64,000 nt of DNA from contig NW_003314284.1 in NCBI RefSeq assembly GCF_000143415.4, forward strand, positions 1,470,693-1,534,692, in the 5' to 3' direction. This stretch comes from Selaginella moellendorffii (lineage: Eukaryota; Plantae; Lycopodiophyta). Within the stretch, counting starts at the first letter, position 1, and each line of letters opens with the position of its first letter. This document shows, in pieces, positions 1 through 64,000 of this stretch. A model generated the notes under the pieces. The model was not told the DNA's origin, did no database searches, and saw nothing but the letters and a program-made list of their open reading frames with translations. A program made the position numbers and the translations under genes.

Positions 1-877
1 TGCTTTGCTCTTTTCTAGAGCTCGAGTTCGTATGCCTCCTTGCGCAGATTGCAAAGCTCAGTATGATCCCCGTCTCTTGCCTTCTCGAGGTCCTTTTCGA
101 CAAGATACGCTACTCGCGAGACACAAAGCTAAGCATCGTGGTGGTGTTGCTAGGAGTGGGAATCTGCACGGTCAGCGACGTGAGTGTCAACACGAAAGGA
201 TTCGTGGCGGCCGCCATAGCAGTGTGGAGCACAGCACTCCAGCAATATGTAAGTGTTTCAGAAGACACTTTTCATTGATCCACTCTTGTTTGTTTGCTGC
301 AGTACGTGCACTTTTTGCAAAAGAAATACGCCCTGGGCTCCTTCGATCTCCTGGGCCACACCGCTCCCGTCCAAGCCGGCTCGCTCATCCTCTGCGGCCC
401 CATAATCGACTACTGGCTCACTGGCCTGCGAGTCGACTTGTTTCAATTCTCCTTCCCTTCACTGGTAAGTGTAGCTTAGCTGTTTTTCTTTTTATCTCAT
501 TCCATCGATCCAGCTTCTCAAACTCGTTGGGAATTCTTTTGCAGTTTTTCATCATCCTCTCGTGTTCCATCGCCGTGGGAACCAACCTCAGCCAGTTCAT
601 CTGCATTGGGAGGTTCACGGCGGTGTCGTTCCAGGTGCTGGGACACATGAAGACGGTGCTGGTGCTGGTGCTGGGATTTTTCCTCTTCGGCCGCCAGGGA
701 CTTAATCTCCAGGTGGTGCTGGGAATGCTCATGGCGGTGGTGGGAATGGTGTGGTATGGCAACGCGTCGTCCAAGCCCGGCGGCAAAGAGAAGAGAGCCT
801 ACGTCCTTCCCATCAAAGTCTCTAAGAACAGTGTTAGTAGCGAGGACGACGAAGAGCTTGTGAGCAACAAGACTTGA
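1..877 (+). CDS. Nucleotide-sugar transporter (UDP-rhamnose/UDP-galactose URGT-like, TPT superfamily); 3' part only, exons ~48-248, 303-464, 545-877
   Basis: Spliced translation [15 protein letters not shown]...[22 protein letters not shown]...[30 protein letters not shown]; GT-AG introns; stop at 877. Confidence 0.85.
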
Positions 878-1061
878 TCCATCGATCGATTCTTTTGTTC
901 TTCTTTCCATATTTTTTTCTCCCTACGTCCTTTTTATCTCTCTTATAGGGAGCGATCGAGAATAGTTCTTAGAATAAGTGTATCTATTTTGTTGCCTAGA
1001 GTTAGGGTTTTTGGGTTGCGCCAGGCGCCAGCTCTCCTTCCTTCCATCCAGATCTGCCACA

Positions 1062-3445
1062 ATGTGGAAGAATTTCAAGGAGAATCTCTCCCAGATGGCG
1101 TCCGAGGTGCTCGAGACGGTCGAGGAGCTCGATCCGAAGGCGCATCGCGAGGAGGACGAGGAGGGAGATTCTTCGCCGGCGGTGTCTGGCAGCTCCAGAT
1201 CGCAGCAGGTATGGGCGAGTGTGGCCGGATTGTGATCCAGGGCTGAGGATTTTGTGCGCAGGCCGGCAGAGGATTCCACAGCCGGCGGAGATCTGAGGAT
1301 GGTTTCCAGAATTTTGATCATCGCTCTTGGAGGAATCGGGATTACAAGGAAAGGAACGGCGTGGGAGCAGACGATTTCGGGGACTACGAGTCACGCTTGC
1401 TGGAGAGCCAGAGGAAGTGTCAGGATCTTGCGAATCGCGAGAAGGTATGTCGTTTCTTTTGCTTTTGTAGTGGTAAACTTTAGATTCCAGGAGCTGCTAG
1501 ATCAAATGCGGGGCAAGGAACAAGCGTTCCGGGATCTAGATAACAGCCATCGTACTGCGCAGCAAGAGCTGGAGAGGCTTACGATAGAACTGGAGAAAGC
1601 TCGTTTGGAGTTACATAGTTTCCAACAAAGTGGCTCTCTGGGAAATCATGATGAGAGGACTGCTACTCAACCAGATGCTGAGAAACTACAAAGGGAGTTA
1701 CAAGAGAGGGACGAAACAATCAGTCAGATTCGAGAATCAATATCAGCACTGACGACCGAGCGCAGTCTCTTCCAGGTATAGTGTTATATGTTTTCTTTTC
1801 TTTTCTATAGATATGTGTATGTAGGCAGAAAAGGAACAGCTGAAAAAGGCTTTAGATTCACGCGAGCTTGAACTGCAGCAGCAAGCTGCTTCTGCAGAAA
1901 AAACGACGAGTGAACCAGAGGTTTTCCAGATTGAAATGCTGAGAGCTCAAGCTCAACAGGTATGTTCTCTAGAGGGATAAGTAGCTAAAAGCAAAAGCTG
2001 TATGCTTGTAGGCGGATGTCCTTTCAGTGCAACTGCAAACCGCGGAGGAAATTCTCGAGAATGAGAGGAACGACTCCAGAAAGAAACTCGAGGCTGTCAC
2101 ATTGGAGAAGGATAAAGCTCTTAACAACCTCAACAGGTTAAAGCAGCACCTTTTAGATAAGGTACGAGAGCATGTCTGTTTCATTGTTTTAACGCTGGAT
2201 TGTAAACAGGAAAATGCCGACTCAGAAAAAATGGACCGAGATAGCGAGCAGATTGCTATACTTGAAGGAAAATTTTCAGCAACTTGTGCCCGTGTCATAC
2301 AGCTGGAGCAAGCGTTAGCGCAGGCTCTATCTTCTCAAACTGATACCAGTAAAAGATTGAATGAAGATTTGCAGGCATCGAAGGTGGAGATTGAATCTCT
2401 AAAGTCTAAGCTTGTGAACTCTTATTCCGTCTTGGAGGCTAGAAACAAGGAGATAGCCAATCTCCAAGTGGCACTTGGGCAGTACTATGCAGAAACTGAT
2501 GCGAAGGTACTCTTGATCGATTGGGAAGCTGCTTAAGTTGATTATTGCAGGAGCGCCTTCAACGAGAACTCAATACTGCAAAGGAAGATCTCAGGAAGTT
2601 TTCGGACAGTTTGGAAGTAAGTAGTCGGTCAATGGAATATTCAACTTACATATTTGTTCAACAGGCAGCAAAGCGGATGGTTGAGGTAGTAGAAGCACAG
2701 AAGAAAGAAGCTGTAGAGAAACTACACATCGAGGAACGAAAAGGGCTTGAAAATCAACAAAAAACACAGAAAATGCAAGAAGACATGATCAGGTTACGCC
2801 GTGCTCTGGAAGAAAGCATGATCCGTCTAAACAGGATGTCTTCAGATTCAGATTATTCCGTAGACAGGTAAGAGGTTCGTATCATGTACTGGCTAAATTT
2901 CTTCTTTTAGGCGCATTGTCATCAAATTGCTCGTGACATATTTTGAGAGAGGACATAACCGCGAGGTAGTTGGAGCTTTTTGAAATTCTGACTTTCTAAT
3001 AGTTCTAACAGGTTCTTGATTTAATGGCCCGTATGCTGGGGTTCTCCGACGATGACAAACGAAGGGTTGGACTCGCTCATCAAAATTCTGGGAAACCGGG
3101 TGTTATGAGAAGCGTTTTTGGCCTCCCAGGGCGTGTCGTCGGAGGTATCTTATCTGGCGGTAATGACAATTCGTCTTTTACGACAAGCAATGATCAGGTA
3201 ATCTTGTTCATGGTATTTTCCTATTCAAATCTGTTTTCGTGCAGTCATTTGCGGACCTTTGGATCGATTTCTTGCTGAAAGAATCCGAGGAAAGAGAAAA
3301 GGCTCAAAACTCAGGGTTGGCTGCAAGGAGCCCACAAAGCGATTTTCATTCTTCAGCTTTTAACACGGGGTTTGAAAGTGATGGTGGTTTAGAAGCTGAC
3401 ATTTCAGGAGTTAGAGGCCACAGGAGGGTCTATTCCAAATCCTGA
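1062..3445 (+). CDS. Golgin candidate GC3/GC4-like coiled-coil protein with C-terminal GRAB-type region; multi-exon
   Basis: MWKNFKENLSQMASEV N-terminus; long coiled coil; NLQVALGQYYAE, VDRRIVIKLLVTYF, VLDLMARMLGFSDDDKRRVG and SFADLWIDFLLKE motifs across short introns. Confidence 0.85.
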
Positions 3446-3797
3446 TAGAAAATTTTCCAGTTGCTTTTGCAGCTCGAGGCATCCGGATGTTTTTTTCTTA
3501 TATATTCCTTGCCTGGATATGCAAAATTAACTGGTACGTGTCCTGTCAATTTTACAGTTGATTCGTCTGGAAATTGTTTTTGGTGCTGCTTTGTTTGTTA
3601 ACTATTACTTTCATTGTGTAGATTCGATACAATCGATTTGACTCTTTCGGGTCTCGTGCTCCAGGTTTGGCCAATTTTATTGTCTTGAAAAGTGGTTGAC
3701 GTGAGTTTCTTTGAACTTTCAGTAACAATTCCGGCTACGCAACTACAAGAGAGAATAAAACAGCGGTCTTGCGACGAGATCATAAGTGGGATAAGCG

Positions 3798-4559
3798 ATG
3801 GTTGTGGTGGCAATTCCCATATTCAACGGGTTCACAGCCCTGGATGCGATCGGGCCTTACGAAGTTCTCCACAGAATTCCGGGAGTGCGGGTGGAATTCG
3901 TGAGCGAGACTGCTGGCCTGTACCTTGCTGATGATGGTCATCTGCGAGTGGAAGCCCCGGTTTGTTTCGAGCAAGTTCCAAGCCCCGATGTGCTCGTGGT
4001 TCCTGGCGGTCTTGTCAAGAACCTCCCTCTGACGAACAAGGCTTTTCTCGATTACATTGTCAAGGTAATGGAAAGAACCTCGCGGCCCTGGTTGTAATTG
4101 ATTGCTTTGGTTTCACAGGTTCACAAAACAAGCCTGTACACCACTTCTGTGTGCACTGGAGCGCTCCTCTTGGGAGCTGCTGGAATCCTCCATGGCCTCA
4201 AGGGGACGACGCACTGGGCAGCTTTTGACAACCTCGCTTCTTATGGAGTTACTCCTGTTCATCAGAGATATATACGTCAGGTGAGTTCGCTAGATTCGTT
4301 TTCTGGTGGGCTAATGAGCTCAATTCGTGGGATGCAGGGGAAGATTATCATGTCCGCCGGCGTGTCGGCTGGGATCGACTCGAATTTGGAGGTGGCAGCC
4401 TTGCTAGCAGATGAAACAATGGCCAAGGCTGTCCAACTGTCGATTGAGTATGATCCCCAGCCGCCATTCGATTCGGGCAGCGTGGGGAAAGCAAGCAAGG
4501 AGGTTGTGGATCTGGCTAGAGAGATCACCGAAGCCTTGCCTTCTCTTCAAGATCAGTGA
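3798..4559 (+). CDS. Single-domain DJ-1/PfpI protein, isocyanide hydratase (InhA/ICH)-type, copy 1; 3 exons (~3798-4064, 4119-4280, 4338-4559)
   Basis: LDAIGPYEVL, VVPGG, TSVCTGA, TTHW, SAGVSAGID and VQLSIEYDPQPPFDSGS motifs; two GT-AG introns. Confidence 0.88.
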
Positions 4560-4943
4560 TCTCGTTTATTCCTCTGAATAAAGATTCTTGAATGGATTCG
4601 CTATGCTAAATCTCTTGTGGCATCTGATAGAATTAAGAAGGCATAAAAATCACGAACACGATGTCAAAGTGAGATTTTTATCATTTTTTCCATCTTCTTC
4701 GTGTAGAGCTTGGTGTAGAACTGTTCCGAGAGCCTGGACTCGAGGAATAAAAAATATACAGAAGCTAATATGTCTCAAACAGTGTTTTCAGCTAATTGTT
4801 CTTGCTGTTTGTATTGCCAGCAACAAGCCACTCGTGTTGCCTCAAGTCGTCACACGTGTTTCCTCACAGTTGCCACGGAAACACTGTCAGAAACATATTA
4901 GCATCAGCAATCTGCTACAATTTGTTATGAATTATCACAAAAT

Positions 4944-5221
4944 TTACTTCTGCCCATGAGATTTGAGCTGGCTAATAAAATCCCAAGCCAACAAAGACAA
5001 AGGGACCACCGTTTTCTCCAGCAGCAGCCCAAGCTAATGAAGATCTGATCTGAAGGTGTAACAGCATCCTTCCCTCAGAGTCGTTTGTGTCCAGCCGGTC
5101 AGAAAAGACTCGCCAACATCACTTGGCTCTCCAACCATTTCGAGATCAATCAATATAAAATTCCTTGTTGATGAATAGTTACAGATCACATTGTCCATGT
5201 GAATGTCCTGATGAACCAAAC
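4944..5221 (-). pseudogene. Remnant last exon of a protein kinase (Crinkler/fungal-type kinase C-lobe-like) with premature stop
   Basis: Splice acceptor, then LVHQDIHMDNVI...FILIDLE...GWTQTTLREG..YTFRSDLH*LGLLLEK; in-frame TAG at 5034-5036; no upstream exons visible. Confidence 0.55.
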
Positions 5222-5229
5222 CTGAAGAA

Positions 5230-5557
5230 CAAAACAGTACAACTTTTCGAAAAGAACATGAAAAAATCAGCTTTTGCTTTTTTTATCTAGACAATGTAGA
5301 ACATCCTAGTGCAGATAATAAATTGGACACAAGCTTCTAAACCAGGACTTATGGAGGTTGAGAGTGAGATTCTTCCAAGATAATTAAGTGATTAAATTAG
5401 AATTAAAAATTTAGTCGCTTACAGTTAGTTAGTGAATTAATTTTTTGATTTTTATAAAAAAAAATTCTTTATATTGGATAGATATGTGGGTTGTTGCTCG
5501 AAGTAGACAAATATTTTGATTGAGGCATTCCATGCAAATATAAAGGTTATACTCTCG

Positions 5558-5623
<66 letters not shown>

Positions 5624-6470
5624 GTAATTGAAGGATAAATTAAGCAATTCACTAATTTACTACTAAGGTTTATATGAGCTACTGACTTACTAATTATTAT
5701 AAAAATCATGGTTTTATTTGAATCTATGCATACAAAAAGTTAATTGATGGTGTGATTGTTAAAGCAAGAGATATTAACAACTCTCAAGTAAAATTCGACA
5801 AAGATAATACTCACAAATCCTATATATAATCCTCTTCAGATTTAGCTATGTGGTATTTTGTTGTCGAAGGTGAAAGACGTAGTGATTAGGCTTTTCTGAC
5901 TTAATGTAATTATCTATAAGCAACCAAAAGAAACTTTTATAAGCATGAAGCAAAAGTTATTATATCAAACACGAAGAGTAAATTAACTAGATTATAAAGC
6001 TCAATTATCACATTCGTATGCAATCTTAAAACCTGGGATAGATGATTTATTTTATTGTTAACAAGATTTTGAAAAACATGACTTGGAAGCTATAACAAAG
6101 GTAATTCACTTATTAATTACAATTTTAAAATACTTGTAAAACTTTGAGCAAGAAGATATTCATTGAAATGTGCAACATTAAAAAAATTCAGCTAAAGACT
6201 ACTATAAAGGTAATTTACACTAAAAAATTTTAAAATATTGATATGAACTTTGAGCAGGAAGATATCACTTTATCAAAAGTTATAAAAACAACATTGCAAT
6301 AAAAAATGATGGATATCTTACAAAATTTTCTTAATGAAAATATTATTTTATCTATGGTTTGACAACAGAAGGTTACAACTTTTAAAATTAAGCCAAATGA
6401 TATTATTCTTCCTATAATAAAATTTCAACAACATGTTGATAGTTATGGTAGGTAAAAATTAAAATTTTTA
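5230..6470. mobile_element. Very AT-rich block, probable decayed transposon; includes an imperfect ~110-bp tandem duplication at ~6095-6270
   Basis: Sharp compositional contrast with flanking genes; repeated aaaggtaatt...aactttgagca(a/g)gaagatat units; no intact ORF. Confidence 0.3.
5559..5621. repeat. (TA)n microsatellite
   Basis: About 31 consecutive AT/TA units. Confidence 0.98.
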
Positions 6471-6641
6471 GTAGTCCAGAGTGGTGGCTGCTTCTGCCAT
6501 CACCTCATCACCAGTGGAGCTCAAATAATTAGATCCTGCTGAGATGAAGAACCCTTTCAAAGCTGAGAACTTGACGAAGAAGATCATCCATGTCAAGGTG
6601 AGAAGGATTTCTTAGTGCCAGTGGAGCTCAAATAATTATAG

Positions 6642-9251
6642 CTAAATGCAGGCAGTGGAAAGGTTGGAGAGCATCACATACGGCGCAGACTCCACAGGTT
6701 CCAGCAACATAATCTCGCCCCCAACCCAGGCGCCAACTTTCCCATCCACCAGAACAGTGCTGCACACGTTTAGTATCATGTTCCATGGAATCACGCCCGG
6801 ATGGAAAGGCATGCTTACAGTCAGCTCCACACCTCGCTCGAGCTCCCCCGCCCGGCACACCACCTCCACTAGGCAGTGGTAGTGCTCGGCTCCAGCGGCG
6901 ATCCCATGCTCCGTCATAAGCACGAATAGCTCCCTCGCCTCCTCCACCATCCCCGCGTAGCCACAGGCAGTGAGAATTCCCAGGAATGCGACGCTGTCCA
7001 GCTCCATTCCCTCGAGCACCATCCGGATGAAGAGCTCCACCGCTTGACGGCCATGCCCATGCCTCGCCAGCGCTGCGACCATCGCATTCCACCCCGACAC
7101 TGCTGCAGGAGGAGCCCCGTGGAAGATCTCCCGGGCTCGATCCAGGCCGCCGCCACACTGGCCATAGAAGTTGACGAGTGCGCTTGCGAGCGAAGCCTTG
7201 ATCACCAGATTGGCAATGGCGATATCCCGGTGGATTTCCATGCCTTGCTCGAGCGCCGAGGCAATGGAGCACGCCTCGAGGATGCTCGCAAAGGTGGCAT
7301 CACTGGGAGGGATGCCTTCCTGGTCCATGCCGCAGTAAAGCGCGATGGCGGCCCGTGGCTCGCCATTGAGGCCCAGCGCCTGGATCATCGAGTTCCACGA
7401 CACAATGCTACGAGCGGGCATGGCGGCAAAGAGCTCCCTCGCATCGCCGAGGCGGCTGCCCTGAGAGAGAGCCGCAATGAGGATGTTCCAGGAGAAGCTG
7501 TTGCGCTGCGGCATGGCACGCGAGAAGATCCACACTCCCTCTGTGATGCGACCGGCCTGGACGTAAGATCGTAGCAGCGCATTCCACGACAGCAAGCTCC
7601 ACTGTGGCATTCGATCGAAGACCCGGCGAGATTTCTCAGGCGTGGACGAGTCCGCGAAGGCGGATACCATTATCGTCCACGAGAGATCGTCCCTCCTCTC
7701 CATCCTGTTCTTGAAGATGCTCCAGGCCCCGTGAAGGTCCTTCTCGATCGATGGCGAGCATCGTTCGCGAGCGTGGGCCGAGAGGAGAGCGTTCCAGGAG
7801 ATCTCCGACACCTGCGGCATTTTGCTCAACACGAGCTCCGCGCTCGAGCTCTGCTGGCTATGGCCCAAGGCTGTGATGAGCGCCGTCCATGACACAATGT
7901 CTCGCGCTGGTATCTTGTCGAAGAGATCTTTGGCTGCTCCGGCATCCCCGTGAGAAGAAGCTTGGAGCATCATGTTCCACGCACAAGTGTCGTGACTTGG
8001 CATCCTCTCAAAAGCGAGCCTTGCGGACGGATCCACCAGATCTTCGCTGCTCGATTGCTGCGAGAACAAACCGATCGCAAAAGTCCAGGTCAAGGCGTTT
8101 CTCTTTCTGGCTCGATCGAACAGTGCCTTGGCGTCTCCCAGATGCCCGTTCTGCACATACGCCTGGATCATGGCATTCCAGGCAGCAACGTTCTTTTCAG
8201 GCATGAGATCAAAGATATGACGAGCTCGATGGAGATCACCAGCTTGAGCATATGCATTCATGACCACGTTGAATCCAACAGAACTTTCTTGAGGCACAGT
8301 TTCCACCATCGCCAGAGCTTCAGCAAGATACCCGCACTGGGAATAAGCTAAGATCACTGCATTCCACGAGTAACTATCCTGCTGTGGGATCCTATCGAGA
8401 AAAGCTAGTGTTAAATCCAGCTTACCATGCAGCGCACACGCTTGCATCAGCGAGTTCCAGGAAATCAAGCTGCGCTGCGGCATTTCTGTAAAGAATTCCT
8501 GGCACTTCTCCAGATCCCCCACCTCGGCAAATGCCGCAATCAGAACGTTCCACGCGATCACGTTTCTCTGGGGCATCTTGTCAAACATCTGGACCGCCAC
8601 ATCGATTCCTCCAGCGCGGGTGTAGAGGGTGATCACAGTGCTCCAAGAGATCACGTCTCGGCGGGTCATCCAGCCAAAGAGGACAAGCGCCTCTTCCAAA
8701 TCGCCACTGCTGGAGTACGCCTGGATCATGATGTTCCAGGAGCTACCATCTCTTTCGGCCATGGCATCGAAGATCCTTTGCGCGTCGCCGATCAGCCCCT
8801 GCCGTGTGTGTGCAGTGAGAAGCAGATTAAAAGACACGAGATTCCTGGCGGGAGCACGGTGGAACGCGCGTGTGGCAAGATCGAGGTCGCCATTCCGGAC
8901 GAGCTGCGTGACGAGGATGTTCCACGAGTAGACGTTTGGCGCACTGATCCTGTGGAAGGCCTCGATGGCCTCTCGCAGGGATCCGCAGCTACCATACATC
9001 TGGACGAGGAGATTGCCAAGATGGGTGTCAGTGTCGCGGCCCCGTCGCGCGATCCGGGAGTGCGCTCGGCGTCCCTGCTCTAGCGCGAGCTCCGCGGCGC
9101 ACTGGCGGAGTATCCAGGCGCAGGTGTTCCAGTCAGCGGCGGCGCCATCGTCCAGACGATCGATCACCTCCGCGAGACACCACAATTCACGGGAGGCGAA
9201 AGCTTGGGGGAGATTGCGAGGGCGTATGATGCTACAAGAGGAAGGAATCAT
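6642..9251 (-). CDS. PLS-class PPR protein (869 aa) rich in ~31-aa short repeats; ends in truncated E domain, no DYW; intronless
   Basis: Repeats of type FxxMPxRNxxSWNxxIxAYxxxG; HYHCLVEVVCRAG; ends APYVMLSNL. Confidence 0.93.
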   Translation of the reverse strand: MIPSSCSIIRPRNLPQAFASRELWCLAEVIDRLDDGAAADWNTCAWILRQCAAELALEQGRRAHSRIARRGRDTDTHLGNLLVQMYGSCGSLREAIEAFHRISAPNVYSWNILVTQLVRNGDLDLATRAFHRAPARNLVSFNLLLTAHTRQGLIGDAQRIFDAMAERDGSSWNIMIQAYSSSGDLEEALVLFGWMTRRDVISWSTVITLYTRAGGIDVAVQMFDKMPQRNVIAWNVLIAAFAEVGDLEKCQEFFTEMPQRSLISWNSLMQACALHGKLDLTLAFLDRIPQQDSYSWNAVILAYSQCGYLAEALAMVETVPQESSVGFNVVMNAYAQAGDLHRARHIFDLMPEKNVAAWNAMIQAYVQNGHLGDAKALFDRARKRNALTWTFAIGLFSQQSSSEDLVDPSARLAFERMPSHDTCAWNMMLQASSHGDAGAAKDLFDKIPARDIVSWTALITALGHSQQSSSAELVLSKMPQVSEISWNALLSAHARERCSPSIEKDLHGAWSIFKNRMERRDDLSWTIMVSAFADSSTPEKSRRVFDRMPQWSLLSWNALLRSYVQAGRITEGVWIFSRAMPQRNSFSWNILIAALSQGSRLGDARELFAAMPARSIVSWNSMIQALGLNGEPRAAIALYCGMDQEGIPPSDATFASILEACSIASALEQGMEIHRDIAIANLVIKASLASALVNFYGQCGGGLDRAREIFHGAPPAAVSGWNAMVAALARHGHGRQAVELFIRMVLEGMELDSVAFLGILTACGYAGMVEEARELFVLMTEHGIAAGAEHYHCLVEVVCRAGELERGVELTVSMPFHPGVIPWNMILNVCSTVLVDGKVGAWVGGEIMLLEPVESAPYVMLSNLSTACI

Positions 9252-9566
9252 ACGCCATTCTCCATGGTTTAAAGTTTAAAGGGATAAGCATTAGTTAGCC
9301 AAATTAAATTCCCAAATGAATTAACTTTTAAAAACAATTTTTTTTAATTAATTATAAATAGTGACTTAACCACAGGGTCTGTAAGTAAATACACTCCCAT
9401 CTTTGCTAATTTATTTGCAACCTGATTTCAAATGATATACCAATTGCTTTTGACCTTAGAGAAATGAATTACGCAATGTTTTGCAACGTACACAATCGTT
9501 TGGATAATGTCTGTGTTTGAGTGGCAAGTCAGCTCTACTTGGTTTTGCACATACATCTCTAATAAT

Positions 9567-9614
9567 GTCCAAGGAATTGTACTTGTTTGTGTCCAAGGAA
9601 TTGTAGCTGTTTGT
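9567..9614. repeat. 24-bp tandem duplication
   Basis: gtccaaggaattgta(ct/gc)tgtttgt twice. Confidence 0.8.
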
Positions 9615-10001
9615 GTGTAGCCACTCCGTTTCAAAATAAATTTCCAAAACTCATAAAATCTCAAATATAATTGTGTAATTTCTATTTATATAATTGTTTG
9701 CCTTTTCCATGTTAGTTTGATAGAACCTCTTTGAACAAATCCATAAACTCTACATTTCAATGTGAACACAATCACTGAAAAATTATATTCCAATGCCACC
9801 ATTTGATGCTTGTGTGAAACTTTGTTCACCTTAAATATATTTTCACCCTTTGCCTTATCTAACCCAAAAGGCATTGGCCATTTTTTATATAAACATAAAT
9901 GTACACTCATTATTTACTTTATTCGCTCAAAAGAACTCCTCACCGTGGAAAGCTGGTACACTGCTCCACAAGTATGGTGAATTCCAAGCGTTTGAAATTC
10001 T

Positions 10002-12083
10002 CTACATTCCTTCCGTGCTGTGCGTGTCATCGCACTGGACCTCGGCCACCTTGGGCAGCGCCAGGGAGCTGTATCCGCGAGTGGGCGGCGACAAATACCT
10101 CCCATTCCCCAGGTTGGATTGGTACTCGCTCATCTTCTTGCCATACATTTGCTCAAACTTAAACATCTCGTGCGCGTGGAGGGCCTTGAGCTCTCTCACG
10201 ATGTTCTTATGCCGCTGAAAGGAGGTAGAGACGATTGGATCAAGAGCTTCCAAAAAAACGCACACAGACCTGGTGGATTCGCTGCAGATCTTTGGCTCGC
10301 CCTTCTCTTAGCTGGTCCCGGCCTTTGGTCGCCTTTTGGAGAAGCACCTCCATCTCACTGTGCTGCTTGGTTCTCAAGGCTTGCTCCTTCAGTCCCACTT
10401 CGGCCTGGTATGACTCGATCGTCGCCTCCAGCTCCTCGTGCTCCAGTCGGTCGGCTGTTTTCTTCACTCTCAGCGCCTCCGAGTACTTGCCTTGCTTTCC
10501 CAAGTATTCCTGCAATGGGAGTTGAGTTGAGAGCTTCTTTCCTCTCTTCCTACCTGGACTTTTCTTTGGTTCAAGAGCTCTGCCGACCATTGTGGCTTGC
10601 AAGGTTTCTTGGAAGCCATTTTCGTCCTGAAAGTATCGAGGATAGTCGTGTGCTGACGCTTGAGCCGTGAAGCGTGTTCCATGACATCCTTTTGGAACAA
10701 CGTGATCTTGTCATCCCAGTACTGTGTTCCATCTTTGCCAGGCGGATTAGCGATGGAGAAGATACCAGCGAGGATGAAAACTTACTTTGTTCCTGTCGTC
10801 CACTTCGGCCTTGTATGCCCTCTCCGCGCTTTGCCTCTCTTGCATATGTCTATTTAGCATTGCTCCCCTCCTCTTGTTGTTCTCGAGGATCTACAAACGT
10901 ACTCAAAATGTAAGAATCTGGAAGCTCTCGAGTGACAACGTTTAACGTACTTTAAGTTCGTTCAAGCGTCGAGCAGTCGATCGCGCCTCGACGTAGTTCC
11001 CTTCCCTCTCGCATCTTTTCTTGTGGTGCTCTAGATCCTTCATCATCGTCATAACCTGAGAGGAGGGCAAGCGTAAGATAGTCAAGTTCCTCACAAGTCA
11101 AAACTCCAGACCTGTGGCTCAAGACCTGGATAAAACTCTTCTATGTCTGGCTTTCTAAGGTTGGATTTCTGGAGGCTCTTCCAAACAAATGGTGGTCCAG
11201 TCCTGCGTAAGTTTCGGAATCCATGAAAACTCGAAGAAGATATAGAAAATGTACCTGGAATTGAAGAAGGATTTACTGTTGTCTTTGCGTTCCAGGTGCA
11301 TAGCCACATGTAGCAGCAAGTCCCATTTCAGTGGCTCCCCGGGATCATATCTCTGGTCTAGCTTGTGAATTATGGCCAGTAGCACGTCCTCGGTTGGGAC
11401 CACGAACCTCGACGACTCCAGGATCTCTGGCAACTTCCAAAACACCCGCACAAAAATCAAACTGAGGAACTCAAAGCAAAAAGTATCAGGCAGATTAGAG
11501 CAGTGAAAGTATGAGCAAGAGAAGAAGAAAGAGAAAGAGAGTAATGGCTAAGTACCAACTGTAGAGGAACTCCTTCTTTCTCGTTCTCCGGATCCTTGAA
11601 AGCCGCGTAAGTCATCTTGAGCGAGCCAATGTGATCAAACCGTGAGGCTCCCGCGGCCGACTTGATGCTCGACGTCCTGCTGCCAGCGGCACTACCATGG
11701 TCGCCATACACGAGCTTCCTCATCCCCGGCCCCCCATGCCCGAGCACAAGATCCCGCAAGTTCTTGGACCCCAGGCCGGATATGAGCGACAAGTCGGACA
11801 CGCTCGTCTCGTCGTCCGCCGGGGAAGAGATCTCTCCTTTCTCTTTGTTCGGCACCACCGCCGCCGCCACCCCCGCTGCGTCCCAGTGGTGGTGCGATGC
11901 TGGCGCTGTGGATTCCAACGGCGGCCCCGGCTCCACGTAAACTCTCCTATATCCCCTCTTTCTCCCTTGCTGGAGAGGCGACCACTCTCCTCCAGCGTAC
12001 TCCGGGACGGCAACGTCGTTGTTGGGCGTCCCGACCTCCCACACCGAGTACTCACTCTTGCCATGCCCATCGTTGATACCCAT
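10002..12083 (-). CDS. Multi-exon coiled-coil protein resembling an uncharacterised family of ciliated/flagellated eukaryotes
   Basis: About 8 GT-AG exons joined by eye give KDLEHHKKRCEREGNYVEARSTARRLNELK...WDDKITLF...KPQWSAELLNQRKVQEYLGKQGKYSEA; stop at 10002; start codon uncertain. Confidence 0.65.
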
Positions 12084-12415
12084 TCTGGAGAAATGCTGGG
12101 TTCCTGCAAGACCTCAGCGAACCCACATCCAGATCCGCGGCCCTGCCCAGGAATTGCGATGGATCGAGAGCTCTGCCGATGATCTCGCTGCCCACGACAA
12201 GGATCGGTTGAAACAGCCGCTGGGCATCTGGTCGCCAGTCGCGCGTGCCTGTCTGGGAGACTCACTCATACCTGGGGATCCATGGGGAGTTAGCTTGCGA
12301 TTGCTGCTAGCTCGCAGCGAGCCCTCGGGGAGGGTTTTGGGCGGTTGAACATGTCACGGCCGCGGGACATTGGCATCGTCAACCGCCCAATATTCCAACG
12401 GTGGAAATGCATCAA

Positions 12416-12570
12416 CACTTCATAATGAATTAAAAAAACAATGTATTTCAAGTGATCAACCCTAGGGGTAGTGGTTAAGCCGGGATAATCCTATAGAGCC
12501 GAATCCCAGGATCGAGAAGGGACCCTCTTCAAACTGATCACTCCTTTTTATTTTTTTGATTGAATTTAAG
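12416..12570 (+). repeat. Short interspersed element with tRNA-like core, copy A (two internal deletions relative to B and C)
   Basis: Near-identical to the reverse complement of 53793-53960 and 55531-55699; AGTGATCA...TGATCACT inverted repeat; followed by T-run. Confidence 0.8.
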
Positions 12571-12602
12571 CATTACACACAATACCTCCCGGTCGTCCAT
12601 GG

Positions 12603-14448
12603 TTACGCAGTATTTGCTCTTGTTCCCAAGACTTCGTCTCCTAGTTCTACCATCATCTTGTAGAACTCGTGTAGCTCCGTTAGATCCGACGTCCTCATCG
12701 ATTCCATCATCGACTTGGCAGCCGAGCGACGCTGCTTGAATTTCTGGAGCCTCTCTAAAAGAATGGTCGAGTTTCTTACTGTGGCTCCCATTTGCTTGAG
12801 CCTCTCCATTTGCTCGAATTCATTGAACTGCGCAAGAAAGATCTCACATGCCAGAAGAAAGAAAGAGATAGGTCGTACGAACCTGTAGAAACTCTGCGCC
12901 TACTTCCAAGTCACGGCTGCTCTTGACACGGCTCAGCTGAGGAGTTTTGCCATCGCTCCTCATCTTGCAAACTTGCTCCTCCTCGTATATGTGCTTGGCC
13001 AGCGAGAAGCTCCGAATCAGCTTTTGCCTCTGCTTCTCGATGTCGCCGTCGAGCTTGACAAGTTCTTTCGCTTTCTTAGGAGATAGTAGCCTCTTTTGAT
13101 ATGCTATCACAGCCTTTGCAAACTCCTGCATTCATTTTTAAATCAAAGAGATGAGCCAGACGTGAGCGAGAGCTTACTTGATAAGCACGAGGACATCCCG
13201 GGTAGTCGAACTCGTTCTCCAGCAGAGCTCCATCCGAATCAGATCCGCCACTCTCAGGGTGTCTCATACGCTCCGGATGAAACTGGAGGCCAACGATGAA
13301 CTTTCCTTCCGCGGGATTGTACACGTCCGGATCAAAAAACGCTTCTACGAGCCCGTCTGGAGCGAAAGCCATTGGCTCGAACCTTCGAGCTAATCTCTTC
13401 ACGCCCTAGAAACGTACAAGAAAGCCAAGCATGAAAACAGGAAGAAAAGACAGAAAAAAAACTCTGTCTCTTACCTGGTGATGGTAACTGTTCACATGAA
13501 GACACTTGTCTTCGGAATTGCTAAGCGATTTCTCAAACCAGTCGTGCAAAGGAGTGCCTTGGACAACTTTCACAGGGTGTCGGTGTCCGTCATAGTCATC
13601 GTAGTTGATATGTTTGACTTGGACGCTGCTTTTGCCTGAAAGCTCCTTCTCAACGTCCTGGAAGGAAAGACTTCCATTGAAAACCAGAAAGTGGAAAGGA
13701 AACTCTCTCACCTGATAGAGTGATCCTCCACACGCAACGTTGAGTACCTGGGAACCGCGGCAAATCCCGAGATATGGAATGTTTCTCTCGAGGCACCGGC
13801 GAGCAAGCTGGAGCTCGATCGAATCCTTGTTCCGGTCGATGAGAATGTCACTGGTGTGCGTTCGCTTGATCTCATCCACGTCCTCGGGTGTCAAGGCCGA
13901 GACATCACTGTCGTACAGAGTGGGATCGATATCCTCACCCTCGCACAGTAGCACGCCGTGGATTGGCTCGAAGCTGTCGAGGAGCGAGTTTAATCCGGAA
14001 ACTCGTGGAACAATGACTGGAACCGCCCCATAGCTGACGATCAAATCTAGATGGTATTCTCCTGTGAGAGAGAAAAAGAACGAACTGTTAGCTAGCTAGC
14101 CATGCTTTCTGTGAAGAAGTCACAAGAAAGCAAGCAAACGGTAGGTCCCCTGAAAAAATTTCCAGGGATTTTTTTGATCGATCAGGAAACAAGAAAACAG
14201 AGAAAACAGGAGATTTAGAGGATGGAATCGAGCTCGACATTTCAATGACAAGGATTGAAAAAGAAATCTAGAATCGGCTGGGAGAGGAAGAGATTTCGAT
14301 CCATTCTCAATCAGTTACCAACGAAATCCACGAATTTGTTCTTGCGGACGGTGCGCCTGGAGACGATGAGGACGCGCGGCAGCACGGAGGCGAGCTCGGC
14401 GGCAACAGCGCCGTCCATCCCAGCGCTCTCGCCAAACCCTTCCTTCAT
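12603..14448 (-). CDS. Class I glutamine amidotransferase-like protein (peptidase C26/PuuD-like, plant GAT1_2.1 family); ~6 exons
   Basis: [35 protein letters not shown] (catalytic Cys), VNSYHHQ, GLQFHPE (His/Glu); start 14448 or 14418. Confidence 0.92.
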
Positions 14449-14734
14449 CGCTTCAAACACACAATAATGCCGCTCGAGAGAAACAAAGAGAAAAAAATAC
14501 TTTCTAAACTATCTATATGAATCCATGGCTCAGTTCTAATCCTGCCAGCCTTCACCGACGTGGCGTTACGCGGCCACTCGACATGTGGGCGGCTTTTGAA
14601 GCATATTCGAGAAAAGATCATCGCTGACCAATTCTATTGCTTGTGTAGTTAAAAAAAATGTGAATCGCGTGGTGACTCACTGGTCGTTGAGAATGGTCGC
14701 CAATGGTCACCATGGTAGTACCATGACCATGCCT

Positions 14735-15559
14735 TCAAGGACGTCCTGGGTGAGGCTTGATTGGCTGATGAGGGATTGGATGAAGTGGCCGAGGCTTGAT
14801 TGGTTGATGTGGTGGTAATGGACATCCTGAAATAAAAACGATTAAAAACCCGTATGATCAAGGAAGGGACTTACGTGGTGGCGAAGGTGTCATAGGCACG
14901 GGTGCTTGTTTGGGAGGAGCCGATTGTCCTGTAACTTGTGGAGCTGGAGATGGTGCAAATGCTGGTGATGGCGATGAAAGCGACGATACAATCGCTGGTG
15001 GTGCTTGTGTTGGCGATGAAACTGAGGGTGATGACAATGCGTGTGAAGATGCTGGCGAAGGAACTGGTACCAGCGATGGCGATGGTGCAATGGATCTTAC
15101 TGGGGAAGAGACTGGCACCTCTGATGGTGAAAGCTCCGAGCTTGCAGATGTCGGCGAGGGTGAGATTGAGCGTGACAAAGCTGGCGATTGGGCGGTATTA
15201 TAAGCCGATGGTGCTTGGCTTGGAGTGGCAGTGGAAGATGGCGTTTGAGAAGGCGATGGTGATCGGCTTGTGGAACATGGCGTCCGAGAAAATGATGGTG
15301 GTGGCGATGGAGCTGTAAATCTATCTGAAGACGTCGGTGCCAAGGAAGGAGTAGCAAGTGGAGATGGCGCAATAGGTTGCGAGCTTGCTAAGGGCGATGG
15401 AGCTGACACTGGAGAAGCTTGTGGAGCGAGCAATGATGGGTTTGATTTCGGTGAATGCTCCGGGGCGAGGAATGGAGAAGGAGCTGGCGAAGCATTCGGT
15501 CGCACTGCGTTCACTGCCGCAAGGATTGACAAGATCGAAACGAAAAGAGCCAGCGCCAT
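14735..15559 (-). CDS. Secreted Pro/Ser/Ala-rich arabinogalactan/HRGP-like protein; probable second exon 14827-14735 with HQPIKP repeats
   Basis: Signal peptide MALALFVSILSILAAVNA; many APSP/SPAP repeats; GTAAG donor near 14873 and tttcag acceptor near 14828. Confidence 0.75.
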
Positions 15560-15672
15560 TGCTTCCTCTGTTCTTCCGCTGTTTGAGATCCAGCTTTATA
15601 CCAATGCGATTCTCCTCGTTTAGTGAAGCTAAGATTATTTTCTTTTGATTATTTTGGGCAATTGGCAAATCT

Positions 15673-17397
15673 ATGAACAGGAGCCAATGCTTGGAATCGA
15701 TACGTGAATGCACGAGCTTGTCCGCAGCCCTAGATATCCATTCTCGTGCTCGTCACCTTCTCTTTCGAGAGGACGACACTTTCCTCACAAACAAGCTTAT
15801 TGAAATGTATGGCAGATGCCGCAGTGTGGAGAATGCCCGCCGGATATTCGACTCCATGCAAACCAGAGATTCTTTTTCGTGGGACATGATGTTGTATGCC
15901 TACTCTAGAAACGGGAATACGAGCGAGGCAAGGGCCTTCTTAGATGAAATGCCCAAAAAGAGCCTAGTGTCTTGGAATGCATTGTTAACTGCATATGCCG
16001 AATATGGGCATCTTAATGAGGCAACTTATCTGTTCTACGAAATGCCGGAGCAGAACTTAGTAACCTGGACTGCCATGTTGGTTGCATATTCGAAGCATGG
16101 GAATCTTGAAAAGGCCAAAACTGTTTTTGATTGGATGCCACAAAAGAACCAAGTGACGTGGAATGCCATGCTGGTTGCATATGCCCAATCTGGGCATCTT
16201 GAGGAATCTTACAAAATCTTTCGAAAGATGCCCGAGTGGAATCAATTGGCTCTCAACGCGCTCCTGTCTGCACACACGAACAAGCGGGACGTTGTCCGTG
16301 CGAGAATTTTCTTTGATGACATGGTGGAGAAAAACCTGGTGACATGGACTGCCATGTTGGCGCTATATGCCCAGCACGGGCAAATGACTCAGGCGAAGAA
16401 ACTATTTGATCGAATCCCGCAGAGAAACCTTGTCACCTGGAACGCAATGCTGAGCGTCTATGCTGCGAGCGGCGATCTCCAAAGTTCCCGCGAGCTGTTT
16501 CTAAAGAGCCCCGAGTGGGACTTGTTCTCCGCCACCACCATGCTCGTTGCTAATGCCGAGAGTGGAGACGTCGACACCGCCAAGGAGCTCTTTGATGGCA
16601 TGCTTGAGCGGAGCCTCGTGACTTGGAACTCAATGCTGGCGGCCTACGCACAAAACAATCGGCTGGAGGAAGCCATCTTCACCTTTGAGAGAATGCCCGA
16701 GTGGGATCTTGTGTCCTGGACTACATTGCTCGTGGCTTATGCTCAAAAGGGGTTTCTCGACGAGGCCACGTCCATCTTTGCCGGGATGCCGCGTAGAGAC
16801 TCCCTCTCCTGGAGCGCCCTTTTATCAGCGTACTCCCTGAACGGGCATATCAGCAAAGCCAGGAGAGTGTTTGACACCATGCTGGAGCCGAGCACCCTGT
16901 CCTGGAGCGCAATGCTCGCTGCTTACGCCCAGAAAGGCCACTTCCGCGACACTCTGGATCTCTTCGACTCCATGAAGCTGGTAGCTATGCCGGACGAGTC
17001 CTGTTTCTTGTCCGTCTTCCTAGCTTGCAGCCACGCCGGGAAAGTCTCCACCGGGACGTCACACTTCCTGGCGATGCTGCTCGACTTCCAGATCCAGGCC
17101 ACCAAGCAGCACTACTGCTGCCTGGTCGATCTCTTCGGACGAGCCGGATACTTGGAAGTTGCTCAAGAGCTTATCGCGAGCATGCCGTTCGTCCCGGACG
17201 CTTTGGAGTGGAGAAGCCTGCTGGGTGCGTCGACGAGTCACCGGGATCTCCAGAACGGAGTCTGCGCTGCGAAGTTCCTCGGCAACTTGGATCCAGGAGA
17301 CGCTTCTTCATATGTCCAATTGTCCAGCATCTATTCCACGAGTGAGCTGAATCTGGCTGAACCTCGCCCAAATAGTTTCCAATACAAAACATTTTAA
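15673..17397 (+). CDS. PLS-class PPR protein (574 aa), run of ~31-aa short repeats, truncated E domain, no DYW; intronless
   Basis: FxxMPExNLVTWxAMLxAYAxxG repeats; HYCCLVDLFGRAG...SSYVQLSSIY. Confidence 0.93.
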   Translation: MNRSQCLESIRECTSLSAALDIHSRARHLLFREDDTFLTNKLIEMYGRCRSVENARRIFDSMQTRDSFSWDMMLYAYSRNGNTSEARAFLDEMPKKSLVSWNALLTAYAEYGHLNEATYLFYEMPEQNLVTWTAMLVAYSKHGNLEKAKTVFDWMPQKNQVTWNAMLVAYAQSGHLEESYKIFRKMPEWNQLALNALLSAHTNKRDVVRARIFFDDMVEKNLVTWTAMLALYAQHGQMTQAKKLFDRIPQRNLVTWNAMLSVYAASGDLQSSRELFLKSPEWDLFSATTMLVANAESGDVDTAKELFDGMLERSLVTWNSMLAAYAQNNRLEEAIFTFERMPEWDLVSWTTLLVAYAQKGFLDEATSIFAGMPRRDSLSWSALLSAYSLNGHISKARRVFDTMLEPSTLSWSAMLAAYAQKGHFRDTLDLFDSMKLVAMPDESCFLSVFLACSHAGKVSTGTSHFLAMLLDFQIQATKQHYCCLVDLFGRAGYLEVAQELIASMPFVPDALEWRSLLGASTSHRDLQNGVCAAKFLGNLDPGDASSYVQLSSIYSTSELNLAEPRPNSFQYKTF

Positions 17398-17500
17398 TCA
17401 GGCTTGAGCTAACAGGATCAAATCTGTGAGATGAAGAAAAACATAAACTTGAACTGGATCGTGGAACGTACCTGATGAAATTATTTTGTCTCTCTCTTTG

Positions 17501-18646
17501 CTATTCTGAAACCAACCAGAGGTGCCGAACTCCTCGGCACGGTGCATCCTCAGTTTCGGCCTTAGGCCCGTCAAGCAGTTCTATAGCAGTGGCTGCATCT
17601 ACACCACAGGCAGTAGCGAGCTTGTGTAACCAGTGACGGTACTCCGGAAAAGACCTGGAGGATTGCAGAGTTGATGCATATAGCGCAAACTCCCCCAGCA
17701 CAGGGTGCACGCTTGCGATGGTGATGGCAGCTGCTAGGTAACCACCTGTGCATTTCCAGCCCGCCATTTCAGCCAGGCTCAACACAAGGCTGACGCAGTC
17801 GTGAACCTCGTCTTCTTTTTCCTTGTACGCCTCCTCGTGTGCACTCTTAAAGTCGACAAGCACAAACTGCGCCTGGGCCTCCACGTAGACGATGTTCTCA
17901 GGCTTCACATCCCTGTGCCTGCGCTCCAGGAGATAGAGATGATACAGAGCCAGAAGAATGTCGAAGGCTGCCTTGCATAGCTGCTGCTGCTGCGAGAAAA
18001 GCATGCCCTTGACGCAGACGCCCACAGGCTTGAGAACGAGTCCTCCGGAATCCCCAAAGTCAGTCATCATATTCCCACTTGCAATAAACCAACCATACCA
18101 AACCATGGCTGGCAAGCTCGGGCATCTTCGTCCTGTACTCGACCTCAGCTTCTCCAGCTCCTCCAACGTCGGACGCTCGGCTGGAAACATGACGGTTTGC
18201 TCATAGAGGAGCTTGAGAACCAGCTGTTCCTGGCTACTATCCCCTTCCCTGATCACACTGTACACCCCTGTAGATGCGGACATGAAAAGCTGTTGCACTA
18301 CCTCCAAACTCGCCTGCTGCCCATGCATATCCAGGAAAGCGGCCTTGAACCCCGCTGGGAAGGGCCCAAAGTAGCCACAGATGATGAAAGGCCTCACTTC
18401 GGTGCCTAGGTCCGGCATCAAGCGCCTAATTGCGCTCAAGCTCAAGCTCTGGTCTGGCAGTTGGCATACCCTGACGGTCGCCGGAACTAGACCATATAGC
18501 TTGGCGATCTCGTCTACTGGCAAAGGTTTACACACCGATACCCTCAAGGCTTTCAGCGCTTCCACATTCCTGGCCTGGGGCCTGAAATACACCACCGCCA
18601 TCCCAGAAAGCCCTACGTCATGCAATGAATTGTTATCAGAGACCAC
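17501..18646 (-). CDS. Atypical protein-kinase-like protein (381 aa), intronless
   Basis: LVLKL (VAIK-like Lys), HRDVKPENIV catalytic loop, LVDFKS (DFG variant); very short activation segment. Confidence 0.7.
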   Translation of the reverse strand: MVSDNNSLHDVGLSGMAVVYFRPQARNVEALKALRVSVCKPLPVDEIAKLYGLVPATVRVCQLPDQSLSLSAIRRLMPDLGTEVRPFIICGYFGPFPAGFKAAFLDMHGQQASLEVVQQLFMSASTGVYSVIREGDSSQEQLVLKLLYEQTVMFPAERPTLEELEKLRSSTGRRCPSLPAMVWYGWFIASGNMMTDFGDSGGLVLKPVGVCVKGMLFSQQQQLCKAAFDILLALYHLYLLERRHRDVKPENIVYVEAQAQFVLVDFKSAHEEAYKEKEDEVHDCVSLVLSLAEMAGWKCTGGYLAAAITIASVHPVLGEFALYASTLQSSRSFPEYRHWLHKLATACGVDAATAIELLDGPKAETEDAPCRGVRHLWLVSE

Positions 18647-19022
18647 TGGACTTGATTAAGCCAGTCCGACACCAGGAGTAATTTCCTTTATAACCTGCTT
18701 GAATTCACTTACATTCAAAACACCTCTTGCCGAAGACTGGTCATCACGTTGAAGTCAAGCGCTGCTCTCACATTCACATCCTGATCAGAGCTAATAGCTC
18801 AATTCCAAGTAAACCTCTTCTGCTTCACTGCTTTCACATGCAAATGTCATCTGAAGTCCTGCTTCAGCTGTTGGGAGTCTTGAACACCACCAAACTCCGA
18901 GCACCTCACCTGCTTCCAGCAATCGTGGTTTAAAAACGTGCTCATTTCACGAGTGGACCACCTTCATCAATAAAAGTCCTTTAAAGACTCATTGATCTAC
19001 CATTCAGCTGACCAGCCTAGCT

Positions 19023-19799
19023 ATGGCGGAAGAACAGAGATCTCTCCGAGTGGCTATTCCAATCTTCGACCACCTGACGGCGCTCGACGCGGTTGGCCCA
19101 TACGAAGTTCTCAACGCGGTTCCCGGCGTATCTGTGGTGTTTGTGAGTGACAAGCCGGGTCTAATCTTGGCTGGTGAGGCCCAGCAATCCCATCTGGGCC
19201 TCCGGGCCACCGCGTCGTATAAGGATGTTCCACATCCGGATGTGATTGTAGTTCCTGGCGGGCCTCCTACCAAGATCCCGCTGCATCACAAGCCACTTCT
19301 CGACTGGATCCGCAAGGTGAGTGCCTGCAGCTTGTCCACCTCGGCTGGGAAACGGGCTCTTTGGTTGCAGGCTCACGAGACGACCCTGTTCACCACTTCT
19401 GTTTGCACCGGTGCGCTCATCTTAGGATCTGCCGGACTTCTCACCGGACTGGAGTGTACCACGCATTGGAGCTCCTACAAAAAGCTCGAGGAGTTTGGTG
19501 CCAAGGCCTCCGCAAAGCGCTACATACAGCAGGTCAGGTGTTCCAAGAAAACTTAGAAAGAAAAGCTTCACAACCTTGTGGTGTGTTGTCTTCAGGGGAA
19601 GATTATCACTGCTGCCGGCGTCTCGTCGGGGATCGACATGGCTCTCTACCTCGCCGCTCTTCTGAAAGACAAGGTTATTGCAGAAGGAGTTCAGCTGCTG
19701 GTGGAGTATGATCCCCAGCCACCATTTGACAGCGGATCTCTGGCGAAAGCTAGTCCAGAAGTCTTGGCATTGCCATTTATCCGTCCGCTCTTGGATTAA
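19023..19799 (+). CDS. Single-domain DJ-1/PfpI protein, isocyanide hydratase-type, copy 2; 3 exons (~19023-19316, 19371-19532, 19596-19799)
   Basis: LDAVGPYEVL, TSVCTGA, TTHW, AAGVSSGIDMAL, VQLLVEYDPQPPFDSGS; same two intron positions as copy 1. Confidence 0.88.
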
Positions 19800-19839
19800 G
19801 AAACATGTCTGTGTGACAAAAAGTGAATAACAGAACCTT

Positions 19840-21399
19840 TCATATATCGATGACTCTTGAGAGCTTCTGTATACGGTTCAGCAAGAAATCTCCCTGCTTG
19901 ATGGTGGACTGGTAGAGAGCATTCTTGGCGTCGGGTCTGTTAGTCTCTAGCACACCGGCCACTTTGTCAATTTTGCAGTTCAGCTTTCCCTCGGCTATGA
20001 AACGTGACAACTCACTGTAACAAGAAAAGAGAATCCAGGCTAGATTTGAGTCGCAAGTGAAGGAAACCGAGGTACTTACGTATCGAGGAAGTTTATGCTC
20101 ACTCCGAAAGCCTTGGCCATGGCGTCCATTGTCACACTTTTGTACGACTCCAGGAACTGTGCATAGACCACCTTGCGCACTTCTCTCATGTAGTATCGGA
20201 AATGTGGCGCTAAATAGCGGTCCAAGCGAACTTGCTCTGTAAGCCGAGCTGCAACCGCAGAATAGTTACTACACAGAAAAGCCAGGCAAGGATCTTACAG
20301 AAAGCAAAGAAGAACGTTTTGTACTGGCAATTGTAGAAGGCGTTTAGAAAATCCGACAGATGTGGAATCTTCTCAATGACAGTAAGAACCTCCGGAGCAT
20401 CCACGACCTGCAAGAACACGAGGTACTGAACAGCTCTTACAAACTGCTGATCCATACCTTTTGCTTCAGAGCAACGCGGTCCAAGGAGATGATGCTTGTC
20501 ACCACGCTGTAGAAGACGAAAGTTTCATACGAGAACAGCTCGTAAGTTGTAAACGTGGAGATGGAGTCCAGGAACAACTCCGCAGCTTTCTTGAAGTTCC
20601 GGGTCGCCATGCAGTAGAGCCCCTCGTAAACTTTCAGGCGGTTCTTCCTTTCCCAGTCACCGCCCTCCTCGAACAAGCTGAGGTCAAACATGTCAGTTCC
20701 AAGTAAACAAAAAATCACAAACATCCCACCTCTTAGCCTTCTCAATGTTTTTGGAGATGAGATCACAATCTAAGAAAAAGAACGCCAGCCTTAGTGTGTG
20801 AAACACGAGATCCATCTTGTGACCAACGGCAACGGTTTTTGCCTCTGTAATCTTCAGCTGCTCTAGCGTGAGCTCCTGGCAAGAAAAAGAGACAGAGAAT
20901 AATTAAACGAATCCACAAAAATCGTGCGTTTCTTACCTTCTCACCAATACGAATGAAGAACAGCGCTTTTGCCAAAAGAGCGTCTCTAACTTCACTTTCT
21001 CCCAGGTTCTCTTCGGCATCGGCGATTCTAAGGAAGAAAAGAGAATGCGAGGCGTTTGATTCAAGCAAAGAGACAGAAACGCGAGCTACTTACTTCTCAT
21101 CCAGCTTCCTGACCTCCTCGTCGATCTTGGCCCGCATTTTCGCCAGCAGCGCGTGATCGATCTCCCACCCAAACTTGTGACACCAGCCCTCGTAGGGGCC
21201 AGCCATATCTACACACCGCCATGAGGCTGGAATCCCTCAAACCTCACCGAAATCTCTTACCGTCTTCTCTCGCTGCCGCAATCACATCCTCCTTGAGCTG
21301 GACCTTCTCGATGTCTGGAATCTCCGGAGCTGAGAGCAAGAAGAGCTTACGTGCGAGCTCCAGCCGAGGATCCTGGCACGCCTCCTTGTCCGCCTCCAT
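19840..21399 (-). CDS. RPN7: 26S proteasome lid subunit RPN7 (PSMD6); multi-exon
   Basis: [70 protein letters not shown]...QKLSRVIDI. Confidence 0.96.
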
Positions 21400-21482
21400 G
21401 GCGCTCACCAGGAGAAAAAATTTAGGGCTTGAGCTACCTAGCTAAACACTATAAACCCTAAGTTCTCGATCGGTATGGGGAG

Positions 21483-24400
21483 ATGCAATCGTCCTGGAAG
21501 CGCTGGAATCACAATGTGAGTCTTACATTTTCCAGTAACAGCTCTTCATTCTCTGTCCGCTTCTCGAGCTCACGAACGAGCTCTCTCGAATTATCTCCGA
21601 GATCCATCGCCGAGATCCTTGCGGAGATCAAAGCCTGTAGCCGATCCCGGGATTTGGAGAGAGGGAGGAGACTTCATGCCCGATTATCTGGAGGAGGCCG
21701 AGGATTCGAGACGAACGCCTTCGTGGCGAACAGTTTGGTGGACATGTATGCAAAGTGTGGAAGCCTGGTGGACGCTAGAAAGGTTTTCGCGGGGATGGGA
21801 TTACACAAGACAGTGGTGTCGTGGAACGCACTGATACAGGGATATGTGGAGAATGGCCAAGCAGAGATGGCCTTGAAGGTCTTCTCGGCCATGCAAGAAC
21901 AAGGATACTCTCCAAATCCTCGAACTTTTGGTGCTGCTATGAAGGCCTGCTCCATCCTCGCGGCAAAAGAATCGATCACACAAGTACTAGACCGTGGAAA
22001 GGAGCAAGACAACAACGATGAAGAAGAAGTAGAAGCTTTTGGTGTGAAGCTGGAGTCTCTGAGCAAAGGAATGGAGATTCACTCCCAGGCAGCGGGATTG
22101 AAAGGGTGTTTGGAGGACATCTTCGTTGCAAACACACTGGTGGACGTGTATTCCAAGTGTGGCAGCATGAGTGATGCTCGGCGAGTATTCGACCGGATGG
22201 AGTGCCACGACGTTGTCTCGTGGAACTCGCTGCTGCTCGGATATGGCGAGAACGGGCAGGGGGAGCTGGGGCTCGAGCTCTACGTAGCCATGAAAGATCA
22301 AGGTTGTCCTCCATGTCCTCGAACTTTTGTCACCGTGCTCAAAATCTGTGCTTCTTTGGCAGGCGACGAAGATGGCAAGCCGGTAGCCGGAGAGCTCGTC
22401 AAGCTGAAGTCTCTGGAGCGAGGTATGGTTGTTCATTCTCATGTTGCTAGCGCTGGTTGTGACGACGTTTTCTTGTCTAGCACCCTGGTCGATGTCTATG
22501 CAAAGTGTGGGAGCTTGAGGGACGCTCGGGCCGTGTTTGACAAGATGGATCTCCACGACGTGGTTTCATGGACGGCTTTGATCCTGGGCTACGCAGAGAA
22601 CAGCAGGCCTGAGCTCGCGCTTCAGCTGTTTCTACACATGGAAACGCTAGCAAATGCGCCAACTTTCGCCGGAGCAGTCAAGGCTTGCTCGTTTCTGGCA
22701 CTCAAGGAGGAAGGCAAGCTGGTCGGAATGGATAACAGGGGGACTGTCAGGATCAGAGCTTTGGAGAAGGCCATGGCTATTCATTCCCAGGCGGCAAGCA
22801 GTGGCTACTTATCGGACATCTTCCTGCAAAGCTCTCTGGTAGATTTGTATGGGAAATGTGGGAGCATGCTTGACGCTCGCCTCGTCTTTGACAGGATGCA
22901 ACACAGGGACGTTGTGTCGTGGAACTCTTTGATCCTGGGATACGTAGAGAACGGTGAAACTCACCTGGTTTTCGATCTACTGGCTCGGTTGACAGAAGAT
23001 TTCGCACCAAATGATACAAGCTTTGTTGCTGCTATCAAGGCTTGCGCAACTCTAGCAACGACTCACGACGGGAATGGCAGGCCTCTCAAGGGGGAGGCTC
23101 TGGAAAGAGGCACTAGCATTCATGCTCAGGCAAGGGACAGGGGGTTTGAGAAGGATAAGTTCGTCACAAGCACGCTGATCGACATGTACGCCAAATGTGG
23201 AGCCTTGGAAGACGCTCGCAGAGTTTTGGAGAGGGCGAGGCCGAGAGATTCAGTGCCTTGGACTGTGCTGATGCTGGGATACGTAGACAACGGAGAGGAG
23301 AGGCTAGCACTGGATCTCTTTGCTGCGATATTCGGCTCAAGCAGCGCTCAAACGAGTTCTCCGGCGTTCGTCGCTGCTCTCAAGGCGTGCATCGGCTTGG
23401 CTGCACGAGAAAGCACCGACGCAAAGGTGGCGAAACTGGAGAGCCTGGAGAAATGCATGGAGATCCACAGGGAAGCTGCGAGATGCGAGGTTGAGCTGGA
23501 CATCACCTTGGAGAGCACTCTGGTGGACGCCTACTCCAAGTGTGGAAGCTTGCTAGACGCCCGCATGGTGTTCGACAGGATGGAGGCTCACAGCACAGTA
23601 TCGTGGACGGTCATGCTCAACGGCTGCACGGAGAATGGAGACGAAGAGATGGCGCTAGATCTGTTCGAAAGTTTGGAGCTCCAACTCCAGCTCGAGCCAA
23701 ATTCAGTCACTTTCGTCGCTGTGCTCAAGGCCTGTGCTGCTGCCGCTGCCAAAGAAGCTGGCAAGGAGATCGACGATGACAAGTTCGTGAAGCTCCGGTC
23801 GCTGGACAAGGCCATGGCGATCCACTCACGAGCTCGAGCGAAGTTCGGTGGTGGTGGCGAGCTCGACCTCGTGGTTGCAAACACGGTGGTCGATCTCTAC
23901 GCGAAGTGTGGGAGCATGGCAAGCGCCCGGGGTGTGTTTGACGCGACGAAGCTCCACAGCGCGGCTTCGTGTGCTTCGCTCGTCCGGGGCTACGCTGAGA
24001 ACAACGAAGGGGAGCTTGCTCTGGAGCTCTTTTGGCGGATCAAGGAGAGATTTTTAGCGGTGGAGGGCGGTGCCGGATTCGTGGCGGCGCTCAAGGCGTG
24101 CTCGAGCCTGGTGGATCTGAGGGGCTGCCGGGCGATCCATGGCGAGATCTCGCGGCACGGCCTCCTGATCGTGGTGGAGAGCTGCCTGGTGGACGCGTAT
24201 GGCAAATGCGGCAGCACGATCGATGCGCGGCGCTGCTTCGAGGCCGTGGCGAGGAGGCGGCTGATCGATTGGAACGCTCTCATGGCGGCGCACTCCCGCC
24301 AGGGCGATTGGCGCGCGGTGGCGGAGCTCTTCCACGGGATGCGCGACGAGGAGCTCGCGCCCGACGCGGTGAGCTGCCTGCGCGTGCTCACGGCGCTGAG

Positions 24401-25178
24401 TCACGCCGGGATGGTGGAGCTCGGCCATGGCTTCCTCGGCGCGATGGAGACGAAGTACGGACTCCGCCCGGGCGTGGAGCACTACACGTGTACGGTGGAC
24501 ATGCTGGCGCGGGCGAACCGGCTGGACGCCGCGGTGGCCGCCGTACGGGGGATGCCGTACGAGGCCGACACGGCCACGTGGACGGCGGTGATGGCCGCGT
24601 GCTGCCGGTGGAAGAACGCGGCCGTGGCGGAGGTCGCGTTTGGCGCGCTGCGGGCGATCGATCCGGGCGATGGCGCGGCATTCTTGCTCATGGCGAATCT
24701 CTACGGGAGCTTGGGTATGTGGGAGGAGCAGTCGCGGATCGAGGAGCTGGGGAGGAGCTGCGGCGCGCCGAGGAGAAGTGGGCGGAGCTGGTGGATCGAT
24801 GATAAAACGGGGATCCTCCACCGGTTTGGGGCTGGAGATGTGGGCCGCGGCGGCCCCGCGATCGCGGCCAAGCTCGCGGAGATGAGGGGCTGGATGATGG
24901 GCGGTGATGTGGGCGGGATCGCGCACAACATTGGCGAGGAGGACAAGAGGGGCTTCGTCCTGTGCTCGCACAGCGAGAGGATCGCCATGGCGTGCGCGCT
25001 GGTGAGCTCGCCGCCCGGGGCGACGATCCGGATCGGGAAGAACCTGCGCGTGTGCGGCGATTGCCACGCGGTGAGCGCCGTCGCGTCGCGGATGGAGCGC
25101 CGCCGGATCGTGTGCCGCGACGCCAGGAGGTTTCATGTCTTCGAGGGCGGGAAATGCTCGTGTGGAGATTATTGGTGA
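21483..25178 (+). CDS. PLS-class PPR protein with E and DYW cytidine deaminase domains (1231 aa), organellar C-to-U editing factor; intronless
   Basis: PLS triplets (LVDxYAKCGS..DARxVFDxM); HSERIA; KNLRVCGDCH; FHVFEGGKCSCGDYW; Ser-rich transit-peptide-like N-terminus. Confidence 0.95.
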   Translation: MQSSWKRWNHNVSLTFSSNSSSFSVRFSSSRTSSLELSPRSIAEILAEIKACSRSRDLERGRRLHARLSGGGRGFETNAFVANSLVDMYAKCGSLVDARKVFAGMGLHKTVVSWNALIQGYVENGQAEMALKVFSAMQEQGYSPNPRTFGAAMKACSILAAKESITQVLDRGKEQDNNDEEEVEAFGVKLESLSKGMEIHSQAAGLKGCLEDIFVANTLVDVYSKCGSMSDARRVFDRMECHDVVSWNSLLLGYGENGQGELGLELYVAMKDQGCPPCPRTFVTVLKICASLAGDEDGKPVAGELVKLKSLERGMVVHSHVASAGCDDVFLSSTLVDVYAKCGSLRDARAVFDKMDLHDVVSWTALILGYAENSRPELALQLFLHMETLANAPTFAGAVKACSFLALKEEGKLVGMDNRGTVRIRALEKAMAIHSQAASSGYLSDIFLQSSLVDLYGKCGSMLDARLVFDRMQHRDVVSWNSLILGYVENGETHLVFDLLARLTEDFAPNDTSFVAAIKACATLATTHDGNGRPLKGEALERGTSIHAQARDRGFEKDKFVTSTLIDMYAKCGALEDARRVLERARPRDSVPWTVLMLGYVDNGEERLALDLFAAIFGSSSAQTSSPAFVAALKACIGLAARESTDAKVAKLESLEKCMEIHREAARCEVELDITLESTLVDAYSKCGSLLDARMVFDRMEAHSTVSWTVMLNGCTENGDEEMALDLFESLELQLQLEPNSVTFVAVLKACAAAAAKEAGKEIDDDKFVKLRSLDKAMAIHSRARAKFGGGGELDLVVANTVVDLYAKCGSMASARGVFDATKLHSAASCASLVRGYAENNEGELALELFWRIKERFLAVEGGAGFVAALKACSSLVDLRGCRAIHGEISRHGLLIVVESCLVDAYGKCGSTIDARRCFEAVARRRLIDWNALMAAHSRQGDWRAVAELFHGMRDEELAPDAVSCLRVLTALSHAGMVELGHGFLGAMETKYGLRPGVEHYTCTVDMLARANRLDAAVAAVRGMPYEADTATWTAVMAACCRWKNAAVAEVAFGALRAIDPGDGAAFLLMANLYGSLGMWEEQSRIEELGRSCGAPRRSGRSWWIDDKTGILHRFGAGDVGRGGPAIAAKLAEMRGWMMGGDVGGIAHNIGEEDKRGFVLCSHSERIAMACALVSSPPGATIRIGKNLRVCGDCHAVSAVASRMERRRIVCRDARRFHVFEGGKCSCGDYW

Positions 25179-25190
25179 ATCGCGGGCTGA

Positions 25191-25296
25191 CACGTGGCAC
25201 AAGGAATGATGAATCGCACTTTGGCACGTGTCAACCTGTTGGTGAGTTGAGCGCCAACACGTGGACAATTTTGGTGTATCGTGCTTTGGACACGTG
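25191..25296 (+). promoter_or_regulatory. Array of four G-box/ABRE-like CACGTG motifs
   Basis: CACGTG at 25191, 25225, 25258 and 25291, upstream of the 25519 ORF. Confidence 0.65.
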
Positions 25297-25518
25297 GTCG
25301 CGCATTGAAGAGAGACCACTTGGCAGAAGATGAAGCTATAGGGTTATTCCATTGTTGGATAGCGCGACAAGGAGCAAACAAGGTGAGATCATCTCGAGTT
25401 TTTGGCGGTAGCTCTCTCGCGTGATTCTCGCATCGATCAAATCTAGGACAAGGTAAGATCTCTCCCAATCGTCCTGTTCCAACGCTTGGATTCGCGAATC
25501 GCGTGTATAGGAGGCGCA

Positions 25519-26007
25519 ATGCAGCCACACAGAGAGGACTCGGCTCCCAATGCCGCCGCAGTGAGCGTGGAGACGCGGCTGGACAACTCGGAGCTCGGCC
25601 CGGGCATCGCCACGGGCTCGACGGTGGACAGGACCGACATCTCCACCGCCTCCTCGGCGGGGCTCACGGCAGCAAAGAAGAGCTTCCCCCCAAAGCCCCC
25701 GCAGCCGCGCAAGGGCGACGAGGAGGAGATCAAGAGGGGCGGGAGTGGGATCCAAGGCAGCAGCGATGGCGTTGGCGGCGGGCTCCAGAGGGAGGACTCG
25801 CTGGAATCGGCAATGTCCAAGACATCGTCGTCCTCCACTACCACCATCTCGCCCATTGTGCCGGTGACGAAAGAGGCGTACGGTGGCGGGATCTATGGCA
25901 AGGACGACGAGCCCAAAGACAAAGAGAAGCGGAGCAATGGCGGACGTGGTGGCGGCGCCGCTCCTAAAGTGTACGAAGATGGTAGCGCGATTCCGTACAT
26001 CCAGTAG
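25519..26007 (+). CDS. Small hydrophilic, probably disordered protein, LEA/stress-protein-like
   Basis: Gly/Ser/charge-rich ORF lacking Cys and Trp from the ATG at 25519; PVTKEAYGGGIYG motif; C-terminal YIQ; GC-rich codon usage; (CT)n just after the stop. Confidence 0.55.
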   Translation: MQPHREDSAPNAAAVSVETRLDNSELGPGIATGSTVDRTDISTASSAGLTAAKKSFPPKPPQPRKGDEEEIKRGGSGIQGSSDGVGGGLQREDSLESAMSKTSSSSTTTISPIVPVTKEAYGGGIYGKDDEPKDKEKRSNGGRGGGAAPKVYEDGSAIPYIQ

Positions 26008-26110
26008 TGTAGAGAGAATACTCTCTCTCTCTCTCTCTCTCCCCTGTGTTCTTACTCTTTTTTTTGTGGGATTTTTTGTTCTCTCAAAGCGTTGGTTGAC
26101 AGCTTTTCGC

Positions 26111-26170
26111 TGATCAAAGTCTTATCTTTTTTGTTGATCAAAGTCTTATCTTTGTTTGTTGATGAAAGTC
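26111..26170. repeat. ~24-bp tandem repeat (about 2.5 units)
   Basis: tgatcaaagtcttatcttt repeated, third unit degenerate. Confidence 0.7.
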
Positions 26171-26903
26171 AGAATATGTCTGTGATTACACTTGATCTTG
26201 ACATGCAAACGAACTAACAATTATTTTGGCGATTCATGCGCTCTGATCCAACCGCGGATTAAAGAAACTCGCTGGCGAGCGAGCAGACAGTGGAACATGT
26301 GCAGCGCGCTCGCTTTTGGCTTTCAAGAGAGAATTGGAACAACAAACAAGGCCTTGAATCCAAACCAGGAAATACAAAAAAGAAAGAACGAGCAGACAAT
26401 CCATCTGAGCCACGACGCCTGGATTCCTGCGCATTGAATTCGCCTTTGGCCTTCCATCTTCCTGCCACCATCCCTTCCAAATGGGAAGCTTTTGGCGATT
26501 GGGACACGCCCCACCTTTTCTCCTCCAAGAGAGGAGGGACCCAAATGGTTTGGTGTGTGATGCTTGTCTTTTGGCTAGCAAGGTCAGACGGTGCCAAGCT
26601 ACACGTTTCTTTCTAGTCTCGCCCTTCTATCGAATTCTCCTTTCCATTTTGCCGCTTAAAACCATACCCCCTTTAGCCAGCGCTATTTGTTTTTGGCCAT
26701 TTTTGCGGATCAATGATCATGGACCACCACTTAGCAGAAGTTTTTTCCTCGTCCCGAGTATATAAGTAGCGGGGCCTGGCTAGCACTCTCTAGAACAGGG
26801 TAGAGAAGAAGAAGAAGAGTGTACCACTCTAGAGCTTTGCATTTTCCAAGTTCCAAGAGCCCAAGCTTCCCGGAGAAGAAGTCTAGAGCTCCAAGCTCGA
26901 ACG

Positions 26904-27770
26904 ATGTCAACTATGGCGAAGATCCACAACGTCCGGATCCTCGGCCAAGGCCGAGAGCTCGTGGTTCTCTCCCACGGCTTTGGAGCCAGCCAAGGCGCGT
27001 GGGAGGGGCTCCTCCCGCATCTCTTGCCGCGCTACTCCGTGCTGCTCTACGATCTCCGGGGGCATGGAGGAGCTACTAGCGACGATGACTTTGATGCGTC
27101 CAGGTACCGGAGCATGGAAGGCTTTGCCGAGGATCTCATCGCCATCCTGTCCGAGCTCCAGCTCGGCAAGTGCCTCTACGTCGGCCACTCCATGTCGGGC
27201 TTGATTGGCTGCCTCGCCGCCGCCGCTCGCCCCGACCTCTTCTCCAAGCTCGTCCTCCTCGGAGCTTCGCCCAGGTACTACTGCTACTCTTGTTCTTCAA
27301 AGTTCCCTTCAAAGTCCTCGATTGATCTTGCTCCATCCAGGTACATCAATGACGCTGGCTACGAGGGAGGCTTCGAGCAGCAGGACGTTGACGAGCTCCT
27401 GGCCGCGATCAAGCGAGACCATGCCTCGTGGCTGCAAGGATTCGCCCCTGCCGCTCTGGGACCCGAGGCGAGCGAAGAATGTATCCAGCGCTACATGGCC
27501 TTCCTGTCCGTCGTTAAGCCCGACTTCATGCTGCTCATAGCCGAGACCATCTTCAAGAGCGACCTTCGCAAAGTCCTGTCGCTCGTCACTGTGCCGTGCC
27601 ATGTTATCCAGACCAAGGAGGATTTCGCGGTGCCGCAAGCCGTGGCCAAGTATCTCCACCAGCAGCTGGGAGGGGAGCTGGAGATCCTGGATGCCCGCGG
27701 ACACCTCCCGCACGTCACGCATCCTCAGATCCTGGCTCCGGTTCTCACGAGGCTTCTGAGCGAGGAGTAG
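26904..27770 (+). CDS. KAI2/D14/RsbQ-family alpha/beta hydrolase; intron 27275-27340
   Basis: HNVRILG, LSHGFG, GHSMSG (Ser), ASPR|Y, IQTKEDFAVP (Asp), GHLPH (His); TATA-like motif near 26760. Confidence 0.92.
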   Translation: MSTMAKIHNVRILGQGRELVVLSHGFGASQGAWEGLLPHLLPRYSVLLYDLRGHGGATSDDDFDASRYRSMEGFAEDLIAILSELQLGKCLYVGHSMSGLIGCLAAAARPDLFSKLVLLGASPRYYCYSCSSKFPSKSSIDLAPSRYINDAGYEGGFEQQDVDELLAAIKRDHASWLQGFAPAALGPEASEECIQRYMAFLSVVKPDFMLLIAETIFKSDLRKVLSLVTVPCHVIQTKEDFAVPQAVAKYLHQQLGGELEILDARGHLPHVTHPQILAPVLTRLLSEE

Positions 27771-28312
27771 TCGAGCAGAGTGTCGAGTGTGAGTCCATGG
27801 ATCCAGTTGCTAGATTGCCTGGAAAGTTTGTGCAAAAAGTCTTTGCTACGAGTTTGTCGTCTTAGGATCTGGAAAGCTACCTCGAGTGATGGAAGTGAAT
27901 CGATTGCAATCGTAAAAGCTGTGTCGGAAAGGAAAGGAGGTTGCCTCCACTCGACGGTGCTGCTAGAGGACAAGCTGCGCCGGAGGAATAGTTCGTCGCA
28001 GAGACTGTAACACAGAGCTTTCAATGCTGCTGGAAACATAAAAACAAGAGCTTTGCTTACCACTGTGTGTCATTTTTCTCCGTAAAGGCTGCTACGAAAA
28101 GAAGGAAAAGAACAAACAAGAACTTTAATGCTGATAGAGGAAAAAAACCAACTTTTTCTTACTTTACAGTGTACCCTCCTGCGAATCAGTGAGTACATCA
28201 CGTTTTTACTCTTAGCTCGTGGGTCTTCACTGCTGAATGAAAAAGCACTGCGTTATTGATCGGAAGAAACAAAATGTAGAAAGGAAAAAGTACTTACGGG
28301 TATCCAAGATCA

Positions 28313-30709
28313 TCAAGCTTTCCACTCAGCATCCGCGTGTTCTTCTTTTGACTCCAAGAGGTGGTCCTCGACAATCTTGGCGAGATCAGTATCACCGCTC
28401 TTGGTCACGCGGTGGCCCCTCTCCCTCGCAACCTCCACAATCCTGCGTGCCGAGTCGGTCCTCTTGGCGTCACACAGCGCAGCAACCAGCCCCGCGAGAG
28501 CGCGGCATATGTTATCCCCAGCCACCGTCACCTCCATCCCGTGGTACATACCGCACGCTTCCTCCAGCTTCCCGGCTCGGCACAGGCTCGTGATCACCAT
28601 GCTGTAGGCCGCCGCGTCGGGCCCCTCGCGACTCGACTTGATAAGCTCGAACAGCTTCACGGCCGAGTCGAGCATCCCGGCCTTGGACAGGCCGTTCATG
28701 ATGATGCTGTAAGTCACCACGTCCGGCGAGCAGCGGCTCTTGAGCATCATCTCGTAGACCCTGTGAACCTCGTCCATCTTGCCGCTCTTGCACAGCCCGT
28801 CCATGACGCTGTTGTAAGTCACGACGTTCGGCGGCGACCCGGCCGCCTCCATGAGCTCCAGCAGCCGGAACGCGTCCTGGAACTTCCTCTCCTTGCACAG
28901 AACGTTGATGAGCGTCGAGTAGGTCACCACGTCCGGCTTCACGCCGTTCCTCCGCATGTCCTCGAGCAGCTCCAAGGAAGCGTCAAACTGGCCAGCCCGG
29001 GCGAATGTGTTGATGAGCATGCTGTAAGTCACCACGTCCGGGACGACCCCGGACTGCCGGAGCTCCTCCACAGACTTGCGAGCTCGGTCCAGGTAGCCCG
29101 CCTTGCACAGCGCGTCCAGGTAGCCGGGATACGCCGCTGCCTCGAGCGAGCCACCTTTTCGTGCCTTCTCCTCCTCGAAGAAACGGATCACCCGGTCCAA
29201 CTCCCCGTGCTGCCGGAAACCATGCACGAGGTTGCTGTAAGTCACCTCGTTGGGACGGACTCCCATCTGTCGCATCTCCTCCATGAACTTGAGCGCGTCG
29301 TCGAGCCGGCTGGCCTTGCACAGCCCCCCGACGATCGTGGTGCACGTAATCACGTCCGTCGGGAGCTCCAGGCTGCGCTGCTCGATCATCACACGCAGCG
29401 CCTCGTCGATCTCCCCGGCCCGGCTCAGGTGCTGGATGAGCGTGCCGTAAGTTATCGGGTTTGGCTTGCAGCCGTTTCGCTTCATCTCCTGGAACACCTC
29501 GCGCGCCAGCTTCGTCTTGTTGCTCCGGCACAGCCCGTTGAGCAGGATGGTGTACGTGAAAACGTTTGGAACGATGGACTCCTCCACCATCTTCTCCAGA
29601 ACTTTGTACGCGTCCATGACTCTGGAAGCCCGGCACAAGCCCGTGATGATCCCGTTGTAGATGAAGACCGTGGGAGTGTAGACGCCGCTGAGCTCCCGGA
29701 CGAGCTCCAGTGCCTGGTTCGCCATCCCGGCGCCGCAAAGGCCGTCCACGACGAGCTTGTACGTGGTCTCGCCATAGACCACGCCTCTGGACGCCAGGAG
29801 CGTGAAGAGCCGGACCACCTCGGAGAACTTGGAGCGCCGGAAGAGCTTCGTGGCGAGGAGCGTGAAAGCCTGCGAGTCGACTTTAGCGCCAGCTTCCACC
29901 ACCGATCTCTCCAGGAGCTTGGCCGCCATCTCCAGCTTGTCCGCGCGAGCGAGCGCGTCCACCACCACGCTGCAATCCACGCTCGCCACCTTGAAGTTGT
30001 GATCCAGCAGCGCTTGCAAGCATCCGGCGGCGACGTCGATCTTGTCCGCCTTGCAGAGCGCGTAGAGCAGCGGGTGGTGGTCGGCGGCGATGCCCCGCGA
30101 GAGCGCCTCGCGGGAGAGCTCGAGAGCGTCGTCAAAGCGGCGGTGCCGCGCAAAGGCGTCGATCATGCTCGAGTAGGCCTCGGGCGGCACGGTGGCGGCA
30201 CTGCGCACGTAGCAGAAGATCTCCCCGGCCTCGTCGATCTGGCCGAGCTCGACGTAGGCGCGGAGGAGCGCGACGAGGCTGTGGATGCTGGGCTGGTGGC
30301 CGTCGCTGCGCATGGCGCGGAGGAGGAGGAGCGCGGCGGAGGCGTCGCGGGCGTCGCAGAGGCGGGCGATGAGGGACTCGTAGGCGGCGGCGGAGTGGCG
30401 GTAGCCGGAGGCGCCGCTGGTGGAACGAGCCCAGTGGAAGAACTCGAGGCCTTTCTTTCGGCTGGCGCGGCGGAGGACCTCGAGGACGACGTCGTGGGAG
30501 AGGTAGCGAGCGAAGGGAGCGAGCGCGGCGGCGTTGAGACCCACCTCGGTAGGATTGAGCGCCGAGAGGATGCTCTGGACGACGAAGGCGAATGCGTCGC
30601 CGCCCCCGCCGCCGCTGGCGCAAGTGGTGGAGCTGCTTGATCGTCGCGCCATTGCTGGAGTGAGGCTGGGGCGACGAGCACATAGCCTTGTCAAGAGCGC
30701 AGCGCGCAT
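28313..30709 (-). CDS. P-class PPR protein (798 aa), intronless
   Basis: 35-aa repeats PDVVTYSxLIxxLCK; LEFFHWA N-terminal motif; transit-peptide-like start. Confidence 0.93.
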   Translation of the reverse strand: MRAALLTRLCARRPSLTPAMARRSSSSTTCASGGGGGDAFAFVVQSILSALNPTEVGLNAAALAPFARYLSHDVVLEVLRRASRKKGLEFFHWARSTSGASGYRHSAAAYESLIARLCDARDASAALLLLRAMRSDGHQPSIHSLVALLRAYVELGQIDEAGEIFCYVRSAATVPPEAYSSMIDAFARHRRFDDALELSREALSRGIAADHHPLLYALCKADKIDVAAGCLQALLDHNFKVASVDCSVVVDALARADKLEMAAKLLERSVVEAGAKVDSQAFTLLATKLFRRSKFSEVVRLFTLLASRGVVYGETTYKLVVDGLCGAGMANQALELVRELSGVYTPTVFIYNGIITGLCRASRVMDAYKVLEKMVEESIVPNVFTYTILLNGLCRSNKTKLAREVFQEMKRNGCKPNPITYGTLIQHLSRAGEIDEALRVMIEQRSLELPTDVITCTTIVGGLCKASRLDDALKFMEEMRQMGVRPNEVTYSNLVHGFRQHGELDRVIRFFEEEKARKGGSLEAAAYPGYLDALCKAGYLDRARKSVEELRQSGVVPDVVTYSMLINTFARAGQFDASLELLEDMRRNGVKPDVVTYSTLINVLCKERKFQDAFRLLELMEAAGSPPNVVTYNSVMDGLCKSGKMDEVHRVYEMMLKSRCSPDVVTYSIIMNGLSKAGMLDSAVKLFELIKSSREGPDAAAYSMVITSLCRAGKLEEACGMYHGMEVTVAGDNICRALAGLVAALCDAKRTDSARRIVEVARERGHRVTKSGDTDLAKIVEDHLLESKEEHADAEWKA

Positions 30710-31540
30710 GGGCGAGAGATGTGGTGGCGCTCATAGCCTAGCTAGCAAGGAATGTGGCTACCTGTGATCACCCCCGGCATTGCTCTTCCTCTTCCTCTTG
30801 CTCGTGCCAGGGTGTAGGGTTTTACGATTTTAGGGCATAGCGTTAAAAATGAAAGAGTGCGAATCGAACGGTCGATCAATGTCCTAGAAATTTTAAAATC
30901 TAGATTTTAGGGTTTATGGGGCAGGAGAGAAAAATTGAGCCCTCTAGCTGATACCTTCTTTGCTAGGATGACAAGGGAATTCCAACGCTCAATCTTTGAT
31001 TTCTTTTGCTTTGAATTGAACTTTTCATCTTTCCATTATGAGAGAAGGCTCACCACTCAAGGTCTAGCTTGACACAATCCAACCAACACTTCAATCACGC
31101 CTTTCACCATAGTTGGCCATAATTGACTTCTTTAGTCAAAGTCCTTATGTGCTACAATGGAGGCAAACCATGCCAGAGTTGTCAATGTTTGTTATCGATG
31201 TGATTACAAAAAAAAAACTATGTGCCAGGTCAAACCGAACTCCTACAATATAGGTGACATGGCCCTCAATGAGTTCTGGAAAAAGAACTTTCAGAGCCTA
31301 GTATTGGAAGAGGCAGCCACTTGAGACGAGCTGATCGATTTTTCTTTAGCTCAAGGATGTGAGAACTTTGGAACGAAAGAAATGGAGCACTCCCCCAACC
31401 TGACACCATGAATCATCTGTAGACAATGGTAGCCAAGTAACGTTTGGAGCTAGAGGAGAGAATTGTGAAGTCCTGAATACTGGGAAAACAAGAAAGTGTG
31501 CTAGAGAGGAAGGTGTTTTGGACATAACTGATTTGAACTT

Positions 31541-32848
31541 TTAGCTAAATGGCGAGGAGACCTTTTCAGCCTGCACGCTCGAGCTCGCTCTTCTCGACTT
31601 TAGCTCCTGCGCCGCCAGGCAGCTCTCCGGGAACACATTCTTGCCCGCCACACCATACGCATTGCTACACCTCGCATCAGCATTCGCCCCATTGATTGCC
31701 TGAGTGATCTCCACGTTGTCCAGCTCGATTCCGTCGCAGCCCACGACCTGGCTACACCTGAGCGTGATCGCCGTCTTGGTCTTGGAGGTACCGCTGATGT
31801 TCTTGTACCTCACGCCACTGATGCTCACGCCACTCACCTCCTCTGCCGCCGCCTCCGCGCCACAGTCGTGCTCGTGCGCGTCGCAGTAGGCCTGGTCGAT
31901 GATGATGGGGTTGGCCACCTCGTCCATCCTCACGTCCTCGAAGCTCACATCGCTCACCGTGCCATGCCCATTCTTGTAGCTCTTGATCCTCACCCCGTTG
32001 GTGGTTCCAATCAGATTAGCGTTGCGGACTCTCACACCGGACACCACGTCGCCACCGCCCAAGCTCCCAATGCTGATTCCATGGCCGGGGCCGCACACGA
32101 TGGAGCTCACGTCGATGTTGGAGGAGCCCCCGACGATGGAGACGCAGTCGTCACCCGCGGCAACCATGACGTACTTGATCACGACATCCTGCGAGTTCGT
32201 GATGTGGATACCGTCGGTGTTTGGGCTGTTGCCGGGGGAGTTGATCCGCAGCCACTGCGCGGCTACGTGCTGGCAGCCATTAAAGTTGACGTGCATGCGC
32301 GGGCTGTTGACCACCTCCAGGCCGTTGACCCGGAGGTTCTTGACCGTGTTGAACTCGATCGAGGTCGGGGCTTTCCTACACGACGTCGACCCCGCCGTGG
32401 GCTTGCAGGCCCGAGACCACCACGATGCGCCGTTTCCGTCCAGCGTCCCGGTTGCCTCCACCTTGAGGCCTTCGAGGTTCTTGATCTGGATCCAGGGGGC
32501 GGAGTTGGAGTTGCTCCACGAGGATGCGTCCGGGGCGTGGATGTTGCCCTCGATACGTATCTTTGTGTTGGGCTTGCATGGGCCCTGGAGTGAGACCTGG
32601 GCGATGAGGAACGTCTTGCCACCGGGGATGAGAAGCGTTGCGTCTGGGGATTTGCATGCATCTTGCCATGCTCTCTCGAGGGCTTGCGTGTCATCTGTGA
32701 CGCCGTCACCTTTGGCACCGTAGTCTTGCAAGTTGAAGGTCGTGCCACCGATCAGGCAAGAGGGCTTGGAACTGGAAGAGGTCTTGCTCCCTGATGCAAG
32801 AGCTGCACAAGTCCATACCATGAACAACAATAGAATTCCTCTGAACAT
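31541..32848 (-). CDS. Polygalacturonase (GH28), secreted, intronless
   Basis: Signal peptide; YGAKGDG, SPNTDG, GDDC, CGPGHGISIGSLG and RIKS motifs. Confidence 0.95.
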   Translation of the reverse strand: MFRGILLLFMVWTCAALASGSKTSSSSKPSCLIGGTTFNLQDYGAKGDGVTDDTQALERAWQDACKSPDATLLIPGGKTFLIAQVSLQGPCKPNTKIRIEGNIHAPDASSWSNSNSAPWIQIKNLEGLKVEATGTLDGNGASWWSRACKPTAGSTSCRKAPTSIEFNTVKNLRVNGLEVVNSPRMHVNFNGCQHVAAQWLRINSPGNSPNTDGIHITNSQDVVIKYVMVAAGDDCVSIVGGSSNIDVSSIVCGPGHGISIGSLGGGDVVSGVRVRNANLIGTTNGVRIKSYKNGHGTVSDVSFEDVRMDEVANPIIIDQAYCDAHEHDCGAEAAAEEVSGVSISGVRYKNISGTSKTKTAITLRCSQVVGCDGIELDNVEITQAINGANADARCSNAYGVAGKNVFPESCLAAQELKSRRASSSVQAEKVSSPFS

Positions 32849-33683
32849 TGCTACGTGAAACCCTACTATAGAGAATGTTATTATATAGTTTTTGTCACCT
32901 TTTCCACAATTAGTGGATATTCTGGTCTAACATCCTTATAGAAAACTTTTCCCTTACTCATCAACTTATCGAATATATTTTCTAAATATATCACTTTTTT
33001 TATCAAAAGAGAATGATGCTTTGTGGCGATCTGGCCCAAGTGGATCTGATGTGGGGTTTATATTCAAATATCTGGCTGCAAAGAAGATTCTGCAAGATTC
33101 TTTTTCATAAGATTCTTTGGTTTGTAATGAACATACTATAGGCACCTTTGGCAATGCCTTCTATGCCCCTCTGGCCAGGTAAAAGATGTCTATCATGTTC
33201 TATATGACGTGAAGCTCAATTCCCTGGGATCCTTTGGGCTGAGAGGGATCTCCCTAGTCAGGCTGCTTTGTACCACTTGGCTATCTACTTGCGTAGAACA
33301 GAAGAGATTCGGGTGGCTCAAACAAGAGAGTGTAGGGTGTAGTAGAATTCCTCTTCTTCCTTCCAAGTGGTCTTTATCTCGAGATAGGCTTTAACAGACC
33401 TGTATTATTATTATTGCCAATACAATTTCTCTTTCTCTTGGTAAAAAAACACTTATACAAACTCTAGATTTGATTGAGTTTCTCGGGATAATTTAAGTTG
33501 CAATACTCCACATATTAAAAAATCTACTGTAAATTAAATATAAACCTACATGGATTAAGATTTTAGTTAGTTTATATAAATAAAGCCAAATGTTTGAAAA
33601 AAGCTCTAATCGTTAAATCTATATGGGTTATTACTAGAAAAAATTTCTGGGGGAGAAAGAAAAAGAATCATAATTTTTCCTTT

Positions 33684-37244
<3,561 letters not shown>

Positions 37245-38048
37245 CGGAGAGTGCCTGGAATCCTGAGCTCTTCCTTGAGCTCGCGAATTCATGAGACTAC
37301 CGATCGACACGTCGCGCTGCCCGAGGCGCCGATCGCCGGATCCTATAACCCTAATAGTCCAGCGCCTAGCGGTTACACCGTAAAGCTCCAAACCCTAGTT
37401 TCCGCCATAGCCAAAAAGGGATATAAATTTCGAAAAGAAAAAGGAAGAGGAGGATCCATCCCGGTTGCTTCGGTGAAGGACTCGCCCAGCCTTTACACAC
37501 AGGCTTACGTTGCCTGACGTGGCGGAGCTCCAGCCCTTAAAACTGCCACGCGGGCGAGATGCCACGCACTAACCAGTGTCAACGCTTTATAACGAGAAAG
37601 AGAGGAAGAAAGTTCGCGTCAAATGGGCGAAAATAAAATTAGTAAAGGAGTGACTTTGCGAGCCTCAGATTTTTCCGCATCTCCACTCAAGATCCAAGCT
37701 CTCTTCTTTTTCGTTTTCTCGGTGGAGTGGTGTCGGATCTCCACGGCCCTGTTCTTGAGAAAAAGACCACTGCGGTGATGGAAAAGGCCAGCATAGTGAA
37801 GCTGGCCTCCTCGGTGGCGAAGCTTTTCATAGCTAGGAATCAAATCCCACGCCGTTCAATCCATCCTCTCTCTCATGATGCCTCTCCATGTCGAGACTCA
37901 AGTACCTCCATGTCGGAGAGACTCTCACTTCACTTCTTCTTCCTGTTGTTCATTTCATTGGATTTATCAATCCTTATCACCACATTGTATTTTACACCAG
38001 CCGTTATTCACGAAAGAAAACGAGAACGAAAATTTCGAGAGCGTCGAC

Positions 38049-40449
38049 TTACGCTGTCACGGTTTGCTTCTTGCAATAGTTCTCCAGCCACTCCATGGTC
38101 ATGCTCTTTGGCCTTTCAATTGGAAGACCAAGTGCGCGATCCCACACCAGCTGAAGGATACAAGCAGTCAATTGGAGAGCTTGGAAGCACAATGCTAGTA
38201 CCTGTGCGAGAACGCCTAAGGCCCGAGAGACGCCAAACAACACGGTGTAGTAGCTGCGAGAAGAAAAGTAAAGTGGTCAGAGCCTTTTCCTTTAATGAGA
38301 AAAAAAAGAGAGGAAAAAGAGGAAAAAACGTACTTCTCTTCAGTCAACCCGAAGTATTGTAGAAGTACTCCGCTATGCGCATCCACGTTAGGCCAAGGAT
38401 TTTTCACCTGGAAGGGGGGCATTATGATTGCCGTGAATAGCGAGTATTACCTTTCCCGTTTCAAGAAGAATATCAGGCACAACTTCGTAAAGATTGGATA
38501 CCTGTGATCAGAGTGTGGCCAAATGAGAAAATAAAGCAACAATTGAAGGCTACCATTTTGAAGATCGGATCGTCGGGCAGATGCTTTAGTGCAAATTCGC
38601 GCTGGCAAGTGTACCTAGGGTCCGTTTTACGCAGCACTGCATGTCCATAGCCTGGAACCACCTGTACAGCAGAGTTAAGCAACTGATTTTTAAAATTTTT
38701 TTCATTCCAAACAAAGCTGACCTTTCCACTATTCAAAGTATCTTTTACGTATTTTGTCAGCTTTTCCTTGGAAGCATCAGCTCCGATCGCTTCAACGGCT
38801 TCATTAATCCAACGCAACACTTCCTGATTGAGTTTCAGACTTCAGGCCAGAACACACGATGATAAACTCAAACCTGGTTTGCAAGACCATGCAATGGACC
38901 CGCCAAGCCATTCATTCCGGCCGCAAAAGAAAGGTACGGGTCCGATAGTGCACTCCCCACCTAGAGATAAATAGAGTCATCAAGAGTATTTTTGGAGAAG
39001 ACCACAAAAACTTACCAGGCGCACGGTGTGTGCACTAACATTTCCTCCCTCGTGATCGCTGAAAGTCAATTACGCCATCCTCAGTTCACGGCAAAGGAAA
39101 CTGTAGCAGACTAACCTATGAATAGTAAGATACAGGCGCATCAGCTCATGCATTTTGGGCTCCTTAAAACCCAGCATGTGAGCAAAGTTTGCTCCATAAT
39201 CCAGCGACTTGTTTGACTCAATCAGCTTGCCTCCATGGTATGTTCTGCAGCGAAAACATTTAGCATCACTACAAGTTGCAAATTATGCAAACCTTTGGTA
39301 GATGTAGGACGCTAGGCCTGGCAACCTAGCAATCAAGTTCATCGAATCTTCGTACACTGGTTCCCAAAACCTAGACACACCGCTCAATTATCAGGAATAT
39401 ATATAACTACGACTACTCACTTTGATTTGTGAATTCCCTTCTCATACGCCTTCTGAAACTCGCTGTCGGTCTGTAGCACGAGCTCAGTAAGTGTTCTCGA
39501 ACTACGTCAAACACTTACTTGCAAAGCCATAACTCCAGCAGTCAACTGTGTCATTGGATGCGCATTACTCGGAAGTGCATTCACAACGTCATACACATGA
39601 CCTGTATCAAACACATTTCTGTGAGACAAGCAAAAAAATTGTAATCAAACTTGCCCGGAATGTCAGAACGAGAAGCCCAGTCTTTCGTCAATGTCGCAGC
39701 TTGTTCCTTACTGGGAACCTGAAGGGAACAATGTATAAGAAAGTCAAAACATTTGAAAGCCTAATGCCTTACCTCACCAGTAACAAGCAGCCAAAACAGT
39801 CCTTCTGGTATCGGTTCACCGTCGGAAACGGCAGCTGGAAGCTTCTCTTGACACTCTGGAATGGACAAGCCCCGAAAACGAATACCCTGTTTGCCAAGGA
39901 CGCTGAAACAGCAAAGAACAAATAAATCCTTGACTACCTCTTCAGGATCGAGCAGGGACGTCTCCCAAAGCATGCCTTTAATCCCTCGCATTCCACCAAT
40001 GGCCTGAAACGAATAGAGAGATCATAGATATGACTAACTAGCTCAAACAAACGCATACCATATCGACTGTGGTTTGGCCGAGCGGAACTGATCCATGCTC
40101 CTTTTTCAGCTTTTTCAGTCGCTCCTATAGAGAAGACGATAGTGCTCATCTACCGCCTTCCAGAAAAGCTCAGTGACCTCACCTGTTCTCCCGGAATCAG
40201 TTCCACCAGCCGCGATCGAAGATCCTACAAGAATTGCCAGCACAAATCACACGCCAGATCCCGAAATATCGCACGGGCAAGCGCCTACCGTCGTCAGCAA
40301 TCGCCGAAACCACCAATGCGGAGCAATCTCGCAACCAGCCTGCACGGATCAATCACAGGAGCTAAGACGAGGTCGAGAGATGCGACGACACAGACCGAAA
40401 TGCGGCGAAGCTTGGACGCCACACCGCGCGCTCTGCCGCCCATTGCCAT
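38049..40449 (-). CDS. Mitochondrial-type citrate synthase; many short exons
   Basis: [82 protein letters not shown]. Confidence 0.95.
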
Positions 40450-40560
40450 CGCTCTTCCTCTGCCCCAACCCTAGCGCCTTCGTCTGACGCTTTTGATCTT
40501 TTTGATCTTGCAACGTGGCGCCGTACGAGCTAAACCCCAGCTCCCCTGTTTTTAGGGCAA

Positions 40561-42676
40561 ATGGGGGAGGAAGGGCCGCCGTGCTACCTCCCAGAGGTCG
40601 ACGAGGAGGACGAGGTTTGTATAGGAGAGCGATGTTTCACTCGGCCGTACAGATTCTATGTACCTCCAGTTCACTACAAGCGCGTTCCATCGCGGGTGAG
40701 CTAGCTTAGATGTAATGCATACCCGCATTTTCATTCATTGGGACTAATTCCTCTTGCAGGAGTATAGATGGAAGCTGGGAGCGAAGATCAGCCCCGCGAA
40801 TGGATTTCTTGTCAAGTTCCAGCGCGCTCTTGCGTTTCCAGATTGCTTGGGCTTGTGTGAGTTTCTTTTCCTCCTCTTTCAAATGGTTCTTACTTTTAGT
40901 TTGTAATCCAGCCGACGATGCAAGATGGCGATGGCAGTGGTGTCCTCTCTCCCTTGTCTTGGGGATCAAAGTGACGAAAGAGGACTGGAAAAAAGAGGAC
41001 TGGAGAATGGATTCCTCGCGCACATTTGCTTATGCGAAGATCAAGCCAATGTCACTGTTTTGCGGGAAGCTAGGTACTGCAGCTTTTATTCTCCTAGTGG
41101 TTTGATCTTTCACTTTTTCCATCGTTTAGTGATTGAAGGGTGTTGGGCTGTGCAGCCCTGCGTCCTGTCGTCGAGCTTTTTCCCGTGCCTGCGCTGAGCA
41201 TAACGAGAACGTTTGATGCTGGTGGTGGCGAAGCGAAACTATGCGCAAGCGTAGAGGTTTTGGGCATGATTGTTTTGTGGTGTGCTAAGTAAGGTGTTCT
41301 AGTTCTCTGACAGGTTAATGGCTCACTTGGACCTCAATGGAGATTAAAGCTCGACTGGCAAGCTGCAAATCTGGTAAGCAGATATTTATATTTGGGGAAA
41401 CCATTGCAACTTTTCTGCAGTTTAGAGTATTAGTTCAACAAGGAGAGGATGTTTTATCAATCCAGTACTCGAAGCGGATCAAAATCTCAAAGACATGTCA
41501 AGCGGTGAGTTGGAAACTCTCGGCAGTGGCGATTTTCACTGGTCATAAGACTTGGTTTCCAGGTTGCTACTGGAGAATTAGATGTTCCATCAAATGCGTT
41601 TTGTGGAAATTTGGCAACCAGCTTGCCGGCTCGACTAAAAATCGCTTCTATCAAACTGTCGCAAATCTTAAGCAAGCGGGTACTTCGACTTTATCTTAAA
41701 AGTTTGTCTAGTGATTGTCTCTGTTTTGGCAGACAAAAAGGCACAAAGTACTACCTACGTCTACGTACCTCAAATCCTCGCGTGAAATCGGTAAGAGTGA
41801 CCGAATCACAGTCGTTCCAGGTCATTGGATAGATCCTGGATATGAACCTGGTGCTCCTGGCGAGCGGGAATTCAACCTTGATGTAAGTTACGCTGGTTGT
41901 ACTGAACTTCTAATGTTTTTTCTTTGTTCTCCAAGGTCGTCAATGTCTTGGAGCGACAACTTCGCCGAAATGGCTGGCAAGTTTTACGTCCTGATCGCGA
42001 CGCTCCAAACCTCTCCTGGGAGGAGTATTTGAATTGGGTGTCTAGACAGGTAGCATCAATTGTTGTAAGATCAATCGTGTTTACCGTTCGTGTAGAGTTT
42101 GAAGGGAACGCCAGTTCTAGAGATTCACGGACAGGTTCGTGTTCTGGTTTTGATGATATGATTTCTCATGTAATTTTCGTACTGCAGGGATCGAATGCTG
42201 ATTATAGAGGCTTTGTGCTTGGAGTAATTGGCGACCCGGAAACACCTTTGGGTCGGGTATATCACTTCCCTGCTGCTTCTCGGCAGTATAAACTCCTTGT
42301 TTTTCTCCAGGAACTTTCCAAGGACTTTGGAATTTTTGACATGGACTGGTCGGATCTTGCGGTGCCCTGTCGCGGCGGGATAATCCTCGAGAGCTTCAAC
42401 TCGGACGAGGTAACCTGGAGAAATCATCTGAAGCTCACCATAGCTCACACTTTGTTTCGTTTGAGATCCAAAGGTTTTGGAAATGGCACCTTGGCATCGA
42501 GCTTGCGCTGTGAGGAGACTCGCCAACAGGATCATAACTTGCATCGAGCGAGCGAGCTACGCGAATCGAGGCGCTCGAGGGATGATCCACGAGACCCGGA
42601 CGGACGGCGGCGATGTGAGCACATTAGAATATCCGGAAATTTAAAAACGAATAGTTTAGAGAAGCTCCAGCGCTAG
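40561..42676 (+). CDS. Possible multi-exon gene of unknown function; exon structure unresolved, may be a pseudogene
   Basis: ATG at 40561 divergent from citrate synthase; alternating exon-like blocks and T-rich GT-AG segments; long terminal ORF ending 42676; no recognisable motif. Confidence 0.35.
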
Positions 42677-42888
42677 AAAGATCGATCCATGAATAACATA
42701 TCCTTGACGAGAACAACACACACAAGATTTGTGGGTACGCCCCTCGAAAGCATGCCAAGATTGGGCGCCACGCCCTTTGGGCAGGTCATTCGCATTGTCG
42801 TCCTCGCCCACTCCCCTAGCTCTTGAAATAGAGAGAAAATTGGCGCGCCATTGCGATGAGAATCCTCCAATCCCGGCAGAAATCCACG

Positions 42889-44825
42889 ATGCAAAGCTCC
42901 GCGCTGGTGCTGCTGCTGGCGCTGATGATCGCGCGAGGTAAGGAAAACAGAAGCGAGATTGGATGATCGATCGATCGATCGCCCCAATCTTTCGCGCAAT
43001 TTTTTAAATGTTTTCTCTTGAATCTTCTTCTTCTTCCTCGCGCGCGCGCAGGGACGGGCGCCGACGAGACCTATCCCTACTCGTTCCTCCGCGACGCCGC
43101 CGACTCCCCGGTGTACGAGCAGTACGACTACATCATAGTGGGCGGCGGCACCGCCGGCTGCCCTCTGGCGGCGACGCTCTCCCGCTACTTCCGCGTCCTC
43201 GTCCTGGAGCGCGGTCCCTCGCCCTATGGCAACGCCAACATCACGCGCATCGAGAACTTTGGGCGCAGCCTCAACGACACCGAGGGGCAATTCACGCCCG
43301 CGCAGGCCTTCACGTCCACCGACGGCGTTCGCAACACTCGCCCGCGCGTCCTGGGCGGTGGTAGCTGCCTCAACGCTGGCTTCTACACGCGCGCCAGCCC
43401 CGACTACGTGCGCAGGGTTGGCTGGGATGCGCGCCTGGTTAACCAGTCGTATCCGTGGGTGGAGAGGGTGGTGGCGTTCGTGCCGCAGCTGGGAGCGTTC
43501 CAGAGCGCATTTAGGGCGGGGCTGCTGGAGACCGGGGTGACGCCGGACAATGGCGCCACTTTCGATCACATCTATGGGACCAAGACTGGGGGGTCGATCT
43601 TCGACCATCAGGGCAACCGCCACACCGCCGCCGACCTCCTCCGCTACGCCAGCGCCAGGAATATACTCGTGCTCCTCCGCGCCAGCGTCCAGAGGATCCT
43701 CTTCGACACCTCAGGTGAATTTCTCCTCTCTTCTCCACTTGTTGTCATCGACTTCTTTCTCTCTGTCCGATCGATTCGATTGATTCGATAACTCCTCCTC
43801 GATTCTCTGCGATTGGCGTGAGCCACCGAAGCCCGATCTCTCAGATTTTCTCGAATTTCTGGGATCCCCTGTTTCCTTATTTTACTATCTTTCTCTTCTC
43901 GGCCGGATCGTCGTGTGTGTAGGTTACCAGCCGCGCGCGATCGGGGTCCAATACCGCGATGCCAACAGCCGGATGCACATCGCGCGCCTCAATTCCAATC
44001 GCCAGAGCCAGGTGATCCTGTCCGCGGGCGCCATGGGCAGCCCCCAGCTGCTGATGCTCAATGGCATCGGGCCGCGCGCGCACCTCGAGAGCATGGGCAT
44101 CCGCGTGCTCGTCAATCTCCCAGGCGTCGGCCAGGGCATGGCGGACAACCCCATGAACACCGTCTACCTCCTCTCGCCCGCGCCCGTGGAGACGAACCTC
44201 ATCCAGGTGGTCGGGATCACGCACTACGGCAGCTTCATCGAGGCGGGCAGCGGCGAGCTCGATGGATTGAGCGCGGGCGTGCTGCTCGAGAAGGTGATCG
44301 GCCCCAGATCGAGCGGCCAGATGACGCTCACCTCGCTCGACGCCGCGGACAATCCCCAGGTCACCTTCAATTACTTCCAGGACCCGGAAGATCTCCAGAG
44401 CTGCGTGGAAGGGATCAACCAGATCGAGGAGATCATCCTCTCCAGCTCCATGCGCCGCTTTCGCTACGACGCCCAAGCTCTTCCCTCGGGCGGGACGGTG
44501 GCATCGCCGGTCCGCGCGGATTCAACGCTCCGGTCGTCGGTCAATGTCACGCTGGCCAGCTTCTGCAGGTCGACCGTACAGACCATCTGGCACTACCACG
44601 GTGGCTGCCAGGTGGGCAGAGTCGTGGACAGCGACTACCACGTGTTAGGCGTTGATGCGCTGCGCGTCATCGACGGCTCCACGTTTAACTTCTCGCCCGG
44701 TACGAACCCTCAAGCGACGGTCATGATGCTGGGAAGGTAAGTGAGATATTCGTTTTTTTCTTTGATGTGATTGGTGTTCCAGGTATATGGGATTGAGGAT
44801 TATTGCGGAGCGTATGCGCCGCTAG
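42889..44825 (+). CDS. HOTHEAD-like GMC oxidoreductase; 4 exons
   Basis: Signal peptide; YDYIIVGGGTAGCPLAATLS, RPRVLGGGSCLNAGFY, PGVGQGMADNP, TIWHYHGGC, SPGTNPQATVMMLGRY. Confidence 0.93.
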
Positions 44826-45145
44826 ATAGGCGAGATTCTAGCCCTCCATTCTTTTAGAAGAAAGAAAACCGCGAAGCTATGTATCCGTTAAACCATTCGA
44901 ACCGAAAAATCTTGGTCGCATCGTCTTCTCGCGAAGCCCTAAGGACGTGTGCTAGGGTTTCTCGATTCTCCGCCCAGGTATGATCGCGATGATCCCTCCA
45001 TCGCTCGCTGGATTCCACCGCTGGTGCGATTGGCGGATCGCGCGCTAGAGCGGCCGCGATTGTTTCGCAGGGCAGAGAATGCGGGTGGGGGATTAGCTCT
45101 CCTTGGATTGAGGCAGTGCCAGGGAAGGATGCCAGGGTGAAGATT

Positions 45146-48100
45146 ATGGCCAATGGTCGGGGGCTGATTGATATCCAGGATCTGTGCTCCAGTGCAGCTT
45201 CTCGCGCTCAGGGATTTGCTGCCAGTTCCTTCAAATGCATCGTGGCTCATGTCAAGCGCCCGCGATGCCTGGCGTCTTTCCTGGCCTGGAACCTGGGATT
45301 GACGGCGCTGGAGATCGCGCTCGGGGCAGCAACGTTTGAGATGTCGGCACCACCGCTCCAGAAGCAAATCGTCAAGGTGATCGTCTTCCCACTCTATCTC
45401 CCGCATGCGGTGGGCTTCGCAGTGGCTTGCAAGAAAGGATGCTTCGTTCTCCTGGGAAACTTTGCTGGGCTCTTCGGCGTCAGGCTCTACTTCACGGACA
45501 GGGGCGTGGAAGGCCTGAATTTCTTGAAGTCGGTGGTTCTTTTGGGGGCTGCTACTCTCAGGACGCTCGAGGTCCACTTTTGCAGCTGGATGGTGCGTAG
45601 ATTTTTGTGCTCCGAGACCAGGCTGATACCGACGATCGAATCACTTGGGGATGCTCTGTGGTACTTCCTCGTCACCTGCTTTCTCTCGGCACCTTTCGAG
45701 GCAACCATAGCTTTGATCGAGTGTGTCGGGCGCATGGTGCCGTGGAAGGAGTTTACAATCTGCTGGGCGACATGGTGGCTGGGTGTGGTAGCTGCCTCCA
45801 TCACGGTGTCACCTTTCGTTCTCCACTGCTTCGTGTGGCAGCCCAAGCCGGGGATGTTTAGGCCGGGGAAGATTGTGGAGATTTTTTTGGTCGGGTTCAT
45901 CACCGTGCTGCTGCTGATAACAGTCTACACGCTCGTCATTCCTACGTACGTGAAGCCACTGCCTTATCTTCTCTTTCCAGTCATCGTCTACAGTGCTTTC
46001 CGCTTCAACCGGATGGGATGGGCCTTCATCTTGTGCGGGATCTCCCTTTTTTGCACTTGGTCGACCGTGAAAAAGAAGGGTGCTCTCTACAATATCTCTG
46101 GAGGTGGCCCAACTGTGGAACCGCGGATTGTCATGCAGGTAGAGCTTTTTGTATCTGTTAGCTCAGCTGTAGCTGTGTCACTTGCGGCTGCTGTCAGGGA
46201 GAAGCATCAATTAGCTAAAAAGCTTGAGAAGCTCAATGAGGAGCTTGAAAGTTTAGTGCTCCAGAGAACGCATCAGCTCGTCAAGGCAAATGAGGAGTTA
46301 CAGACGTCGAAGCAAGCAGCAGAACTGGCGAGCCAAGCCAAGTCGGATTTCCTTGCCAACATGAGTCATGAGATCAGGTTTGATTATTCGTCTCGTTTTT
46401 TTTTCGCAGTGCCTTAACATACTTTGTTTTTCCTGTACAGAACTCCTATTCACGGAATACTTGGAATGTCAGCGTTGGTGCTTGGAACTTCTCTCACAGA
46501 TGAGCAGAAGGAGAACATGACCACCGTCAGCGAGTGTGCCGAGTTGCTCCTGCATATCATCAACAGCATTTTGGACCTGGGGAAAATCGAGGCTGGCCGT
46601 TTTGAAGTGGAGTTGATATCTTTTAATCTTCATCACGTCCTGAAGAGCACTGTGCACATTCTACAGCCGCGTGCGCAGGCACACAACCTTCGGCTGAGCT
46701 ATGAAATCGACAGCGCTGTGCCCGAGTTTCTGGTCGGGGACTCGGGAAAGTTGAGGCAGTGCCTGTTAAACTTAGGTGAGGCGGTGGTATACACAGTGAG
46801 CAACTAACTCTGATCCTCCGTGCAGTTGGAAATGCTCTGAAATTCACACCCGAGGGCGAGGTCCGAGTTGAGGTTTCGGTTCACAGGTTCGGAATGCAAG
46901 ACGATTCGGTTCTATCGAGACTTAACGCCTCTCAGTGGTCAGACATGTCAGAAATGATGCTGGAAGTTACAGAGACGAGAAACCTTTTCATGCCTCAACA
47001 CACGCAAGCTCACACCAAGTTTACCAACCGGGGGTCAGCCGACGAAGTGACCATTCTTTACAAGATATCGGATAGTGGGATTGGCATCAGCAAAAACAAG
47101 CTCAAGGATGTCTTCAAGCCCTTCACTCAAGCGGATGCTTCGATTTCTCGCTTATATGGTGGAACAGGACTCGGTCTCTGCGTGGTACAAAGGTAAGTTT
47201 TGGTTTTTCTAAGAACAATCTGGCTAATAAGGAAACTGCAACTGACTTTAAACTCGTTAACAGCTGCGGCGATTTTGCAGATTTGTAGAGCTGATGGGAG
47301 GTCACATACTGGTGGAAAGCGAATATGGAAAAGGCAGTAGTTTTTACATCGTTTTGCCTTACCTCTTGAACAAGGAGGGCGCTGCCCAGGAAGCATCTGG
47401 TTTCTTCGCAACAGCTGCCTCTGTGACTTCTCAAAGTACGTATTTTTTGCATAGGCAACTTATAAGTATTCTGGTTTGTGTAGGAGCCGAGACTACGCAG
47501 GGAAAACCTGTTAGTACTGAAGTCGTAAGCTCAGTTGCAGATGGTCACGAAGCCCCGGCACCTCGGGAATCTACGGACGATGAGATTTCCCGCGTCATGG
47601 TCGCCAAGGATGGCACTCAGCAAGCTCCCAGCCCTGTGACTCCGAAAGAAGAAGTCACTCTAAGCGTCAAGGACCCGAGCATTGTACAAGCAGCAGAAAT
47701 ATCGGTTGACTTAACCAAGCGCATACTCTTGGTGGAGGACAACCTTGTGAATCAGAAGGTTGCGTCTAGACTCCTCCAAAAGCATGGCCACATTGTGACC
47801 GTTGTGGGGGATGGAGTCCAAGCGATAGCGGCCGTGGACGCAAACCGGGACAACATTGATTTGATCCTCATGGACATCCAGGTAGCTTGTTCTTTTCCAA
47901 GTTTCCAGTTTCAAGTCTTCTTTCCAGATGCCGATCATGGATGGATTGGAAGCAACTCGTAGAATACGGGAACAGGAAGCCAGGGATGGTCTGAGAAAAA
48001 TGCCCATAATCGGGTTAACAGCGCATGCCATGCGTGGATACGAGGATACATGTTTTTCAGCGGGAATGGACAGTTACATGGGGAAGCCTTTTGAGATTCG

Positions 48101-48173
48101 CAAGCTTTTAGCTGCCATCGAGATGGTTGCCACTGGCAAGCAAGAAATCCACATCGACGTTCCGGAAGAATAA
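45146..48173 (+). CDS. Hybrid histidine kinase: multi-TM MASE1-like sensor + coiled coil + HisKA + HATPase_c + receiver; ~5-6 exons
   Basis: Hydrophobic N-terminal ~350 aa with WWLG and PLPYLLFP; KSDFLANMSHEIRTPIHG; GDSGKLRQCLLNLVGNALKFT; DSGIGI; YGGTGLGL; LLVEDN...LMDIQMPIMDG...KP. Confidence 0.92.
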
Positions 48174-48227
48174 GTTTCGAGGAAGCCAACTTATCATTTA
48201 TCATCTCAAGGATCCAGACAGAGGGAG

Positions 48228-49287
48228 CTAGCCTTTAAACTGATCCTTGGCGGCTCTCAACGACGCCAGCAGCTCAACCGGATCGCTCTCTCCCATATGG
48301 ACTTGGAACTCCTTCACGTTAACACGCATGAAGGGATTGGTCTGGAGCTCCTCTCGGATGGTGGAAGGGACCGTAGGCTTGTCATTCCGACGCTGCTCTT
48401 CCGTCCAGGCAACCTTCTGCTTAAGAGCATCATTGTGGGGATCGACAGACATGGCGAACTTCAAGTTCTTGGCGGTATACTGCAAGGGTGGATTCTAAAC
48501 GCTGAGAGACGGAAAGTATACAAGAAGTGGAAGACAGACCTCGTGTCCGCAGAAGACTCGAGTAGCCGGAGGCAACTCGGCTAGAACTTCGGACAGAGAG
48601 TGGTACATATCCTGGGCTTTGCCTTCGAAGAACTTGCCACAGCCGGCGACGAACTGCGCAGCGCAAGATTTTAAGACCACAGACAAGGACAAGTAAGAAA
48701 GGAAGTACCAGAGTGTCACCGGTGAAGACGGCAGGATCTCCAGACTTGTGGGTGACAAAGTAGCTGATATGGCCCTTGGTATGGCTACGAATGCCAAGAG
48801 CAGCTCTCAAGAACTAGCATCACAGACGAGAAGAAAAGAGAGGACACTTTACCATGGAGTGTGGAGGGCCTTGATCTTTACATCCTTGGACAGCTCAAGC
48901 TCCGCTCCGTGCTCCAGAGGATCCGTGCAGCCTTCCACATTATCCTTGGCACCACCGAAGACTTTGATCCCTGGGACGAGCTTCTTGATCTCGTTGTTAC
49001 CTCCAGCGTGGTCCCTGGTAGAAAAGCTTTCTTGCGGAGGAAAGAATGGAAAGCTAGCTCTACCAGTGCTTGTGGGTGGTGAGAACCATGGTCACTTGGG
49101 CTCCATGCTTCTTGGCTGCCGATAAAACGCTCTCGGGTTTCACGGGATCAACCGCCGCTGCCTGCTTGCTCGCTCCATCGATTATCCTGATCAATCAATC
49201 CAGGGAACTTTCGTCAAAGCACTCACTCTCGAGAGCTTACAGATAAGCGTAATTGTCGTCCAAACAAGGCACCGGTATCACCTCCAT
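48228..49287 (-). CDS. GLX2: Glyoxalase II (hydroxyacylglutathione hydrolase), cytosolic type; multi-exon
   Basis: [67 protein letters not shown]. Confidence 0.94.
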
Positions 49288-49421
49288 TCTTCCTTCGTTT
49301 GTTCCCAAAGAGGGGTTTTCTCCTTCTCTTGAACGAGTCACGCTAATACAAATGGCACTGCCAGAACATGTCATCTCTTTTCTTAACAACAAAAAAGTCT
49401 TTTACGCGTCACAACTATCTT

Positions 49422-51376
49422 TCACTCTAGTGCGACACGCTCCAGGTCCCCAACCAATTCGTCGAACTGCGAAACCATGGTGTTAAAAGAGAAAGAGCTA
49501 AATTCTTGAGAGCATTACCTTGAGAATGTGGCGGACAAAGATCTCGCTAAAACGCTTGGTAACTTTCGGCTCTGCTATGTGTACAACATCCTGGACGAAA
49601 GAAAAGCAAGAGATTTGAGCTCCCTGATGAGTGAGAATCAAGCAAGCAAGCAAATCCCAACCTCGTCAATGTAGAACTCGACGTCCGCGGTAGATGCTAC
49701 GCTGCCATCGTCGTCAATGTAGTGAGTCTTGTGCTTGTAAGTCATCAAAGCCATCCTGCCAAGTTTTTAAGTGCTGAGAACGCAAGAAGATAAACGAAAT
49801 ACAAGCTACCTCAGCGTGGCTTCGTCTACCTCCACAAGCGAGGCTAGCTTTGCAATAGATATCGTGGTGTAAAGCTTCACGTAGTTTCTGATCTTGTTCA
49901 GGAGCTGCTGCTGTCGGACTTCAGATAGAAAGAGCTTCAGCTGCAGCCTGTATGCTTCCTGTGGATTCCAGGTGCCCGCTTAGAACTGAAAAGATACGAA
50001 AAAAGGACACACTTACCTGGCTGTAGTTTCCAGAGGTGTCACTCAAGTCAGGTAGCGATGGAGAGATAAACTTCGGGCAAGCGTACGAGAAACACTCGTC
50101 GAAAGCGGCCTCGTCGTTCTTGTGCATCTTGGATAACTTCTCCCCACGCTTCTCCTTAAGCTGGTGAGTCACGGTCTCATTCCTCTGAGAATCGCTCCTC
50201 GCATTCTCGGACTCTACGAGGTGCCACTGGGGGCAGAACCACAGGCAGATCGCAAGCAACGCGTACATCTGCTCGTTCTTCTTGAGGATCCATTCAAACT
50301 GCGACGACTTCTGGTGGTACTGCCTCGTCTTGGAGATGTACACAAGCACCTGGTTAAAAGTCTTGATAGCATCGATGTACCTTGGTAGCAAAAGAAAGGT
50401 TTTATCAGCGAGGAGAGCTCACGCTCGAAAAACTCACCTCAGCATCATCATGTTCGAAAACCCGTAGTAGTACGCCGCGGTAATGTGGCAGCCGATCACA
50501 GAGCTGTATACTCCGTGCTGCGTGAGATCAATATGAGCGAGGCGCTTGAGAGCCGTGTGGTAATCCCCAAGCAAGCAGTGCACCCGCGCAAGCCCAATGA
50601 TACTAAAGTATCCCAAGACCTTGAGGACGTTGCTGCCACCCTCGTAGTCATATCCATCGTTGGCACTGAAGGCCGTCACCGCCCCGTCCTTCTCCTCCTC
50701 CAGGACTTGCAGAATCTCCGACTTGTCAATCAGAGCCTGGAGGAAATTCGCCACACCATAGACATTCCACACCTGCGAGAACAAAACCGAGAAGGAAGAA
50801 ATCAGTGACAGAGTGAGGAAAGCTTCTTTGCTTCCAGACCTGCTCGTCGTACTGCTTGAGCCAGCTTAGCTCCTGCTCGGTCTTGTTCTTGAGCTTGGTC
50901 CGGTACTGGCAAAACGCCTGGAACTGATAGATGAACTCGTCCACCATGTCCCAGAGCCACTGGTTGGGCAGCTGCATATTCACGTTTCCATGGAGGATGA
51001 CCGTGAAGAGGTTGCAGTAATTGTCCCAGGATTCCAGCCTCTCCTGGAAGGTGACATTGAGCTTGGCGTAGACGTGCCTGTAGTACATCTCCTTGTAGAG
51101 GAGGCAAAAGACGTGATCGTTGTCGACGTAGGGCGCCACGAGCTCCGCCGAGGGCCAGTGCGACTTGGAGAAGAAGCGCTCGCTCAGCTTGCTAAAGCTG
51201 CTCTCATACATTTGGTGTACCTCGTAGACATTCTTCTCGCGGATGCTGCGGTAGAGGTACCCGACGAAGGACTTGACATAGTCGGGGACGTAATCGGGCG
51301 GGTGCGCGTCGTCTGGCCGCTCGTCGTAAGAGTCCTCGTAGCCGCCATAGCCATCGCGCTCGTACCCAGCCGCCAT
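49422..51376 (-). CDS. eIF3L: Eukaryotic translation initiation factor 3 subunit L; multi-exon
   Basis: FCLLYKEMYYRHVYA, LPNQWLWDMVDEFIYQFQAFCQYR, LGYFSIIGLARVHCLLGDY, FSYACPKFI. Confidence 0.95.
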
Positions 51377-51599
51377 TGCCCGCCCGCCCACCTTGCCCTG
51401 TGCCCTATCCACGCCTAGGGTTTACAGATTTACATTAAATGATAAATACGTTAGTATAGGAAGGATGCTTGAAAATTGACCAACCCTGTCTTGGAGTGTC
51501 TCAAACTACCTCCCTGATTGTATAGTAGAATACCCCACAAATGCATACCCTAGTGTTCGTTCCCACTTCCGTAGAGAGAGGAAGCTCATAAACTGGTTT

Positions 51600-53790
51600 A
51601 CCGATCTGATGTGAGATCAATGCTCACTATGAATTGAACAGCTATGATGATCAGCTTCCCATTTCGTCATCACTCCATCAGCATCTGAAAAGTTTATGTT
51701 TCCAAGGTTGAAAGTAAGTTGGAAGGAAGCCTTTATTGTTCTGGATGACGCTTGCCAGCACATTTTTCTCAAGTCCAGGTACTCATCCGCTCAACTTTTC
51801 CAATCCTACTACACTTCGGCTGTATAAATTCTCTTGACAAAGCTTGAGCAATATCTTATACCTCCTTCAGCGTCTAAGAAAGCCGTGTCCAACTTCGTCA
51901 GTCTTGCATTCCCCGTTGAGCTATCCAGCCAGCTCATCATACTGGGCAAACTTCCTAACCACTTCATCCCAGCTATTGTCCTTCGCAAGAATGTCGTGAA
52001 AGTTTAAAGGGGGAGCGCATAAAAGCCTCCTTTTCTACTTCCTGTGACAACTGCTCACAACAGGTACAAAGCGCCTCAAGAAACAATGGTACATATCTGT
52101 CAACTCAGATAGTTGCTTGTCAGACTTCTATGCATTGCTGTATAGATTGAGTTACTTGCGTTGCTGTATAGATGTGTATGGAACGTTTGGAGGTGCTGTA
52201 TGCCCTGTATTTCGGCGAGTTTGCTCTCATGAAATTCCCCATTCTGTTGATCGTCCTTGTAAACAATTGCTAATGGGGAAATAAAGTGAAACCTAAAAAA
52301 CCCTAATGCGGGGGCGGGAAAATTGGCCATATGGCCAACACGGTACACGTAGCAGATATTGCCACATCATCGATAGTCTAATTCTTGTGGGGAGGAATCT
52401 CCGCCCCATGGGATGGACGCCGCTGCGCGTGCGAGTCCTTGATGGGCTGCCGCGTGATGCCCGATCAAGTGGCGTCGGCCCTTGATTATGGAGCCATAAC
52501 CTTGACAAAAAACCAAGAACATCTATATGATCATAGACAAAAGAGAGAACTTGAAGAAGAACATCCCTGTGGACCAAGTTGTTCTGGCGAGGCGCTGCTA
52601 AAGGGTTTGGATCGAGCATCTGGCCAGCGTCTGGCGAGCCGGGAACGCATGGGAATTGATGTCCGAATGGAAAGTGGCTATAGCTTTGTCTCACACTGGA
52701 AGGTTCTGCGCCGGCTGTGGACACCTGAAGACGCTCGCGCTGTTTCGTGATCCATCGCGATGAAACTACGTGCTCGACAACCTCAGTGGCTACTTACAAG
52801 ATGATGGCTGTGTGAGCATGATTGACGCAAAGAGTTTCACGTACGGGGCCCGAGTATTGAGATGGAGTCCTTACGTGCCGGAGATGAGCCAGTGTAAAGG
52901 TGACGTTTTGCCATTTTAGCGCTTCCACCATCCCGGTCCCTCTTGAAGGTGTCTCCTATAAAGTCACAAGTAACGATCTTATCGTTGAAGTGACGCTCTT
53001 CGTAAGCAGCAGTTTCTTGCACGTCTCCCTCATGAAACGAGTCATAGCCTTGCTCATTCACGCCCAGGATCCTTTTGTCGAGGCTGTTCTTGAGAGGCTG
53101 CCGGCGACCAAGATACGATGTGCAAAGGAACTTTCACCAGTATCATGTCTAGAGTCCGGGTTCGTTGAGATCCACTCCCTCGTTGTCCAGGAAGTAGAAC
53201 AATGGAAGAAGCCCTTTCTGGAGAATCTGCCTCCTCCCTGGAAGCCACGAGTAGTGTGCGCATCTATCTAGAACTTTGCAAGCGCACCTCCACGGCCAGG
53301 CGGAGCTCAGCTGGCTAACCACATTTATCACCAAGCTACCTTGAGAGCTGCGTACTTCCAGCGGAATGTAAATGGACGTAATGCGTCGGAGTCGTGCAGC
53401 TGCTTGTTAAATTTGTGTTGCAAAGCCCATAGCTGCTGGAGGCTGTAGTCCTCAAAGGCTTTGGGTGGCATGCCCGTCTAGATACATTCCAGGAAGCATC
53501 AACAGTCATACGCCACGCTCCTGGCTTCCATCCGGTGCTTCTCGTTAAACTTACTCATAAAACTGGCGGTTTTCTTTTTTTACTTGTTGGGTATGAATTA
53601 CTGGTACGCATCTTACGCGACTCGGAGAGGCATCATCAAATCTGTCGAGTTTTTGTGGCACGCCAACTGGGACCATCACCCTCGACCACAGCACGTCTGC
53701 AAAGTCATGTGACGGCTCTCCGCTCCCCAGCTCCTTCTTCGACATCGTCACCTCCTCCGCGGGCCTGGTGCTCATCTGCAGCCGTCGTGC
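51600..53790. pseudogene. Coding-like but stop-interrupted fragments of unidentified genes
   Basis: Gene-like composition, only short broken ORFs on both strands, no family recognised. Confidence 0.3.
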
Positions 53791-53792
53791 CC

Positions 53793-53960
53793 TAAATTTA
53801 ATCAATAAATAAAAGGAGTGATCAGTTTGAAGGTCCCTCCTCTTCCAGGGTTTCGATCCTGGGATTCGGCTCTATAGGACTATCCCATCTCCCTGGGCTT
53901 ACCACTACCCCTAGGGTTGATCACTTGAAACATATTGTTTTTTGATTCACTATGAAGTGT
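53793..53960 (-). repeat. Short interspersed element with tRNA-like core, copy B (full length)
   Basis: Minus strand reads AGTGATCAACCCTAGGGGTAGTGGTAAGCCC...TCCCAGGATCGAAACCCTGG...CTGATCACTCCTTTT; flanks unrelated to those of A and C. Confidence 0.8.
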
Positions 53961-54179
53961 AGGCACGCCACGTGGCTTTGCCGCGTGGAAAGCACAGTCA
54001 GCCAAATGATAGTTTTACTAGGGCTTGGAGTCTCGGCGCCACGGGCAAGGAGCTCGGAGGAAAATGCTGGCCCATTTTGTCCAATGTGTGCCGCTCCTTC
54101 GGTGATATCAGCCATGAATCTCCATCCACTTCCAAGGAGAAATCCCCTCCCTGGACTCTAGTAAGTTCCCGTTTGCTAC

Positions 54180-55030
54180 CATGGAGGGATCTTACGTTCC
54201 ATTCAGGTTCTTCGCTTCAAAGCCATCAGTGTTACGATGGATCACACCGAAGTTGCTCCTGGCTATGATACCATTGGCAAGAAGCTACTTGGATGCCTTC
54301 TAGGAGTTTGCATTAAGCTGGCTCGCAGCAAGATCAAGGTTCTCAAGGACGTGAGTGGCTATGTGATGCCGGGTTCCATGACTCTCGTTCTCAGTTCGCC
54401 AGGTTCGTGACCTTGATTTTCATTGTTTGTGACCTTTTCCTTCTAAACAGGCAGTGGGAAGAGCACTCTCCTCAAGGTAGCATGGTGATTGTTTGGAGAT
54501 ATGATGCTTTGTTTCGTATGCTACATTGGCTGTTAATTCTACAGACAGTGGTGATAACAGGTGATGTGAGGAAAGCTACGTCCCAACAGACGACTCAGTC
54601 TGGAGGGTGTTGTGCTTTACAATAACGACCCTTTGTCGTCCAGACTTGCTATAAAGTGGCCGATCACTTATGTGACTCAGCACGAACAACGTGTAAGTAC
54701 GTGTTGATGTTTCTCAGCTGGCCTACACTTGCAGGCATTTGTTGTTTTTCACAGTCCGAGAAACTATCGAGTTTGTTCTCTATGGCAGCGTTGTATGCCA
54801 CAGTCCGATGCCGCGACTCTTACGAGGACTACATCCTATACATGTTTGGTCTCATAAAGATCGGGTTGGCACTCTTGCTGATGGCATCAAGGATGGCGAC
54901 CGAAACAGACTGGCAACGAGATTGCTATGGGTTCATATCGCTGGTTCAGATTTCACCTGAATTCTTTGATCTTTTCGACCGTGTTATCCTTCTCAGAGAG
55001 CGGTCAAGGCCCACATCAATGACTTCTTGA
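54180..55030 (+). pseudogene. Degenerate fragments of a PDR-type ABCG transporter NBD1
   Basis: KIKVLKDVSGYVMPGSMTLVL; spliced GSGKSTLLK (Walker A); EDYILYMFGL; ISLVQISPEFFDLFDRVILL; large deletions and stops. Confidence 0.75.
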
Positions 55031-55530
55031 AGCTTGGAACATGGTTTTTAACACTTTGTTCCTTTTTTACTTTTGTCTGGCAAGCCTGCTCACGTAGACG
55101 CCGGAACGTTTCACAGGATATTGCAGCTGGCGAGGGTGGACAGTATCGTAGAGCTTAATAAGTTTTATAAAGCACCATGAAATTTCTTTGTTTTTGTTTG
55201 TGCAGCCCATTGTACCTTGTCCATACTGGCATATTATATTTTGTCTAAAGAACCACCATTCAGTAAGTTGTTACGCTACTCGCAAGCTTTTTCACTTTTG
55301 AAATCGCTGTCCTGGTTTTTAATATGTTATTCGCAGATGCAGATGAACTTTGAGATAAAGAGTGGCTCACATTCTCACCTATGGATAGAATCAAAGCGAG
55401 AGACAATGAACCAAGAAAATTTAAGAACAGGAAGAGCCCATGCTAGTCTAGCCAGAGAGCCAAAGGAAACTAGGAAGCTTTAGTCGCTGAGGATATTTGG
55501 TTCATTAACAAAAAGAAACAGAGTTCGAAT

Positions 55531-55699
55531 ATTCAATCAAAAAATGAAAAGGAGTGATCAGTTTGAAGAGGGTCCCTCCTCTTCCAGGGTCTCGATCCTG
55601 GGATTCGGCTCTATAGGACTATCCCATCTCCCCGGGCTTAACCACTACCCCTAGGGTTGACCACTTGCAACATATTGTTTTTTGATTCATTATGAAGTG
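55531..55699 (-). repeat. Short interspersed element with tRNA-like core, copy C
   Basis: Same sequence as copy B with a few substitutions; the flank continues as a copy of 12036-12415. Confidence 0.8.
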
Positions 55700-56726
55700 G
55701 TGATGCATTTCCACCGTTGGAAAATTGGGCGGTTGCGATGCCAACCGTGACATCTTCAACCGCCCAAAATCTCGCTGCAAGCTAGCAGCAATCGCAAGCT
55801 AACTCCCCGTTATGAGTGAGTTTCCCGGACAGGCACGCGTGACTGGCGACCAGATACCCAGATTTGTTCGTGAAAGCGGCTGCTTCAACCGATCCTTCTC
55901 GTGGGCAGCGAGATCATCGACAGAGCTCTCGATCCATCGCAATTCCTGGGGAGAGCCGCGGATCTGGATTTGGATTCGCTGAGGTCTTGCAGGAACGCAG
56001 CATTTCTCCAGAATGGGTATCAACGATGGGCATGGCAAGAGCGAGTACTCGGTGTGGAGCTTTACTCGCTGCGTGTGTGTTTGAAGCGATGAAGGAAGAG
56101 CGCTGGGATGGACGGCGCTCTTGCCGCGGACCTTGCCTCCGTGCTGCCGCGCGTCCACATCGTCTCCAGGCGCACCGTCCGCAAGAACAAATTCGCGGAT
56201 TTCGTTGGTAACTGATTGAGAATGGATCGAAATCTCTTCCTCTCCCAGCCGATTCTTGATTTCCTTTTCAATCATTGTCATTGAAATGTCACTCCCGATT
56301 CCATCCTCTAAATCTCCTGTTTTCTTTGTTTTCCTGTTTCCTGATCGATCAAAAAAATCCCTGAAAAGTTTTTCGGGCTTTCTTGTGACTCCTCCACAGA
56401 AAGCATGGCTAGCTAGCTAACAGTTCTTTCTCTTTTTCTCTCAGGAGAATACTATCTAGATTTGATCGTCAGCTATGGGGCGGTTCCAGTCATTGTTCCA
56501 CGAGTTTCCGGGTTAAACTCGCTCCTCGACAGCTTCGAGCCAATCCACGGGGTGCTACTGTGCGAGGGTGAGGATATCGATCCCTGGATGAGATCAAGCA
56601 AACGCACACCAGTGACATTCTCATCGACCGGAACAAGGATTTGATATAGCTCCAGCTTGCTCGCTGGTGCCTCGAGAGAAACATTCCATATCTTGGGATT
56701 TGCCACGGTTCCCAGGTACTCAACGT
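55531..56726 (+). pseudogene. Inverted, rearranged duplicate of ~12563-12036 joined to ~14463-13737 (5' glutamine amidotransferase fragment with frameshift)
   Basis: Direct reverse-complement similarity including intron sequence; [40 protein letters not shown], then a 43-nt deletion. Confidence 0.92.
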
Positions 56727-56729
56727 GCA

Positions 56730-59700
56730 AGAAAAAGCTTTGTTAGCTTCTTTTGGGAAATAAATAAAAAAACTCAAGTTACCTTCTGTGGTTCCATAAG
56801 CTGAGGAGTCCTTGCTGGTACATCCAAGCACAGGAAAAGAGTAGCGATGTGTGTCTAATGTCCAGCAATGGCCCCTGGGAAGATCAGCAAGAAAACTCTT
56901 TAAAGCTAAGAGCATTGTTTTGATAATCACAAACCATGTACGCAGCCACGTCATATGGATGGAGACGAGGCAAAAAAGAGCTGCTGTCAACCCACTGGAA
57001 CAACTACTGCGTTGTCCTTAGTTGCATCCATCTGTGACCACTCTTGCTAGACCACTGGACAGCAGAGTTGGGGTCACCACCACTCTGGCCTGCTATAATA
57101 TGATACCAAGGAAGGAGGATGCCATGTTCTTGTCCACCTGGTGGAGCCTCCACTCGATTTAGCGACCAGACACAATCTCCTGGTCCCAGAAGGTTTTGAG
57201 CAAAGCCAGAAGGTAGTTAAGATTCAAGCCAAGCCCGGGAAGATTGTTGCAAATCTGAAAGCAGTACCTTGTCTTGCAGAACGCATGACAAATCTGGTCA
57301 TGTAGAAAAACTACTTACAGGAGAGAATGCCATGGCAAGTTTCGGACAAAAGCACTGATAAGAAATGAATAGACCTTATATGCCTTGCTGATTGCATCTT
57401 GCAATCCTTGGGATCCTGTTTACTCTAGAAAGGAGGTCAACTTGTTTAGAACTTTAAACCCCTCTTATTTGTGTTGCGAGCAGCAGAACAAGCTTAAGCA
57501 ATGTTTAATTTCCCCGAAATGTTGTGAATGGCCTCTTTCCATTTTCTTGGATGAAATGTAGATAAGGGAGCATGATAAGGAGTGATTGATGATGTATCTT
57601 TGAGTTGGTAGCTATGGAGTTTTTTGCTTTGTTTTGAGTATGTTTGAGAGTGAGAGATGTGCTGCCTGCACATCAAAATGGTGACCACAATGGGATGAGT
57701 TGATTCTTAATTAGCCCATCCCATTTCCATTCATTTTCTTTCTTATTTCTTGAGAGTTGTGAGGAATTAGAGCACAACTCTCATTCTCAGTGGTATAATT
57801 CATGTCTAGGGGTGCCCTGAGATGGGTTTTTCTAAGCATGGGATTCATAGCCATTCTTGCAGATTTATTAGCTTCTCTTAATTTTCTTTGGGTTTTGGGA
57901 TTCACAACTAAAAATTTTGTTCTAGTGGTTTAGTTTCTTCTTTTTTAATTTTTTAATTTTTTTTTTGGCAAATTGAGTAGATAGTCTTGTAGATTTCATC
58001 TTTCTCTATTATTTGGCATCACAAATCTGCAAATTTAGTGCAGGAATTGGGACATGCAAGGAGATTTGAAGGGCTCATACAAGACTATATTATACACTCT
58101 TTACAAGCCATTATTTTCTCAAATCTTTGTAGATCTGCTCCTAAAATTTCCAAAAAGCTCTTTCTTTCTTGATTCAGTTCATTCCCTTAGAAAGATTTAG
58201 TCATTTTTTTAATTATTGAGGAGTTCTTTCTCTTTATCTTGCGGTTTCTAGGAGTGTTTTCCTTGGATTTTTTTCTTTATTCCTAGAAGAAATCTAAAGA
58301 AAGCTTTCTTTTAAGTTTTGTGAATTTTGGTATGGTGTGTTAAGAAAAATCTAGCATCATTTCTCTTTTTGTGTTGTCTGTGAGGAGTTTGGAGCTTTCT
58401 CTCCTCTTTTCTACTTAGATTTTATAAGATTTATTTTGTTTGAGAGTTAAAGCAAGCCAATAGCTCATCAAAGAGTTATATCTCATGATTTTTCATGTTG
58501 TGTGTCGAGACATCTAACAACATTTCTCTTCTTGTGTTGTTTATGAGGAGTTTGGAGCTTTTTCACCTTTGTTCTACTTAGAGTTTTTGAGATTTTTCTT
58601 ATTTAAAAGCTAGGGTAGGTCAAGAGCTTTCTAACAAGTTTTATTTCAAGTTTTTAACAAGTTTTGTTTTTAGCTCTAGTTTTTCAATTTTCACACTCAC
58701 TCTAGGAGATGTTCTAGATGTGCTAGTTGAGGCCAAGGTATACAATTTTCTTTAGTTTGTGGCATGATTTGGAATTTGCCATTGTTAGGCATCTGTGGTT
58801 CTTGTTGTGTGAATGAGGAGTAGCTCTTTAGAGTACATGTCTCAAACTATTCACTTATACCAAGCATGAGGATCACAATAGCTGGAAAGGTGGTAGAGGG
58901 TGTATTATTTGACTCTAGCTTTGGGAGCAGTGTCATCTCCCTTCACTAGCTTGGCTTGGACTTCCATGATAGCAATTATGCTAAAGACCTTTGTAAATCA
59001 TATCTTCTTCTAGCACTCATATTTATGGTGTGATTGGGATTATGAGGTGGCTTTAGCATCTCATAGTGGAGACTGTATCATCTTTAGTCACACTTGGCAT
59101 AAAGTAGTGGATTGTGAGACAAAATGGCATTTAGGTATTATGATAGGTGGCATTATGCAACTCTTCTCAACAAACATGGTTGGCATCTTCAATTTAAGCA
59201 ATCTAAGGCTATAAACACCTTTGAGACACAGCCACTGAAATATAATAATCATATAATAATTCTTTAGTGGTTTACAGACACAAAGTGTTTATATACATGT
59301 CCTCCATCATCTAGTAGAGTTTTAGTAAGAGAGACACAATCATCTCCAACTTATAGCAACAATTTTATGAACATATATAGAAGTGGAAGTAAAGGTTTTC
59401 AGTGGCTAGTTGGTGTTCCACAGCACTACTTATTTCCCCATCCACTTCTCTTGACTGCTAGCAACTTCTTATAGCAAAAATCTTTTAGTCTTTTGCATTT
59501 GTTAGGGGGGGGGGGGGTTGTCTATAGGAATTTTTTAAAGGATAGTGGGTAGATCAAGTATGGCTAACCAGTTTAAAACATTGTTTAGCTCCCCTTAAGC
59601 ATGTTTGTCCTTGTTTTGTGTTTATCTTGGGTTTAAGCGTAAATTTTATAGCATGTTAGCTAGTGGAATACACACTTAATCTTTGCACAAATGGATCCCT

Positions 59701-61850
59701 AGAAACCCATACCTCAAATGCTTTTCTTGAGTTGAAGAATGTCACTTTAGATATTTATGAGCTTCGCATCAATGGGCTAGTAGATAATGGCATTGATTAT
59801 AGCTTGGACTCCATCTCACATGAAGACATTCATCTACTCATCATGGAAAAACTTTGTGGAATTTGCTAGTATTGCCATCTTGTGGAGTTGGCTAGAGGCA
59901 TTGCATTTCATCCACAAATTAGAGAGATGTTAAGTTCAAGATTCTATGTGGAAGTTTGAGCTCATAACATTGCTTTTGCTCGGGGCGCTCTCAGCTGTGG
60001 TGTTCATAGTGATGCAGCATGTTGTCAATGTTGGTGTTGAGAGCTAGATCTTGTAGTGTCACTTGTGTGTAGCCGAAACATTGGAGGCTGCTTAGTTACC
60101 GTGGTGTATATTTTAGTTTATTTTATGGTTGATATGCAATAAAATTAATCTTGTATTTATAAATTATAAATATGTTTATAATCTATAATAATAAGGAGGA
60201 GTTTCTGGGCCACCAGACCTAGCCAATGGCAACCATCCGATGGGGGGTAATTATCAAAGGGTTATATCTTTAACCATGTCTTAGCAAATAATCACTGATA
60301 TTTGCTCTCAACCAATGGGAAGTGGCTAATTGCATGGGGCGAGAGAAGAAGGTGTTGTAACACATGTTGCATATAATGTGTTGACCATAACTACATTTGT
60401 CAAGTGATGATGGCATCTCTCACATATGAATGGGAGCGCCCTCCACAATTGCAAGTTTGGAGGCTGTGCAGAAAGCATGATAACAATCCCAAGTATGTCA
60501 AGCTACACTCATATGGACCCCTTGAGTGTGTTTTTGAGATGGAAATTGCACTTAAAGAGAACATGGTTAGTGGTATATCAAGTTCTCTTTTCTTTTCTTT
60601 GGTTATGCTAATAAACTAAATATTTTCTATGCAACTAAGCTATGATGACAAGACAATACCCATTCCTTTCAATAGATGCATTCTTGAGTGGGCAAATGAG
60701 TCCTTCTGTCTATGGTTCTCTACAAAACTTCCAAAAGATTTTAAGTTTTACAACATCTATGGCACTTCATGCAAAACTCCATTCCATGTTTGGTATATGT
60801 TCTTTGTTCTTGATAGCTAACTTTCCATGGTGAATTTTTTCCATTGTTTCCAGCTACAGGAGTGAAAAATGCCCCATAGTTGAGCTCAAGGAAATTCTCC
60901 ATACTGAGGTAATGCAAAGTTCTTTCTTAATGCTTATTCAAAGAAACCTTGGACTTTGCAAGCTGATTGACACAGTACCATTTGAGTCTTCCAAGGTAAC
61001 CCTCTATTTTTATCACCCGGTTCTGAACTCTACTTTCTTCATAGGTTGATGGGTTCACTGCAACTGCGAGGCACAGGGTTCCATGCAACCATCGCAGTCT
61101 ACTAAGATCAAATGGGGTGTTCCTCCTCTTCAAAGACATCCTGGAGATCAAAGATGAAAAAAAGAAGCTTGCAGTTCATGCTGCCCCATACAAGTCTGAC
61201 GAAGTGATCAAGAAACAAGCACACTTTTGTCTCAGTGACACCGCCATCTCCCACAAGAACAGTGCATGGGACGCAAACTCCAAGGACAGCCAAAACTACA
61301 ACAGTGGTAGCGAGAGCAAGGACAACACCAAAAACTCAGTAGTGCTCACCATCAACACCTAGGATGCTAGAGCTATACCTTACAAGCCACACAAAGGATT
61401 CAAGCTCCATCACCTCAGCATTTCTGTTGCTGGTGTTGCAAAAGGAAGTGATCAAGAAAAGGCTGCCATCACAGTGGAGATAACTATGGCTTCCACCATT
61501 GCCAAGCTCATAACATTGTACAATATGTAAAAATATGGCAAAATACTATTTAAATTCTGTCAAAGTGATGTTTATGTCTTCTTTCCCAAGGTTTAGGCAG
61601 CTTTTAGGTTGAGATAATTCGCTTCAATTGGGAATAGGTATCATGCTTCCATTTTGTGGAAGAAAAAAAATCTCACCAAGACTTTTTCTTTTGTTATCCA
61701 ATGGGAAAAGAAGAACAAATGCAAACTAAACATCATGATTAGTATAGTGCATTGTATTAATTTTAGCACTAAATTTATCCTTGCTAACTTTTGCTAGGCA
61801 AGTGTTCAATTGTATTAATAAATAATACTAAACATGAATTATTAAGCAGT
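56730..61850. mobile_element. AT-rich decayed repeat region with a probable LTR-retrotransposon protease remnant (~58870-58940) and a ~75-bp direct repeat (~58359-58435 / ~58521-58598)
   Basis: ITIAGKVVEGVLFDSSFGSSVIS resembles a degenerate retropepsin motif; no long ORF; low CpG content. Confidence 0.4.
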
Positions 61851-61880
61851 AAACTAACCTTCCTCAAAAACCATTTTACG

Positions 61881-62836
61881 TTATTGTGAGTCTTCTCGGT
61901 GTTTCTGTGGTAGCCATCGACGCACTTCTACTTCCTCCACTGTTATTCGCTCCAAATACGTTGGAGAAGACAGATCATGGCCCATGTCAACTATGATGTA
62001 CAGCACCAACAGTGTCTGCAAGCTCGATTGACATGTGTGAGAGCGGATTTTGCTTGAATGATCGTCTCACCTTTGCTACACTGCCACACAACCGGGTCAT
62101 ACCTTGAACATCCGTCCATGAAGCCAGCCTGCTCTGGGGATCATCTGCCGGGATAACAAGAACTGCATAGCTGCAAGACCACCTTTTGTCACAAACGGGA
62201 GAGCAAAAGCTTCCAATAACTGCGTACTCTGAATGCACCAAAGTCGGGTGGTGTCTGTATGCCATGAAATCGGCTCCATACTGTGGACCAGGACGAACAA
62301 CCCATCGCTTGTTCCTTAGGTGAGAGTAAGCCTTGTACATCTTCACAAACTCCCTGTTGAATTCTTGCATCAAGCACCACAATTGCTCGAGTGTAAGATC
62401 CACACGGCCCTGCAAAGCATAGGACACACAAAGGAACAAAGAGATGAGAGCAAGCAAAGAGGAGCTAAACCTGTGAGCTTTGGCGATGGACGCGAAGGCA
62501 ATCTAGCTCGTAGCTCAAGTAGAAAACTTCCTCAAGCATCAGCTGAAAGACGTGTGTAGTCGCCAAATCCTCGCCATCTCCACGACGATCCGGAGCTGGC
62601 GATCACAACACTGGCACTAAAGCTCTGGAAATCACACACTCACTCGAGAGCACATCCGATCCAAAGCCTGTAGCGCAGAGAAGGCGAGCTTGCTGACAAT
62701 TCGCCACAAGCGTCCCCCCGGAGGCGCTCAATGCGCACTCTAGACGCGCCGGCCATCGCCTGATCTCGTCATACAATCCAGACAGCGGCGCCGCCTCGGC
62801 CACCGCTTTCGCCCCTCTCCCCTTCCATCGGCTCAT
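61881..62836 (-). CDS. SEN2: tRNA-splicing endonuclease subunit SEN2; multi-exon
   Basis: MSRWKGRG, YKAYSHLRNKRWVVRPGPQYGADFMAYRHHPTLVHS, RLCGSVAKTLL, VEEVEVRRWLP. Confidence 0.92.
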
Positions 62837-62876
62837 CGCATAAACCCTAACAAGTAAGCTTCATTTGAATGTAGCT

Positions 62877-64000
62877 ATGGCGGAGGCGTGGCGGAGTGGA
62901 GGCAGCGCCGTGGCGGCGGCGGCGATCGCGAGATCTGGCGCCGCCGCGAGGCAGTCGCTGCTGGCGGCCGATCCGCCGTCGATGAAGAAGCAGCAGGCGC
63001 CGCAGCACAACCCCCAGGGCTACATTGCTCGCGTTCTTCACGCGTTCCAGTCGCTGCCAGGGTTTTTGTCGAGGATCGTGTCCAGGGAGGGCGAGAGCTC
63101 TTCCTCGGAGTCGGAGGGATCGCTAGGTGCGAGGGTTTTGGCACGGCGGGGCTGGATCGCCGTGGCCGTGTCCTTGGCTCTTCTCGGGCTCTTGTTCTTT
63201 TGCTTGCCTCTTGCGTGGGACCATTTGGTAAGATAAACAATATCCATGCTCGCTACGTAGTCTTATAGATTGTTTATTTCTCTTCTGCTTTGGTTTAGAA
63301 TCGTCCATATCTCTGTCGGAAGGATGGTGTGATGCTGCATTGTCCACCGGTAAGCTTTCATCTTTGATCTCCATCTTTCCAGCTTAAGAACCAAAAAATT
63401 GGAAATTTTTGTGAAGGTTTCGGACACGCCTTCTTTGTGGCACAATCCAAAATCTGCAACTAAGTCGTGGCGACCTTGCGCCGAGGAGCGAGCTTCTAAC
63501 CACATTGGTTCGTTCGCTTCTTTTCTTTGTTAGTTCTTTTGCTTTCCTGTGTCTGATTCAAGCGCTCTTTCTTTTGTATAGTGCCTCTAGCGGAGGATGA
63601 AACAAATGGTTACCTCGGCATCCATGCCGAAGGAGGACTAAATCAACAGCGCATTGCGGTTAGTTGTTTAACAGCAGTTATAGTATGTGTTTCAAGAGCT
63701 CCATAAAATTTGCAGATTTGCAATGCTGTTGCTGTTGCAAGGATCATGAACGTGACGCTCATCATCCCGTTGATGAAGCAGGACCAGATATGGAAAGACA
63801 AAACGTAAGTTGTGCGCTCCTACTATTATCAAAGTCCGTCTGATTGCACACGAATTCCAGGAACTCCTAAGTTAAAGCTTCTGCATGCAGGCGGTTTGAG
63901 GACGTCTTTGACGTGGATCATTTTATAGAGTCCCTCAAAGATGATGTGCGGATTGTGAAAGACATACCGTCGTGGTTGCCGGATAAAGGCGATTTGTATA
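62877..64000 (+). CDS. O-fucosyltransferase family protein (GT106/DUF246), 5' part; runs off the window
   Basis: Single TM; TNGYLGIHAEGGLNQQRIA|ICNAVAVARIMNVTLIIP; IWKD; FEDVFDVDHFIESLKDDVRIV. Confidence 0.92.

Follow-up and report, generated by a model that had tools for sequence, protein, structure and literature searches.

A MASE1-type hybrid histidine kinase gene of Selaginella moellendorffii and the probable alternative splicing of its transcripts

Structure and transcription of the gene

The window analysed here is a 64,000 nt stretch of the Selaginella moellendorffii genome (RefSeq assembly GCF_000143415.4, contig NW_003314284.1, positions 1,470,693 to 1,534,692 of the forward strand). 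Positions 45146-48173 on its plus strand are the gene LOC9655983, which is real and transcribed and which RefSeq names only as an ‘uncharacterized protein’. Exon 1 encodes a sequence identical to that of the S. moellendorffii protein XP_024534575.1 (410/410 residues, 100%), and residues 1-644 of the conceptual product are identical to XP_024534574.1 from the same species. This product is 910 aa long and is encoded by six exons separated by five GT..AG introns that measure 46-71 nt as spliced. Translation is assigned to the ATG at 45146, the first in-frame ATG downstream of a stop, and the stop codon occupies 48171-48173. The features of the locus are as follows.

44915..45145, plus strand: 5′ UTR, minimum extent (the RNA contig of run X1 begins at 44915; 45116 is closely preceded by an in-frame stop)
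45146..46377, plus strand: exon 1 coding, with N-terminal tail, MASE1 domain (residues ~40-352, 45263-46201), coiled coil and first part of the H box, with H408 at 46367-46369; Pfam MASE1 at 45.7 bits, identity to XP_024534575.1, AF2 pLDDT 94.7
45236..45838, plus strand: N-terminal half of MASE1 (residues ~31-231), a predicted ECF S-component-like helix bundle
46378..46440, plus strand: intron 1, 63 nt, GT..AG (joint in all four RNA runs)
46441..46775, plus strand: exon 2, remainder of the HisKA/DHp domain and start of the ATPase domain (Pfam HisKA, E=8e-10; RNA contigs)
46776..46825, plus strand: intron 2, 50 nt, GT..AG (joint in all four RNA runs)
46826..47192, plus strand: exon 3, N box (N525), an insert of ~65 aa, and G1, F and G2 boxes (Pfam HATPase_c, E=6.5e-11; contigs unbroken across the exon)
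47193..47263, plus strand: intron 3 as spliced in runs X1 and X11, 71 nt, GT..AG (joint 47192|47264; equals RefSeq isoform X1, 652 aa)
47264..47280, plus strand: 17 nt retained in the observed mRNA, intronic if the acceptor at 47279-47280 is used; retention shifts the frame to a TAG at 47286-47288
47281..47435, plus strand: exon 4 in its productive form, C-terminal end of the ATPase domain and start of the linker (HATPase_c profile positions 84-109; 57-75% identity to orthologues)
47436..47483, plus strand: intron 4, 48 nt, GT..AG, in frame and stop-free (joint in all four RNA runs)
47484..47881, plus strand: exon 5, linker of low conservation leading into the first half of the receiver (E781, D782 and D827, the last at 47873-47875; Pfam Response_reg)
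47882..47927, plus strand: intron 5, 46 nt, GT..AG (joint in all four RNA runs)
47928..48173, plus strand: exon 6 coding, rest of the receiver (T860, K882) and stop codon (Pfam Response_reg, E=1.7e-11)
48174..48481, plus strand: 3′ UTR, overlapping the 3′ end of a convergent hydroxyacylglutathione hydrolase gene (contigs reach 48481, then skip to the following exon of the gene on the minus strand)

Introns 1, 2, 4 and 5 are found exactly as predicted in spliced RNA contigs from four studies, which bears out an earlier interpretation of the same DNA from its letters alone (the sequence-only reading) that the gene contains introns. That reading had also singled out the splicing of the membrane-spanning exon to the kinase exons as a point to check, and the RNA assemblies of four studies show exon 1 so joined. 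The gene lies between genes for a GMC oxidoreductase and glyoxalase II, and a HAGH_C domain is encoded on the minus strand at 48228-48485.

Domain architecture of the conceptual product

Homology searches were conducted with the separate exons and the RefSeq proteins as queries, in place of the 910 aa spliced product. The domains are arranged in the order MASE1, coiled coil, HisKA (H408), HATPase_c, disordered linker and receiver (D827). The MASE1 input proposed previously is recovered as Pfam PF05231 (45.7 bits versus a gathering cutoff of 29.8; E=6e-12; profile positions 28-298 of 299). All of the membrane motifs from which it was proposed occur in the spliced product, specifically FPLYLPHAVG (81-90), TWWLGVV (209-215) and PLPYLLFP (271-278). 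A continuous run of hydrophobic helices is likewise present and measures ~310 residues (40-352).

In the sequence of the product, the residue set of a hybrid histidine kinase of the HisKA class with a fused receiver is complete. The H box MSHEIR|TP is split by intron 1, and the ATPase domain carries the N box (N525), the G1 box DSGIGI (605-610), the F box FKPF (619-622) and the G2 box GGTGLGL (634-640). The insert of ~65 aa within exon 3 is poorly conserved (11-21%). In the receiver, the full acidic pocket is formed by E781/D782 and by D827, which lies in the motif LMDIQ|MP split by intron 5, and is accompanied by T860 and K882-P883. A fused HPt domain is absent from the conceptual product.

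None of the input domains of known plant histidine kinases was recognized, as had been anticipated. CHASE, ethylene-binding and GAF domains are absent from Pfam matches with E-values up to 0.1, and no large extracellular domain of the AHK1/CKI1 type is present in the AF2 model, where the loops between helices are short. Because the N-terminus matches MASE1 and no known plant input, and because RNA joins exon 1 to the exons for the kinase, the earlier assignment as a MASE1-like hybrid histidine kinase is retained.

Predicted fold of the MASE1 domain

Hydropathy peaks and the AF2 model predict an all-helical, multi-pass domain of ~310 residues located directly before the cytoplasmic signalling domains. 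The MASE1 region is modelled with a pLDDT of 94.7 and a pTM of 0.91, and its last helix runs on into the coiled coil. When superimposed on models of ten bacterial MASE1 clusters, the predicted fold gives TM scores of 0.81-0.84 with an rmsd of ~2.1 Å over ~296 residues, both sides being predictions. Furthermore, the hallmarks of MASE1 are kept (W200, W207, W210-W211-L212-G213, P223 and R286-F287), and the identification of the N-terminus as MASE1 is supported by both profile match and predicted structure. The plant proteins depart from the bacterial consensus at two motifs. Specifically, the bacterial WWLGD is WWLGV in the plant clade (Asp to Val), and the bacterial GNTLE motif is degenerate in the plant gene. 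In addition, N49, E65, P82, H227 and Y274 are invariant residues specific to plants. Searching PDB sequences with the MASE1 region, or with the A1 and A2 profiles, returned nothing relevant, and a Foldseek search with the whole MASE1 model gave no match with a TM score above 0.23.

The first ~200 residues of the predicted MASE1 structure look like the vitamin-binding S components of ECF transporters. This likeness comes from two structure aligners, together with weak QueT matches; the Foldseek E-values for it are not significant. Of 68 MASE1 domains, eight match Pfam QueT at 17-18 bits (cutoff 33.7), with a best E of 3.3e-4 and alignments that are colinear from the N-terminus; Pfam gives no QueT match in the LOC9655983 protein itself. 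ECF S components (RibU, ThiT, BioY, FolT, PanT and QueT) have six helices, whereas MASE1 has about three more. The LOC9655983 product carries A54-x3-A58, but the columns of this AxxxA motif, by which helix 1 of an S component docks to the ECF module, are not conserved across the MASE1 family, as is expected for a signal receiver rather than a transporter subunit.

The 5TMR-LYT kinases BtsS and YpdA have been described as S-component-like (Partipilo and Slotboom, 2024; PMC11109136) in a paper that does not name MASE1. Alignment of the MASE1 profile with the membrane domain of E. coli BtsS by hhalign yielded no signal for a sequence link between MASE1 and 5TMR-LYT. We found no paper linking MASE1 to the S-component fold in a search confined to the literature.

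Splicing of intron 3 and truncated isoforms

The RNA contigs depart from the homology-based gene model at a single intron. In four runs from four studies, the acceptors used for intron 3 lie 17 or 39 nt upstream of the one predicted by homology; the +17 form is the dominant form of this locus, and the +39 acceptor, with the joint 47192|47242, is that of what is probably the other allele. The joint 47192|47264 gives intron 3 as 47193-47263, in place of the 47193-47280 modelled from homology. Both forms introduce a stop shortly after the G2 box, so that the truncated products would lack the receiver and the final strands of the ATPase domain. RefSeq holds the same forms as receiver-less isoforms of 652 and 645 aa, given as isoform X1 at both alleles and X2 for the other allele. 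The productive acceptor 47280|47281 is used in no contig of the four runs, although contigs drop rare variants. The gene had been called intact, and this description holds for the DNA, where a canonical acceptor with a pyrimidine tract is present at 47279-47280, but not for the RNA contigs of the four runs, which avoid the acceptor that the intact frame needs.

The only database isoform that includes the receiver is a RefSeq protein of 798 aa. We do not count it as a productive mRNA, because two gaps in its mapping to the window are without GT..AG ends. Since that isoform fails in this manner and no contig uses the productive acceptor, we infer from conservation that the full-length kinase is made. 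The productive junction QR|FVELMGG is kept in all orthologues, and identity to them is 57-75% in the C-terminal end of the ATPase domain and 56-67% in the receiver. The region past the exon 3/4 junction is therefore conserved as well as the rest of the kinase, which argues that the full-length product has been under selection.

If instead the locus were functionally truncated or silenced, its real products would be the receiver-less proteins of 652 and 645 aa, which might act as decoys by pairing with the paralogue LOC9634821, or its mRNAs would be targets of nonsense-mediated decay, and the paralogue would carry the kinase function. All four RNA assemblies do carry the +17 or +39 form, the truncated forms are the RefSeq isoforms X1 (X2 for the other allele) at both alleles, and LOC9634821 is represented by one full-length model, of 830 aa. 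Moreover, the variants between the alleles comprise 6 non-synonymous and 1 synonymous downstream of the junction, compared to 5 and 9 upstream. However, all of the downstream variants fall in the unconserved linker, and the receiver and the ATPase C-terminal end retain every key residue at 56-75% identity to orthologues, across hundreds of millions of years of divergence. The canonical acceptor at 47279-47280 also speaks against silencing, and contigs reveal only the commonest splice path. We consider a silenced copy unlikely. Because the dominant mRNAs end their reading frame after the G2 box, output of the full-length receptor is probably limited by alternative splicing. The truncation of the dominant mRNAs at both alleles, set against the well-conserved receiver downstream, suggests regulation by this means.

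Relatives and origin

Orthologues were found in mosses, liverworts, lycophytes, ferns, gymnosperms and one zygnematophyte alga; flowering plants are absent among the matches listed. Likewise, none of the classical plant histidine kinase classes is among the best 120 matches to the paralogue, where many bacterial hybrid kinases appear. In a quick, unrooted tree that included no other plant kinase classes, the plant MASE1 kinases are separated from the bacterial sequences by a branch with an SH-aLRT of 99. The plant family consists of two clades, and LOC9655983 belongs to the one made up of bryophytes and lycophytes; in the same quick tree it is sister to LOC9634821 within this moss, liverwort and lycophyte clade (support 100).

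The nearest bacterial sequences in the tree are PAS-MASE1 kinases. When bacterial genomes were scanned with P0226, the bacterial protein closest to these, the matches were confined to kinase cores, spread over many phyla, and are uninformative on the donor. The bacterial origin that had been judged probable is plausible given the shared domain order and the adjacent PAS-MASE1 kinases, but a tree that had no other plant kinase classes falls short of proof. Bacterial contamination, or a very recent transfer outside plant biology, might be entertained given that MASE1 is overwhelmingly bacterial among Atlas clusters. It is nevertheless extremely improbable for a gene whose five spliceosomal GT..AG introns are removed in RNA, which is flanked by plant genes on both sides and whose orthologues extend from a zygnematophyte alga to gymnosperms.

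The class and the locus are both already known, the class in the literature and the locus in RefSeq, and the gene is no addition to the catalogue. Descriptions of a plant MASE1 histidine kinase group come from Ishida et al. (2010), through its citation by Kabbara et al. (2018; PMC6324907), and from the latter paper itself; the literature gives the function of the group as unknown. S. moellendorffii is among the species in which it was recognized, and LOC9655983 is one of the members there. The expectation that homologues may already be catalogued is thus borne out by the annotation of LOC9655983 and by this group. The term ‘non-canonical’ applies to the gene relative to angiosperms only. For the Marchantia polymorpha member, MpMASE1, our literature search found no functional study. 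Because neither a signal nor a phenotype is known for any plant MASE1 kinase, these proteins constitute an orphan branch of the plant phosphorelay.

Proposed signal perception and relay

Taken together, the evidence makes it likely that LOC9655983 is a member of a set of at least three spikemoss loci for MASE1-type hybrid histidine kinases, which belong to a described plant family; that signalling would pass from MASE1 through the coiled coil to H408 and D827; and that full-length output is limited by splicing. MASE1 would perceive a signal within or at the membrane and alter coiled-coil packing in the dimer, and this shift would set the balance of kinase and phosphatase activities. The phosphoryl group would be transferred from H408 to D827 and from there to free plant HPt proteins and response regulators, because no HPt is fused to the plant protein, unlike its bacterial look-alikes.

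The signal could be a small molecule that occupies the S-component-like bundle in the first ~200 residues, or a partner protein, by analogy with E. coli DgcE. The sequence-only reading knew of no assigned ligand, and the papers searched name none for any MASE1 domain. The predicted bundle points to a small metabolite bound within the membrane as the candidate signal, a suggestion that would apply to thousands of bacterial MASE1 proteins as well. We tentatively extend this idea, while holding it to be rather doubtful in its entirety, to propose that plant and bacterial MASE1 domains are built on the S-component/5TMR-LYT helix bundle, that the plant MASE1 kinases are intramembrane receptors for small metabolites (‘transceptor’ relatives), and that the supply of the full-length spikemoss protein is gated by two acceptors 17 nt apart.

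It is also possible, though somewhat less likely than not, that MASE1 binds no small ligand and is a docking surface for a second protein, in the membrane or the cytosol, that conveys the signal, as with DgcE and RdcA/RdcB or UhpB and UhpC. In DgcE, the MASE1 protein that has been studied best, the domain is the direct target of a partner GTPase, and the lack of a known ligand in the papers searched is in accord with docking. In contrast, the N-terminal half of MASE1 is predicted to resemble substrate-binding S components, the related fold in BtsS binds pyruvate directly, and no known partner of the RdcA/UhpC type is present beside the gene.

Comparison with known systems

E. coli UhpB is a MASE1 sensor with a HisKA_3 kinase output, and UhpC is its partner protein. 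DgcE likewise has the MASE1 Pfam domain as its input, immediately ahead of its cytoplasmic signalling domains, but its output is GGDEF/EAL rather than a kinase. In addition to being a target of the GTPase RdcA, its MASE1 domain drives proteolysis, and no such partner is known in plants.

The bacterial MASE1 hybrid histidine kinases are arranged as MASE1-HisKA-HATPase_c-Response_reg-Hpt and share 30-33% identity with the Selaginella paralogue over ~80% of its length. They carry a fused Hpt domain, whereas the plant gene has none and contains spliceosomal introns. The classical plant histidine kinases (AHK2-4 with CHASE, ETR, AHK1, CKI1 and AHK5) have the hybrid kinase core, and presumably the downstream relay of HPt proteins and response regulators, in common with LOC9655983 but differ in the input domain.

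The described plant MASE1 kinases, including MpMASE1, have the same MASE1-HisKA-HATPase_c-receiver architecture. The MpMASE1 clade also includes ferns, Ginkgo and Cryptomeria, and some of its members carry a CRE1-type first receiver (PF24896). LOC9655983 lies outside this clade, in a shorter one found here only in bryophytes and lycophytes, and it is further set apart from the described plant proteins by the truncation of its main mRNAs.

Gene structure and domain architecture

A hybrid histidine kinase with a MASE1 domain, a membrane-embedded sensor found mainly in bacteria, is encoded on the + strand at window positions 45146-48173. Homology and splice signals were used to derive six coding exons, which together specify a conceptual protein of 910 residues.

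Coding exons and neighbouring genes
43018-44740, +: GMC oxidoreductase gene (GMC_oxred_N and GMC_oxred_C, with an intron), upstream of the kinase
45146-46377, +: coding exon 1
46441-46775, +: coding exon 2
46826-47192, +: coding exon 3
47281-47435, +: coding exon 4
47484-47881, +: coding exon 5
47928-48173, +: coding exon 6
48174-48500, -: 3' end of a convergent, downstream hydroxyacylglutathione hydrolase (glyoxalase II) gene, overlapping the kinase 3' UTR

Pfam comparison of the exon translations gave a MASE1 match (E=6e-12; 45.7 bits, gathering score 29.8; profile positions 28-298 of 299), followed by HisKA, an HATPase_c match divided between exons 3 and 4 and a Response_reg match divided between exons 5 and 6. 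These matches included neither CHASE nor GAF, nor any other input domain of plant kinases. The catalytic residues of the kinase are complete (H408; N525; G1 605-610; F 619-622; G2 634-640), as are those of the receiver (E781, D782, D827, T860 and K882), and every motif quoted in the sequence-only reading is present in the product. These features show a membrane-embedded sensor joined via a coiled coil to a complete hybrid kinase, confirming the hybrid kinase observed in that reading and supporting its interpretation.

The gene is already known, both as a locus and as a class. All 410 residues of exon 1 are identical in XP_024534575.1, and XP_024534574.1 shows no difference over residues 1-644; these are two products of S. 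moellendorffii LOC9655983, annotated as 'uncharacterized protein'. On the second haplotype the locus is LOC9651264, with 640 of 644 residues identical. Between the end of the GMC oxidoreductase gene and the kinase start codon lie ~400 nt; the RNA contigs begin ~175 nt past that end. Nothing at the locus indicates a functional link of the kinase to this gene or to the hydroxyacylglutathione hydrolase gene.

Splicing at intron 3

Expression was assessed from contigs of four public runs (X1, X5, X8 and X11), each from a different study. These contigs lack introns and therefore represent RNA. The joints 46377|46441, 46775|46826, 47435|47484 and 47881|47928, each with GT..AG ends, occur in all four runs. 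The exon for the membrane domain is thus joined to those for the kinase in mRNA, and the outcome that the sequence-only reading named as refuting it did not occur. All contigs span both the kinase and glyoxalase II genes, passing at 48481 to the following exon of the latter.

Acceptor 47280|47281, which the conserved frame requires at intron 3, is used in no contig of the four runs. Instead, position 47192 is joined to 47264 in X1 and X11 (+17 nt) and to 47242 in X5 and X8 (+39 nt). The +17 form shifts the frame into a TAG at 47286-47288 to give a 652-aa product, and the +39 form adds three in-frame stops within the extra bases to give a 645-aa product. Both forms are represented in RefSeq, the 652-aa isoform at both alleles and the 645-aa isoform at the other allele (LOC9651264 isoform X2). 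The window has AA, not AG, at the +39 acceptor (47241-47242), and this form therefore probably derives from the other allele; X5 and X8 also carry G against the window's A at 47190. Thus, the +39 acceptor seems to be an allele-specific splice site, apparently confined to LOC9651264.

A 798-aa RefSeq isoform (XP_024534575.1) does use acceptor 47281, but it requires further gaps, omitting 46915-47052, 47393-47483 and 47511-47665 as mapped to the window. The first two lack GT..AG ends in the window, and skipping of any of the three was not seen in the four RNA assemblies. This model looks more like a frame-preserving construct than an observed mRNA. A productive form using 47281 may nevertheless occur at a lower level, because contigs retain only the commonest path.

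To see whether the part downstream of intron 3 is still under selection, we compared the 910-residue product in an alignment with its Selaginella paralogue (LOC9634821) and orthologues from Diphasiastrum, Sphagnum, Physcomitrium, Ceratodon and Riccia.

Identity to relatives around the intron 3 junction
ATPase segment just upstream of the junction: 70-78%
ATPase C-terminal end, downstream of the junction: 57-75%
Receiver: 56-67%

Every aligned relative retains the junction sequence QR|FVELMGG, and no key receiver residue has been lost. The RNA contigs differ from the window by 9 synonymous and 5 non-synonymous variants upstream of the junction, versus 1 and 6 downstream; the downstream variants all lie in an unconserved linker, and the receiver has none. 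On these sequence comparisons, we conclude that the full-length protein has been under selection. The truncated mRNAs are more likely to come from a splice choice that is regulatory or leaky than from decay, and this choice may merit follow-up.

Relatives and origin

MASE1 histidine kinases correspond to a plant kinase group of Ishida 2010, as cited by Kabbara et al. (PMC6324907), who found the group in P. patens, M. polymorpha and S. moellendorffii. A 2026 zygnematophyte paper also lists PF05231 (MASE1) as a domain present in the kinase clades it describes. The Marchantia member is named MpMASE1 in databases, and no functional study of it was found in the literature searched.

With residues 1-350 as query, an exhaustive HMMER search returned 915 matches with E no higher than 0.001, with a sharp step after the first ~13, which are plant proteins. 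A word search with the paralogue recovered MASE1 kinases in mosses, liverworts and lycophytes, in the ferns Adiantum and Ceratopteris, in the gymnosperms Ginkgo and Cryptomeria, and in the zygnematophyte alga Mesotaenium; no flowering plant was among the matches listed. This range extends beyond the 'early diverging land plants' given for the family in Kabbara 2018.

In a quick, unrooted maximum-likelihood tree of 57 proteins, with MASE1 kinases as the only plant class, a branch with support 99 sets all plant sequences apart, and two embryophyte clades are resolved. Clade I (support 100) comprises only bryophytes and lycophytes; the window's gene falls here, with LOC9634821 as its sister at 58% identity. 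The fern and gymnosperm sequences group with MpMASE1 and Selaginella LOC9644652 in clade II (support 100). Some clade II kinases match PF24896, the first receiver of AHK4/CRE1, in precomputed annotation, a hint that the kinase-receiver part of these proteins is similar to the one in cytokinin receptors; in contrast, the window's gene has only a disordered linker there.

Among bacterial sequences, PAS-MASE1 hybrid kinases lie closest in the tree (support 98). Bacterial MASE1-HisKA-HATPase_c-receiver-HPt proteins are 30-33% identical to the paralogue over ~80% of its length, and no non-MASE1 plant kinase is among the best 120 matches to it. These relationships fit a bacterial ancestry of the complete gene that predates the divergence of zygnematophytes from land plants, although the rooting and sampling of the tree leave this short of proof; a bacterial origin had been thought probable in the sequence-only reading.

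Predicted structure of the sensor domain

An AlphaFold2 model of residues 25-360 from a 68-row alignment is predicted to be all-helical (pLDDT 94.7, pTM 0.91) and resembles bacterial MASE1 models (TM 0.81-0.84). No solved structure matches the MASE1 region in sequence. In an exhaustive structural comparison, 13 S components, the substrate-binding subunits of ECF transporters, rank top against the model, all 13 aligning to model residues 7-207; the unrelated rows that follow score 8.5 or lower. When the N-terminal half was modelled separately (pLDDT 93.9), S components were the sole Foldseek rows at TM 0.45-0.62 and probability 0.6-0.98, with E values (0.4-1.3) that are not significant. Independently of the models, Pfam matches below threshold to the S-component family QueT (best E 3.3e-4) occur in 8 bacterial domains out of the 68 MASE1 domains compared; they are colinear from the N-terminus and span the first ~150 residues of the domain.

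Partipilo and Slotboom 2024 (PMC11109136) tied the S-component fold to 5TMR-LYT kinases and MreD, with MASE1 unmentioned, and no paper naming both MASE1 and this fold was found in the literature searched. Because the models are predicted, the window's own protein has no Pfam QueT match and profile comparison of MASE1 with E. coli BtsS was blank, we regard the putative S-component-like fold as a lead that may merit follow-up.

Proposed mechanism and comparison with known systems

The full-length protein would autophosphorylate at H408 in a signal-dependent manner and pass the phosphoryl group to D827. Since the product has no fused HPt domain, the relay would continue to free HPt proteins and response regulators. 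The signal could be a small molecule held within the predicted S-component-like bundle. Alternatively, it might be a partner protein, by analogy with E. coli DgcE, whose MASE1 domain has been shown to be the target of the GTPase RdcA.
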